A stretch of DNA of 64,000 nt, taken from Protoeuglena noctilucae (Eukaryota). The first letter of the stretch is position 1. Each line of letters opens with the position of its first letter. The position numbers and the translations under genes were made by a program. The notes beneath the pieces were generated by a model. That model was not told the DNA's origin. It saw only the letters and a list, made by a program, of their open reading frames with translations, and made no database searches. Positions 1 to 64,000 of this stretch are shown here, piece by piece. The stretch covers positions 1,116,001 to 1,180,000 of the forward strand of contig OY253668.1 in NCBI GenBank assembly GCA_958009085.1. The letters are read 5' to 3'.

Positions 1-1071
1 GCGCACAGACTGGGTCGCGGGGAGGAACAAAATGCATTCAGAGGCGCAAGGCCTTGGGCAGCAGCACAGCTTGCCGCCTCGCACCCCTCAGGTCAAGCCC
101 ACGGTTCCTTAGAGGGCCATGGAATCAGACTCCACAATAAAGCAGGCTCGCTGCCCGGCCTGGCCGTGCACAGGCTCGGGATCAGCAGACGCGCTGCGTC
201 CCGGCCCACCCAGCTTAGGAGCGAAGCGCTTCCAAGCCCCAAGTCTCAGGCGTTCGGCCAGAGAGTGTCGATATGATGCCGTCAGCGGAATGACGCGGCT
301 ATCAATCCAGCAGGCTGAGACCAGGCCCCAACGATGCCTTGCGGTACCGCCCTGCGCGTGTGATGGTCGCTTTGGGGACCCCAAACCGCCAGGCCCAAGC
401 ACACGATTCAGAGAGGCATCATGATAAGGCATCCGCGCTGAAAATGATTCCTTTTCCCCCAGTCAGACCCCCTTGTCGGACGGGCCTGGCAGCCGGGCGC
501 CGCGGTCGCATGAAGCCTTCGGCACGTTTCCCGATCGACTATTTCACACCGCGTCCAGCGGACATCTACTCATCCCACGAGTCACGCACGGCGCGCCAGG
601 GCTGTCCCAGGCCGTCCGCCGGAGCCGATGAGGTGACCCGCTGGTCCAGATTCTATCCCCAGTTGCCTGCCTTCTCGTCTGCCACAGCCAGTGCCCCGGG
701 GAGGCTCCTGGGTTCAGGTCCAGCGCCTCCGCGCTGGGCTCGCGCTGCTCACGCACCGCGTTGACAACGTCTCGTGATCAGAGTCCGGCCTCGTGCGGGC
801 GCACGGGCTGGCAGGGGTCGGGCCTGGAGCTTTGAGCGCTGCGCGTGCTGGTCCCCCGCCTCTTGGGGCTGGGGGCTGGACTTGCACCGGGAACAACAGC
901 AACAGCCGGACATTGCTTGATCCCGTGTCTCTGGAGGGTGCTTGGGGCATCCCGCGCCGCCCCGGCGTAGCAGCGGCAGACAACGTGGGTGGGACCCTCT
1001 GGGGCGCCCGCGTCCCACGGCCGGACTCGCCGCCTTGCATCGCAGTTTCAGGAAGGGGACGAGCCCCTTTC

Positions 1072-4000
1072 ATGGACCTCGGGCTCCGGGAGGGCAGCCG
1101 TGCGAACGCCAGCTCAAGGTGATGGAGACTGGAGCACCGCGCCTGCCGCTGCGTCCCCGATGGCTGGCGTCTGACCATCTCCTCGTATTTCGTTGGTCGT
1201 GCAGGCGTGAGGGACGGCGGGGGAACGTGCGGGGGTCCCTGGACGTCTGTGGAAGCGTCGCGGAGGATCCGTCCCTCGCGGCAAGCCCCGCCGCGTCCCT
1301 GGGCTCCGTCTCGACGGTGCAACAGGGCATCGACTGGGTTTCTCTTGGGAAGGTGCTGATTGCGGACGAGGACGGGGGCCTTTCGGACAGCAGCGTCCAG
1401 CAAGTGCTGCAACTTTTGGACGGACACACTGCGGATGAGATTGAGGCAGGCGAGGGGCCGCGCGATATGTCGCAAATGCGCCAAACTACACTCCACTGGC
1501 GTCCGCACCGCTCGGCGCCGCGATCGCGCCCCAGGACGGGGCACGACGGGAGCTGGGGGGCCGCTGCTGCCGCGACGTGCCCGCGCGCCCGCCTCGTCCC
1601 GCAGCCACGTGTATGGCGCTGGAGTACGCGCGGCGTGAGGAAGACTTGCGTTCGGGCAGGTCTGAGATGCCCCGCGCGGCATCGTCGGGCGTGAAGGACG
1701 CCGCGGGGCGGCCTCCCCTGTCGCCCTACGGGGCACAGGACGCGGGGCCCGTCCAGGGAGGCGGCGGGGGCGCGGCCGGCACGCCCGGAGGGGCCACGAA
1801 AGACGCGCAGCAGCGCCGCGCGGGCGGCTGGGTGATTGGCCCCCCGCGGCCCGTGTCGGACGGGGTGTCGGTCACGGCCGACGGCAGCATGCGCCACGAG
1901 GTGACCGGCGGCGGTGCCGCTGCCCCCGCGCGGCCGTCTGAGCGCCGGCGGTGGCTCACTCTGACTCCATGCCGCGCCCGCAGGTGACCCCGCCCCGGGA
2001 GGCGATGTTCCGTCCGCACGCCCCGCGCACGCACCGTGTCGAGTTCGACGAGAGGCGCATGACGCCGCCGTCCCTGGGCATCCGCGCGGGCGACACGGTC
2101 GAGTTCGTCCCGAAGCGCGGGACCGTGCGGCAGACCCTCCGCATCGTCAACGCCGAGGCGCCCGCGGGCGCCAACGTGGTGGCGGAGAGCAGTCCGCTGG
2201 GCGGCTCCACCTCCGGGGCGCCGTTCGCGCACACGTTCAGGGACATGGGCTACTTCACGGTCATGTCCGACATCTACTCGTTCGTCAACGCGGACGTCGC
2301 GGTGCACCACCCAGACTGGACGCCGAGCGGGGCCTCCACGCCCATGCGCGGCACGGGCTACTCGACCGGCCGCACGTCTCGCTCCGGCCAGGTGGACCTG
2401 ACGCCCCTCCTGGAGGCCGAGGAGCGCCTCACCGACCCCACGACGTTCCGACGCGACGCCCCGCCGGCCGTGGCACCGCGTGAGGTGCTGCAGTCGCCGG
2501 GGCAGCGGAAGGACAGCCTGCGGCGGTCGCAGAACTTGCTGGAGGAGATCCGCGCCAAGGCGGGCGTGGACGGCCAGGAGCCCAGCAGCGACGCGTCCCA
2601 GTCGTACGACCCCGCTCTGCCCATGCCGGACCCGTCGGTGGCACAGACGGCCTCCCAGCGGCTCCGCACGCGTATGGCCGCGGCCGACCTGTCCGTCGAG
2701 CTGGCGGCCGACCGGGGCCGCGGGCAGGACGACGCCCGGGGCATGGGCGGCTTTGTCGCCTCCTCTCACCAGGCCATCCAGGCCCACCAGCGCATCGGCC
2801 ACCTCCGGGCCGTGGCGACGCTGCAGCCGCGCCACCCCAGCTGCTCCGCGATCCCGCAGTGCAAGTTTGACACCCTGAGCAAGTGAGCGGCGCATGCAAG
2901 GGGCGACGGGGCAGGGCAAGCACGCGCATGTACCCACCCTCCCCCGCCCACCCTCTGCTTGTTGCCATCCTCAGGGTCTTCTACTGGCGCGGCGGCGACG
3001 ACCTGAGTCCCGTGACCCAGCCCCGCCCGGGCGTGATTGTCGAGGGCGTGACGCGAGGAACCCCCGACGCGGACTCGGCGTGCAAGATCGTCGCGGCGAT
3101 GGCGCCCGTGACGGGTCATCTCTGCGCCAACCTCCGGAGGGCGGCCGTGTCGCAGGGCCCGCTCCTCGACCTGCCGTGCGTGCTCGAGGCCAAAGTCGAG
3201 GCGCTCCTCACCGCCAACACCCTGCCCCCGAGGCTCTCGCCGGGCTTCCTCCCGCTCGCCCTCTCCCTCCTCTTGCACCGCGAGCCCTCCCTCGCGGCCG
3301 GTATGGGCAGCTGCTGCGGGTGCGTGCCCCCCGCGGGCCCCGTCCCACCGACCACGACCCCACCGGTGCCCACGGCCGGCCCCCTCGCCTCCGAGTTCGG
3401 GCCCCACGGCCCGGCCGTGCTCAGCGTCTTCTCGGAGATCGCCGAGTGCCTCGCGGAGCTCACCCTGAGCCCCAGGGACGCCGCGGGGGCGGGGCCGGGG
3501 TCGCAGTCGGCGCGGCCTTCGTTGTCTCGGGTGCTGATGCAGGAGGCGTTCCTGGCCGTGTGGGTGGTGCACGTGCACGCGTCGATGGGGCGCGGGGTGC
3601 TGGACGGGCGGGACGTGGAGGGGCGGCACCGGGAGCTGGGCGACTGGCGCACCCCCGCCGCCGGCCGGGGTCGCAAGAAGGGCTTCGAGTCCCGGCCGCT
3701 CCCGAAGGAGGCGACGGAGGCGCTCGCGGCCGTGGAGTCCGGCCTGCGCCTCGGCCTGGGCCGTCAGGTGGACCTGCTCCGCAAAACCATGTTCTGGCGC
3801 TCCGACCCTGCCAAGCGCTGGGCCGAGTGGGCTGAGTCGTACCAGGGGTGGCTGGGCGGCCTGTCGGTGGCGCAGTGGCTGGCCGTCTTCTGCAACACGG
3901 CCACCAAGGCCTTCATCCCCGTCGCCGGCAGCCCCATCCCCCTCGACCACCGCGGCACGGCGCCCCCTCTGCCGGGCTTCATCCGAGCCGACCAGCCCCT

Positions 4001-7000
4001 CACGCTCATGTTCGTCGTGCGCATCGGATGCCTGCTGCTCGAGGACTGGTGAGCTTCCCTCGCTGGGCCGGGGGCAAGCCAGTGGGTGCTGCCCTGCGAG
4101 TGACTCGATTGTCGCTGACCCACTCGCGTCGCCCTACCCTCGCAGGGATCCCCCCGCGCGCGATGCCCGGGGCGGCCAGAGCGCCCAGGTGTCCTCGCAG
4201 GTGCTGTCGTTCTTGAGCGTGGACGACCCGACCGGCAAGCACGAGGAGCGGCGGTGGGTGCGGCATGCCAGCCAGCTGGGCCCGGCCTTGAGCGCGCGGC
4301 TGGCCCTCGTGACCGTCGGCGCCATGGCCGCGCTCGGCTACACGGCGCTGCGCACCCCGGGGTTCTTCAACGCCTGGGGCCCCGCGCTGGCCGCGCTCGT
4401 CGCCCCCTGCCTGGCCACGCTGCCCACGGTCCTCTACCACGCGACGGAAGGCACCTTTGGGGTCCGCCCGCCCAACCGCGCCGCGCTCGAGCAGGCCCAG
4501 GCGTCCCTCGCGGCCGCCTCGGCCGACGTCCGCCTCGAGGCCCTCTACCTGCTGGCTCAGGCCGTCGAGTCCCACCTCTGCGCGCTTCGGTCCGACCGGC
4601 GCCCCGCGCACCACGTGCTGTCACTGGAGGACTCGGACAGCCTCCGGAGCCTCGGCGTCCCCGCGGCCATGCTCGCCCCGCCTTCCCGCGAAGCCCAGGT
4701 GGGTTGGACTGGGTCTTGGTCACTGCCGGTGATGGAAGGTCAGTGTCGATGTCTCTGCGACTCCTCCATGTCGCTGGCATGCTCGCACGAGGCGCTCGAT
4801 CCAGCACCCTGAATCGCTCCGCAACGGCGTGGCGTGTCCCCACCCGCAGCAACGGTCGGCGCTGCTGTCCCTGGGCCTGGACCCCAGTGAGTTTGAGTCC
4901 AGCGAGGGGCAGGACGCGAGGAGCGGGGCGAAGGCGAGCAAGAGGAATCGGCGGAACAGGAGGGGTGCGAAGAAGGACGGGGAGAGGGGCGGGGAGGGCG
5001 AGGGCGCAGCGGGGGCGGAGGCGGCAGGGCCCAGCAACGCTACCCCAGCGCTGCCCAAGGGAGGGGCGGCGGGGGCACGGGCGCACGCGCAGGGGGTGTC
5101 GTCGAAGACCGGGAGTGGCGCGAGTGCCACGCCCGAGGCTGGGGCCGCGGGGCAGTCGGGGCAGGGCAAGCACGGCGGGCGTGGCGCAGGGCGCGGGGGA
5201 GGCGGGCAGGGCGCAGGGGCGGGCGGGGAGGGCGGAGGGCGGTCGCGGTCGCAGAGTCGCGAGCGCGGGAAGGGTCTCACGGGCCACGCGGCGGACGGCG
5301 AGGCGCGGGACGCTTCGGGCGATGAGGACGAGCCCGGTGACGGTACGAACACGCAATGGGCCGTGGGGCGTAACGAGTCTGGGAAGGGGATCCTGGTGGA
5401 CGGCGCGGTGGAGATGGGCACCACGCGTGCCAGGGAGGGGAGCGTCTTCACGTCTGCCCACTCCCGCGACGTGAGAGTTGCTGCATGCATAACTGGCAAT
5501 GGCGCTGCCGTGCTGCCGCTCCCGCTTGCTCATGGCCCGCGCTGCGCCCTCGCAGGAGTCGCGTCCCGTGTCCACGACCGATGCGGCGGAGGGCCCCCGT
5601 GCTCACGCCAGCAGCGCCACCACGCCGGCACCGTCTCGCCACTCCACGCCCCCGCGTCGGGCGGCGGGGCTGAGCCACCCGACCTCCCCGGAGCCGCTCG
5701 AGGCGGAGGCGGCCGGCGAGGACGGACGCGTCTTGCTCGATCGCCACCGCCGGCCCTCTTTGTCCCTGCGGCACGATGTGTCCGAGGCGACGGTGGCGGG
5801 GGCGGTCGACGATGCCCGGGGGTCTCCCGAAGACTCCCCGGGCCTCTCTGCGCTGCCGGCGAGCCATTTGCCGGGGATGCCGCGCGGTGGGGAGGATCGA
5901 GAGCTGTTCGACCTTTTGCCAGTGGAGAACGAGTCGCTGGACATCGGCATGGGAGAGGAGGGGTCGGGCGAGCGCGGGCGGCCCTTGATGCGCCTCAGCC
6001 GCCACCTGTCGGAGCTTCCTGACATGGAGGGCTCCGACATGCCGCGGCGCCCGTCGAGCAAGACGGGCAGCCACTACGGAGCGGCGGAGGTGCTCCCGCT
6101 CAACATCACCATCAGCCGCCGGGCCTCAGAGCTCTCGCGCAAGTCTTCCGGAAGCAAGGGGAAGATGTTACGCAGCTCGTCGCGGGGAGGTGAGGGGCGG
6201 AGAGCCGGCGCTTGGGGCACGCATCCTGGTCAGATGCGTGACTGCAACGCGCACCGCTGCCCTGGTCCCGGCAAGCAGCCCTTTCATGCGATCGCGTGTG
6301 CATAGACCCGCTCTCTCTCCGCGCCTGCAGGAACGCCCTTCTACCCCACCCCGCCGTCCTCTGTGGACGAACGGGAAATGCCGCCCGTCGGCGTGCACCA
6401 CCGGGCACGCGCCTTGTCCCAGAGCTCCATGGCCTCGCACCACTCCTTCTCAGGACCCTTCTCCGTGCCCGGGTCGCCCAGCCCGGCTATCGGCTTCGGC
6501 CACATGCCGGGCATGAGCCACGGCATGTCCCCACCGGGCTCGCCAGCCGTGCCACGGTACAGCCACAACGGCATGGTGTTCCCTCCGCCGCCGCCCGGGC
6601 CCCCGCCGCCCGGCCCACCGCCTCCCGGGCCCCCCCCACCGGGGCCGCCGCCGTCAGGGCCCCCACCACCCCCCACAGAGCCTTATCCAGGGGACGTCCG
6701 CCCGCCGCTGCCCCCGGGGTCTCCGTCCGGCGGCCTCCGCGGCCCCTCGGGCTTCAGCCAGCGCCGCACGGCGTCGGGAGAGTTCCTGCGGTCCTCCAGG
6801 GACCCCGGGACGGTGGCGGGCCCCTCCCCTCCCCCCGGCAACCCCCCAGACCAGCGGGGCAGGAGTCGGCTGGGATCGAACGTCAGAGGCGTGGACTCGG
6901 TGGTCATCACCGACGGGGAGGCGGAGGCGGAGGCGGGGAGGATCCCGCGGTCGAGGCAGTTGCGGGACGCGGATGGGGACGAGGGCGCGGCTCTCTTGGA

Positions 7001-10000
7001 GGACGGAAACGCAGAGGTGAGAGCGCGTGGCATGGCAGGGTGCCGCACTGGTGACGCATGTGTGTACGTTGCTGCACGCCTTGCAGCGGTGGTCTTGGTC
7101 GTATCATGGGGAGTTGGAGTTTATGGATGAACATTCTGTGACCGGCCACTGGTGCAACTAGCTGGTTACCAACTCTTGACGTTGCGCTCTCCGCCACGCC
7201 TTGTGCAGGAGAACAGGGAGCCTGCTGAGGGAGGGAACGCCGCTGCGGCTGAGCCATCGCGGACCATGCGCCCGCCGCTGCCGCCGGGCCCACCTCCCTC
7301 CGAGCCCCCGCCGTCGCGACGGACGGTGGAGAGCCCGCCTGCGCAGGGCGCCATGGCGAGCCACATGTCATCCATCACAGAGGAGGGCGGCAGCGTGCAC
7401 GGGAGCGACCTCGCCAGCGCGGCGATGAGCAAGAGGGCCAGCGGGGTCGACCTGGACCACGGCAAGGGACCCCAGCGCCCGAGCGGCATCATCGTGGCGG
7501 GCATGGTGGTGGAGGACCGCGGGGTGATGCGCCAGGCCATCTCCGGCAAGGAAGAGCCGCCCGGCGCACCGGCAGAGGGGTCCGAGCACCCGCAGCTTCC
7601 GCAGGTGCCGGCGAGTGCCCCACCTGTGGCCGAGCCCGGCGCGCACCCGGCACCGCACCCCCAGGTGCACGCGCAGCAGCCGCCCCCGCCGCGGCAGGGC
7701 CACGGTCCCCCGCCGCCCCCGTCCGCGCCCGCCTTCGAGCCGCCCGCGACCGACAGTCCCCGTGGGAACCGCCACGCCGCGGCGGGGAGTGCGCCCAAGC
7801 ACGGCCAGCAGTGGCAGCCGCACGCACCCCCGCATGCGCCCCCACACGCGCCCCCGCACGCCCCGCCCGGTCCGCGGCCCACCATCCCGGGCATGCCTGG
7901 CGTCGTGGTGCCTCAGGGGCCGTTTGGTGCCGACGCGATGGGCCCAATGGGTATGGCACGAGGCCCTACGGTCCCCGGCACGATGCCTCCCATGGCGCGC
8001 ATGCCGGGCCCTGGGTCCCCGGCGGCGGTGCGCATGCCCGGGATGGCACCCGCGGGGACGCAGCACATGACAGGGACCAGCGTGCCTGCGATGAGTCGCT
8101 TGTTCCGACCGGGGGAGGCGCTGAGCGGAGCCATGCCAGGCACGGGGCCCATGGCCATGCCTGGGACGGGGCCCATGGCGATCCCTGGCGTGCCAAGCAT
8201 GGTGGCGTACCCCGGGATGCACTTCGCGGGCCCCCGCCCCGGCATGCCAGGCGTGGCGGGCTCGGTGCCGCCCAACATGGTGGCAATGCAGATGCAGATG
8301 CAGACTCAGGCGCAAGCACAAGCCCAAGCTCAGGCGCAAGCTCAGGCGCAAGCGCAGGCACAGGCTCAGGGGCAGGCGCACATGGGGTCGCCAGGGATGT
8401 CCGTCATGGCGGGGCAGTTCCCAGGCATGGTCGGCATGGCGTTGCCGATGATGCAACCGGACGGCACGGTTGTTATGGTGCCCGTTCTAGTGCCCCAGGG
8501 CATCTCCGGCAGCCCCATCTTACCCGGCATGGCCAGCGCGGCCGAGGGGACCGTCGGGGCGCCTTACTTCGTGTCGGGGGGCTACCCCGCCGGGATCACT
8601 CAGGTGCGCGTGGGGCTCATTGGTGCGCCGCTCGCTGAGATCCCCCGATGTCGCCTGTTGATCTCCCGCAACGCTTTCCCTGTTGGCTTTCCCTCCCCGC
8701 CATTGGCAGAGGCTGTGGACTGGGCCGGCCTTGTACCACGCATGCCCAGTTTCCTTGCAGCAACCCACTCCTCCCTGCAGTCACTCACGCTATGTCCCTC
8801 TTTGTTGTCCGTCACAGGGTCACATGGTGGCGGCCCACCTCATGGGCCACGCGCACCCCATGGCGCCCAACCACGCGACGAGCGGGCAGTCTCCCCGCTC
8901 CCGGCGCACGTCCATCGACTCCCCGGGCACTCCCCGCAGCCCGGACCGCTCCGCGCCGACCTCGCAGCGCCGCGGGTCGCACGGCGCGGCGTCCTCCCGG
9001 TCCCGCCGCGCCTCGTCGGCTCGCAACGACGCCGACTCCGGCAGCAGCGGCAGCCACGTCCGTCCCGAGCCCCACGCGGCGCAGCAGAGCCGACTGGGCG
9101 CGGCGTACGTGCGGGAGGAGCCCCCGGTCGCGGCTGAGGCCGAGTGGGCGGGCTCCGAGTCGGGTGCTTTGGACTACGTCGCGCCTCCTCCGCACGTCCA
9201 GCAGCAGATGCTCGAGGCACAGGCCAAGGCGCACGCGCACGCGCACCCTCACGTGCCCGGCCAGGCGCAGGCGATGGCGGCAGGAGCTGACCCGGGGCAG
9301 GGGCATGGGTACGGCCAGGGCGGGCATGCGCAGGGCGTGCCTGGGCCACCGCCAGCTCCCCCGGCCAGGGCAGACCAAGGCGAAGTCCCCGCCGCTGCCA
9401 GGGAGCAGCGGGGCGCACCGCAGCCGGCGGCAGCAGCGGCGACACCGGCGTCTGCGTCTGCCTCAGCGTCGGCAGCCCCGACGGCCATCCTGGCTCGCGG
9501 CTTCGTCCCGCCTGCGCCAACGCAGGCCCCGCGCCCGGCGCCGCCCGCGCCGCAGCAAGCGGCGCCCGCGCCCCCGCCCCCAGCAGCCACCCCGCCCGCA
9601 GTGGCCCACCCAGCTCCGGCCCACCCAGCCCCCGCACCGCCCAGCCGCGAGGCTGCGGCCCCGGCAGCCGACCCTGCCCCGCCGTCCGAGGGAGGGCACC
9701 CGCCGGGTGCGGAGCGGGGCGGTCGCAAGGCGGATGGGCAGGAGGGGCACCGCGGGGGAGAGCGCAGGGAACGCAGGGAGCGCGGGAAGGATCGTGACAG
9801 GGAGCGCCAGGACCGGCCTGACCGTGGGGACGCCCCCGGGAAGCAGGAGAAGGGAGCGACGGAGGCACCGGGTCCGAATTCGAACCCGAACCTGGGCGCC
9901 GCGGAGGGGCGGGGCCGAGGGGGGCGTGCGCGGGGCCGGGAGAGCGGAGACGCGAGGCGGCATGGCGGGGCGGAGGGGCCTGGGCCGCAGGGGCCCGGGC

Positions 10001-11953
10001 AGGCTGAGCGTATCGAGGGTAGGGAGGGGGTCAGAGAGACGGCGCACGCGGGGGTGGCGGCGGGGCCGGGTGGGGAGAGGGGTTCGGAGCCGCGTGGGGG
10101 TGCGGAGGGTGGGCGTGGGCGTGGGTCCGGGAAGGAGGGGAGAGGCGGGGGGCGGGGGCGCGACCGGGACAGGGAGAGGGGTGGCGCTGGTGCGGGCCCG
10201 CACGGGCAGGCAGAGGGAGCGCAAGCGAGCACGAGGGATGGCGCGACGGGGCACGTGGGTCGGCCGTCGCGTCGATCGTCGGACCGGCACGAGGTGGTGG
10301 TTGAGGCGGTGCACTCGGGGCCACACGGGGTGGGGACCGACGGGGCGGGTCACGTCGACTCGGGTGACCACGGGAGGAGGGAGCGTGCGCCAGAGCCACA
10401 TGTGTCGGAGCGGCCTCATGCGGAGCGGGCGGGAGCCGCGCCGGACAAGCGGCCGTCTGCGGGGGCCGAGGATGCGAGTGCAGCGGCGGCGGGTGGCCCT
10501 GGCAGGGGTCGCGGGGAGGGGAGGGACCGGGACCGTCGGGGTGGCCGGGGGGAGAGGGGTGCCGGTGCCAGGGAGCCTGGCCCTGTCGAAGGCGGGGCGC
10601 ATCGGGAAGGGGCGGGGTCGCATGTTGTTGAGGGGGCGAAGCGCGCCGCAGCGGAAGGGCACACACAGGCGCAGCCACGTGCACAGGAGGCCCATGCGCA
10701 CGCCCACGCCCACGGCGCCAGTCATGCTGCCAGTCACCGCGGCGGCGACCCTCAGGGGCCTGCTCGCCAGGATTCTGCGGCTGCCGCTGCGAGCAGCGCG
10801 TCGCCGGGCGGCGGCCGGGGCGGCGGGCGGGGTGGCGGCAGGGATGGCCGCGGGGAGGTCGCCCGTCCGCCGCCGGCGAGCGAGGCCGAGGCGCGACTTG
10901 AGGAGCAGCTCTTCGGGAAGCCGGGGGCCTCTCATGCGGAGGCTGCCGAGCGCGGGCAGGGGTCCAGGGACGTCTCTTCCCCGCCTGCCCCGCCTGCCCC
11001 GCCTGCCCCGGCGGGGGTCGCGACGCGTGGCGCAGATCCGCCTGCGCAGCCGAAGGGCTCGGGTCGCGGGCGCGGTGGCATCGACTCCGACGAGGAGCGG
11101 GACCTGGAGGAGCGGCTGTTCGGGGGCTCGCGGGGCGGCCCGGCCATCGGCACGCTCAACTGGGCGGAGGAGGTGGGGCAGGACGAGCACGAGCACCCGG
11201 AGCGGCACCGGCAGATGCACCTCGAGCGTGAGTGCCTATGTCAGGCCGCGCACCTGCAGCTGATCGGACCTAGTTGCTTGGGATCGGCACCCCTGGCATG
11301 CATAGATCCTCGCAACACCACTTCGGCACCAACCCCACCCCACCCGTGCTTCCCGCAGGTCCCCCAGCCCCTCCGGCGCCCAAGCCAGGCATGCCCCAGA
11401 GTCGTCTTATCGGCGGCTCAGGGCGTGGCGACTGGGCCGCAGTCAGCCCAAGCCCGGGGCCTGGGCCCATGAGCGGGCCCATGCCGACGCCGCCCTCCTT
11501 CCACCGAGGTCCAGACGCACCCCGGTGGACGAGTCCGTCTGGGGGGTTCGGGGACCCGCGTGGGGACTTCCGCGGCAGCCCTGGGGACTTCCGGGGCGGG
11601 CCCGGCGGGTGGGGTGGCGGCGGCCCTGGGGGGTTCCGCAGCTTTGGGCGGGACGGGCCGCCGCCGCCGCACGGGGGTAGGGGCGCACCGTGGGGTCACC
11701 CGCACGGGGGCGGCGGGCGGGGGATGGGCCGCGGGGGCCCCGGGATGGGAGGTGCATGGCGCGCGGGGCGTGGATGGATGCTTGGCGAGATTAGATGGCA
11801 GGCGCAGGATCATGGATGGTGTTGGCAGATGAGTGTTTTGACTGGGCGGATCTCAACGGGGTCTCTCTGTTGCGCGCAGGGCCGTCTCCGTCGTCGTCGT
11901 CATGGCGCCAGGAGGGGCGTTTCGACGGGAAGGCTGACCGCGAGCGATGGTGA
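1072..11953 (+). CDS. Giant (~3,100 aa) multi-exon hypothetical protein: cupredoxin-like module, helical/TM region, very long Pro/Gly/Ala/Gln/Arg-rich disordered C-terminus
   Basis: 13 exons join in frame with GT/GC-AG boundaries: 1072-1118, 1205-1449, 1605-1900, 1984-2882, 2975-4048, 4146-4698, 4850-5470, 5556-6189, 6331-7016, 7209-8603, 8818-11227, 11359-11751, 11880-11953 (sum 9327 nt). Stop is TGA at 11951-11953. The 5' end is uncertain: 1072 is the first in-frame ATG, and upstream exons may exist. Confidence 0.6.
6582..6675 (+). repeat. Coding repeat encoding (PPPGP)n
   Basis: Translation FPPPPPGPPPPGPPPPGPPPPGPPPSGPPPPP, an imperfect 15-nt unit. Confidence 0.85.
8286..8380 (+). repeat. 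Coding repeat encoding (QM)n then (QA)n dipeptides
   Basis: Translation MQMQMQTQAQAQAQAQAQAQAQAQAQAQGQA, built from mixed codons. Confidence 0.85.
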
Positions 11954-12239
11954 CGTCGACGGCGATGAGCGGAGATTGAATCGCCAGTGCGCCTGCGCTT
12001 GGTGATTGTGGGGGCCACGAGCAAGGCGCAACCCTTCAAGGGCCTTCTGGGAAGCACCGCGGCGCGAGGGGCGCGTGGATGTCATTACGGTGAATGCACT
12101 TGTCCATGCTAGCATTAGACGAACGATGAATCCGCACGAAGGCATGGCTGCGGCACTTGGTGGGTGTCGCTGGCACCCACCCAGACATTGGCACGACACC
12201 CCTGCGGTCATCAACACGTCGCCATGAGCACCCCTTCTG

Positions 12240-14281
12240 TCATAAGTCCCCAGACTTGAGGGACCACAGGGACCCTCGGCTCTGGCAGACCGACCGCAGC
12301 ACGCGAGCGTAGAGGTTGTCGTCGACGTCCAGGCCCTCCAGCCTGGCTGACTCCATGACGTCCACCTTGCGCACCGAGTCCCTGCAAACGACACCCACCC
12401 TTGGCAGTCACGGGTGATCCAAACGAGACGAGGGGCACCGATACGTCCATGACAGGCTTGCAGGGACACCGAGGTGCCACTGCATCGCTGCAGCAGGCAG
12501 CGAGGTGCGCGTGGGGACCCGTGAGTGCCACCGCAGCCCACCTTTGCCTCAGCAGCCCAATGAGGATCTCCCGCAGCTTGTCTGCCTTGGGGTCCCCCAT
12601 CGTCGCCAGCATGAAGCGCTTGCCGATCGCCTTAACGGACGAGAGGCCCCCGATGGCTGCACACAGGGGCCGGGGCAGCGTACACTGGTGGGACCGTAGC
12701 TGCGATGGTGGTCGTGGCGTGGCGCGGCACGAGGCGATCGGGGCCTGTGTTGTGAGCGCATTCCAGGCATCACGCACCCTCCAAGAGAATCTTGTCCGAG
12801 ACTTGCGCGACGCGCGCGACGCCGTCCTCGTTCGAACCCTTGGCCAGCGCCCGCACGGCCACCAGGTTGACCACGTGCGCGCGCTTGAGGTGCCCGGTGA
12901 TGAGCCTCTCCAGCGCAGCCAGCTCGGCCCTGGAAAGAGGCTCGGCGTCCTCGGGTGCCTGCAGACAGCGACACACAGGGAACTCAGCCCCAGGGCGTGC
13001 TGCGTTGTTTGGCACAAAATCACTCGTCTAGCACCCTCGCGAAACGACCGCATCAAGCCCGTCGTGGGTGCCAGTGGCTCATTTGATTGGTTGGGCCCAA
13101 CAGCTGCTCGCTACGCACCGGCCCTGCCTGGGGTGGCCTCTCCTCCTCATCCGGGTCTCCCGTCACTGCAGGGAGGATCGTCTCCACGTAACGAGACGGG
13201 GCCATCGGCTCCACGACCGCCGAGTAGTTGCTCGTGGCGCACACCGTCTTGACGGCCTCCCGCACCATGGCCGTCTCTGGCAGATACACTTGCATCTGCT
13301 CCCATGGCTCGTCCCGCTCCTGCTGACTCAGATACGCGAACGAGCTCTCGCGGAGCTCCTGCTGACGCTCCGTCTCCCTCCTGAGCACCTGCCGAGTGCA
13401 AGGGCGCAGGGCACAGCGTCGCGGAGCCGCCGCGTTCCTCGCAGCGCAGGGCCACCGCCACCTTACACATGCACGCCCGGGTGCCACCCCGCGCCGCACC
13501 TTCACTCGGACGGGCTCCGCTTGCCCCGCGTCCGCCTCCGCCTCCGTTCCGTCCTCTTCCTTCATAGACGTCCCCTTGCTTGCAGCCTCCGCCTGTGCTT
13601 TGTCCAGTCGCGACATGTCCGGGCGCATCTGGTAGATCTGCGACGGCCGCCGAGGAAAGCAGGGTTGCTCGTCGGCACCCGCGGGAGGCTCTCGGTCGGC
13701 GCAGCGAGCGGGCGGCCGTGCCTTGTGGAGGGGCATCAGAAAGAAGCCGTCCGGGCGAAGGACCCCAAGTGACAGGGTCTCCGACGCCGTCGCCGTCGAC
13801 CGCATGCGCAGCGCAGGTACGCCGACCTCCTCGTTCCCCGCAAATTCGAGCTCCACACGGACCGCCTGCGACAGCCGCAGGTGCAAGAGGTTCGCTCGAG
13901 CCACTCTGGTCGAGAAGCCCCTATGTTCATGCTGCCGGGGGCCGCTGCGCGCGCTTGAAGGACACCTTGGGTTTCACTTGCATCGACGGAGCCTCATCTC
14001 GCAGATAGGGCCGCCAGGGAGGCCGGAGCGGGTACTGAAGGACGGCGACCTTGCCGCCTTGTCCAAAGGGCTCTGCGGGCACTCGTTCGAGGCACGATAT
14101 ACATTCGGAGCCACCACGGGGGTTCCAACAGATACTTAGATTACGAAGGATGGCCCAAGTCGCCAACCGGTTGCAGCGGCGCGTCAGGGGAGGCACGGTT
14201 CGCACCTGCCGCCACGTAGACCGGATGCTCCCTCACAACCCGCTTCCCTTTGCCAGGATCATCGCGATCGGTTTCCTGCAT
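12240..14281 (-). CDS. RPC5: RNA polymerase III subunit RPC5 (Sin/RPC37 family)
   Basis: Exon peptides MQETDRDDPGKGKRVVREHPVYV, VLQYPLRPPWRPY, FFLMPLHK|IYQMRPDMSRLD and RRETERQQELRESSFAYL..ERDEPW match hallmark RPC5 motifs. The 3' exons at 12240-13050 are less certain. Confidence 0.82.
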
Positions 14282-14665
14282 ATGAAAGAACGGTCCGAGC
14301 TTACTAAAATGGCAGGATATCTCCCATCGCCGGCTGAGTCGCTGCCGGCAGCTGCCGACAGAGCTCACCATCTCTCCTGAGCCGCAATCTCAACCGGCGT
14401 GCATGCTCGGAGGCGCCTGTTGATGAAATGAAGCTGTGGGGACGGCGGCACAGCCCAGGGACTCCACTGTCTTTAGCAGACACAGAACAGCACTTTCTCG
14501 CTGAGCGCCCTAGCTACTGGACCGTGTGAGCTGTTCTATGGGACCTTGCATAACTGGAGAACACGTGAGGGAATTCAACAGGAGAAGGCCGAGGTGAGAA
14601 ACCTGCGCCAGTGGCAGGGTCAGAAACCCTCTGAGCCAGAGAGCCTCGACCCAAGGCAGCCTCCC

Positions 14666-16567
14666 TCACGCCTTCCCAGCGCTGAGGCCGACGTGGCAGT
14701 AGACGCTCGTGAAGCCCATCATCCCAGACGGCTCAATCTTGCCCGTCTCGTAGATGGTGGGAGCCGGCCCGAACTCTCCCAGCGAGAAGATGCCCGTGAA
14801 ACTGACGTCGGGGCGCGCCTCCGCGACGATGCGGCTCTCCACGCCCATCTCCCCGTACAGCGACTCGCCCCGCCCGTTGCAGATGAACGCCAGCAGCCCC
14901 TCTGCGCTCGTCGGCCCAAGGTAGCCCTCCGGCGCAATGCCGCCCGGCGTCTGGGCCGCGCGCGGCAGGCCGGCGGCCATCTCCGCCACTAGATCCCGGT
15001 TCGTCTGCGGCGTCGATGCCACGAACTGGATCACGTCGCCCTTTGAGACGGTGCCCTTCGGCCGCGCCACCACCAGCCAGCCTTCCTCCTCAACGATGCG
15101 GAAGGGGTAGATCTCCGCGTCTGCCGTGCGGCCCTCGGGACCGGGCATCACGGCCACGTGTACGTCGACGGCGCCGCCCACATCCTCGGCAGCGCTCTCG
15201 ACTGCGAGGGAGGCGAGGGTAGGCCATGTGGCTGCTGAGGTGGCCTGGTGTCGTCCAGGGTCGCGGGGGGCATTGCAATTGCGCCCCTCACTCAGCTCCT
15301 TGATTTCATCGTCGACCAGGCCCACGATGGGCAGCTCGGGGCCCCCGCCCTCTCTCTGCAGCGTGGACACGATGCTCATTACCATGTCGCCCCTCCCTGG
15401 AACCGGCTCCTGAGCGCTGTACGCCTCCTTGACGACGTACCGGTCTCCGATGGGCCGGGCCCCCTTGATGGAGACGGGCGTGGTTTGGAGGCCTGGCCCG
15501 TGCAGTACAAGGGCCACGTAGCCGAACTTGGTTGTTATAAAGGACCGCGGCTGCTTCCCGAGAGCCGGCCCGGCCGCCAAGAAGCTGTCCGTGGCGCGCT
15601 CGCTGTGGCTGCTGATGCCGCCCACCGCTCCGCGGAGGACGTGCCCCCCTCCAAGCCGCCACGCGAGCGCCGGCAACAGGTGCCGCAGCATGACGGGGTG
15701 ATCGCCGAGAATGATGACTTGCACGGGAGTGGTCGGGGACACCGGCGACCGCAGGGGTGCTGCAGGGGCAGGAGAAGCGCACAATTTACGGAGTCACTTG
15801 GGCGTCACGTGGCACGGTGCCATGCAATGTCCAGGGTGCGCGTCATGACCGCACCCGTCAGCTCCTGCGGACCATCGCGCGGTTCACGCGGGCACACGAA
15901 GACACTGCAGTTGACCGAGTCGCCCAGCGCGACCAATGACAGTGCCACGCAGGCGCAATTCTTCGAAGGGTCGCGCTCCACAAAGCGAGGCGGCGCTCCG
16001 CCCTTGTCCTCCCCACCCTCATCCTCATCCTCATCGCCCTCCGGCTCACTGGGGTCCGCCGGGGCCGGGCCGATGACGCCGACGGAGCAGCACCCGACCA
16101 CGACGGTCGAGGGGGGCAGCCGCCGCGCCAGCTCCCGCCCCAGATGGGCCAGGGGGCTGCATGACACGGTGGGGGTCGCGCAGCTCGCAGATGTCGACGA
16201 CTGCTCACCTCCTGTGCATGACTGAAGTTCGCACAACGTACCTGTTGTCCTCGTCCTCTGATTCAAGGTCCTTGGTAAAGAACAGGGCGAAGCTCGGGCG
16301 CTGAGGCATTTGCACATCCCGCAGCAGCTTCTCCACGACATCGGAGCAAGCAGACTCGGAGAAATCCTCAGCATCCGACCGGGGGACGTCGCGCGTCGCG
16401 GACTTCCACGCGGGGAGGCGGTTGGCTGCCGTCTGGAACGCACGCATCGACCGGCAGGCGCACGCGGCGCGAGCCAGGTCGCGAAAGGGGACCAGCGACA
16501 GGATGTGGCCCCGGACCCCATCCGGCAGGGCGTGCCACAAGTCCACGTCCTCCGAGGGCTCGCTCAT
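14666..16567 (-). CDS. F-box protein with FIST N/C domains (FBXO22-like architecture)
   Basis: N-terminal F-box LWHALPDGVRGHILSLVPFRDLARAACACR; FIST-N-like VVGCCSVGVIG; FIST-C motif GLLAFICNGRG...FTGIFSLGEFGP. Confidence 0.85.
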
Positions 16568-16935
16568 CGTGCCGAAGATGCTGCGGAGTCCCAGCTAAGT
16601 CAGGCAGCACAGATTCCTGCCCCGGATTCGCCCACGTTACTCAGCTTCACGTTCTTTGTTTTCGGCCAATGAGGGCTCGGGGCAAAAGCGGCCCTGAACG
16701 CTCGATTTTTAGACTGGCGCGCGCACGTCAGTTCTTCCTGACCCACGGAGTCCCGGAACCCCCCAGTCAGCTACGCACTATCAGATTGCAGAGTCTGTGT
16801 CCGCCGGGGCGTGCTGTACCACCCGATCCCATCGAATCCTCGCAGCCGTCCTTCCCGTGGCCCGCCGGGCAGAAAGGCAGGGGACGGATCTCGCCGAGCC
16901 AGGGGTGTCCTCCTCTTTCGCCCAGCCGGCGCGCC

Positions 16936-18926
16936 ATGGCCTCAGGCGCCCGGCTGAAGAAGTTCTTGTTGCGGTACTACCCGCCCGGGGTCATCATGGA
17001 GTATGCGGATGCGGCGGGCCAGCTCCGGCAGGTGACCTCCCGCTGCGTCGAGGCGTCTTGTGTGCGCTTGCAGGAGCGGGCGGAGGCCCGGCGCCCGGCC
17101 CCTGCAACCGCGCGAGCGCAGCGTCCCCCTGCCTCCGCAGAAGACAATAGATTTGCTTGATTTGGACGCGACGGTGGACATCGACCTTTTGGTCACGGAG
17201 ATGATCAGCCGGGAGCCGTTGCTGAGCGAAAAGCGGCGGCCCGCGCTCAAGCAGATGGTCGAGCGGCTGGTGGACAAGCTGGGCGCGGACCCGTACAAGC
17301 GCTTTGGGCTCTTCAAGGTGCGCGGGCCCCGCGTCGCCGGGCGCGTTCCCAGCGACCGCGGAGAAGGTCCGAAAGAGCGCCGCCCGCGCGACCCCCGGTG
17401 CCTCCGCGCGCCCTCGCAGGTCCTCCGGGCGCACGTGCTGCCCCTGACCAACTGCGCCTTCAACAAGCAGGGGGACCGCTTCATCACGGGAAGTTACGAC
17501 CGAACGTGCAAGGTGTGGGACACGCAGACGGGGGACGAGCTGCACACGCTCGAGGGCCACAAGAACGTGGTGTACGCCATCACCTTCAACAACCCGTTCG
17601 GGGACAAGGTGGTCACGGGGTCCTTCGACAAGGCGAGTCGCGGATCGATCCTCAGCAATAGTCTTGTTGCGAACCACGGCGCACCTGGCGTTTCATGGAA
17701 AGTTGAGGCCCTCGCAGACGTGCAAGCTGTGGGACGCCTACACGGGGCAGCTGCACCACACCCTCCGGGGCCACAGCACGGAGATCGTGTGCGTGGCCAT
17801 CAATCCTCAGTCCACGGTCATCGCCACGGGGTCCATGGACAACACGGCGAAGCTCTGGGACGTGGAGCGCGGCGTGGAGATTGCGACGTTGCTAGGCCAC
17901 TCGGCAGAGATCGTGGCGCTGAGCTTCAACACGGAGGGCGGGTACATTCTCACGGGCAGCTTCGACCACACGTGCAAGGCGAGGCGGCGGAGGGGGCTTG
18001 GCGGTCGTCCGGCCTGCGCTGTGCTCGCGCTGTGCTTGCACGGGCTACAGTGCACCCGGCGCCCTCTTGCGCGCAGATCTGGGACGTGCGGGACCCCGCG
18101 CAGTGCGTGCGGGACCTCGTCGGGCACAAGGGCGAGGTGTCGGCGTGCCAGTTCAACTTTGCGGGGGACCTCTGCATCTCAGGCGAGCCCACGCCTGGAG
18201 CTGCGGACGCATGCGGTGCGCGCGGGCGCCCGGAGCTCAATGCTCCCCTGTCCGGCTTTGTCGCGCAGGCAGCGCGGACAGGGAGTGCCGCGTCTGGGAC
18301 GTCCGGTCAGGGCGGTGCCTGTCGATCAAGCGCGGCCACACTGACGAGGTGCTGGACGTCTGCTTCGACGCGTCGGGGTCGCGGTTTGTCACTGCAAGCG
18401 CCGACTGCACCGCACGCATCTACCGGTGACCTCTTGAGCCGTCGCCAGCCCGTGCGTGTGACCAAAACGGGGCTGCCGGGGCGCGAGCCAGCCGCGACCC
18501 CTCGCTCGCAGGACGGAGACGGGGCTGTGTGACTTTGTCTTGGAGGGCCACGAGGGCGAGATTTCCAAGGTTGCATTCAACCCCCAGGGCACCAAGGTCA
18601 TCACGGCGTCCAGTGACAACACGGCGCGGCTGTGGGACGTGGGAACGGGGGCAGAGCTGCAGGTGCGAGCGAGGGGGGGTTGGCACACGCCACAGCTTCA
18701 AGCTAGCTAGCCGAGGCCAGCTCTGGCACCCGTCAGTGCGGGGGCGCAAGGCCGTCAAGGCAAGGCAAGGCAGTGGCCGTCCGTGTGTGCCCCGCAGGTC
18801 TTGTCTGGCCACAGCGACGAGATCTTCTCGTGCGGATTCAACTACGAGGGCGACTTGATCTTGACGGGGTCCAAGGACAACACCTGCCGGGTGTGGCGGG
18901 CGGACGGCGGCCCCGGTGACGCGTGA
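16936..18926 (+). CDS. DAW1: Dynein assembly factor with WD repeats (ODA16/WDR69)
   Basis: [52 protein letters not shown] and repeated GH...WD units. 8 exons; introns starting at 17633, 17979 and 18183 are GC-AG. Confidence 0.95.
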
Positions 18927-18943
18927 CAGCGGCGACGCATGCG

Positions 18944-20101
18944 CTATGCCTTTGCGAGACCTGCCATCCCCGTCAGCGTGTCCCAAAGCCGCAAGACTCG
19001 GTCTTTGGAGTAGGCTGTGCCGGCCAGCCACAGGTGCTTGGACTCTGGCACGCGGTCTAGGTAGAAGGCCCCCTGCTGCAGCTCGCTTGCGCTTTGAAGC
19101 GCCAGGTACACGATGGTGTCGGCGCCTTCGGCCGGCGTTCTCATGCGCCCGCCTAGCTGCGCGTAGAAGCCCGGCATGGACGACCGCACGCCCGGCGTGT
19201 CGGTCCACCCGGGATGCATGCTGTAGAACGAAACCCGGCCGTCCGTTCCGTAGCGCCGCGCGAACTCCTCGCACAGCGCCACCTGCTGCCGCTTGTTCCT
19301 GCGAAGGGCATCAGAGGCACCGCCCGTCGCGGCGGAGTCGGCCGCCCCAGGGCTCACCCTGCCCTCATGCTCCGCCCACTCTCACGTACCGGGCGTACAC
19401 CTTCATGCCGTCAAACGGGCGCAGGTTGTCGGATTCCAGGTCGTCCACCTCCAGGCTCTCCGTCAGCATGCCGCCAGAGCTCACGAAGATGACGCAGCTC
19501 GGCGCCCCGCGCTCCAGGGCGGGCATCAGGAGGCGCGTGAGGGCGAACGTACCCAGCGTGTTGACGGCGAAGTTACTCTCGTGCCCCTCGTCGGTCAGAA
19601 CCCGCTGGTTCACCATAGCCCCCGCATTGTTGACGAGCACATTCACCCCGACGCCCTCGGCGTCCAAGCTGGCCGCGAGTTTGCGGACGCTGGAGAGGGA
19701 AGCCACGTCGCAAACCCGGAGCGACAGACGCGAGTCGTCCTCCAGGCCCGCATCCGCGACCAGCTGGCGAATCGCCTCGCGGCCTTTCCGCTCGTCGCGC
19801 ACCACGAGGACCACGCGCGCGCCCTCGCGGAGAAGGCCTAGGGACGCCGCGTATCCGATGCCCGAGTTGGCGCCAGTGACCAAGCAGGTCTTGCCGCGCA
19901 AATTGTCCTTGCCAAACAGCGACTGCAAGCGTCGGAGATCAACCCACGCTTGCGACCCCCAGCCGTCCATGGAAATGCGTTTTTTTGCATGATGGAGCCC
20001 CGCACCTGATCGAAGGCCTTTGCGTGACTCTCGTAGCCCCCGTGAGTGTAGTGCCGGAGCCCACGAACAAGGAACTGGACGCTCTTGACCAGTCCGAGCA
20101 T
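18944..20101 (-). CDS. Short-chain dehydrogenase/reductase, DHRS12-like
   Basis: GLRHYTHGGYE N-terminus, TGANSGIG Rossmann motif, LVNNAG, VSSGGM, YARNKRQQ (YxxxK across an intron), SMHPGWTDTPGV. 3 exons. Confidence 0.9.
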
Positions 20102-20167
20102 CGCGCTCGAGGCCCGAAGGGACAGGCGGACGGCAAGAGGTCGCAGTCTTGGCCGCACGTCTATATG

Positions 20168-21763
20168 CTACCCCAAACCTCCCTCGGAGCTCACGCCATC
20201 CCACCCTATCCCATCCACATCGTTTCCGCGATGATTGGGCGGAACGTCATCTCCCGGGCCCGCGCGCCACCAGGGCAATCGTGCCTGAAACCGTACCCGC
20301 CCGTCGCCCGCCTCGCCGAAGATCCCCGCGTTGCTGCGCACGTCCAGCATGGACGCCTGGAGTGCAATTGCATCGCTGTCACGAAGCTCGACCAGGGACT
20401 CGGACGGCGCGACCCGAAGGAGCGTCGCGTACATCGTGTCCCCCAGCAGCGGCAGCCCCACGGCAGCCATCTGGGCGCGGATCTGGTGCGTGCGCCCCGT
20501 AATGAGCTCGATGGACGTCTCCCATGCCTCGTGGCCCCACATCGCCCGCGCCTCTCCGCCCAGGCGGACGCGCTTCGACTCGTGCACCACCAGCCGGCAG
20601 TCCTTGGCGCCATCGGTGCCCTCCGGTACGATCCTGCGAAAGTGGAGGCCTGCACTCGCGCCCATGCACACCATCACCTACTTCTTGGCTCACCCCGCCA
20701 CTGCTCACCGGGTGAACACGGGCAGCCCCGGCAGGCGAAATCCCACGATGCCCCAATGCGTCAGCGGCCCGAGAGGCGCGGGGTGCTCCGTCAGGCATCG
20801 GTAGTGCTTGGTTATCGTGCCCGTCCGACCCTGCAATACGTTGTTGACGGCCGCGGCGCCCTTGGACCCCCGGCCGAGGAGCAGCACCCCCTCGGTGCCC
20901 CTGTCGAGGCGGCTGGTCACGCAGAGGGGCTCTCCTCGCCGCCCGAGGGCGTCCCACACGCACCACAGCACGCTCTCGCGGACCTGGTCGACCGTGCTGA
21001 CGACTTGGACGCCCCGCGGCTTGTCCACCGCCACCCACAGGTCGCCCTCTGCAATCACCCGCGACGCCCAGTCGGTGGAGAACGCGGCCGGGAAGCGCTT
21101 GGGGTGCAGATGCGCGCGCACGTACCCGCCCTCGCGCACCGCGAACCGCTCCAGCATCCGTCGAGGCGTCTGCGGGCGCGACCAGGGTCCACGTGTCTCT
21201 GCCATGCCCAGGTTCCTTAAGAAGGCAGAGCCAAAGACAACTTGACGTCGTCGAGACCCTGACACCTCCCCCTGGCGGAGCACCTGGAGCTTGGTGTCCG
21301 CGCCAAGGTCAGCAATGGCGGCGGCACGCCGCTCCAAAAGCCGACTCAGGTGCTCCTCGGAGTTCCGAGCCGCGTAGTCTGTCGGTGGCGCGGGCTGCAC
21401 GGGGCAGTAATACACCGCACCCATCCAGACCAAACATTCCAGGAACTCCCGTGGAAGCCACAGCGCCTCCTGCAGCACCTCCAAGGCCTGCCCGTCCCTG
21501 TGGCACACCAGGTGCTCCACTCGCGGCCCCATGAGAGTGGGGCGGCAAGGGATGTCGACGGCTCCCCCGGCCAACGTTGCCGCGTTCGCCTGCCGCAGCC
21601 CCGCCAGCTCCTCCCGAGAACGCCCCAGCTTGTCCTCCGATGTCATCCTCTCCAAGTCGGGAAGCTCGTGCGCAAGTTGAGGCGCAAGGCTCCGCGAAGA
21701 CATGGTGCGGAACCGTGAGAAGAGCCGGCAAGGCACCGTACCGCCGAGACCCCGGGCTACCAT
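20168..21763 (-). CDS. RluA/RluD-family RNA pseudouridine synthase, probably organelle-targeted
   Basis: VDKPRG, SRLDRGTEG (catalytic Asp), TKHYRCL, LITGRTHQIRAQMAAVGLPLLGDTMY; Arg/Ser-rich N-terminal extension. Confidence 0.9.
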
Positions 21764-21991
21764 AGCCCTCCAGCGCTTTCGCTAGCAGCCCCCGACGTCA
21801 ACTAGCCATTTCCCGACGCAGCGCTGCCGTTTGTGCGAGAATGGCACCCTGTCAGAGATGTGCAGCCCGTCAGGGCCGCGTTTTGCCGGAGATGCCGATC
21901 TTTCTCCGTGGCCCAGCATCGCCAGAGCTGCAGAGCGACAAGCAGCACCACGAGTCGAGGGAGCTGTCGTTCAGCAGCCTTTCTAAACAGC

Positions 21992-22535
21992 ATGCCACCG
22001 CGGGGAAGGGCGACGCAGTGCTTGTCGTGCATTCTGGAGGCCCTCGTCGGCCACACGGTCTTTGTCGAACTCAAAAATGACATCGTCATCAAGGCGAGCC
22101 CGTTTGGGGAACGAGGTCTTCAGTCTCTGCTGCGCTGCAGCGCGGGTGTGCAACGGCCCGGCTTTGACGCTCCACAGGGGAAGCTGGCCGAGGCGGACCC
22201 GCACATGAACATGCGAGTGACAGACGCGCAGATCAAGCGGCTCGACGGCAGCGCGAGAAGCGTCGAGGAGGTGTTTGTGCAGGGCGTGAACGTGAGATAC
22301 GTTCACCTGCCTCCCAAGGTGACTGAGTCGAGCCCCGCCGCCGGCCCAGTCGCCGACGGAACCCTCGCGTCCTGTCTGAGCTCGCTCCCGGAACCCACAG
22401 GTCGACGTGTCGAGGAGAGTGGAGGAGCACAGGGCCTCAATCGCAGCGCAGCACCGCCAGATGCGGACGATGCAGAACATGCGGTCGCAACAGGAGGCGG
22501 AGGCGAGGAGGGCGCGGGAGAGGGACCCACCGTGA
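21992..22535 (+). CDS. Sm-like protein, SmD1/LSm10-type (candidate U7 snRNP LSm10)
   Basis: Exons 21992-22093, 22178-22318 and 22401-22535 give CLSCILEALVGHTVFVELKNDIVIK|GKLAEADPHMNM...VFVQGVNVRYVHLP (Sm1/Sm2 motifs). It lacks the RG tail of SmD1. Confidence 0.75.
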
Positions 22536-22662
22536 GGCGTTCTGTCTTCCGACTTCAACCTGACTGCCACGACACAAAAAGCTGGCTGGCGCGAGGTGCG
22601 GGTCAAGATGCGCTGCGAGCGTTGGCACCCAGCCCCGGACAAAACGCACACGGCAGGCCCCT

Positions 22663-24262
22663 TCACTGCTGCTTGCACTCGGCGGGCTTCTCTTGCCCCG
22701 CGTTGCCCTTCGCCCCGTCGTCCTCCTCATCGTCGTCGTCCTCGTCCTCGTCCTCAGGGTCCCGGGCCTCACGACCTGGCGAGCATGGCAGGGGCGCGCG
22801 TGGGGCACCACCAACTCCCCCCGCGGAACTAGGACGGGCAGAACACCGCCCCGTTGCCCTCGGCAAGATAACGCAGTTGTTGTTTCTCTCCACGGTGGGG
22901 TCAGAAACTTACCAGGTACAAACAGAGTTCGTCATCGGGCAACGGGGCGACGGGGAGCGCTCAGGGAAGAATTGTGACGTCTCGGGAGCCAGAGGCCCCT
23001 CCGACATGTCTAAGTATCCTGCATTTCCGTCATCACGGCGCTCCCCGCCCAGTCATCGCGAGTCGCACGGCGCAGGCGGCTGTCAGCGGCCCCACCTTCC
23101 TCGCCCTCCTCGTCGTCGTCATCGTCGTCGTCCTCCATGTCCTCCAGCGCCTCCCCCGTGAACCACTTCACGGCGTTGGGGATGACCTCGTCGCGGATGG
23201 TCGTGCCCACGTCGTAGTGCTGCTCCAGCTCCATCTGCAGCTCCTCCATCTCGTCCTCGTCGGGCGCGTCGGCCATATCGGGGATCTGCGGGCCCAGCGG
23301 CGCCCAGGGTGCGGGTCAGCCCCGGAGGCCTGCACTGGCACGAGCCACAATGCAAGCGCTTGCGACCGCACCCGGGGCGGGTTGAAGAAGTTGAAGAAGC
23401 TGTCGGCCTTCTCCGTCTTGAACTGCGTCTTGCCCTTCTTCCCCTTCTTCTTCATCAGCTTCATCGTGATGTCCTTCCCCGCCGCCCACTCGATCTTGGT
23501 CCCCGTGCACTGCGCCAGCATGTCCTCGTCCTCCTCGGCCATCTCGTACGTCTTCTCCAGCACCGTGTTGGTGAAGTGCTCGTTCGGCGCAAACTCGAAG
23601 ACGAGTTTGAACCCCGGCGTCCCTTCCAACTTCTCGTCCTTGACGCTCCGGAGGTACTTGAGCACGTCGTGGTCCTTCTCGCCCATCATGGAAGCCACCT
23701 CGGGGTGATTGCGCAGGCACACGTACCAAAACTCGGGAACCCCGCGCACGTCGCCGTCCGCGCCCTGCACCTCCTCCGCCCCGTCCACAATCCTCTGCGC
23801 GCGCGCGGGAGGGCCACAACATTGCATCGCCCGCACGCTTCTTAGGGCGGCGCGCCCCGCGCCCGGCCGGCCCCGCGACCCCCGCACTTCTCGCCTGCCT
23901 GCGCTCGTACAGCGGCGTCATCAAGTTGCGATACTTCTCCTCCAGCGCCCGCGCCTCCTTCTCGTACTCCTCCTCCAGCCCATCGTGCTCCTCCTGGATC
24001 TCACGCAGCACCTGCGGCACACAGTCCAAAGACAGGTTACTCGATGCACAGGCTCGGTGCGAGCACGCGGGCACGCGGCGGGCAGGCCTGGGCTAAGCCT
24101 GACCTCGACACGCTGCTTGACGGCCTCGGGCAGGCCCTCGAAGTGCTGCTTGGCGAGGCCCGAGTCCATGCCCTGGATGTCGTTCAGCCGCTGCGCGATC
24201 ATCTCCTGGAACGCCGGGTTGCCCATCATGGCGTTTAGGTCGGCCTGGCGCCCGCCTGCCAT
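22663..24262 (-). CDS. NAP1: Nucleosome assembly protein 1 (histone chaperone)
   Basis: [70 protein letters not shown], acidic tail and C-terminal CaaX box CKQQ. Last intron is 22776-23095. Confidence 0.96.
22847..22949 (-). ncRNA. Intronic box C/D snoRNA with two guides (LSU A2640-equivalent and 18S U1206-equivalent)
   Basis: 13-bp perfect terminal stem (22847-22859/22937-22949). Box C ATGACGA (22935-22929), D' CTGA (22904-22901), D CCGA (22863-22860). Guides are antisense to the conserved rRNA sequences AAGATAACGCAG (LSU) and AAACTTACCAGGT (18S). Same strand as the host NAP1 intron. Confidence 0.88.
22951..23047 (-). ncRNA. Intronic box C/D snoRNA (D' guide to the 18S 5' region; D guide target not recognised)
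   Basis: 10-bp perfect terminal stem (22951-22960/23038-23047). Canonical box C GTGATGA (23036-23030) and box D CTGA (22964-22961). A 13-nt antisense to 18S CATGTCTAAGTAT precedes a D'-like CGGA. Confidence 0.82.
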
Positions 24263-25134
24263 CGTCTGGTGCCTGCAAGACGTAGCGCGGGAAGGGCACT
24301 CGGTGCGGGGCGGGGAGCGCAGGTACGGGGGATCCTCGTCACGGTATGCGGCAGAGACGCATGAAAAGGGCGCTGGGGGCGCCCAGGTTGCGAAAGAGGG
24401 TCGGGTCGCGCCCTGCTGGGCCTCGCACACAGCCTTGCCGCCGCTCCCCCGCCCGGCGGGCCGCGCATTCCCCGGATCAAGAGCCAGGCAACTCCATCAT
24501 GCAGTTGATACGCGTGTGGAATTGATCGCCTCATGCACAGGGCACGGCGGGCCCCAGAGCGGCGCAGGAGCCAACCCTGGCCAAGGCGGCGTTCGTAGAG
24601 CGGGGCGCGCCCTGGCGGTGGGCTGGGATCCAGCCTCAGAGCACATGGACGAGATCAATACCAGCAACTTCCGAACATCGCGAGGAGGGCAGGCGACGCG
24701 CTCCTTCCGTTTCGGCGCCAAAAAGGGGCCGCAGACCGCCCCGGGCCTCAGAGACGCCTCCGGAAACGCGGACGCAACAACGCCCGATCCCAAATTGCAA
24801 GTTACGCGACGCACAGGGTCCGTGGCGCGGCAGGGAGCTGGGGCGGCGCCGCACCTCGGACTTTCGCCGGTGTTCCGGCAATGGATTCGCCTCCGGGTCT
24901 CCCAGCCGCGACTGGATGTGAGGAATACTGTTGGGACGGCAATGCGCCACCCGGTTGCAGAGATCGTCGGCAAGGGGCTGCTCCTGGCGCTTCAGGGCAA
25001 TGCAAAATTCAGGCATATGCGCCACAGCGAAGATTAGGCCGTCACACAGGCGGCTAGACTACGCCGTACTCCACGCGACTCGTTGCAAGGGGCGCCGACC
25101 TCACGCGCGGCGGAGGGGCACGCTACAGCCGGCG

Positions 25135-27959
25135 CTAGAGCTGGTTCTCCAGGGCTGAGTACTCGATCTTGAAGTCTTGCTTGACGCGGTAGCACCAGCC
25201 GCCCTCGGCAGAGTCGTCCCTGTTGATGTTATAGTCGAAATAGACGTATGAACCGCGCTCGTAATCGTCCGTGATCTGCGCAGAGGGGAGGCGGACGTGA
25301 GCGGCCAGGGCGGCGCCAAATGTGCTGGGCAATGGCAACTGCGGGCTCTCACCTCGACGGGACAGTCGTGCCGCTGGAACCAGGCCTGGTGGAGCATGTG
25401 GAAGCGCCAGCTCTGCCGCTTCAGCTCCTTGGCCGCCAGGTACTGCTGGTACGTGCCGACCTGCGCAAGTAAGCGCCCGACGCGTGGGCGCAGACCCACG
25501 CGGGCAAGTCGGGGCGGCCTGCTGTGGCGGGCGATGCACGATGCACGCACCTGGAAGTAGAAAGCGAAGAAGAGCGCCTCGGGGTCCAGGCGCTCAAACA
25601 GCGCGGCCTGGTCCACCAGGGGCGCCTTCTGGGTCGGGTACGAGGGTGGGATGTTCTGCGCCAGCTGCTTGGGACGCTGCGGCTTCTGCACCCAGTCCGA
25701 GTCCTGGGGCTTGGGCACCCCCGCCGAAAAGACGTCGTGCAGAATCTGGAGAGCCTGCGGGGAGAGAGGTGGCTGGTGTGAGCTTGACCCGCCCTGACAC
25801 CCAGACCTTCCGAGACACGGCACACGCGCCGCCCCTTGCCCGCCTCGCCGTCTGCGGGGTCGGCATCAGCGCCGGTGGCAGCTGAGGGACCAGACCCGGC
25901 CCGCCTGGGCCGGGGCCCTCCCCAGTCCCCTTGCTTGCCGAGGCCCCGTCGGGCCCGCCCCCTTGGCCCGGGGCAGTGCCCGTCCCCAGCCCCGCCGACC
26001 GCGGACCGTCTCCCTGGTCCACGAGATCCCCAATCGAGTCGACCAGGCTGTCCACCCCGTCCTGCGCCTCCCGCCCCGCGCCCTGCCCCGCCCCAATCGG
26101 CGGCTGCATGCTCCCATGCTGCGAGTTGGGCTGCTGCACCTGCGCGTCATGCACGCTGACCGAAGCGGCGCGCGCCACGTCCGCGCTGGCGCCGGTCCCT
26201 GCTGCGCTCGCCGCAGCCGCTCCCGACACCGATGCCGGCGATGACATCTGCTTCAGCGGCCCCGAGTCGCCCTTCCCCGGCGTCCCCGGCGCCGTCGCGA
26301 CCTTGCCGAGCTGCGCGGTTTGCGCCGGCGACGTCGCCCCATCCAGGGACTTGGGCGCCGGCCCCGGCGCGTCGTCCTGCAAGATTCAGGAAGCGACACC
26401 GTTGACACCCAGTGGCTCCGCCGAGCTGCGTGCGCAGCCTCAGGCCCTGCAGCGCCAGGCTCACCTTGCCCTGCGTGCTGGGCCGCGCATTCTTCTTGGG
26501 CGTGCTCGCCACCACCGCCGACGCGGCCCCCGACGGCGTGGTCGGCTCGTCCAGGACCTTGACCCCCGCGATCTGGGCCTTGGCTGCCTGCGCGGCTGCC
26601 CGCTCCTTCTCCCGCTTCCGCTTCTCCTCCTGCGGTCATCAACAGCCCAGCAGCCACGGCTCGCACGCACGCCACGACCCTGTTGCATGCGGTCCGCCCT
26701 CCGCCCGCGCCAGCACCCGCCGCACCTCCTCAGCCCTCCTGGAGTCGTCCTCGTCTTTGGCCCCCGGGGCCCCCGTGGCCCCCACCACGTCTCGCGCCAC
26801 CGACTCGAGCTGGTCCTTGATGTGGTCGTAGATGTCCATGCCATCGCCGTAGATCGACAGGGCCTCCTCGACGTTGTCGGCGCACGCGTCCACGAACTCC
26901 TTGATGTCCGTCACGTCCTCCACCGAAATGCCGCCGTTCTCCAGGCACCGCAGGCACTGCGGGGCGGGGGCGGCGGGGCGCGGTGCAGCCTTCGCACGCT
27001 CGCGAAGCTGCAAGAGGCGCCCCACCGGCCGGTCCCGAGCGCGCGCACCAGCTCGAGCTTCGCGACGTGGAACTTGTTGCGCTTGCGCGAGTCCTCCAAC
27101 TGCGCAATGCGCTCCAGGTCCTGGCTCTTCTTGTTCCGCGCATACTCGTCGTCGATCTCGGCCTCGCAGATCTCGACCTCGCTCGTCAGGCGCTCGCAGG
27201 CCTCGGCAATCCACTCGCGCATGGCCGCGCGGGGGTCGTCGGCGCCCGCGCGCGACAGGCCCTCCTTGCTGAAGGCCTTCGTCTTGAGCTCCTTCTCCGT
27301 GGCCTTGAACTGCTCCATCTTGCGCTCGATGCGCTTGCGGGCCTCGATGAGGCTGGTCTTGTCCTTGATCTCCGAGTTGCCCATCCATGTCTTCACGCTG
27401 TCCCGGAAGCGCTGGAGCTTCTTAATCTCCTTCTTGAGCTCGGCCTCATACTTGTCCTTCTGGCTCTGGTGGTCCGTCGCGTGCAGCTGCGGGGGCGTGG
27501 CCAGTCAGCAGGGCTGTGGGCGGCCCCCGGCGCGAATGCAGCGCCCCCTGACACGCGGAGTCGGGGGTCAGGCAAACCATCGTTACGCGACGGGCCAGCG
27601 AGGCCCGCTCATGTCCACCACGGCCCCCACACCGCAGCAAACGCGTGGCGCTTCGCCGTGACGGCCGCAGAGCCCCCCTGGCAAGCGCCTTTGCTCGCGA
27701 GGCTCCTTGACTCGCCAGGCGTTCGCATCGTCCACGGAGGCACGACGCGGCCGCGAGGCGGCGGCAGACGGTGGTGCGCTCAAACGGCGTGGAACAGAAC
27801 GGGTTTCCAGGAAGCTGTACCCCTCCCCCGGCCTCCCCCGCAGGCTTCCCCGTGCATAGACGTCACCTTCTCCCAGATGTCTTCGAAGACGACCACTCCC
27901 TCGTCGATCTTCTTCAGAGTCCGATCGATCTCCGCAAGGAGCTTCCTCAACGCGCTCAT
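25135..27959 (-). CDS. NOT3: CCR4-NOT complex subunit NOT3/CNOT3
   Basis: [31 protein letters not shown]|...[39 protein letters not shown]-terminal NOT box [27 protein letters not shown]...YVYFDY...W..RVK..F..EY..LE. Confidence 0.96.
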
Positions 27960-28243
27960 CTCAGCCTTCTCAACAATAACATGTTGCGCTGCGGCAGCGC
28001 GGGTCCCCCTGGGTCACAGCGGAGCCTCGAAGGCAGCCCTGAAAAACGACAGGCTTTTCCGCTACACTTGCGGGTACCAGAGCTCTTGAAGGAAGTTTCA
28101 CTCGCGAGGAATGCCACAGCTTAACCCCAGGCCGCCTGAGGGCTTGGGGACCGACACGGGGCTCTCGGGCTCTCTAGCATCGTGCTCTAGCGCTGCTAGT
28201 CCACCGATCCCACCATAGCTAAGGTCATATCACGCAAACGTGG

Positions 28244-30614
28244 CTATTTCTTCACGACATACGTCTGATTGATGTTCATCGTGATGTTGCCGGTGGTGCG
28301 GGCCTCGATGCTGGCCGTGAGGACGGGCGTCGCCGGGACGCCCACAAAGCCGCCGCTGCGGGGGGGGGGGGGGGGGGGGGGGGGGGGCGAGGATCGCCGT
28401 GTGCACCCCGCTGCTTCCTGAGACGGCAGCGGGACTCCTCGACCCTGGCCGCTCACCAGATGTTGCCCTTGCGCTCGTTGGACCCGGCGTTGTACTGGGT
28501 CCAGAAGTAGAAGGCCTCGTCGGGGCGCTGGCCGAAGTTCTTCGTGGACGTCAGCTTGGTCTGCACGTTGTTGGAGCTCCCGTCCAGCTGGATGGGGTAG
28601 CTGCCCACGGGCGCCTGGTCGACGTTGATGGCGAGCGTGCCCGAGGCCGTCTTGAGGTCGTAGTCGCCCACGTAGGTCGTGCAGGCCGTCTGCGTAAACT
28701 CCACATTGCCCACCTTGATGTAGGCCGTGATGTTGCCCGCGTAGACCTGGCTGATGGTCAGGGCCGGCTTGCCCCCGTTATCGGCGCCCTGCGTGTCGAT
28801 CGTCAGCGTCCCCGGGACCTTGTCGCACAGCATGACGGCCGTGCCGTACTGTGCCGTCTGCGGGAACCCCGGCTGGTACACGACGCCCTCCTTGCAGTTG
28901 GCGTCGCCCGTCTCCAGGTGCACGTCCGACACGAACACCAGGGCGCCGTCCTTGGTACCCGACAGGAAGATCTGGTGCCCCGACATGTTGGTCGCGTTGA
29001 TGGTCCCGTTCCCCGTCTGGAACACGAGCTTCTCGCCCACGGCACCGGCCACCGTGATGGGGCCGTCCGAGTTCTGCACGTTCAGCTGCTTGACGTTCGC
29101 CTGGGACACCGAGTCCTTCACGTCGAGCGCCTGGGCCTTGTCCACGTTCACGGTCACTGCGGGGGCAGCGCACCCAGTGCATGGGCGGCGCAGATTGCAG
29201 CAGGTCGAGGCACCCGCTGAGACGGGTCCCCGGCGCCGCACCTGTGGTGTCCTGGAGCATACACGCCCCCGGCAGCGTGATTGTCACGTCCGCACGCTGG
29301 CAGTGGAACTGCCCCGTCCTGCGAAGGAGGGAGCGCCAGTTGACATCGGCACACGGCACGCGTGGCGCAGGCGCGACGACCCGGGCGGCCAGCCCCGCAC
29401 CTCTTGTTGTTCGTTTCGCTGGCCATCTTCATCTGCGTCCGCCGCTCCGACACGGCAGCCGCCCCCTCGCCTGCCGTGAACGTCAGGTCCTCGAACGTCC
29501 AATCAGTCATCCCGTAAATGGCCGACTGCGTTGGCAGAGACGCGGGAACGCACTTCCAGCCCGGCACCGGCGCACGGTAGGCTTTGCAAGCAGGCGCGGC
29601 CGCAGCGTGCCTTGGTCAGCGCCCGGTTCGTCACGTCGACCTTGACATACGTCACGTCCGTGCTGTTGACGGCCGTGATGGTCGCGGAGCCGTACGCGGC
29701 CGTGTACTGCGCCAGATCCAGCTTCGGCCCTGTCACCGTCATCATCTTCGTGACCCCCCCGGCGTTGGTCGTCGCCCCCGGCTCCTTTCCCGTCGGGTTC
29801 GCGACCCACGTCGAGTTGGTGTACTTGAAGTCGATGTTGTAGATGAACGTCTCGGTGTACGAGTAGGTCGGGAACCGGCACTTCTCCTGCCACCTGGGGA
29901 GGGGGACGGGGCGGGCCGCACTTCGTCGATTGCTGACGATGGCTTGGTGTGCCCCAACGCAGCCGCACGGTGCCGGGCCTGCAAACTCACCATAGGATGT
30001 ATCCGCCCACGGCCATGAGCGCACAGAGCACGGCACCCATGACGAACATGGCGATGAGGATGCCGAGCTCGATGCGCCTCCTGCAGTTGCGGGAAAGGGG
30101 TCGGGGCTCAGGTCTGCCGGCGTCTGCCATGCAAAAGGACACGTCCTCGCGCGCGCGTGCCCCTCACTTGTGCCTTTTGAGCAGCAGCATCGTACGCTGC
30201 ACGGTGCGCCCCGCCATGCCGTGCCTCCGCTTGGCCACATAGTCTGTGCGGTCCTGGTACACGAGCGGCGTTCTGCAGACAGGAAGGGTCGCGCAAGTCA
30301 GCAAAGCACGCACAGGGTGTGGGACCTGGAAGGTTCCTTTGGGGACGCAGCGCTCACTTGTCCTCCTGGCCCCGGGCCTCGTCCTTCATCATGTACCCAT
30401 CCCCGATGCTGACCATCCCCGTGGGAGCGTGAGTGATCCTAGCGCTTCTGCAGAGCCAGGAGAGGGGGCTGAGCGATGGCACAGCGTAGGGCGCAGGCAT
30501 GCAGCCTCACTCGCACGGCGCGCTCCCTCACCTGTCCGTGAGCGGGTCGGGTCTCCCTCCCTCCGGCCCCTGGCGCTGCCGCACCTGCTGCTGCGTCGCG
30601 GTGGTAGCGAGCAT
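28244..30614 (-). CDS. Type II single-pass membrane protein with a Thr/Asn/Gly-rich beta-strand ectodomain (DUF4097/adhesin-like)
   Basis: 8 exons splice in frame: basic cytosolic N-terminus, TM helix ILIAMFVMGAVLCALMAVGGYILW, then beta-rich repeats such as VQNSDGPITV, FQTGNGTINA, LKTASGTLAI and ARTTGNITM. Several N-x-S/T sequons. The domain label is an inference. Confidence 0.7.
28360..28387. repeat. G28 homopolymer (C28 polypyrimidine tract of a minus-strand intron)
   Basis: 28 consecutive G; on the minus strand the C run directly precedes the gcag acceptor of the last intron of the 28244-30614 gene. Confidence 0.95.
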
Positions 30615-31644
30615 GTGCCAGGCTCGAGCTAGCTGCCTAAACTACGGCGCGGTCCCAGCTGTCGCGGCCCTGCAGCGGGCACGGGCCGCGAGGGCCCGCC
30701 ACACCCGTGGCGCGGTCCTAGCTGCAAGCGGTTGTTAGTCTGCGACCCGGTCAGGCGCTGGCGGTAGGCCAGCGCGTCCAGACGCAAGACTAGAGGCGCA
30801 CAGGGCTTGACAGATGCGCCTTTGCAGGCACGCGTGTCACCCACGCTGCGGAGGACAGGAGGGGGTTTTCCAGTTCATCGACGGCCCAGTCACCCACAGG
30901 GGAACTGTTGGAAACAAGCAAACACGACCCGGTCGAACACACGCACGCGTGGGTGCCTGGCGCCGCGACAGCAGCTGCGAGTGCGGTACGCGCGGTCGAC
31001 CCTCGCAACCACTTGGACGTTGCGCCAGTCGCGCTATGTCCGCTGCCTCCAGAAGGGCGCAGCAGCCTCACCATGCCGTTCCGAGGAGCCCACGAGTCAC
31101 TGCTTTGCCGATTTGCGTCACTCATGCACATAAATATGACATGTTTGAGCGGATGGCAGGGCCCGCGAGCAGGACGGCTGCTGTGGTGCCAGACTTGGGC
31201 CCGCGCGCCAGTGCGCGCCAATCGCCGCAATCACGCGCTGAGCTGGGCCATCCGGACAATCACTTCAACTCTCAGTCTCCGCACGCAAAGCGCCGGCTCG
31301 TGCAACTGTGCAACCCGTGCGCAGGGGCCCCTCTTCTTCAGCGCATGTGGGTGCGGGGACCAACCCAGTAGGGCCTCTATCATGACAGTCGTTTGCTTTG
31401 CACCACTCATTGTCGTAACTTGAGACCGACTGGGCGTGTCGCCTTGCGGCCTAAGTGGACTGGAGCTCGCGGCTTACGCATACCTTCTCTTTCTCGGTCG
31501 TGCGCGCCGGCATTTGCTCTTTCCCGGCCAATCCTTCCCTCGCTGATTCGTCGCATACTGTAAATCGCGAGGGAGCCGTCGCTGAACGCTGGCTAGCGCC
31601 GAGCGCGAGCCCAAGGTCCCGCATCAATGTGGCGCATCATGCAT

Positions 31645-34600
31645 ATGGACGACCCCGGCGAGGCGGTCCTCCCGCCCCTCAACAGACAGGTGCATGGGGA
31701 TACCAAAATCCAGCTCCGCTCGCCGGCGTGCGTATGTCCGAGGGATAGTGACTATTTGGACCCGACCGCTGCAGGACAACCGCGGAGGGGCAGATGCCGA
31801 CACCTCGCCCTTCCTGGGACCCGCCGACGTCGGCAGCGGTGTCCTGCCGCGTGACCGGTTCCGACGTCCATCGAATGCGGTCGCTGGCGCCCCCCAACGG
31901 CCCCTCGTGACCCCGCAACACTACGCAATGGCCGGGGCCTTGCCACCGGAGCCTCCAGCGAAGGCGTTCCCGGCGCTGTCGGAGGGCGCAGCGCGAGGTG
32001 AGGTCGCTGCTCCATTGCCCTGGCGACCTGGCCCTCGGCGCCCCGATAACAACCAGCCACGTCCACCATCCCACCTCCATGTCCTGCCCGCAGCCTTGGC
32101 AGCGAGGGTCGTTGAGCTCGAGGAGCGCCTGCGCATGGTCGAGGCCTCTGCCACACGGACCCAAGCCATGGAGTCCCGGCTGATGGCGCTGGAGCGGCGG
32201 GCGCAGGGCGCCGAGCAGGGCAGCCGCGCCGCTGCGACTGCGGTGGACGACGAGGTGAGGCCAGGGCGGCGCACTGCGGACTACCACTGCTCTATCAGTC
32301 CGCCCGCGGTTGTGGCGAGTGCGGGCGCTTGCCACGTTCTCACACGTCTCGTGTCCCCAGGCCCGGAGGATGGACACGCGCGTGGCGGAGATCGCGGCGG
32401 AGTTGGCGCGGTCCCGGCGGGAGTCGTCCGAGGCGAGGATGAAGCAAGAGGCGCTTGCCAGGGAGCTGCACGAGTCGAGGGCAGCAGGTGGGTCGCGACA
32501 TGACATACGCTGGGGAGCACTTTGCACGAAACGGTGCACATGTGTAGCGGTGCCTGCATCAAGTGCACCCACCGCCCACCGCCCTCTCGCAGTGCGCGAC
32601 TTGCAAGCTGAGCTGGCGCGTCTGGCCCAGGTCAGTTCTGAGACGGTCCGCGGGTCCCAGGAGTACGCACGGCAGCGGTTCCTGACGATGGAACAGCAGC
32701 ACCGGGACGCAGTGACCCAGATGGAGCGCCTGCGGGCGGCCGTGGAGGCCGTCCGAGCCGAGTGCGCCGACACGGTCCTGCAGGTGAGCATGGGAGGACG
32801 AGAGGTGCTGGATTTCTCTATGCTGGCGGTGGTGGTGTGGGCACGACGGAGCGTGGCTGGCAAGCAGGGACTGTGTGCTTATCGGCGAGCCTCATTTATG
32901 AGCGTCGCTGCGGTGCAGGTGCGGAGCCGCGTGGAGACCGGCGAGGGTCGCATGGAGCGCATGCGGGAGGTCGAAGTGGAGGTGGTGCAGGCGACGGCGG
33001 AGCAGCTGTCCAAGATGCGCGGGGAGGTGTCGCGCGCCGAGAGCGCCGCGGAGGGCGCCCGCAAGGCTGCGGCCATGGCTGCGGAGGCGACTCGCGCAGA
33101 GGTGGAGAAGCTCGCGGCCCGCATCGCGCAGGCGGAGGCGCAGGCGGAGGCGTCCTGCAAGGCCGCGCTGGTGCAGGCCAACACCAGCGCCGACACCAAG
33201 GCGAGGATCGCATGCTGACGCGTGCTGCGGTCGGCTGCGGTCGTCGGGCCGCTGGGGTGGAGCTCGACGCGACAGTGCCTGGCTGCAGGTGGCGCGCGTG
33301 GAGCGGACGATCGCCGACTTGATCGACGCGGTCAAGGCGAACCAGAGGGCCATCATGCAGGAGGTGACAAAGAAGTCCGAAGCGCTGGCGAGGGCCATGG
33401 CGAGCGACCGCAAGGACATGCAGGACAAGGTGCATGCCGTGGACAAGAGAGCCACGGAGGTCCTCGCGATGGCGCATCGGGCGGAGGATGACGTGGTGAA
33501 GCGCATCGACCGCGCCACACGCGACAACCTCCGCGTCATGGCCGAGTTGCGGACCCTCATCGAGGCCACGGGTGACCACGGGCTTTGGCTGCGGCACAGG
33601 CGCTGGGACACGCGCCTGCGCAACAGGGAGACTTCCACGACCGGCATGATGCTGTCAGTTGGTATTTGATGGGCTGAGAGCGATGGTGGTGATCGTGGGC
33701 CCTGTTGAGCTACTTGCCAGGGTGCCGTTGCTGTGCCGCAGACCACAAGATAGGGCGACAGATGGAGCAGGTCGCGCAGGCCTCGCGGGGCATGCTGACG
33801 GACGCAGAGGAGAGTCAGGAGAGGCGTCGTCGGCAGCTGGAGGAGGTGGTGCGGATGGAGATCCAGGTTAGCCATGTGCCTGGGTCTGCGTGGCTGTGCC
33901 ATGGCGAACAGGTTGATGATGGGTGTCACGTTGGGAGAGACGGAGATAGCTGTGGCAGCCCTGTGCTGTGGACCACGGCTGACATGGTTGCATGTTTGGA
34001 TTCGAACAGCACATTTAACTGCCCCCGCGGCCCCTGCTGCCCCAGGCTCGCATCCGTTCGGACGAGGAGGTCAAGCTGGCCGCGGCCAAGGGGTTTCGAG
34101 AGATTCGGGGTGCGATGCAGCACCTCGGGGAGGCCCTGAAGCGCGAGGTGGCGGAGGCGGCCGAGGGGCTGAGGCAGCAGGTGGACGGGGTCACGACCGA
34201 CCACATGCTTGAGGAGAGCCTCGTGCGTGTCGAGGCAGCTGAGCAGGCGAGGCAACACGAGGCAGATGGTAGCTGTGCTCTGTGTCATGCATCGGTTACC
34301 TTTGGTAGCGGCTGACATGAGGTCGCTGGGATGCGCAGCGCTGACACATGACAGCTGAAGGTGCATGCTGGTGTGCAGGTCCAGGCCGCGGAGGGTCGCT
34401 TGCGCGCCGCTCTGGCGGAGTCGGTGTCGGCGGCAGAGGAGCGGCTGTTGGCGCAGATGGCCACACGGGTGGCAGAGGGGTCCATGGGTGGCGACCGTGT
34501 GGCGGCAGAGGTGGACGCGGTGCGGGGGGCGGTGGAGCAAGTGCGTGCGGTGGCCGACGTGCGGATGGGAGCGCTGGAGGCGCGCCTGGACCGCGCTATG

Positions 34601-37600
34601 GACGACTTGCAGAAGGCGAGGGTGCGCTTAACCAAGCGCCTCCAACCTCCATCGCTCTGTAGCTCACGCGGCAGCTTTTCATGAGAGGAGGCTCAGGCTA
34701 CTGTGTCCTTATGCGCGATGATGCCTGCCGCAGGCGCTGGAGAGGGCGGGGACGGAGGCCCGGGCCGCGCTGGAGCAGGAGCGGCGGCTGCGGGAGCAAG
34801 GGGACCACGAGCTGCGGATGGAGTTGGTTCGTGGGGACGCGGACGTCCTTGCCAAGGTGACCCGGCCTCAGCGAGCAGCCGTTGCGAAGCACTCAACCCT
34901 TGGCGCAGCACTAGCGACCCCACCCTTGGCGCTGCCATGCGCGGCACCAATCGTGGCCGATGCACCCGCCCGCTCTTTTGCAGTTGGAGATCCAGCGGGC
35001 CGAGCATCGCGCTGCGGCCGAGCGCCACGTCCGCTCCACGGCGGAGCACTTCAAGAAGACCGCGCGGGAGCAGTCGGACACGATCGCGAGGCTGGCGGGG
35101 GCGCTGGAAGCCGGGCACCGCACCCTGGAGGGCACCGTGCAGGCGAGGCGGCATGGAAGCTGCAGATGATGCCATTGCCCAGGTCCACGGGCCGCTCTGT
35201 GGGTGCTTGTGCTTGCGTTGACACACGCGACATTGGCCCCGACTTGCGATGCCACCTCCGCAGGTCTTGGAGCTGGACGTGTCGCGTCTGCGCGGGCAGC
35301 TGGACGCGGTGTCTGTGGACGTGACGTGGACGCGCGGGGCTCTGTTCGAGGCTGTCGAGGAGGCCATGGGGCGTCACGCGCAGTCGGTCGGGGGTCGGGA
35401 CACGGTGGGAGACGTGGTGCGGCTGGCAGCCGAGGTCCGGGGGGTGTGCGAGACGCTGGAGCAGCACATGGCGCATGTGAGGGCATTTGGGAGGGGCTGA
35501 CAGGGACGGGAGGCAGGGACGCCGAGGGCCGACTCCGGACGAACACCGACTGTTGCTGGATGACCGGGTCCCTGATCAAAGGTGTATGCAAGGCACCTGC
35601 GACTTGGCTACTTGCTCAGTGGGAGTTGCAGCCGTCGCTTACAACGCCTATCCCACCCCTTGCCGCAGCGCATTGCTGCCGTCGAGTCCCGGATGGCGGA
35701 CGTGGACCGCCGGGCGAGGGAGGCGGCGCTCGCGCGGAGCACAGACACCGCAGCGGCGGCGATGGGGTTCGGGGTCGCAACCCCTGCGTCCCTGGGCGCG
35801 ACGATGGCGGAGACCACGCCGATCCGGGCGGGGCACCCGGGGTGGGACGTGCAGGACTCGGGAGTGAAGGCCGGGTGAGCGCCGTATGCGTTGAGTTGGT
35901 GTTGCAATTGACCAAATGGTCGACAGGGCTTTCTTACGAACAGCCACGGACCATGTCAGCGACGGTGGCCCTGGCGCAGCCGGATTGTGTGGGACGAGCC
36001 GGGGCTCAGCCACCCTTGATTGTCTGGCCGCTCCCAGGGACGCTCTGAGCGAGGCTATCCGGGAGATCCGGGCGGGCGCGGGGCTGCAGGGGGCGGCGGG
36101 GGCGTCGGTGACCGCCTCTGTGCCCGCCACGGCCCCGAGCCCATTCGGCCGGCGGCTGACGTTCGAGGAGGAGCGGGCGCTCGAGATGCTGCGGGGTGGC
36201 GCAGCGCTGGCCGCGGACGCCGGGAGCGGAGAAGAGGGCGACGCGTTGCCGCAGGTCGGCAGGGACGGTGCGGGTGTGGCGGGCATGGGTGCGGAGACGA
36301 GTGCGGATGGGGACGAGGACGACCTGCTGCCCGCCCTGGGGGACGCGGCGCTTCCGGTGTCCCTGCGCCGGGCGGGGGCGCCCACGGACAGCGTGGGGCG
36401 GTCGGCCCTGAGCCGCGAGCCAAGCCTCGTGGGTCCGGGGTCGCAGGGGGTGCAGCGCGCCAGTGTTGGGGAGCGGGGCGAGGAGGTGCCCTTGCTGCGG
36501 GGATCGATGGCTTTTGAGGGAGGGGACGGATATGGGGACGAGCACGGTGTCGTGGATGCGTGCTACCCTGGCAGCGACGACAGCGGTGTCGGTGCGAGGT
36601 CGCCAGGAAGCGGTGCTGTCGGGGCGGCACTCGAGGGCGAGGGCCAGATTGATGAAAGCGAATCTGACGGGGCTGTTCTTGGACAGAGCGGTGGGACAGG
36701 GGAGGCCGATGCTGTGGGGGCTCCCGTCCCCAGCGTGGCGCCTCGGGACGACGAGGGGTCAGGGGATCGAGTCCCTCCGACTGCCGAAGAGCAGCAGGCG
36801 GCAATGACGATCCAAGCGCTGGCGCGGGGTCACCTGGAGCGGAAGAAGAGGCCACGGCGGGTGGGGGCGGCTGCGGCGGTGGACGCGGGTGTGCCAGAGG
36901 CCGTCCTGGAGGGTGGCGATGGCGGCGAGGGTGCACGAAAGGGTGGCGAGGGTGCACGAAAGGGTGGCGATGGTGACGAGCGTGCCGTAGAGGGTGGCAA
37001 GGGTGCCAAGGAGGGTGGCGAGGGAGCAAGGGAGGGTGGCAAGGGTGGCGAGGGTGCAAGGGAGGGTGGCGAGGGTGCCGTGGAGGGTGACGAGGGTGGC
37101 GAGGGTGGTGACGAGGGTTGCGAGGGTGGTGGGGGTGGCGAGGGTGCAGTAGAGGGTGGCGAGGGTGCAAGGGAGGGTGACGAGGGTGGCAGGGGTGGTG
37201 AGGGTGGCGAGGGTGCTGTGGAGGGTAGTGAGGGTGTTATGGAGGGTGACGAGGGTGGTGAGGGTGGTGGGGGTGGCGAGGGTGCTGTGGAGGGTAGTGA
37301 GGGTGTTATGGAGGGTGACGAGGGTGGTGAGGGTGGTGGGGGTGGCGAGGGTGCTGTGGAGGGTAGTGAGGGTGTTATGGAGGGTGACGAGGGTGGTGAG
37401 GGTGGTGGGGGTGGCGAGGGTGCACCAGAGGGTGGTGAGGGCGGCAGGGTGGGCGAGGAGACGCCGCACGAGGCTGGTGTGGAATTAGCAACGAGCACGT
37501 TCCAGAGCAAAGCATATTCGGAGGATTTTGAGGAAGGTTTCGAGGAGGAGGGTGGCGTTGATGCCGGGGATGCTGGCGAGGCGTTGGGAGGCGAGGTTGG

Positions 37601-38297
37601 GGAGGAAGCGGGGGTCGGGGTGCACGATGAGGGTGCAGGGCGGGAGGGCGACTTGGTGGCTGAGGCTGCGGCCGAGGCTGGGGCGCTGCAAAGCGGGGAC
37701 GGGATAGCGGTGGGGAATATGGAGGGTGGTGAGGGTGGCGTTGGGGCAGGGAATGGAGAGGGAGAGACTGGGGAGGGCGAGGGTGGGCATGCAGAGACGG
37801 GCATGGAAATGGAAACTCCTTTTGAAAATGATGGGGAGGTGGGGGAGGGTTTGGTTGGCAGGGATCGCGGTGGGAGAGATGAGGAGGAAGTGGCTGAGCT
37901 GGGTGCGGGGGAGGTGGGGGAGGTACAGGCAGGGAGCGGTGGGGAGGGAGAGGGCGGGGAGGGTGCAGAGGGTCGAGGGGACTGGGCAAGAGAGGGTGGC
38001 GGGGATAGCGCGGCTGTGGCGGGCGAGGGGCATGGCGAGGTGGGGCCGGGCGAGGAGGGGCAAGAGGGGGGCGAGGAGTGGGACGGAGACAGGGAGGCGG
38101 GCGAAGGGGAGATGGCCGAAGGGAGGGCTGCAGATCCCCAGGGTGTGACCGGGGACCATCGTGGGGAGGGCGGTGGCGGGGAGGGAAGCGACGGTGAGGG
38201 TAGCGATGGGGAGGGCGATGCGGAGTCAGGTTTGGGGGACTATGAGGAGGACTTCGCAGCGTCGCACGACCGCATTGAGGAACTGCCAGACGTTTAA
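31645..38297 (+). CDS. Large coiled-coil protein with an IQ motif and a Gly/Glu-rich acidic tail
   Basis: Many short exons encode E/A/R/L-rich heptad-like helices (31.7-35.9 kb). The final exon from 36038 contains AAMTIQALARGHLERKK (IQxxxRGxxxRK) and ~450 aa of G/E-rich sequence. Stop is TAA at 38297. Not all junctions were checked, and the start ATG could be 31627, 31639 or 31645. Confidence 0.65.
36910..37440 (+). repeat. Coding minisatellite of GAGGGT-based units, including three near-identical 69-bp copies
   Basis: gagggtgctgtggagggtagtgagggtgttatg... recurs at 37209, 37278 and 37347 (period 69 nt = GGEGAVEGSEGVMEGDEGGEGGG). Confidence 0.9.
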
Positions 38298-38652
38298 TGA
38301 CAACGCTCTACCCTGGTAGCAACTCTAGTGACGCTTGAGCGTAGTGTTATTGCACAGAAATCTTGAATGCTCTTAACAGAATGCCACAAGGCCCCCGTGC
38401 GTCTTTGGAAGCCAGCTGTGATTCACTCGAAACGTGGTGACGCTGTTCTTGAACGTGTCACTCTTCCCATCTCCTGGAGGACACCTGCAGCGCAACGGCA
38501 GGGGATACCCAGGGATGCTCACTGCTACTCCTTCCTCGCTACTCCCAGCCTCCGCATCACCAGCTGGCCCACCTGCACGAAGCCTCCCTCACTTGTTGAA
38601 GATAAGACTTTAGCGTGGCCTGGTTCACTGGGATAGCTAGGGCCAGCCCTTG

Positions 38653-39348
38653 CTAGCCAACATCAGGGAGCCTTCCTTTGTTGTCCGCAATGTCTGCGCG
38701 TGCCCCACGGCGGAGCAACTCCTGGCACACCGCCCGGTGCCCCTGCTTGGCAGCCTGCGGTGACCGAAAGCTGGATGGTGTCTTATGGTCAAACCAAGAA
38801 ACATCGTCCCTACGCATCGCATACTGTCGCAATCTGGCCGACCTTGTGGAGTGCCGTCTCCCCGTCCCTATCGCGTGTTGAGGTCTCCGCACCCGCATCC
38901 ACGAGCATGGAGACTACGTCGAGATGGCCCGCATACGCGGCGCGGTGCAGAGGAGTGGCCCCGCTGGCACGCGTGGCGGCATTCACGTCCGCGCCTCTGC
39001 AGATGGCAAGCCTAGCGCAGTTGCGTCGCCCCCAGTCGCTTCCGAGTCCACAGCATGCGGCCAATGCGTCAGACACCTCTTCAAGAGCAAGGCAACGCAC
39101 AAAGCGTGCCCGTTGCGAGCGGCATAGTGCAGCGGTGTGTATCCCGTGTCTCGCCCCGACCCGTCCTGCGCGACGGCCTCCGGATGTCGGTCCAGCAGCA
39201 TCTGGAGCCTTGCATGGTCTCCGTCCAAAGCTGCTTTGCACGCGCTCCTCGAGAACTCGACCTCCGCGAGGCTCTGCGATGCTGGGGGTGCCCCCGGCGG
39301 AGCGTGGTCCGCGCAGCTGTGGCACTCGTGCCTCGGCGACCCGGTCAT
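38653..39348 (-). CDS. Small ankyrin-repeat protein, ANKRD39-like
   Basis: QSLAEVEFSRS..AALDGD N-terminus; GYTPLHYAARNGH, GATPLHRAAYAGH, GETALHK|AAKQGH. 3 exons. Confidence 0.88.
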
Positions 39349-39521
39349 AGCATTCCTCAAGACGTGGTTATCCCGAGCAATGCTCGAACGCGCTGCGAGA
39401 CTCGCCTTTTTTGACGCGCTAGACGAGTAGCCAGATGAGTGCCAGGCACTGCGCATTTCGCCAAATCTGGGATCCTGGTGGCCATGTCCACATTTTAAAA
39501 CGTATCAAGCTTGCGCATACC

Positions 39522-42500
39522 ATGGCAGAGGAGGAGTGGAAGGTGAGCGGATGCTCTGGACTGGGCTGGCTCCGACTGGAATGGTCTCGTGCACTCTCGA
39601 CCGCGTTTCTACCGTTAGTCGGAATTTGAGAGTGATCTTCATGCCGGGAGGCGATACGCGGATCCCGAATCTTGCGCCGAGGTGTTGTGCGGGCCTGCTC
39701 TGGAAGCGTCCGGCACCGACCGCACCGCGCCACGCCCGCGCGGCCGATGGCGCTCCCGACGCTGCCGAGGACTTGTCAACATACGTGTGTCACGCGGGAC
39801 TGTGTCTGGCGCGGCAACCGCGCCTCCCTCGAGCCGCCACGACACGATGTTGCACATGGGCTGCACGCAGGCCAAAGGCAACGCCGCCGTCGCGGCGGGC
39901 GATTTCGATGAGGCCATTCGATGCTACTCAGAAGCCATCAAAATCGCGCCATCTAACCACGTGCTCTTTTCCAACCGCTCGGCCGCCTTCGCGTCCAAGG
40001 TGAGCGCATGCCGGGTCGGGCATCCCGCGCGCCCCGGCTGTCGCTCGTCGCAGCTGCTGACGTCCCGCGATCCCGAGCGCGCAGGGCGACTTTGCTAGCG
40101 CGTTGGATGACGCCGAGCGGACGGTGGGGATCAACGCGGGGTGGGCCAAGGGGTACAGCCGGTTGGGAGCGGCCCTGCATGGCCTGAGTCGCTTCGCAGA
40201 GGCGGCGGACGCCTACCGCAAGGGCCTGGCGCTCGATCCTTCCAACGAGCAGATGAAGCAGGGGGTGGTGACGGCGGAGCAGGCGTTGACGAATCAGGTG
40301 GCGCGGGACGAGGACGGTCGCCCCGACACGTCTGAGGTGCGAGGACCATTCGCGACTGACACTGTTTGGCAATCCTCGACTGAACCGCGGCCCGGTGCGC
40401 TGCTTGGTCCTCGATCCACAAGGACTCCGCCAATTGTGACCAGCCCCCCATCGATGGCAACCCGCCCCATCGCATCGCAGGTGCCGGACGAGCTGAAGGA
40501 GATCGCGTCAGTGCTGTCCACGCCGCACATCTGGACGATGCTCATGCTCAATGAGAAGACGAAGGACTTCCTGCATGAACAGGTGCGTGGAGTGCGGACC
40601 ATGGATGCTCATACATGGGTGGCAGTCCCGTAATGCCTTAGACAGGAGGTCTCGCAGGACGGTAGTCAGTGTGTAATGACGCAGAGCTTACCTTCATTTG
40701 ACATACATACCCGCCTTGGTTGTCACGATCCCCGTTCATATACCGTCGCAGGACTTTGCGGACATCATCCGGTCGGTGCAGCGGCATCCGGGGGCGCTCC
40801 AGAAGCACCTGAAGGATCCCCGGATGTTAACGGTGCTGACGGAGATCCTGGGCGTGAAGGTGATGACTCCGGAGGAGGCGGCACGGCAGGCGGAGGAGAG
40901 GCGGAGGAGGGAGGACGAGATGGAGGCGGCGAGGAAGAGGGCAGAGGAGGAGAGGAAGGTGAGATGGGAGCGATGAGCGAACAGCGATCGTGTGGCGCCG
41001 TCGGGGACCGTGGTGGCTGCTGCTGGAAGGGACGCTGACTGGGAGTGAAGCGCTTCGGTTGGCATTGGGAATCGCGCACGTCTGCTAGCATGTGTGATGG
41101 GTGGTGACAAATGCTCTGGCATCACGGCTGCAGAGGAAGGAGGAGGAGGAGCGGAGGGCAAAGGAGGAGGCGGCGCTGACGCCGGAGCAGAGGGCAGAGA
41201 GGGAGGTTAAGGTGGGTGATGGTGACAACGAGTGCTGATGGCAGTGGGTGGTGACGGTAGCAAAAGCATTGGAGGCAGTACAGAAAACAGGAAATCAATG
41301 GGCTGATAGTGGCACGGGTCAGGGAGCGTGGGTCAGGAGTTGTGGGCTGCCGCCAGCCCCATCGCTCGCGGTTGCGTCTCTGCGCTGCCTCACGCCGTCG
41401 CCCGCCGCCCTTCCCAGGCCCGCGCGGACGTCGACAAGGACCGCGGCAACGAGCACTACAAGCGCAAGGAGTTCGACGAGGCCATTTCGTGCTACAGCCG
41501 TGCGATCGACACGTACCCCAAGGAGCCCTCGTACTATTCCAACCGTGCCGCGGTGCACCTGGAGCGGGGCGACCTGGACGCGTGCATCGCCGACTGCGAC
41601 CGGGCGGTGGAGGTGGTGCGGGAGACGCGGGGGGACCTTAAGATGGTCGCGAGGGCGTGGACGCGCAAGGCCACGTGCCTGGCCAAGCGTGGGGACCTGG
41701 ACGCGGCCATCGACCTCTACCAGCGGGCGCTGGTGAGTGATAGGGTCACAGGGTCTGGGTGTCCGCTGTGCAGCGGCTGGCCGGCTTTTAGGCCGATCGG
41801 CAATGTCGATCTGTTGACGTTCGAGCGTGCTCGCCCTTTCCTCTCTTTCGCAGTTGGAGCACCGGAACCCGGACACCTTGAAGAAGCTCCAGGAGGCGGA
41901 GAAGGAGAAGCGGCGCCGGATGGAGGAGGCGTACATTGACTTGGACAAGTGTGCGGAGGAGAAGGCACTGGGGAACCAGGCGTTCCAGGAGTGCAGGTGG
42001 GGCCACGCGGGGTCACCACTGTCCGATCTCGCCTTGCGCCAGCGGTGTGCGCGTGCACGGTAATAACACGGGTGCTAGCGACGAGTCGCGACGTATGCGC
42101 CGACACTTGACGCGTCTCAGTGGTGTCTGGCGCAGGTTCCCGGACGCGGTGCGCCACTACTCGGAGGCCATCAAGCGCGGCCCGCCCGAGGCGAACGCGG
42201 AGTGCTACAAGCTCTTCTCGAATCGGGCCGCGTCGTACACCAAGCTGGGGGCGTGGGCGGATGCTCTGAAGGACGCAAACCGCTGCATCGAGCTCAAGCC
42301 GGACTTCAGCAAGGGGTATCTGCGCAAGGCCCAGGTCCAGTTCTTCACGAAGGACTACGACGGCGCGCTGGAGACGTACCAGGAGGGTCTGCGGCACGAG
42401 CCGGAGTCTCAAGAGCTGTCGGAAGGGGCGCAGCAGTGCATGGAGCAGATCCACAGGGTGAACGCGGGCCTGCTGGGGGAGGAGGAGCTGCGCATGCGGC

Positions 42501-42877
42501 AGGAGCGGGCGATGCAGGACCCGGAGGTGCAGCGCATCCTCCTCGACCCCATCATGTCCCAGGTGAGCGGCGGGGCAGGCGTGGGTGGCATGTTTGTCGG
42601 TGTACGCCGTGTGCAGAGGCGGGCAGTTGGGCGACTCCCGTCCCATGCAGGCGTCTGTAGACCCTCTGCTGATCGGTTCTCAGACATGCATCGTCATGTC
42701 GTCGTGTCTATTCAAACATGTCACGCCCCTCACATCGCCCACTCCCTCGTGTGTTCTCCTCAGGTGCTGAAGGAGCTGAAAGAGAACCCGGGGTCGGCAT
42801 CCCAGCACCTCAAGAGCCCTGAGATCTTTACCAAGCTGATGAAGCTGCACCGGGCCGGCATTCTGCGGCTGGGATGA
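39522..42877 (+). CDS. STI1: Hsp70-Hsp90 organizing protein (STI1/HOP)
   Basis: TPR1 (KAKGNAA...LFSNRSAA...[12 protein letters not shown]), DP1 (DPRM), TPR2A ([13 protein letters not shown]), TPR2B (EKALGNQAF...[11 protein letters not shown]), DP2 ([16 protein letters not shown]...KL..AGI). Confidence 0.96.
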
Positions 42878-43007
42878 CGCTGTGGCATCGGCCGGTGCTG
42901 CGTCAAACTGCGCTGCGCTTCTTCTGTTCAAGCGAGGGCGACGTGGATAGATGAACTGCCATATCAGAGTATCACTCGGATGAAGTGTCGTGCACGAGAC
43001 ACGCTTT

Positions 43008-43012
43008 TGTAA
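43008..43012 (+). promoter_or_regulatory. Candidate chlorophyte-type polyadenylation signal TGTAA for STI1
   Basis: TGTAA lies 130 nt downstream of the STI1 stop; UGUAA is the established Chlamydomonas-type signal. It is a short motif and could occur by chance. Confidence 0.35.
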
Positions 43013-43077
43013 ACCCGGCCTCTGCCGCTATGTGTGACCAACACACCAACAGTGTCTCGCAGCCTTGCTGACGACGC

Positions 43078-45029
<1,952 letters not shown>

Positions 45030-45406
45030 CTCCCCCTACCCCCCTCTGCGTTGGAATCGGGCCAACAGCCCCAAGCCTGGATCAGGAGTGCCGTATCACG
45101 CGGCCGCTCTATCCGAAGGCAAAAGTGCGCTTGCGGTGTCGGGGGCGCGTGGGGGCGAGATCCGTCACTGCTGCTGCTGCCACTCAAGCACACCGGAGCT
45201 CGAGACACGCAATAAAGGACACGACCAGCACGCCTGGTGGCCCTGACAGGGCAGTTTCAGGCAGTCCCAGGCCTTCTCGAGCGGCGAGGTGGTCTAGTCT
45301 GTTCAAAACTATTGCTTGGCATCGCATGCATCCGTCCGTGCGGGGTCGCGTGTCGCTCCAGCCACCCTTCGACCTCCAAGGCGGCGATCGCGCGTGACTC
45401 TGGCGG

Positions 45407-46938
45407 ATGGCGGTCGCCATGCGCGTGCCTCTTCTTGCCGGCCCAGCGCCGAGCAGCTCCGGCGCCGGCCGGATGCACGGGGCCAGCAGCTCGGGGCGTG
45501 CGAGGAAAGCCTTCGTTTGCAGGCGAGTGCGCCCTCCGGGACGCGGGCTGTCCAGCGGATCGGATTATATGTGACCTCACAAGGCGTCCGTCCACGCCGC
45601 ATTCTATTTGCTGGAGCGCTCGCGCCGGGAGACGCCCGGTCAGTGGCTGGGCTGCCCGGCGACAGCGCCGGGTCTCCCGGCGTCTCCTCTGCCATGCTCG
45701 ATGCAGAGGACGGCTCGTTAACTGCTTGCCGTTCGGAAGGCGCTCCCGAGCGGCAGTGCACGGCGTGTGGCTCACCTCCACCGACTACGGATGTCGCAGG
45801 GCGGGAGGGGGCTTCTTGGAGGACTTCCAGGGCTTGCCGTCGAGGAAGAAGGAGGTCGTGTCGCCGAAATTCGGCCTCACGGTCCGACAGGTGCGCGGCC
45901 TTTGCTTGCCTGAGGAGGGGCGAGGCCGGGTGGGGCGCCTGAGCCTCCTCAGCCTCCTGAGCCTCCATGAACACGCCTCAACGCCGCGATGCCGCGCTCG
46001 TGTCGCTTCGCAGATGGCTGCGCTGGGAATCACGAACGACAACGAGTTCAAGTTCCAGGAGCCGGACGAGTCCATGCTCACGGCCAAGGCGTGCTACGTG
46101 GGGGAGCCCGTCACTGAGAATTCGCGGATCGTGACGCGGATGGGTCCCGCGATGCGTCCTCCGGGCCAGGCGCCCCCGGATCTCCCCTCGCTCCTCCTGG
46201 ACGGCCGCATCGTCTACATCGGGATGCCCCTGGTGCCCTCGGTCACGGAGCTGGTCATCTCCCAGCTCCTCTGGCTCAACTACGCCGACCCCGAGAAGCC
46301 CGTCTACGTTTACATCAACTCGACGGGCACGCAGACGGAGGACAAGCAGGCGGTGGGGTTCGAGACAGAGGCGTACGCCATCCTCGACACGCTCAACTAC
46401 ATCCGGCCGGACATTCACACGCTGGCCGTCGGCTCCGCGTACGGCAACGCAGCCATGCTGCTGGCATCGGGGAAGAAGGGCAGCCGCGCGGCGCTGCCCC
46501 ACGCGCGCATCAAGACCAACCCCCCGCGCCTCAACCGAGCCATGGGGCCAGGTGGGGTGCTGCCACCGGCATGCTGCGATCGACGCGCGACGCTGAGCCC
46601 TGCCGTGTTGCCCTGGGGTCCCTGCTGGGGAGCCCGATCCACCTGCCTGATCCCCCTGCGCCGCAGCGGCCAAGGTGATGATTGCCGCGAACGAGATGGA
46701 GGCGTGCTTTGACACATACGTCGAGTTCATGGCCAAGTTCGCGGGGCGGGACCTCGCGGATGTCCGAAAGGACATGGGCCGGGACCGCTACTTCACGCCT
46801 GAGCAGGCGATCGAGTACGGGCTGATCGACAAGATCGTGCGGCCCACGGACCAGGTCGCTATGGACGCCCAGGACTACGAGGCCATCCTCCGTGCTCAGG
46901 AGCGACGCAGCCAGGGCGCCAGGACGGCAACGGCATAG
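45407..46938 (+). CDS. Plastid Clp protease non-catalytic subunit ClpR (ClpR1/R3-like)
   Basis: PPDLPSLLLDGRIVYIGMPLVPSVTEL, YINSTG, ETEAYAILDT, RDRYFTPEQAIEYGLIDKI. The catalytic Ser and His positions are substituted (AYGN, KTNPP). Transit peptide in exon 1. Confidence 0.92.
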
Positions 46939-47191
46939 CGTGGTCAGGTTTTTGCCAGCCCTGGCCGAGTTCTGACAGCTCCCTATTGCGCATCGGTTGC
47001 TTTGAAGTCCGGCAACAAACGTCAATGCACAGAAGCCGGGGCGCCCGCTGGAAGTGCGGCGCGGAGAGCGCAGTTGTCCGCGCAGCGTGGAGGCTCGCTC
47101 TGCTGCCGCGCGAAGGCGATTAGCTGCCTGGCACGAGTCGACGGAGTCGACGGAACAGTCCCATTCGGGCCTCGTGGGCATTCGCGCCGGG

Positions 47192-48201
47192 ATGGCCGCG
47201 CTTCTCGGCGCGCAGTTCCTGCTCCAGCCCGCAAACACCGCGGCGCTGTGCAGCCTGGGATGCGTGGGCTTGACCACCGCAGGCGAGTGCACGTGCTCGC
47301 GACTAAGTCTGCCGTCACTCGCACGGCAGTTGCGCGCTTTGAGGATGCGCGCGATCCCCGCCGGCGTACCCGCATTCAACCGTGGCTCTGTGCATGAGCC
47401 CGGGGTGCCGACGGGATCCCCCGAGTCATCCCGCTCGACCGCATGATTGCTAGACAACTTGCGTCGGCTGCCGATGCAGCGTATGGTGCTTTCGTTCTGC
47501 CGGCTGGGGACACGGGGGTGTGGCAGCGCATCGGCTATCGATGTCGAGTCCCGCCCCCTCGCTGCAGTCCCTGCTTACAAGAGCTTCAAAGCCATCGAGT
47601 CGGGGAAGCCCGAGGACATGGCCAGCACCCTCCAGCTGTGGGGGACGCTGGCTCTGCTGCAACTGGGGGAGGCGGGCGTGAGTTCGGACGTTAAGCGGTC
47701 GAATTACTATCCGCACCTCAAGCTGGCGCTCCTGGCATACATTTTTTACAAGGAGAGCGACACGCTGACGTCCCTTTGGCGGTGAGCGCGGCAGGGGACC
47801 TCCAACCCTGCAGAGGTAGCCTGGCTCCGCTTGAGTAGACTTTCTTTTTCCTGCCCGAAGCCGCTACATCGCACCTATGCTGCGGAAATACCAGCACCAC
47901 ATCGACGTGACCGGCGAGCACGTGTCGACCGAGTGCAACGGGCTGGTGTCCCGCTACCGCGCCGAGATCGCATGGCTCGGGTGAGCTTATGAAGTGATGA
48001 TGGCGAGATGTGATCCATCTTGTCAAATACCTCGCCTGCCGCTGCCCAGCCGATTGAGTGCCTGCGCTCCAGTCGAGAGCGCACAACACTAGGGCGCCGA
48101 CTGCTCGCAGGGGTCAGGTGGAGCAGTGGAAGAGCTACCTGCACCACAAGTGGCTCGCCATCACCCAGGAGGCCGAGGAGCGCAGGGACAAGGACCAGTG
48201 A
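47192..48201 (+). CDS. HVA22/REEP (TB2/DP1) family membrane protein
   Basis: Exons 47192-47282, 47568-47781, 47861-47980 and 48111-48201 splice in frame, giving PAYKSFKAIES, LQLW, YYPHLKL and RYIAPMLRKYQHHID. Confidence 0.82.
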
Positions 48202-48307
48202 GACTTGCGCATGCACCCTAGTCCTGTGTCAGGCCCTCCCCGGCCGCGTAGAGACAGTTCGACTTGAAGCAGAGTTATTACAACATGCATCTCCCGCCGC
48301 CAGCGCG

Positions 48308-50092
48308 CTACTTCTTCGGGGGGCACACGATCAGCACCATTTGGTTCCCCATGAGCTTCGGCTCCTGGTCCACGGCAGCCTCCTCGCCCAGGTCCTTGAT
48401 GAACCTGTCGAGCATCTCCTGCGCCTGGTTCTTGAATTGGAGCTCCCGACCCCGCATCTGCGGCGAGGACAGGGCGCGGACGTGCATGGGGGTGGCGGCG
48501 CGTGCAGAGGGGCCGTCGCAGGCTGCGCCGAGGTGCTGGTGGTGTGCTCAGTACAGCGGGGAAAAGTTGTCTGCACAAGGCCGAGGCCTTGACTCAGATC
48601 TGTTGAGCTTGAATTATTTCCGTTCATCATCGCAGGAGCACCAGCGCTGGACGGGCCATGCCTCGGACACAAGCACGACTCATCAGGAGTCAGAAACGAG
48701 GAATGCCATAGACGGTGCATGAATGTCGTCATAGGCGAGGGCCGAGTCGAGCCCGCCGCCCCTCCCCGGCCGCGCGCGTCGTCCCCCGACCGCCCCACCT
48801 GGACCACGATCTTGACCTTGTTGTTCTTCTGAATGAACTTCTGCGCGCTCCTCAGGCGGACCTGGTAGTCGTGCACGTCCGTGTTGGGCCTGAGCTTGAG
48901 CTCCTTCATGTCTGCGCGGAGGGAGGCCGCCACGGTTCGCTCGAACGCGCGCACATGGTCGCTCTTGCACACCCCTGGCCACCACCCGCGCGCTCCCTCA
49001 CCCATGACGCCCGCCTTCTGCTTCTTCTTCGCGTCCTTATCCGCCTTCTCCTTCTCGAACTTGAGCTTGGACCACTCCACCAGCCGGCACACGGGTGGCG
49101 ACGCGTCGGGCGTCACCAGCACCAGGTCCACCTCCGCCTCCATCGCCATCTCCAGCGCCTGGCTTGTAGGCATGATGCCCAGCGGCTCCTTCTCCTCCCC
49201 AATCACGCGCACCTCCGGAAAGCGGATCTGCTCGTTCATCAGGTACCCCGCGCCCCTGCGGTCACGCGCGAGGAGAGCGTCGCTGCCCAGGGCCTCTGAC
49301 GCCGCGCCCGGCCGGATGGGCCGGGGTATCCCAGCCATCAGACAAATGCCTCGATGTCTACATTCCACGCGCCCGTGAATGAATGGATCGGAGCGCGCGT
49401 CGGACTCGTCATCTGGTTTCGTCATCTCGTGGCTGGTGCGGCGGGCGGCGCAACAGGCGGCGCGCACTCGCCTCTGCGACTGATCCCTCGGACGCGGCGT
49501 CCTCGGCCCCCCTCCGCTGCCGCCGGGCGGCCGACTCCCCCTCCCTGCGAGTCGCGAGCGAGCTACTCTTTGCATGCCGCGCATGCCTTCCAGCAGCAGA
49601 GGGAAGCAGCACAACGCCCCGGGCGACTCACCGGCGCTGTTCGGACGATATCCGCCTCGGCCAGACGGGCCCGCGAAGGGCCGGGAGCTCCGCTCCCCAT
49701 CCTCTCCCGACGACGCCCCGTCCGATCCGCTCTCCTGGTACCCCTGCGGCGCCGGAGACGAGACCCGCTGCGGCCCAAGCTTCGTCAACGCAATCACGGA
49801 ACAGGGGCGCGCGTCCCGCGGCGGCAACGCACCCCTCGCCCCTGGTAGGGCCCGCGCCCCCGGCCCGGCCCGCTGCCCCGGCCCCCGCGCCCGCCACGAC
49901 CCGGCACGGACTTGAACGGCCGCACGATCTGCTCAGACTCCGCTTCGGCGAGTATCAACAGGCCGCGCGCCGGCGGGTATCGTCGCAATGGCCTGCAATC
50001 GCGGGGCTGGAGTTCCTGGTCAAGCTGCGGGCGGCGGCCGCCGCCTGGGCTCCGAGCGCCGGGTAGCGTAAGCGCAGAGCGAGCCGAAACAT
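48308..50092 (-). CDS. Organellar translation initiation factor IF-3; snoRNA host gene
   Basis: MNEQIRFPEVRVI, VDLVLVTPDASPPVCRL, KELKLRPNTDVHDY..RL, KVKIVVQ|MRGRE; TAG stop at 48308. The 5' exons and start (MFRLALRLR... at 50092) are uncertain. Confidence 0.9.
48541..48642 (-). ncRNA. Intronic box C/D snoRNA with two LSU guides (G2391- and G2409-equivalent)
   Basis: Box C ATGATGA (48630-48624), D' CTGA (48597-48594), D CTGA (48551-48548). Guides are antisense to CTGTTGAGCTTGA and CAGCGGGGAAA, both from the conserved LSU segment CAGCGGGGAAAGAAGACCCTGTTGAGCTTGA. Lies in IF3 intron 48458-48798. Confidence 0.93.
48660..48736 (-). ncRNA. Intronic box C/D snoRNA, snR57-equivalent guide (18S G1572-equivalent)
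   Basis: Short terminal stem. Box C ATGACGA (48732-48726), D' CTGA (48693-48690), C' TGATGA (48685-48680), D CCGA (48666-48663). A 13-nt antisense to 18S AACGAGGAATGCC precedes D'. Confidence 0.88.
49331..49436 (-). ncRNA. Intronic box C/D snoRNA, U15-like (LSU A2281- and G2288-equivalent)
   Basis: 7-bp stem CCAGCCA/TGGCTGG. Box C ATGACGA (49425-49419), D' CCGA (49403-49400), D CTGA (49341-49338). Guides are antisense to CAAATGCCTCG and CTCGTCATCT, with an extra antisense to ATGAATGGAT from the same LSU region. Lies in GC-AG intron 49256-49471 of IF3. Confidence 0.93.
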
Positions 50093-50686
50093 TAAAACGT
50101 CGCTGGGAGCGCGCGGTTCGGCGAATCGGGCTCGCCAGCCGTCGCGGTTGGCCAGGCTAGCTCGTCCACTCACCTCCCCGCGCCAAGCGGCCTGGGCAGC
50201 CGGCACGTGCACGGCGCCCCGAGCGACGGGACCGGTTGGAGGGCGTGCATCGCTGGCGAGCGGTCGGTCCGCTGCGCTTCGCGCCTCCCTCGGGCCGGGC
50301 TCGGCCGCTACGAGCCACAGCAGCAGCAGAGGCCGCCAGCCAGGTCACGTACGCTTCCTGGAGCTCAAATCTCGCTTCTCGGAGACGGTTCGACGGTCAA
50401 GATGGCGTGGCTGGAACGCCGGGGAAAGCAGAGAGCACGACAAGCAAAACTCTAGCCGACACTCCCGAGTACGCGCTCTATTGGCGGGCGAGCAGGCGTC
50501 AGCGCCCCGAAAAGGGCTTCGGCACCTTTCAGTATGTTTCTGACGGACCGGCTGGGGCCCTCGTACTGCCATCGGCTTCCTTTGGGGCTGGAGGTATGTC
50601 ACAACGAGACCCAGATAGCCAGCGGGCCATGGACTTTTGACGTTCTCGCTTGCACAAGGAGTACGAGCTACCCGCTGTCTTCGCCC

Positions 50687-52017
50687 ATGTTTTTGTCGCG
50701 CGCAGAAGTCACAGCGCCCGTCTTTTTGCAGTGCGCTACTCATGTAAGTCTGGAGATTGCGTGGTTGTTGTCCCTCGAAAGCGTCGTGTGCCTCCCGCTG
50801 GGCTGGAGGCCTGCGATGTTGGAACGCGTGCCTGCAGGCGTTGACGACGGAGCGCGAGGAGGTCATGGGCCTCCTGCTGGGGAACACGTTCCGAGACGGC
50901 GCGGGTCACCTCGCTGTGCGGGTGTGGGCGGCGACCCCGCAGCTTCGGCAGGACCGGAGGCGCGACCGCGTCGAGAGCAACCCGGAGCAGATCGCACAGT
51001 CCGCGCAGCTGGCCGAGGAGATGACCGCCAAGACGGGCGTGGAAACGCGGGTCATCGGTTGGTACCACAGTCACCCACACATCACGGTCCACCCCTCCCA
51101 TGTGGACCTGCGCACGCAGGCGAGGGCCGCTGGGGCTGCCCTCCCGCTCCCTGCCTGCCCGCCTCGACGACCTCGACGCCCGTGTTCTGCCCTCGGCCCG
51201 CAGCACATGTACCAGGCGATGGACGCGGGGTTCCTGGGCCTCATCCTCTCCACCTTCAACCAGGACGCCGGTGCCCGTCGAGGTTCCCTCCAGCTCACAG
51301 CCTTCCAAGCGGCCACGACGGGCAGCGGGCTCGAGAACAGGCCCATTCCCGTGGATGTCGTGCATCCGCGCAGCTGGTGAGGCTGGGGGTCCCATGCGAG
51401 TTGCCTTGCTCCCAGCCAGCCGACCGTGGGACCAGAAGGTAGCACGTTCTCCGGGCTGATTTCAGGGACGAGATGATGGCCGTGGACCTGGCCGAGATCC
51501 CTCGCATTCTGGAGGCGGAGGAGCGGTCGGCGCTGCGGGAGGCGCAGGCGGGGACGTCGGCGGTGGCCGGCACGCGCACGGGCGCGGTGGTGCGGCTGGG
51601 GAGCGTGCACGCGCCCTTGATTTCCTTCGACGACGGCGCGGACGACCCGTCGCTCGTCGAGGATGCGGGGGGGCCCCGGACGTCGCGGACAGCGGCGTCG
51701 GAGCTGATGAAGAAGATGCAGAGCATCGAGCACAACGCCACGTTCCAGCAGGCGGCGTCCCGGCTCATGGAGCTGAGCCTCTTGCCGACGCTGCGCATGA
51801 TCCAGGACCGGCTGCGGCAGGGGCGGCAACAGGAGCGGCAGCTGCGGTGCGTCCGGGGTGGGACCCCAGACGAATGTGTGAGATGACGATGTCCGGGCGT
51901 GAGTAGTCAACGATCGTTCAATCGCAGCCCTGGCCACCCACCGCCCGCAGGATCGAGCTCAAGCACTTGGAGCGATTCGAGCACTTACTGTCCCAGTCCA
52001 CGCCATCCGGGGACTGA
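50687..52017 (+). CDS. BRCC36: Lys63-specific JAMM/MPN+ deubiquitinase BRCC36-like
   Basis: H|ALTTEREEVMGLLLG, DRRRDRVE, RVIGWYHSHPHITVHPSHVDLRTQ|HMYQ (JAMM HxHx7SxxD). 5 exons. Confidence 0.93.
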
Positions 52018-52068
52018 CGGATGAGGGAGCTGTAGTGGTAGGCGCCACGTGGCGGCCCGCGAGTGCTC

Positions 52069-52695
52069 TCAGATGTCGACGCTGATGCTGCCGTCCGCGT
52101 CCACCTGGACCTTGAACGTCGGGAGGGGCTTCTCGGCCGGGCCCTTGCCCACGAGCGGCAGGTTGGGGAGCTTGGGGCACCACTCGCCCTTAACCTGCCC
52201 CGTCTGCGGATCACAGGGACAGGCAGGCCCCATCGGCATCCATATGCGATCGAGCTGGAGACGGGATGACCCGCGCAGCCACTTGCCTTGACGTCGAACG
52301 CCGTCCCGTGCGCAGCGCACACGATGCAGCCCTCCCGCAGCTCGGCGTTCAGGATCTTGCCCTGGAGAGGCAGCCCCAGGTGGCTGCACTTGTTGGACAC
52401 GGCGTAGACCTGGCCGTCCAGCTCCTGAAGCAGCACCTTCTGCCCCCCGGCCTCCACCACGAGACGGCCTCCATTGCTGGACAGCTCGGACTTGCTGGCG
52501 ACCTTGCTGAAGGCGCGGGCCTGCAAAGAGAGAGAGAGATTTAGGGGCGACCCTCTAACATGAAACTCCTGCGCGAGGAGACGGCCTCGCACGTGGTGCC
52601 GTTCACCCCTGCCCTTTTATGAAGCTTACCACGACTGCACGCTGGCGCCGCGCGGGGAGGGCGCCCACGGAGGCGGAAAGGCGGGTGCACTGCAT
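52069..52695 (-). CDS. Plastid-targeted small Rieske [2Fe-2S] ferredoxin-like protein
   Basis: Transit peptide ending VV|ARA; Rieske ligands NKCSHL...VCAAHGTAFDVK|TG. 3 exons. Confidence 0.9.
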
Positions 52696-52968
52696 CTTGC
52701 GAGAATGCCGGACGATGCCGTCACCAGGCGATGTGCGCGACGTAATTACAGGGCGGTAAGTGACCGGTGGCGACGCATTGAGGCGCGGATACGGGTTGCC
52801 CCCTGACGCAATGCACGCATGTTGTGTCGGAGTGTGTGACCGTTGCAACGCCTGGCAGCTAGGCATCCGGCCAGACTATCCGACTTACTGGTGCCAATGC
52901 CTGCCTGCTACGCATCCAACTCTAACTCAGTCTTTGACTATGCTGTGCGCGCACCACGCACATGCATC

Positions 52969-53692
52969 TTACAGGCCCGACTTGATGGTCTCCACCGACT
53001 CCTTCAGGGTCTTCCCTTTCGGCATCGTGGCCACGTGGGCAAGCACGCCGGCCGCGCTCCCCAGCCCGGCGCCGCCAATCACCCTCCAGACATCCCCCGG
53101 CATCCTCTGCCGTGACGCGGAGAACATTCCGAGCGCCTGCACGCTCACAGGTGGGGTGGAGAGGGTGGCATGGTGGGTGAGGCCCAGACGCACACGTCGC
53201 CGTCGCCCACTGCAATTGTCCTCACCAGGGCCGCCCCCGCAATGCCCATCATGGCGCCGGCGCTGGCGAACGTGTCGGTACGGCGCTGGCCGTAGTTGTG
53301 CCAGAGCCTGTAGATGCGGTCGTTGCACGCCTCGCGGTCGCTGACGGACGTGACGATCCGACCGAGCCCCATGGCGCTCACGGCCAACGCGAGACCGGTC
53401 GTGGTCATGCCCACGACAGAGAGGGACCCAGGGAGGGACCGGTAACGAGGGGAGACCGCAGCAGCAATGCCTGCACCTAGGACGCCCAGGATCCCGCCCG
53501 CTGCAGCAGGCAGGACGGTGAAGGAGGTGAGGGCACCACAACAGGTGTGTGACACCTGCCGCAATGGCAGAGTAGACGCAGCTCACCTTGAACGCCCTTG
53601 TGGACGATGTGGCCGAACAGGAGGCTGTACGCCCTCACGTCGCTCAGCAGCTCCGGGTGGAAGTCGTCGCTCTCCTCGGCTGGCCGCGCCAT
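52969..53692 (-). CDS. Small Gly/Ala-rich membrane protein, DUF1757-like
   Basis: Three coding exons with hydrophobic Gly-rich helices and the motif DRIYRLWHNYGQRRTD. The family label is tentative and a further 5' exon is possible. Confidence 0.65.
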
Positions 53693-54440
53693 AAGCTGGG
53701 TGGGGGAGGGTGGGTGTGGCTTGCCATCATACCGACACTGCAAGGTATCCGGCACAACGAACGCGCGTGGTACATGGAACTCGACCTGGCAACCGCGTGA
53801 CGCATCGCGCGCGAGCACGCTCTGGCCGATTCGCTGATAACTGTCATTTTTGCGCCGGTCCCCCGCCCCCCACGCACCACGAGGCCCCCCTTCCCTCCCT
53901 TCCACACGATCGGAGCCGCAGCGGCGTCCATGCCACCCTGCTTGCTGTCCATATTGACGGTGCGGCCGCGGAAACGGTCGCAAGATGCGTTGAGGGTCGA
54001 CGAAGAGTTTGAGAGGCGTCAAAGCTCGGATCGAACCTGCCGGTCGGGAGATGCTTTGGAGGCACACCACGAACCCAGCGGCCATGCTATGCATCGCTGT
54101 TATTAAGCGTCGGGACAGTCAGACGCATGGTCCGGCGTCGGAGTGCCACGCCAGCAGAGGCGGGGGGAAGGGGGTCAGTATCCGAGCCCTGCGCTGCCAT
54201 TCGTACCTCGCTGGCTTCCGTGATCGCACCTGAGATCGCGCATCCGCCTGACGTGGCGCCACAGGGCTCACGAGGAGGGTCTAGGCCCCTCGCTCCAGCC
54301 TGGCCGCACATCGCGGTGGTTTAGGTGCACGACTGCATCGTTCTTGCCTTGCTCGAAGCGCCGATGCTTTGAGCTTTGCCGCTCCTGCAAGGGGCGCGGC
54401 GCAGATCCCACCGGGACCTACTCGCACGCGCCGGGGAAAA

Positions 54441-57400
54441 ATGGCCGCGGAAGCATTGCTGGGCGCGCGGGCGCACACCTCGTCGCTTCTTTCCTTCTTT
54501 TATGAGATGGAGGCAGGGTCCGCCCGCGTCCTCGCCGTTCTGGTGGCGCTGTGCTCTGCGCTCTTCCTCTCGACCTTCGTCACGGGCGTCATCCAGCACA
54601 GGGGGCTGCTGTGGTCCCTGCCGTTATTACTGAAGCACCGTGACTTCTCCCTGCGTCACGCGGCCTTCCAGGCGAGCCCTGGGCGAGGCACTGGGTCTGC
54701 AGGAACGCCCCGCTGCGCAGGGCCCCAGCTATCCTGAGCCTGCGCGACGCTCCCGCGACATGCTCCTCGCAGGTCGCAGCCTGGGTCTGCTGGGACGTGT
54801 CCACGGTCCTCCTGCTCCTACCTGTGCCACAAGTGCACCGCGCGCTCCCCGCCCCCGTGCTGGGCGCCCTCCGCAGCTGCGACATCACAGCCAGGTCCCG
54901 CGAGACGCTCGGCGCGGCGCTCGTTGTCGCCATCATCGCTGAAGTCCTCCTCATCAACTCCTTCCTCGTCTTTGAGTACTACACACGACAGGTGCGTGCC
55001 CATGCACCTCACTCTTCTGCACCATGCCTTTCGTTTGGCGTCGTCTGCCCCGCGAGCTGCGCCAGTTCGCACCCGCGTCGCGCAGGGATGGGTGCCGTCT
55101 TTGGATGCCCCGCTGGGATCAGGTCAGCACGACGGTGACCGGCCCAGCAACGGAGGCCCCGTTGACGGTGCGGACAGGACAATGGCATCAGACGGGGAGG
55201 TGAGCGCGGTGGGACCTGCCTGTCTCTTTGCTCCCCTGGTTTGCGATGGGCCCTTGCCACGTCGCGTGCCTCCCCATCGTGTCGACTGCTGCTGCGCTGC
55301 ATCCCCCCGCAGACCGCGCCCCCTGCGCGCCGCGCCGCCGTCATCCGCCGCATGTCGTCCGTGGACCGTGCGCCCGGGGATGCCGCCCCGCCGGCCCCGC
55401 ACCGGACCCATTCGCGGCACAAGCGGGCCATGTCGCACGACGCAGCCTCGCTGCACGAGCACGTCGGCCGCGCGCAGACGCTCGTGGAGAAGGTCCGCAC
55501 GCTGGGCGAGATGCGCCGGCAGGGACGGCAGCTGGCCGCGCTGGTTGTCGTCCTCGGCTGCGCGCTGGCCGCCACCTCGGGCGCCCTCGCCGTGGCCTCC
55601 GTGGCGGCCGTCCGCACGCGGTGCCTGCAACTCATCTACCTCGGTCTCAGCGCCGTCTCGCTCCTCGTCGCCGCCAACTCCACGCACGGCCTGGGCGGGT
55701 GGCTGCGGTGGCGGCACGCCCCGCCGCAGCACGGCGCATCATCCTGGCGCTTCTTCCAGCCCTTCCGAGGCGGCACCGCCTTCATGGCAACGCAGGGCGC
55801 GGGGTGGGCCTTCTTCTGCCTGGCCCTCGCGGGCCTCGTCACCGCCTCGCGCATGGTGGCTGCGGGTGCCGTGCAGTGGCTCCACCACGTGTCGTGGGCC
55901 ACCGCAGCGGCGGTCCTGGCGGCCCAGACGCTGCTCGGTGAGGCGCCTGCGCAGTAGCTGTCACGGCCAGGCCGAGTGCAGCTGTGTGGTGGTGCTCGCT
56001 CCCCAAGCATCGCCCCCTTGTCCGTGAGTCTCTGCCGTCCCTCTTTTTGCTCGCAGGCGTGTCCATCTTCCGCTTCAAGGTCACACGAACCACCAGGTGA
56101 GCTCTTGAAAAGCCGCGTTTGTGCGCCAGGCAGTGCGGCACAGCCCCTGCACCTCGCACATGCATCGCGGCCCCGTCCGCAGGACCGTGTTACCGGCAGC
56201 GGCTCAGGAGCAGCAGGCGGCGCCTGCGTGGGTGGACGCTAGGCAAGAGTACACGGTCGGCCAGCTCACGTGGGCCGCCCTGGTCATCCTCATCCCCTGG
56301 GCCCTCCCCCACATCTTAGTGGCCTTCCTCGCCCTCCCGTTCCTCATCCTCCCCTGGACCTCCGCCCTCATCCTGCACCTCGCCTGGCTCCTGCCCTACT
56401 CGGTCGCGTTCGGGGTCGGACCGGACGTCAACGACTTCCACCTGGGCAGGCGGGAGTGGCCCCTTGTCCAGGAATGGTTCGGGAGGGCGGTGAGCGCGCG
56501 GGGCCGCCAACCCTGATGGCCGGATTGGAGTAGCCGAGAGGGGCGACGTCGACAGTGTGCTGCGATGCTGCCGGGTGATCCGGCCCAGGCTTGCCTCCCT
56601 GTGCCGTGCCCCGCAGGTTTCCCAGGCCATGCCGATGTGGGTGGGCGGCTTGCGGCTGCTGTGCGACGCCCCGTGGGACGACAACGCGTCAGGGGACGGT
56701 GCGGCCGAGTCGTCGACGCGTGCCCGCCGCCTGGTGTTCGCCTACCACCCCCACGGCCTGATGCCGGCGGCTGCCGCCTACTTCCACTTGCTGCCAGACT
56801 TCCGCCGCCTCTTCCCCGGCGTGCGCCCGGTCCTCCTCGTGGCCTCGGCCATCTTCGCGCCGCCCTTCCTGCGGGACGTCCTCAGCTGGTTCGGCGGGCG
56901 GCCCATCCAGCGCCGCACCTTCTCGTGGGCCATCAAGGAGCGTCACGCCGTGGTGGTCGTGCCCGGGGGGCAGCAGGAGATGGTGTGGGCCTACCGCGTC
57001 AAGAGGCACAAGGAGAGATGCCTCGTCACGGGCCACCTGGGCTTCATCAAGATGGCCATCCTGCACGGGGCCGCCGTGGTGCCCACGCTGTGCTTCGGGT
57101 GCGGTTTTGCTGGAACAAGAAGGTTGCAATGGGGGTTCCCGATCTCGCTTGTTGCTCTGTGCGCACCCCTGTCCCTCGTCACTGGCCCCTGCGCCATGCG
57201 AATGGCTTCGCACAGAGTTTGCCGACGGGGTCGGTCTGAGGCGGACACCGCGCCACCCTCGGTGTCTCGCAGGGAGATCGACAGCCTGACCAACCTCGTG
57301 GACACGCCCGAGCTGCACCGGATGACGTACCGCCGCCTGGGCTTCCCCATCCCGTTCATTGTCGTCGGCAAGTGGGGCCTCCTGCCCTTCCCCAAACGCC

Positions 57401-58209
57401 GGCCCCAGACCTTCGTGGTCGGCAAGCCCATCGACGTGCCCCCGTGCCCCGACCTGAGCCGCCACATCGCCAGCGGGCGGGCGGCGCGGGCGCAGCGGGA
57501 GGCCGGGCGGCGCAGGGCCAAGTCGGCGACGCTGCAGACGATCGCGGAGGGGCCGGACGTGGGGACATCCGCGGGGGGCGCGCGTGCCCAGGCGAGTGCC
57601 GAGTGCCTTCTGCAGGACGGCCCGTCGCCCCAGTCGCTCTCGCTTACACCGTGTCCACGTCTGTGATGCCCACAGAAGCTGGGGCGCGTTCCGTCGGGCA
57701 AGCCGAGTGACGTGCCGGCCGGGGAGGCGGGCGCAGTCGTCGAATGCGACGATGTCGAGACGGAGACGGAGGACGCCCCGGCGCTGTCTGCGGTGGCGTG
57801 GGACCAGGGGAGCGCTACGGGTAGGGGCGGCGACGGGCGGGGCCGAGACGCGGCGGGGGTGGCGGAGGACGACGCTGTGGGGCCCCAGGACGGCCCACCG
57901 AAGTCGCGGGACTTCACGGAGGACGAGCTCAAGCTCGTGTGGCACGCGCCGGAGCTGGAGGCGGCGGCACGGGTGAGGGCGAGCCAGCCATCCCCAGGCA
58001 AGGCGCAGCTTGGTCGGCGCCTGGGACTCACTTCTTGACAACGCGATGCGTCGCGACCGCAGGCTTTCCGGGACAAGTACTACCAGGCAGTGGTGGAATT
58101 GTTCGAGCGGCACAAGGCGTCGAGTGGGTATGGTGACTACGTTATTCGCCTGCTGGACGACGACGGGCGGGGCACGACGGCGGACGGGCTGTCCAAGAAG
58201 ACGAGATGA
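54441..58209 (+). CDS. Type-2 diacylglycerol acyltransferase (DGAT2/MOGAT family) with a long multi-TM N-terminal extension
   Basis: FAYHPHG, VVVVPGGQQE, GFIKMAILHGAAVVPTLCFG|E, P..RP.TFVVGKPI, YYQAVVELFERHK. Upstream exons are hydrophobic. Confidence 0.88.
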
Positions 58210-58394
58210 GGGCGGCAGGGGTGCAACTGCAACGGAGATGCGACTGACGAATAGCGAGGGGCCGGCGGCGCCAGCGTGCTGTGCGAGCCAGCCAGGCTCC
58301 TGTCCACATGCACGAGAGCGAAAACGAGCAAACGTAGATGGGGCTTGGTACCGGCGGACCAGCCTTGAAAAAGATATCACAAGGCAGCTTCTGG

Positions 58395-60016
58395 TCACAA
58401 TAGAGTTGTGCGTGCACTCTCCGAGACCTCTCCTGGCATAAGACTCATCCGTAGCGCCGCTGCCCGCTCCCACTCCGGCACGGTCTGGCCGAGGACCAGT
58501 TGCAGCACGTGTTGCGACCAGATGGGCAGGTGGGCGCCGGGGATGTTCCTCTCTGGATCCCCATGGGTCCCCTGAAGCGGGCCAGGGGCGAACCAGGACA
58601 GCACGACGTCGGCGTGGCCGCCGGACTCGTAGCACAGGAGTGTGGAGCGCGCCCCGCAGCGGACGAGCAGCGCGTGGAGGTCGAGGGACTCGTGGCAAGG
58701 CACAATCTCGTCGGGGAGGTTGGAGAGGACGAAGACGGGCGGGAGCAGGCGGATGGCCTCCAGTGGAATGTCGGGGACCTGCGAGATGGTGGAGAAGGGC
58801 AAGCGCTGAGCAGTCACGCGGGCGCAGCTGTTTCTCGAACCACAGCAGTGCTGTGTCACCCACCGTGCCAGGAGTGCTGACGTCCTCGGTGGTCCACGTG
58901 GGCGGCAGCCGGAGCGTGAGGCCCACGAGGGACGCCATTTCCGACAGACGCTCGGCCCGGAGGTCCACGTCGCACTCACGCCGACCCGGCGACGCCCGGT
59001 CCAGCGCCGCGGCCAGCAGCGCACACGGGGAAAGCGCGGCAAAGGCGCCGGGGCCCCCGGCGGCCCGCTCCAGCGTGCTCAGTGTGTGCACTCCTCGCAA
59101 GCGCTCGTACTCGTAGTGGCACGCTGCGGCATCAAAAGGCGTGGGCCAGGCGTGGGCCAAGCGGAGTCTGCAGCAGAGCCTGTGCCGTGTGCGCATATCA
59201 AACAAAGCATGGGCTTACTGCAGCGCTCTTATGATGCTCACCCAAGTCGTAGCAGCCGTTGAGCGCAAGGAACTGCCGGGGTATCAGATACCTTGACGCA
59301 GCCTCGCCCTTGGGGACCTGCCCGCGGCTGTCGTGGATGCGCTGTGCACGGTGGAGGAGCGCCATCGCGAGGAGCTGAGCCCCGGCGGAGTGGCCCACGA
59401 CTGCAAGGGCGACAGCCAGGGGCAGGTGGCTGTGGTCTACAGCGGGAGGGATGCGTAGGGAGCGTCAGCGTGATGCGGGGAACGCACCAGTCACGCGGGA
59501 CGGGTCGCTGCCCCACTCGGACGCCCGCTCCATCACCCAGGTAACTGCGTCGTCAACTTCCTCGACCATCTGTCCGATGCCCGCGTCGGGGTACAGGGAG
59601 TAGGACATGATGACCGCTACGCTGTCCTCTCGTGCAAGGGACTGGCCCATTGGCGCAAATTGCCACCTCTCTCCAGCGGCCCAGACGCCCCCATGGCAGA
59701 AAACGCAGATGGGCACTGCCGACGTGCCGGCGGGGGACGACGGCCTGGCCGCGGGGGCCAGCACCTCAGGAGCTGCCAAGGGTCGCCAGATGTCAGCGAC
59801 CTGGCGCGCATTCGGCCCGTAGCGCACGCCACGTTCCACGCGGCCGCGGACATGGGCCCAGTAAGCCCGCAGACCGTACGGGACGCGCTGGAAGAGGCCA
59901 AGGAACTCGACCGCGAAGATGCGACCGATGTCGACCGCTCGAGCGCCGAGCTTGGTCCAGCTCTTGATGCGGCTCAGCTCGGACGCGGCGCCGACGAGAG
60001 CCTGCGCGAAGGACAT
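58395..60016 (-). CDS. Alpha/beta hydrolase, isoprenylcysteine methylesterase (ICME/PCME)-like
   Basis: YGPNARQVADIW, VFCHGGVWAAGE, YSLYP, GHSAGAQL (GxSxG), DEIVP, GGHAD. Confidence 0.88.
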
Positions 60017-60326
60017 CGGGAGCGCATGCGCGGAGCCTCTGCAGCGTGGAGGTCGTCGGCGCGAGGTGTGGGCGCTTCCAGACGCGTGGGCGCCCTAGTG
60101 TGAGAACTCGAGGAGATAACGGGCAAGGGACCTGCTTTCCGGCGCGATTGAGAGGCCTGGTCATCAACACACCTCGCCTGGCGTCAGGCACAGCACGTTT
60201 CAAGCCCATCCAATCGCCCTGGCCCCACGCGTCCATTCCGAGACCCTTGCTTGCACTGGCTTCGCAATCGCCTCGCAATCGAGCCCCGGCAGGCTTCCAG
60301 GCGCTGGAATCCTCCCAGTTCCGTCC

Positions 60327-61761
60327 ATGGCGTGCGCGTTGGTGGACGCCCCGAGCCCATCATGCCCGTCTCCGTCTCCGAACGCTAGGGCGCTGTGTCG
60401 CGCGGGCCCCGGCCCTTCGTCGTTCCGCCGGGCTCCTTTCCCGACCGGTCTGCGCACGCGCTGCAGGGGAATCGCTTACGTCGAGCGGGAGAGGATTGTG
60501 CGATGCGCGGCGGTGAACACGACCGCGGAGCAGCGGTGAGCGGCAGCCGCGGGGCTGGGGTGTCCCGACCCCTTAGGCCAAACCTGTCCTACGACGGGCC
60601 AGGGGCCCTCAGCTTACGCCGATGGACCGATCGCGGTCGCCTCCGTCCCCTCGTCCGCTGCGGCCCTGCCCGGCGCGCGGACGACGAGGCGGGCGTTGTT
60701 GGTTTGGCCAACGCCTGGCTCGGGGCCGAGGTGCCGCCTCGCGCGCGGCGGACGCACCTACGGGCGCTCCGGTGGGTGCGCGAGGGTCCTCAGATATTCA
60801 ACGACTCGTCGGCGTGCGTGCAGGTCGTGCGTGGTCGTCACGGTCGACAAGCCGGGCATGTTCACGCGGGCCCTGTTTGCGGGGGTGGATATCGACACCC
60901 CGTGCGAGGTTGTGTGGCGGTGCCTCACCGGCTACGACGATTTGGGCACCTTCATCCCCTCGCTCGCCGTCAACCGCTGTCTCCAGGTGTGCGCGTCGAG
61001 CTGGAGGAAACGACCGACGCGAGGCGTGGAGGCGCATTGCGGGCCAGACGGGCACCCCCTCGGCGCCACCGGCCGCGTCCGCCGTGTCGCGCAGAAGTTT
61101 TCGAACGGATGCAGGCTCGAACAGGTGGGCGAGCAGGACGTGGCGCTCGGGGCCAAGTTCAAGGCACGCGTCGTCCTCAGCATCCACGAGTACGAAGGCG
61201 GCGTGCCCAAGAGCCAGTTGGCGGAGGACAAGGAACCCTTCCCGTTACCACGGAGCCCCATTCCTGGTCAGTGCGCGCGACGTGGGGGCTCGACGTCGTC
61301 GGACCTGGACCTTGGCGTCTGTGCGCCGTCTGCGGGGCGGCCTACGGGGCGTGCGTGCCCGATTCGCATGTTGATTCCTTTTCTCGCTGCACAGAGAGCG
61401 TCAGCAGGCCGCGGGACATCACGTTCGAGCAGGTGGAGGGGGACTTCGTCTGCTTCAAGGGCGTGTGGCGCATGCAGCAGGGGACGTCGCCAGACACGAC
61501 GTGCCTGTCGTACTCGGTGCTCGTCACTCCGCAGGTGACGCGCCCTCGTGGGTCCGGGGGTGCAGGGCCTGGCAAACAATGGATGCGCCCTCGAGTTGTG
61601 CGTGCGCTCACCTGAGCCGCTCTCCCGGGTCCTCGCAGGTCTGGCTGCCTGTAGGCCTGGTCGAGGGTCGCATCTCTGCGGAAATCCGGCGAAACCTCAC
61701 GGCCGTGAAGCAGCACGCCGAACGCACGTACAGCAAGGCGCGTGTGGCATCGGCTACCTGA
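60327..61761 (+). CDS. Plastid-targeted polyketide cyclase/START (SRPBCC) family protein
   Basis: Transit-like N-terminus; VVWRCLTGYDDLGTFIPSL, RLEQVGEQ, ITFEQVEGDF..FKGVWRM, LSYSVLVTP.VWLPVGLVEGRI..EI..NL. Confidence 0.88.
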
Positions 61762-62012
61762 GGCCCATGGGCAGCGCTTGCCTCCCTTTCTTCGCCGCAA
61801 TCTCATATGCGCTGCCGTTCGCGCTGCCTGGCGCCATCCATGCCGCTCTTGGCCCTGCGGCTGATTTTCCTGGCGCCGCTCCCTGACACGGTTCCGACAT
61901 GGTTTGGGCTTTGCATCACCCCCGCGCTGTCCTGCCGCATTGAAGGACGCTTTGGCGTTCGCGAGGGGCGCACCGCCCGGTTGGCCTTGCCCCAAGACGG
62001 CGTGGTTGCACG

Positions 62013-63564
62013 ATGGCTGCCGACCCTGTGGAGCCCACGGCCCTGTGCTGCGTCTGCCATCGACATTTTGCGAAGTACACCTGCCCGAGATGCCGTGCTC
62101 GGTGAGGGCGGCGTCGGTCGGCATGAAAGGTTGGAAGCCTTCCATGCCGTAGCCTCGCCCGAGCAAGTGCTCCCGCCAGCGTGCGGGTCGACCGGGTCAA
62201 TGTGTCGATGTTAGTGGTTCCTTTCCTGCCACATCCACAGGTATTGCTCCGCCCCCTGCTACGGGGGCCACAGCCAGCGGTGCACGAGGGAGTTCGCGGA
62301 TGAGAGCGCCGGGGACGCGCTGCGGAACGTGCGGTCGACGGCAGAGGAAAGGTATGTTGCAGACATGCACGGCGCGACTGCGAGATGTTGGATCGGGGCG
62401 CCACGGTGGCCCCGTCATGACGGCCTCACAGGAAAAGCATGGTCGACATCCTCAAGCGGCTATCCCTGGGCGACGATGCGGGGCATGAAGAGGAGGACTC
62501 GGACGGAGGCGAGGGTGACGGAGGGTGGGAAGGAGAGGGCTTGCTTGGGCCGGCCACGCTGCGCGCGCTGGCTGCCAAGCTGGAGCGTGGCGAGGAGGTG
62601 TCTCTGGACGACCTGACAGAGGAGGAGCGAGAGCGGTTCTGCCGAGCCGCGAACCGGGGCGCCGTCCCGCACCACGTCGCCTGGGCGCCGTGGTGGGCCA
62701 CCGCAGACGCCCGGGGGGGGACGCTGACGGCGAGCGGGCAGGCGCTGGTAGCGGAGGAGGGTCCGGAAACCGACGATCCCGGGCCAAGCGCCCTCCCTCC
62801 CGCGTGGCCCGAACCCCTCCCTGAGCCCGCGGCCCTGACCAAGTCCAGCCCATCCCCGCGTTTGGCGTGGAGCCTCGTCGCCATCGTCCATGCGTACGTG
62901 GCCGTCGCCCAGCTATACGCCTGCGACTGGGCAGGCGTGGCATCCGAGGCTGGTTTGGACCTGCTCGCCTTCGCCCCCTCGCTCATCGAACCCCATCCGC
63001 CAGGTGCGTGGCCCTGCTGCTGGCGGCCCAAAAGATCGACTGTCGTCTGCTTCTCTTGCAGGGCCGCCGTGGCACCCACGTATAGTGGATTCGCGGGACA
63101 GCGTCTTATCTTTTGCTGCCGCAGAGGGGCTGGAGCCCTGCATGATGGCGGCCCAGGAGGCCCTCGGTCGCTTCCTGGCCGAAGCCGGGATGTCGACGGC
63201 GGCAGGAAGCGAGCAGGTCCGCGGCGCCGCCGCCGACTGCGCGTCTCTCCTGACCGCGGGCCGCGGTGCCGTGCTGAGGTGCCTCGCCGATGTGAAGCGG
63301 CTCCTGGACGCTGCGGGCGTCGCGCGGACGCTCGGGAAGGACGACCGGCGCGCGGCTGCGACTGCCGCTCGCAAGGTCTACTTCGTGGCGTGCTGGGCGT
63401 GCCACGCATTGCCCGGCGAGGCCATCGAGGCGCTCGCCAAGCAGGTCGCCGAGGGGGCGCGGCAGCTCCCGTCGGCGTCCGATCGCACCGAGCCGCTCGC
63501 GGTTGGGGCAGCGGTGCCCCGGAACCCCTCCCTGGCCGGGCATCGCCTCGTGGAGGAACTCTAA
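62013..63564 (+). CDS. ZNHIT2: Zinc finger HIT domain-containing protein 2-like
   Basis: Spliced N-terminus CCVC...KYTCPRC.AR|YCSAPCY..H...CT.EF (HIT finger, absent from the ORF track), MVDILKRL, LTEEERERF, WAPWW, KVYFVACW, ending LVEEL. Confidence 0.88.
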
Positions 63565-64000
63565 GACGCGGGGCAGGAGCCCCATGTCTGACACCTGTTG
63601 TCGGACACCCCAGCCCCGGCCGTCTCTCGCCCGTCATCGGCGACGACTCCCTTATAGATCTGCATCGCCTACACCGGCCGACAGCAGCACGTCGTCACCC
63701 GACTGGTCCCTCTGCGAGCAGCAAGGTGAGCTCCTCCGCGATTTCACGCCGTTGACCCTCGCAATCGCCTTGTTGAGTAAAAGTAACGCATTTGACTGGC
63801 ATGGCGTGGTCGTCGTCGCGATCGATGCGGTCCCGCGGGAGCCCCGGCACTTCGGTTGGTTAGGGTGGGAAGTGGACGGTCGGTCATTGCGATCGATCGC
63901 GGGAGCGCCAGCCCTGTTGATTTGGTGGGTGGGATGTCGATGGTCGGCGCGAGGGACCGCCGTGGCTCCTCGCAGATGGCCAAGGTGGACTCGGAGCGCA

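Follow-up and report, generated by a model that had tools for sequence, protein, structure and literature searches.

Intronic clusters of snoRNA genes have reportedly been found in Chlamydomonas. Such clusters are also described in rice and Drosophila (PMC2780460), and clusters 3 and 5 of Ostreococcus tauri are of the same kind (PMC7671301). The O. tauri account gives the usual length of box C/D terminal stems as 2–5 bp and calls a stem of 7 bp very strong; it also states that the terminal repeats are trimmed in maturation, being fully visible only in the genomic sequence, and that stable multi-snoRNA forms accumulate in this alga (PMC7671301). Long external stems are described as aiding the folding of intronic C/D snoRNAs, and they can make the assembly independent of splicing (PMC5519232). 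In the SnoBIRD study, the stability of the terminal stem together with its flanking bases is named as a main determinant of expression (PMC12309372). Here, we describe a pair of C/D units in a green algal intron, in which the terminal stems are far longer than usual and the two units abut.

The window, namely the whole 64,000-nt stretch of Protoeuglena noctilucae DNA that was analysed, carries on its minus strand a gene for a NAP-family protein (Pfam PF00956, E = 1.2e-43 and 3.2e-10). The penultimate coding exon (23096..23285; translation ending in …EEGEE; Pfam NAP E = 3.2e-10) is linked to its flanking exons by RNA contigs. It is followed by the last intron, a GT..AG intron of 320 nt (23095..22776), and by the last coding exon (22663..22775), which encodes an acidic tail, …PAECKQQ, and ends with the stop codon TGA at 22665-22663. 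The intron is spliced in RNA contigs of three runs from two studies: the joint 22773->23094, which skips 320 nt, is found in one contig each of runs X1, X2 and X5 and is absent from the DNA-like run X6, and the protein P0003 reads ...ECKQQ across the junction. The assignment of the host in the first-pass annotation, a NAP gene with the units in its last intron, is thus supported by the Pfam match, the RNA joints and P0003. The joints reveal four introns in the covered part of the gene; the other three are 86, 100 and 92 nt long, and the snoRNA intron is three to four times longer. None of the papers matched by the literature search appears to deal with a NAP gene as snoRNA host. The closest NAP1 other than the alga's own shows 42–50% identity, although proteins 95% identical to the product of a neighbouring gene occur in public assemblies, which shows that relatives exist. 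A search of metagenome contigs with the NAP exon protein gave at least 65 loci (best identity 49% among the matches listed), mostly intron-less transcript contigs, and four guide words were found in none of the 65 matches listed.

The RNA evidence consists of assembled contigs, which show neither the ends, the strand nor the level of small RNAs. Contigs of X1 (record 1) and X2 (record 7) contain another joint, 22593->22756, whose letters were checked and which corresponds to a GT..AG intron on the plus strand. They represent an antisense spliced transcript (22399..23123, plus strand) with an exon to about 22595, an intron at 22596-22757 and a further exon at 22758-23123 that passes through the snoRNA intron. 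Since the intron cover in X1 and X2 is joined to this plus-strand spliced exon, it reflects the antisense transcript and provides no evidence for the snoRNAs. In X5, a 251-nt contig (22812-23062) covers both units without leaving the intron; its depth is 3.2, it has no strand, and it runs past the stems by 13 and 35 nt. The X5 contigs leave 22377-22684 uncovered, an absence of cover that carries no weight.

Both C/D units lie on the sense strand of the NAP host, so that two candidate snoRNA genes share one spliced intron in the orientation of the gene; the intronic two-unit cluster in a histone-chaperone gene, as it had been described, therefore stands. As in the clusters of rice, Drosophila, Chlamydomonas and O. 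tauri, an intron of a protein gene contains at least two snoRNA genes, on the sense strand and presumably co-transcribed with the host. The NAP1 pair differs from them in that it has only two units, whose flanking repeats are separated by practically no spacer, and in that the D box of unit 1 and the C box of unit 2 lie 22 nt apart. If the stems are taken as their perfect portions of 10 and 13 bp, one nucleotide (22950) separates the units. Indexing of the stems reproduced both the abutting arrangement and the stem lengths given earlier, and the 13-bp stem was found to belong to the downstream unit. Compared with the stems in the O. tauri account (PMC7671301), those of the NAP1 intron lie far beyond the usual range and are longer than the one called very strong.

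This architecture was evaluated by scanning both strands of the whole window for GATGA followed, 45–160 nt downstream, by C[TC]GA, a stem in register of no fewer than 8 perfect bp being required. Exactly two matches were obtained, which are these two units, while each of 30 dinucleotide-preserving shuffles gave none; the combination of C/D boxes with long stems is far beyond chance. The first-pass annotation had proposed folding the intron as a check. The minimum-free-energy fold of the whole intron contains both stems, the partition function assigns pair probabilities of about 0.8 and about 1.0 to the stems of units 1 and 2, respectively, and the dimer alone folds into both stems at −89 kcal/mol. 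In the fold, the 22 inter-box nucleotides are almost wholly double-stranded, and the junction 22950-22949 is ambiguous or unpaired (pair probabilities 0.2–0.5). In Rfam, no family reached its gathering score, and on the intron no family, including the curated snR68 and SnoR68Y models, matched either unit at E ≤ 10. The listed names Esr41, H19_3 and sR1 (E 4–8) were rejected as noise.

Unit 1, the upstream unit (22949..23049, minus strand; about 101 nt with the full stem), is recognized as a box C/D snoRNA candidate by its boxes, stem, scan match and fold. Its 5′ stem arm, GGCGGGGAGCGC (23038..23049), pairs with the 3′ arm, GCGCUCCCCGUC (22949..22960), over 12 bp, consisting of 10 contiguous Watson-Crick pairs followed by a G-U and a G-C pair (duplex energy −25.9 kcal/mol); the last base of the 3′ arm, 22949, is also the first base of the unit 2 arm. 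Both the C box, GUGAUGA (23030..23036), and the D box, CUGA (22961..22964), agree perfectly with the consensus (RUGAUGA for the former). A 3-nt gap (CGU) between the 5′ arm and GAUGA provides the canonical kink-turn asymmetry, and unit 1 thus has the boxes, terminal stem and asymmetry of a box C/D snoRNA. No target was found for it: there was no antisense match of at least 10 perfect bp in the 18S, 5.8S and 25S sequences of a complete plant-type unit (L060, an Rfam-annotated eukaryotic rDNA unit), nor was one of at least 10 nt found in the remaining 18S loci above 1500 nt in length. When 12-nt windows with at most one mismatch and at most two G-U pairs were allowed, the sole match lay in the intergenic spacer. 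Ten guide words of unit 1 (8–10 nt) had no occurrence in the O. tauri supplement, where line breaks may hide matches, and a comparison of the interior of the unit with the window gave, apart from its own opposite strand, a single 11-mer. Judging from its sequence, unit 1 is a structurally canonical candidate C/D RNA without a target among the rRNAs scanned, which does not prove that it is an orphan.

Unit 2, the downstream unit (22847..22949, minus strand; about 103 nt with the full stem), is a dual-guide candidate supported by stem, guides, scan match, fold and O. tauri counterparts. Its arms, CGCCCCGUUGCCC (22937..22949) and GGGCAACGGGGCG (22847..22859, ending 71 nt before the 3′ splice site), form 13 contiguous Watson-Crick pairs (−29.2 kcal/mol), and the stem reaches 16 bp with two G-U pairs only by invading the unit 1 arm. 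The boxes deviate from the consensus, agreeing at five of seven positions in the C box, CCGAUGA (22932..22938), and at three of four in the D box, CCGA (22860..22863), a variant of CUGA. In the former, the GAUGA core (22936-22932) is unaltered, and C occupies both leading positions, which lie within the stem. Both boxes keep the G-A dinucleotides on which the sheared pairs depend. The stem abuts GAUGA and CCGA without a 3-nt bulge (bulge 0 in the scan), so that the asymmetry seen in unit 1 is absent and a kink would require the top 3 bp to open. The earlier identification of two C/D units thus holds for the architecture, and it has to be qualified for unit 2, whose boxes are degenerate and whose stem has no bulge.

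The guide elements of unit 2 are well placed. The 13-nt D′ guide, ACCUGGUAAGUUU (22905..22917), is exactly antisense to AAACUUACCAGGU in the 18S of L060 and is directly followed by the D′ box, CUGA (22901..22904); the fifth-base rule points to the U of AAAC[U]UACC. The 12-nt D guide, CUGCGUUAUCUU (22865..22876), is exactly antisense to AAGAUAACGCAG inside the LSU of L060 and is separated from CCGA by one G, and the same rule points to the A of AAG[A]UAAC. In both cases, the fifth base upstream of the D′ or D box falls on the residue predicted to be modified, and the exact matches bear out the first-pass proposal of an LSU and an 18S guide within one unit. All 52 18S loci carry the exact 18S site, which was itself part of the pattern used to collect them. 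In viral contigs, the 18S motif occurred at 46 loci, all of which were chance matches in unrelated context without rDNA, and the 21-nt guide block described below occurred at none.

Both guides are letter-identical to guides of expressed O. tauri snoRNAs: the 18S guide to that of Ot-CDsno6, whose predicted target is 18S U1177, and the 25S guide to that of Ot-CDsno113, which is directed to 25S A2472 and grouped with snR68 and At-snoR68Y; their mean TPM values are about 6800 and about 180, respectively (PMC7671301). The LSU adenosine corresponds to yeast A2640 and Arabidopsis A2641; for this equivalence we rely on Table S4 of PMC7671301 and on a table of RiboMeth-seq sites in Arabidopsis, in which A2641 is a mapped Nm site under SnoR27 and SnoR68Y. 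The snR68 site named in the first-pass annotation is therefore supported. snR68, SnoR68Y, SnoR27, Ot-CDsno113 and unit 2 share the antisense element CUGCGUUAUCUU with the same A at the fifth position. The assignment of the snR68/SnoR68Y role is made by complementarity and spacing, without Rfam-detectable sequence homology between the snR68 family and unit 2. The setting of the element also differs: it precedes the D box of an RNA that carries the 18S guide in unit 2, whereas in O. tauri it stands ahead of D′ in a separate snoRNA, which is encoded in an intron of an RNA-helicase gene.

The similarity to Ot-CDsno6 extends beyond the guide. By eye, the two share a 21-nt block, TTGTACCTGGTAAGTTTC[T/C]GA, of which 4 nt do not pair with rRNA, and this favours common descent over chance; a C′-like stretch downstream (…GAGAGAAA…) is also similar. 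Both RNAs are encoded in introns on the sense strand. However, Ot-CDsno6 lies alone in an intron of a midasin-related gene, while unit 2 is paired in the NAP1 intron, and Ot-CDsno6 has another D guide, a terminal stem of about 5 bp and a consensus C box, in all three of which unit 2 is unlike it. In the BLASTN results of Table S5 of PMC7671301, Ot-CDsno6 is confined to three Ostreococcus species. By its ClpP-like protein, which matches those of trebouxiophytes and Tetraselmis at 78–82% and that of Pseudoscourfieldia at 63%, the present alga resembles a core chlorophyte.

We consider that the NAP1-like gene hosts two snoRNA genes in its last intron, that unit 2 is a dual methylation guide and that the stems clamp the precursor; the probability of this reading is roughly 0.7. 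The D′ guide of unit 2 would direct 2′-O-methylation of the 18S uridine equivalent to O. tauri U1177, and the D guide would direct that of the 25S adenosine at the snR68/SnoR68Y site. The GC-rich inverted repeats (10–12 bp and 13 bp) most likely exert their effect at the precursor stage, where they would clamp each C box to its D box in the nascent intron; the core proteins could then assemble on both units whatever the distance to the branch point, and the stem of unit 2 may compensate for its weak boxes. After splicing and debranching, exonucleases would trim the RNA to the protein-protected ends, with most of the flanking repeat normally lost. The external stems described for mammalian intronic C/D snoRNAs are similar in that paired flanks outside the mature ends join the C and D boxes, and different in that a single snoRNA is present per intron, while in the NAP1 intron two clamps share a junction nucleotide. 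To yield two separate RNAs, at least one cut would be needed within the 22 nt between the boxes.

The window contains a second such intron (48798..48459), which lies in an IF3-like gene and also holds two C/D units. One of them shows a match to the plant family snoZ107_R87 (E = 5e-05) and bears two guides to the LSU, and the other also has a CCGA D box. In this pair, about 30 nt lie between the boxes and the stems are interrupted only, which indicates that long perfect stems are not required for a pair. This bears on how the NAP1 units would be separated. The first-pass annotation regarded the long stems as a possible processing signal, and the stacked stems on the strand 22960-22937 may indeed be an RNase III-type recognition element, with a cut at or near 22950 separating the units. 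The inter-box strand, being paired except at its junction, offers little substrate to a single-strand nuclease, and in yeast RNase III (Rnt1) is reportedly documented to process di- and polycistronic precursors of snoRNAs. On the other hand, the known yeast Rnt1 sites are separate spacer stem-loops and not the terminal stems of snoRNAs, nuclease sites are not readable from sequence, and the second pair manages with its interrupted stems and wider spacing. This explanation is compatible with the clamp reading, and we regard it as an unlikely addition to it. Of the earlier interpretation as a whole, the two-unit intronic cluster with rRNA guides is retained; for the long stems, the documentation favours a folding or assembly clamp as the probable role over a nuclease signal.

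Somewhat less likely still, the mature product may be a stable twin snoRNA of about 200 nt (23049-22847), in which the two C/D modules are unseparated or only partly separated. In O. tauri, the multi-snoRNA forms P1-P3 are nearly as abundant as the mature snoRNA, and certain snoRNAs are seen solely in forms that exceed 200 nt (PMC7671301). One uncut product would thus be neither exotic nor by itself proof against snoRNAs. The two-stem fold of the dimer suits this possibility, and so does the X5 contig that spans both units; yet that contig overshoots the stems, is strandless and shallow, and fits a lariat, pre-mRNA or antisense RNA equally well. A related and similarly doubtful proposal is that a flank helix and the two clamps, stacked on a continuous 24-nt strand, form a three-way junction. 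The bulge-less stems would then replace the kink-turn asymmetry and rescue CCGAUGA and CCGA, and the pair would either persist as a stable twin snoRNP or be split at the junction nucleotide by a structure-specific cut. If this is true, it would represent a non-canonical mode of C/D assembly and processing common to green picoalgae, a suggestion based on the occurrence in O. tauri of these box variants and of stable multi-unit forms.

The box deviations of unit 2 (two in the C box and one in the D box) count against the preferred reading, and the first SnoBIRD filter for low-confidence predictions, as described, would class such boxes as those of a pseudogene (PMC12309372). One or both units could accordingly be decaying or silent snoRNA pseudogenes that are carried passively, as might be suspected from the degenerate, bulge-less unit 2, from the lack of a detectable target for unit 1 and from the lack of Rfam matches. 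However, decay would strike the stems and guides first, and here the stems comprise 10 and 13 uninterrupted pairs and two intact guides of 12–13 nt are correctly spaced from D′ and D. Moreover, the variants occur elsewhere: CCGA is the D′ box of the highly expressed Ot-CDsno6 and CCGAUGA abuts the stem in the expressed Ot-CDsno7 (both by eye), and CCGA recurs in the second pair of the window. We consider the pseudogene explanation improbable. That the functional product is instead the antisense transcript, with the repeats serving it or an intron dsRNA, is very improbable: its plus-strand RNA does cover 22758-23123 in X1 and X2 at about half the depth of the NAP1 mRNA contigs, but the boxes, guide spacing and rRNA antisense elements are sensible on the minus strand only, and convergent overlapping transcripts may simply mirror a compact genome.

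The current understanding of intronic snoRNA clusters is not overturned by the NAP1 pair, the layout of which was already known from other organisms. Its annotation adds two snoRNA genes, and two more in passing, to an alga whose snoRNAs evade the Rfam gathering thresholds. An 18S guide hitherto reported only from Ostreococcus is also present in a distant, core-chlorophyte-like marine alga, and its fusion with a widely conserved snR68-type guide in one snoRNA clearly exemplifies how guide modules are recombined between snoRNAs and host genes. Finally, with stems of 10–13 perfect bp and a one-base junction, the pair provides a compact natural test case for how two snoRNPs are assembled and separated.

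The last intron of the NAP1-like gene occupies 23095..22776 on the minus strand (320 nt, GT..AG), and the exon upstream of it (23285-23096, minus) yields a NAP-domain translation (Pfam PF00956, E = 3.2e-10), as does the preceding exon (23794-23372, minus; PF00956, E = 1.2e-43). On translation, the downstream exon encodes an acidic tail that terminates in ...PAECKQQ-stop. The exact joint produced by removal of the 320 nt was present in the RNA contigs of three runs from two studies and absent from the DNA-like run, and P0003, a public 333-aa protein, is continuous across the same exon junction. Since the three other introns of the gene are 86, 100, and 92 nt long according to RNA-contig joints, the snoRNA intron is 3-4 times longer. 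The NAP1 intron at 23795-23894 (minus), which is skipped in RNA contigs, has CT..GC ends on the plus strand and is thus a GC..AG intron on the gene strand.

Two box C/D snoRNA candidates adjoin each other in the last intron: unit 1 at 23049-22949 and unit 2 at 22949-22847, both on the minus strand. Unit 1 has consensus boxes (C, GUGAUGA; D, CUGA), a 3-nt gap ahead of GAUGA that matches the kink-turn requirement, and a stem of 10 perfect bp, which becomes 12 bp with a G-U and a G-C extension. In unit 2, a stem of 13 perfect bp abuts both GAUGA and the D box, and the boxes are variants (C, CCGAUGA; D, CCGA). The D′ box (CUGA) lies immediately 3′ of ACCUGGUAAGUUU, and the D side consists of CUGCGUUAUCUU, one G, and CCGA. 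When perfect pairs only are counted, the two stems are one base apart (22950), and base 22949 is assignable to either stem. The first-pass annotation had described adjacent units with perfect 10- and 13-bp stems separated by 1 nt, which holds with minus-strand indexing; that description is accurate except for unit 2, whose boxes are non-consensus and whose bulge is missing.

Both strands of the 64-kb window were scanned for GATGA followed 45-160 nt downstream by C[TC]GA, the two being enclosed by an in-register stem of no fewer than 8 perfect bp. Units 1 and 2 were the only matches, and none was obtained in any of 30 dinucleotide-preserving shuffles. In the whole-intron partition function, the pairing probabilities were ~0.8 for the unit 1 stem and ~1.0 for the unit 2 stem, the arm-duplex energies being -25.9 and -29.2 kcal/mol, respectively. 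Given its base composition, the whole intron has an unremarkable stability (z = -1.4); the signal is two local clamps rather than a global intron structure.

As the target reference, we used eukaryotic rDNA contaminating prokaryote assemblies (52 loci), among which L060 is a full rDNA unit by Rfam (SSU, 1-1831; 5.8S; LSU, 1-2271 plus 1883-3401). The 52 contigs (L047-L098) are filed as bacterial or archaeal assemblies, yet contain an 18S motif of plant or algal type; this 18S, including that of L060, is eukaryotic contamination. The 18S guide of unit 2 matches L060 perfectly over 13 nt, the target U being residue 1209 of the L060 18S, and the LSU guide matches the 3′ part of the L060 LSU perfectly over 12 nt. 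Both guides, which had been proposed at first pass, recur in the O. tauri supplement: Ot-CDsno6 (GTACCTGGTAAGTTT + CCGA; intron of a midasin-related gene; mean ~6800 TPM) has the predicted target 18S U1177, and Ot-CDsno113 (ACTGCGTTATCTT; intron of an RNA helicase gene), tabulated with yeast snR68 and At-snoR68Y, has the predicted target 25S A2472 (PMC7671301). The same two guides are carried by one RNA here, whereas they belong to separate snoRNAs in O. tauri. With CCGA taken as the D box, a reading of the printed sequences puts the fifth position of unit 2 on the same A as that of Ot-CDsno113. In Arabidopsis, a RiboMeth-seq table assigns 25S A2641 to SnoR27 and SnoR68Y and, in the portion covered, contains no 18S site from U1013 to C1219; given this gap, the 18S site of unit 2 is apparently not a land-plant site, if the L060 numbering approximates that of Arabidopsis. 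For unit 1, no match comparable to those of the unit 2 guides was found anywhere in the L060 rDNA unit, where its sole 12-nt window with one mismatch falls in the intergenic spacer, and no counterpart was found in the O. tauri snoRNA file (PMC7671301 supplement). By these tests, made against L060 and that file, unit 1 appears to be an orphan.

The window sequence occurs in marine metatranscriptomes and in runs of one named organism. Judged from protein identities, its source is a core-chlorophyte-type green alga and no close relative of Ostreococcus: the ClpP-like window protein shares 78-82% identity with proteins from trebouxiophytes and Tetraselmis but 63% with Pseudoscourfieldia, and the closest non-self NAP1 is 42-50% identical. 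According to Table S5 of PMC7671301, Ot-CDsno6 and Ot-CDsno113 have BLASTN matches in three Ostreococcus species only. In the 21-nt block common to unit 2 and Ot-CDsno6, four bases have no pairing partner in rRNA, which suggests that the 18S guide is an old shared module, now joined to an snR68-type guide in one RNA.

An IF3-like gene harbours a second snoRNA-bearing intron (48459-48798, minus; 340 nt). Its upstream unit A (about 48745-48650, minus; C, AUGACGA; C′, UGAUGA; D, CCGA) carries a 10-nt guide to 18S AACGAGGAAU, which we take to be the U25/snR57-type site. The downstream unit B (48645-48535, minus) carries two guides directed at neighbouring LSU sites; its best Rfam match, at a sub-gathering score of 32 bits (E = 5e-05), is the plant family snoZ107_R87. 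Placing two snoRNAs in an intron is thus habitual in this genome. The perfect 10-13-bp clamps and the one-base junction are confined to the NAP1 pair: ~30 nt separate the boxes of unit A from those of unit B, and the unit B flanking stem is interrupted (3 bp, loop, 7 bp). Both introns begin with GTGGGGC, and a G/C-rich complement of this start lies toward the 3′ end of each (…GCCCCAC / …CCACCCC); in the predicted folds, a panhandle closes each entire intron around its snoRNA pair (arms 23095-23082 with about 22815-22801 for NAP1, and 48798-48790 with about 48490-48480 for the IF3-like gene).

The contigs of the RNA runs X1 and X2 that cover the NAP1 snoRNA intron are joined to 22399-22595 via a plus-strand intron at 22596-22757, whose GT..AG letters were confirmed. 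They represent a spliced antisense transcript (22399-23123, plus), which overlaps the last NAP1 exon and crosses the snoRNA intron in antisense, so that this cover is no evidence for the snoRNAs. The transcript may belong to the upstream plus-strand Sm/LSm-like gene as its 3′ portion, or it may be a separate RNA. The Sm/LSm-like coding sequence (about 21950-22330, plus; …VFVELKNDIVIK…VQGVNVRYVHLPPKV; family assigned by eye) is convergent with NAP1. A 251-nt contig of the RNA run X5 (22812-23062) lies entirely within the snoRNA intron; having neither strand nor ends, it does not discriminate.

The release of intronic C/D snoRNAs is described as splicing and debranching, after which exonucleases trim the RNA back as far as the bound core proteins; snoRNP assembly normally depends on the position relative to the branch point, and long external stems aid folding and make assembly splicing-independent (PMC5519232). 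Terminal stems usually have 2-5 bp, 7 bp being very strong, and terminal repeats are usually trimmed and are seen in full only in genomic sequence (PMC7671301). SnoBIRD places terminal-stem stability, including the flanks, among the main expression determinants (PMC12309372). In the light of these statements, the stems of the NAP1 pair are most likely assembly clamps in the first place. Between the end of the unit 2 3′ arm and the 3′ splice site lie 71 nt, a distance close to the one preferred in animals. Unit 1, situated 102 nt farther upstream, would rely on its own clamp, and the unit 2 clamp may also compensate for weak boxes. The earlier logic that two RNAs need a cut is sound: one cut, still hypothetical like its enzyme, would have to fall within the 22 nt between the boxes. 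Alternatively, the product may be a stable twin RNA, as is yielded by O. tauri clusters (PMC7671301), or the units may be silent copies. In the boldest reading, which is unlikely (roughly one chance in seven), the C/D architecture lacks a bulge and depends on its clamps, and the pair either matures through a three-way junction or persists as a twin.

Intronic snoRNA clusters are documented in rice and Drosophila (PMC2780460) and also in O. tauri (PMC7671301), and they are reported from Chlamydomonas. The guides of the NAP1 pair are members of known functional families, and the novelty is modest, comprising a host gene new to this role, an 18S guide with a wider distribution, the fusion of two guides that reside on separate snoRNAs in O. 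tauri, and a flanking stem of extreme form.

Follow-up and report, generated by a model that had tools for sequence, protein, structure and literature searches.

What do the two longest introns of a translation initiation factor gene carry, and does the identity of the host gene matter to what they carry? This question is raised by a bacterial-type IF3 gene on the minus strand of Protoeuglena noctilucae contig OY253668.1, within a stretch of 64,000 nucleotides that was analysed as a whole and is referred to below as the window. The initial annotation placed three box C/D snoRNAs in two over-long introns of this gene. It also suggested that a factor for organellar translation, by hosting guides for the cytosolic ribosome, could link the two translation systems. 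In our opinion the two long IF3 introns do, very probably, each carry sense-oriented box C/D snoRNA genes. The suggested link is considered separately.

The IF3 gene and its introns

Pfam finds both IF3_N and IF3_C on the exons. This bears out the earlier description of the host, which by its domains is probably an organellar-type nuclear IF3 gene. RNA evidence comes from assembled marine metatranscriptome contigs of four runs, X1, X2 and X3 of study P1 and X5 of study P2; contigs of this kind are unable to show a product of 75-110 nt. The relevant part of the gene is organized as follows.

48308..48457, minus strand: last IF3 exon, second half of IF3_C, with the stop codon TAG at 48308-48310
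48458..48798, minus strand: intron C, 341 nt, GT-AG, with units 3 and 2 inside (spliced RNA contigs)
48799..48911, minus strand: IF3 exon, first half of IF3_C (Pfam and RNA joints)
48912..49001, minus strand: intron B, 90 nt, GT-AG (joint in all four runs)
49002..49255, minus strand: IF3 exon coding for IF3_N (Pfam and RNA joints)
49256..49471, minus strand: intron A, 216 nt, read as GC-AG, with unit 1 inside (spliced RNA contigs)
49472..49544, minus strand: upstream IF3 exon, Arg/Gly-rich linker (joints 49254/49471 and 49543/49631 in X1-X3)

IF3_N lies on 49003-49254 (E 8.5e-28). IF3_C is split across two exons at profile positions 38/41, with positions 3-38 on 48802-48912 (E 9.8e-13) and positions 41-85 on 48311-48457 (E 7.8e-11). 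In contigs of all four runs, a joint between 48457 and 48799 removes 341 nt whose ends on the minus strand read GT and AG. The exon junction at 48457 is also confirmed by a spliced protein, P0002. Lower-depth contigs in all four runs bridge each exon-intron border of intron C, meaning that this intron also occurs unspliced.

The case of intron A is slightly more complicated. Contigs of three of the four runs (X1, X2 and X3) join 49254 to 49471 and skip 216 nt. The joint has a three-letter ambiguity, and only a shift by +1 places AG at the 3' end, with GC at the 5' end. Read as GC-AG, the intron preserves the frame ...DQSQR followed by GAGYLMNEQ, as in protein P0113. A GT-AG alternative of 212 nt, starting from 49467, was discarded, since 216 nt are missing from the contigs and it is GC-AG that gives the fitting frame. 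The contig joints and the GC-AG shift match the initial annotation, whose intron coordinates and lengths (341 and 216 nt) are therefore exact. Since spliced contigs remove both segments, these are truly intronic and not exonic. The remaining introns of the gene, according to the RNA contigs, measure 90, 87 and 181 nt. Contig cover is absent over intron A with its unit 1 and over the 90-nt intron, and there the contigs say nothing either way.

A public protein prediction, P0001, reads straight through both long introns. It can now be corrected, its read-through segments being introns.

Box C/D units and their guides

Three sense-strand units with boxes and terminal stems are found in the two long introns, just as originally described. 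Intron B, with its 90 nt, holds no snoRNA-like unit.

49331..49436, minus strand: unit 1, box C/D snoRNA candidate resembling SNOR75/U15/snR13+snR75 (boxes, stem, guides, Rfam)
49436-49430 with 49337-49331, minus strand: unit 1 terminal stem of 7 bp, CCAGCCA with TGGCTGG
49428-49422, minus strand: unit 1 C box, GAGAUGA
49414-49405, minus strand: unit 1 D' guide
49403-49400, minus strand: unit 1 D' box, CCGA
49389-49379, minus strand: unit 1 accessory pairing element
49353-49343, minus strand: unit 1 D guide
49341-49338, minus strand: unit 1 D box, CUGA
48660..48736, minus strand: unit 3, box C/D snoRNA candidate with variant terminal boxes (boxes, stem, guide)
48736-48734 with 48662-48660, minus strand: unit 3 stem, GCC with GGC
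48732-48726, minus strand: unit 3 C box, AUGACGA
48707-48695, minus strand: unit 3 D' guide
48693-48690, minus strand: unit 3 D' box, CUGA
48685-48680, minus strand: unit 3 C' box, UGAUGA
48666-48663, minus strand: unit 3 D box, CCGA
48536..48644, minus strand: unit 2, box C/D snoRNA candidate resembling plant Z107/R87 (boxes, stems, guides, Rfam)
48644-48639 with 48541-48536, minus strand: unit 2 outer stem of 6 bp, CTGGTG with CACCAG
48631-48624, minus strand: unit 2 C box, GAUGAUGA
48612-48600, minus strand: unit 2 D' guide
48597-48594, minus strand: unit 2 D' box, CUGA
48576-48570, minus strand: unit 2 C'-like GUGCAGA
48564-48554, minus strand: unit 2 D guide
48551-48548, minus strand: unit 2 D box, CUGA

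For the pairing test, two contaminant eukaryotic rDNA contigs, L019 and L009, stood in for the alga's own rRNA. With both of them, five of the six guide regions form perfect pairings of 10-13 nt that end 1-2 nt before the box; in L019 the perfect antisense of these five measures 10, 11, 13, 11 and 13 nt. The claim of perfect 10-13 nt antisense to conserved rRNA therefore holds for five guides on stand-in rDNAs. By the fifth-nucleotide rule, the predicted targets in L019 are LSU A2707, G2714, G2817 and G2835 and SSU G1572. The LSU spacings of 7, 103 and 18 are those of the yeast-equivalent A2281, G2288, G2391 and G2409. On this stand-in, the five targets originally proposed (these four and 18S G1572) all fit.

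How often would such matches arise by chance? The two introns (557 nt) contain five guide-plus-box matches. In 3000 dinucleotide shuffles the mean was 0.15 and the maximum 3 (two shuffles), and none reached 4. The whole window has 28 guide-plus-box matches on both strands. CTGA or CCGA also adjoins further stretches complementary to rRNA, at 45243, 15558 and 57843 on the plus strand and at 19314 on the minus strand. These are GC-rich and lack a recognisable C box, and they may well be chance matches. A search of viral contigs for rDNA gave no matches.

At gathering thresholds Rfam has no match in the 64-kb window. Below them, unit 1 aligns over its whole length with the SNOR75 model (RF02539) at 40.7 bits, the gathering threshold being 50 (E 2.4e-6 over 1.5 kb, 1e-4 over 64 kb). 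Because the score is below gathering, we file unit 1 as a probable distant orthologue in the SNOR75/U15 group and not as a formal Rfam member. It also differs from this group in its boxes: the C box GAGAUGA departs once from the consensus RUGAUGA, at U, and the D' box CCGA is non-consensus too. U15/SNORD15, snR13, snR75 and SNOR75 (clan CL00045), and likewise Ot-CDsno42 of Ostreococcus tauri, have the same two antisense elements and the same accessory pairing element as unit 1. Its guides of 10 and 11 nt and its accessory element of 10-11 nt all pair within one LSU region of L019 and L009; the targets in L019, A2707 and G2714, are 7 nt apart, and the accessory element pairs 21 nt downstream.

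The yeast reports (PMC5389607, PMC3116282, PMC4344503) assign L2280/L2281 to snR13, L2288 to snR75 and 18S Gm1572 to snR57. For snR75 and snR13, additional base-pairing has been validated by experiment, and the accessory element of unit 1 matches it. Yeast splits the two guides over two RNAs, whereas unit 1 carries both. The predicted targets of unit 1, an A and a G at a distance of seven nucleotides within a single LSU region, correspond to L2281 and L2288 in yeast and to 25S A2124 and G2131 in O. tauri (PMC7671301). In that alga, an expressed RNA with the same guides as unit 1, Ot-CDsno42, is annotated SNORD15/snR13/U15 and belongs to an intergenic cluster instead of an IF3 intron.

Unit 2 is the only one of the three with fully canonical C and D boxes. 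Next to the boxes is a stem of 3 bp, UGC/GCA. Both of its guides align to the consensus of Z107/R87 (RF00360), with AUUCAAGCUCAACAGA and UUUcCCGCUG..CUGAGC matched, so both consensus antisense elements are present, but the score of 32 bits is below the gathering threshold of 50 (E 2e-4 over 1.5 kb, 8.6e-3 over 64 kb). Against the LSU of L019 and L009, one guide pairs perfectly over 13 nt and the other over 11 nt, or over 12 nt if one G-U is allowed. We know of no yeast counterpart. In O. tauri the D' guide of unit 2 is also present in Ot-CDsno50, an expressed RNA located in intron 1 of an RNA acetyltransferase gene (PMC7671301). Its predicted target, 25S G2252, follows G2131 at a distance of 121 nt, and the corresponding sites here are spaced alike. 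Ot-CDsno50 places the common guide by the D box, whereas unit 2 places it by D'.

Are the units conserved? In a metagenomic relative with IF3_N 68% identical (locus L027), units 1 and 3 are present at the same two IF3 intron positions; this contig ends before the position of unit 2, and the comparison covers units 1 and 3. Intron B is absent there. All five exact common blocks of at least 8 nt between the introns of the window and of this relative are inside units, the unit 1 homologue having blocks of 15, 10 and 21 nt. The stems of unit 1 and its homologue differ by two double compensatory changes, which were read by eye because the MAFFT alignment misplaces the 5' stem. The initial annotation had proposed looking for the same snoRNAs in other IF3 orthologues. 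Among five loci at least 64% identical in IF3, L027 has the motifs, but the other four (L026, L028, L029 and L037) do not.

Conserved blocks within otherwise diverged introns might also be elements that act in cis on the splicing of IF3 or on the retention of its introns, their likeness to snoRNAs being incidental, and the unspliced intron C contigs in all four runs would agree with this. We regard such an explanation as extremely improbable. What is conserved coincides exactly with the guide-plus-box segments. These are complementary to rRNA at the canonical box distance, and they match snoRNA guides of plants, yeast and Ostreococcus.

IF3 as a host gene

If the units are snoRNA genes, we infer a conventional route of expression. 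IF3 pre-mRNA would be transcribed by Pol II, and during removal of the intron the C/D kink-turn would be bound by the core proteins Snu13, Nop58, Nop56 and fibrillarin. The intron would then be debranched, and exonucleases would trim it to the terminal stems, giving RNAs of approximately 75-110 nt. Unit 1 would direct methylation to the LSU A2281- and G2288-equivalents, aided by its conserved accessory pairing element, unit 2 to the LSU G2391- and G2409-equivalents by the peptidyl-transferase region, and unit 3 to the 18S G1572-equivalent. Most simply, IF3 is a convenient expressed carrier and not a functional partner.

In several respects the arrangement is like that of the intronic snoRNAs described in O. 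tauri (PMC7671301). These are in sense orientation in introns of protein-coding genes, a host may carry several of them, be it within a single intron or in introns that follow each other, and the introns that carry them are longer than their neighbours. Unlike the O. tauri hosts, the host here is an organellar-type translation factor. In the supplementary file of the O. tauri report there is no occurrence of chloroplast, mitochondrial or translation terms, and neither this supplement nor our literature search gave IF3 as a snoRNA host.

Could the placement be a selected coupling, in which guides for the cytosolic ribosome are tied to the transcription of an organellar initiation factor so that both translation systems are co-regulated? 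Production of guides for rRNA sites in the 18S 3' domain and beside the peptidyl-transferase centre would in that case depend on IF3 transcription, and organellar and cytosolic translation capacity would be tied in this algal lineage. Units 1 and 3 do occupy the same IF3 introns in L027, although the proteins have diverged and intron B has been lost or gained, and the unspliced intron C contigs in all four runs would also agree with a coupling. However, a position common to two relatives is expected from descent alone, and a second IF3 relative, P0120, reads uninterrupted across the position of the 216-nt intron A. Two more candidates are hosted by a NAP gene of the window. In Arabidopsis, snoRNAs are already known in a gene for a plastid protein. 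For O. tauri, PMC7671301 ties 33% and 18% of intronic hosts to ribosome biogenesis or RNA processing, about half being unrelated. Because the Ostreococcus homologues of units 1 and 2 have other hosts, and because the NAP gene hosts two candidates of its own, the suggested link between the two translation systems is left unsupported, and we consider it very unlikely. The same low probability applies to a variant in which the 341-nt intron, frequently unspliced, would, like a switch, decide whether IF3 mRNA or snoRNA is put out.

Three unannotated candidate methylation guides are added for a marine green alga, plus two more candidates nearby. Apart from its value for annotation the result is an ordinary one, and no observation gives any weight to the organellar role of the host. 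Both plants and green algae are well known to have intronic box C/D snoRNAs with such targets; Chen et al. are said to have described intronic snoRNAs and clusters of them in Chlamydomonas in 2008.

Unit 3 and its variant boxes

Unit 3 requires a separate discussion. Its D' guide is a perfect 13-nt antisense to L019 SSU 1569-1581, with G1572 as the predicted target (10 nt in L009). The Rfam check, to which the initial annotation also pointed, gives plant families for units 1 and 2, although below gathering, but none for unit 3: the sole match at E of 10 or less is snoR122, with a non-significant E of 4.3. With yeast snR57, unit 3 shares only the position number G1572, and the numbering of the stand-in 18S may differ from that of yeast; unit 3 differs in having no family match, in guiding by D' and not by D, and in its terminal boxes. 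Ot-CDsno53 was considered as a homologue and rejected, its predicted target being 18S U1231.

One may suggest that only units 1 and 2 are real, and that unit 3 is a decayed or non-functional relic whose boxes perhaps no longer bind Snu13 and which yields no stable RNA. AUGACGA together with CCGA keeps the G-A pairs and puts C opposite C where U-U is usual. The terminal stem is 3+3 bp in the window, the adjacent stem being just 3 bp, and the D-side guide has no target in the stand-in rDNAs and is not conserved in L027; the missing family match points in the same direction. Nevertheless, we think this unlikely. In L027 the 13-nt guide, the variant boxes (AUGACGA/ACGA) and the GGC at the end are kept within a flanking stem of 9 bp, whereas the rest of the intron has diverged. 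Furthermore, one of the NAP-intron candidates (22935-22860) independently has the same AUGACGA/CCGA pair, with a stem of 16 bp; 0.035 such matches are expected by chance per shuffled window. Its guide pairs with the L009 SSU with one mismatch.

The non-consensus AUGACGA/CCGA pair is thus recurrent, and it would escape standard snoRNA finders in this lineage.

A minor observation concerns proteins only. The peptide MAFLVSE occurs in the read-through tails of P0003 and P0120, and it could be encoded by the guide of unit 3 together with CUGA, which is a weak hint.

The IF3 gene and its introns

A split gene on the minus strand, between 48308 and 50300, encodes a bacterial-type translation initiation factor, IF3; three of its exons have Pfam matches. 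Evidence for its splicing comes from Logan contigs of four marine metatranscriptome runs (two studies), mapped over 48100-50300.

Pfam-matched exons and introns of the IF3 gene
49256-49471, minus: intron A, 216 nt, spliced out between 49254 and 49471 in three of four runs
49003-49254, minus: IF3_N (Pfam, E 8.5e-28)
48912-49001, minus: intron B, 90 nt, spliced out in all four runs
48802-48912, minus: IF3_C profile positions 3-38 (Pfam)
48458-48798, minus: intron C, 341 nt, GT-AG, spliced out in all four runs
48311-48457, minus: IF3_C profile positions 41-85 (Pfam)

Further upstream in the gene, the RNA contigs reveal spliced-out stretches of 87 nt and 181 nt. The 216-nt joint is ambiguous by three letters, and only the +1 placement, 49256-49471, gives a 3' AG; the 5' end is then GC, and for this reason we assign intron A the splice pair GC-AG, not GT-AG. 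With this placement the frame runs on from ...DQSQR into GAGYLMNEQ, the same residues being found in the transcript-derived protein P0113. The RNA contigs rule out a GT start at 49467. Since the joints and the frame agree, the intron coordinates and lengths of the initial annotation, and its remark that two introns are over-long, prove exact. The public protein P0001 (335 aa; 48331-49340, minus) is a prokaryote-style ORF that begins inside intron A and continues across introns B and C; splicing yields P0002 (166 aa) or P0113.

Two minor observations concern the transcripts. Unspliced intron C contigs span both exon borders in all four runs at about 0.1-0.5 of exon depth, contig depth being a poor measure, and may indicate that an intron holding two snoRNAs is spliced slowly or retained. 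At 48110-48460 a single RNA contig joins the last exons of a convergent plus-strand gene (stop near 48199) to the last IF3 exon (stop at 48308); the 3' ends of the two genes, about 107 nt apart, are assembled together.

Three box C/D units and their predicted rRNA targets

It is very probable that the three units in introns A and C represent true intronic box C/D snoRNAs; we hold this with high confidence for units 1 and 2, and consider it likely, at a lower level, for unit 3. Their presence in the two long introns, as initially annotated, is confirmed.

Architecture and predicted targets of the units (numbering of L019, a stand-in eukaryotic rDNA)
49331-49436, minus, intron A: unit 1
Stem: CCAGCCA/TGGCTGG, 7 bp
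C box: GAGAUGA
D' side: 10-nt guide, then U + CCGA (D'); predicted target LSU G2714
Internal element: 10-11 nt, GATCCATTCAT
D side: 11-nt guide, then U + CUGA (D); predicted target LSU A2707
48536-48644, minus, intron C: unit 2
Terminal boxes: canonical, GAUGAUGA + CUGA
Internal boxes: D' CUGA; C'-like GUGCAGA
Guides: 13 nt and 11 nt; predicted targets LSU G2817 (D guide) and LSU G2835 (D' guide)
Stems: adjacent 3 bp + outer 6 bp
48660-48736, minus, intron C: unit 3
Terminal part: variant C box AUGACGA and variant D box CCGA, flanked by GCC/GGC
Internal boxes: good D' (CUGA) and C' (UGAUGA), separated by 3-4 nt
Guide: 13 nt, before D'; predicted target SSU G1572

Eukaryotic rDNA was retrieved from prokaryote assemblies with a pattern made from both unit 2 guide sites, and rRNA boundaries were set with Rfam; L019 is a complete unit whose LSU has a group I intron (7524-7866), L009 a second, more divergent one. 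Complete units of this kind (L019/L021, L009, L001) lie within assemblies labelled bacterial MAGs or isolates and look like eukaryotic contamination. With both L019 and L009, perfect complementarity is seen for five of six guide regions and stops 1-2 nt short of the box; neither rDNA offers a credible target for the guide on the D side of unit 3. Target nucleotides were assigned on L019 by the fifth-nucleotide rule. The LSU targets are spaced by 7, 103 and 18 nt, exactly as are yeast-equivalent A2281, G2288, G2391 and G2409, so that the annotated targets fit by spacing and perfect pairing, yeast numbering here resting on relative spacing and literature and not on alignment to yeast rRNA. The yeast guides are snR13 for L2280/L2281 (PMC5389607), snR75 for L2288 (PMC3116282) and snR57 for 18S Gm1572 (PMC4344503).

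To assess chance pairing, we tallied every 10-mer with complementarity to L019 rRNA that stops 0-3 nt short of CTGA or CCGA. Introns A and C hold five such matches, against a mean of 0.15 and a maximum of 3 in 3000 dinucleotide shuffles; both strands of the whole window (128 kb) hold 28. Perfect 18S complements 2-3 nt ahead of CTGA and without a clear C box also occur at 19314 (minus, 13 nt, inside a short intron-like stretch) and at 45243 (plus, 12 nt), and may be chance in GC-rich DNA.

Known families and relatives

At gathering thresholds Rfam gives no match in the window. Below them, unit 1 aligns with plant SNOR75 along the whole length (40.7 bits; E 2.4e-6 in 1.5 kb, 1e-4 in 64 kb), with weaker matches to its clan members snR75 and SNORD15, and unit 2 matches plant Z107/R87 (32 bits; E 2e-4 in 1.5 kb, 8.6e-3 in 64 kb), both guides aligning to the consensus. 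Unit 3 has no significant Rfam match (best snoR122, E 4.3). The SNOR75 consensus also conserves the internal element of unit 1, which pairs with LSU 21 nt downstream of the unit's G target; yeast snR75 needs a conserved extra base-pairing region (PMC3116282), and the element agrees with such an accessory-guide mechanism. In Ostreococcus tauri (PMC7671301), Ot-CDsno42 has both unit 1 guides and is annotated to 25S A2124/G2131 (SNORD15/snR13/U15). Ot-CDsno50 shares the D' guide of unit 2 and is annotated to 25S G2252, 121 nt beyond G2131; the corresponding targets of the window's units show an equal offset.

The IF3_N exon, used as query in one metagenome scan, gave 80 loci, all of which were motif-scanned, with Rfam applied to the five closest and a guide-plus-box scan to 13. 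The idea that IF3 relatives host the same snoRNAs holds for units 1 and 3 in L027, the sole related DNA locus found; these scans showed the units in no other locus. L027 (3260 nt, 73% GC; IF3_N 68% identical) has a unit 1 homologue at 2462-2579 in the intron ahead of its IF3_N exon (SNORD15, 29.5 bits, E 0.0046). Its intron after ...IVQ, the position of intron C, contains a unit 3 homologue with an identical guide (14 nt), C AUGACGA, D' CAGA, D ACGA and a 9-bp terminal stem. Intron B is missing, and the contig stops ahead of any possible unit 2 site. All five exact blocks of at least 8 nt common to the introns of window and L027 lie inside units, and in the unit 1 stem, read by eye, two base pairs have changed by double compensatory substitution (A-U to G-C, A-U to U-A). 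The other loci of at least 64% identity (L026, L028, L029, L037), which may or may not have introns, showed no units. A second relative, seen as protein only (P0003/P0120, 63% identical), shows no interruption where intron A would lie, and its sequence continues through an intron after ...IVQ.

In another IF3 lineage (63% identity), L072 at 2535-2555, and likewise L070, L087 and L089, carry a 14-nt LSU and an 11-nt 18S complement, each abutting CAGA, 20 nt apart, on the strand opposite IF3 and a few hundred bases upstream; these may belong to an unrelated snoRNA nearby.

Variant boxes and the choice of host

A window-wide search for the AUGACGA ... CCGA pair enclosed by a stem yielded one more instance, at 22935-22860 (minus), with a 16-bp stem (about 0.035 expected per shuffled window) and a D' guide matching L009 18S with one mismatch. 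Adjoining it at 23035-22961 (minus) is a fully canonical candidate (GUGAUGA, CUGA, 12-pair stem) that has no target in the stand-in rRNAs. Recurrence of the variant pair with so long a stem, beside a canonical candidate, makes it look like a working K-turn in this organism.

Both extra candidates (22844-23040, minus) share one intron of about 320 nt, about 22776-23095, of a NAP (nucleosome assembly protein) gene (Pfam, E 3e-44), a second, unrelated host within the window. This bears on the earlier suggestion that snoRNA placement in IF3 links organellar and cytosolic translation, which finds no support: there is the NAP gene, and in O. tauri the homologues of units 1 and 2 lie in an intergenic cluster and an RNA acetyltransferase intron, not in IF3 (PMC7671301). 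Most simply, IF3 is read as a carrier passed down within a single algal lineage. In Arabidopsis the gene of a plastid development protein hosts snoRNAs. In O. tauri intronic snoRNAs are the rule (72 of 131), and 33% of the hosts serve ribosome biogenesis and 18% RNA processing (PMC7671301).
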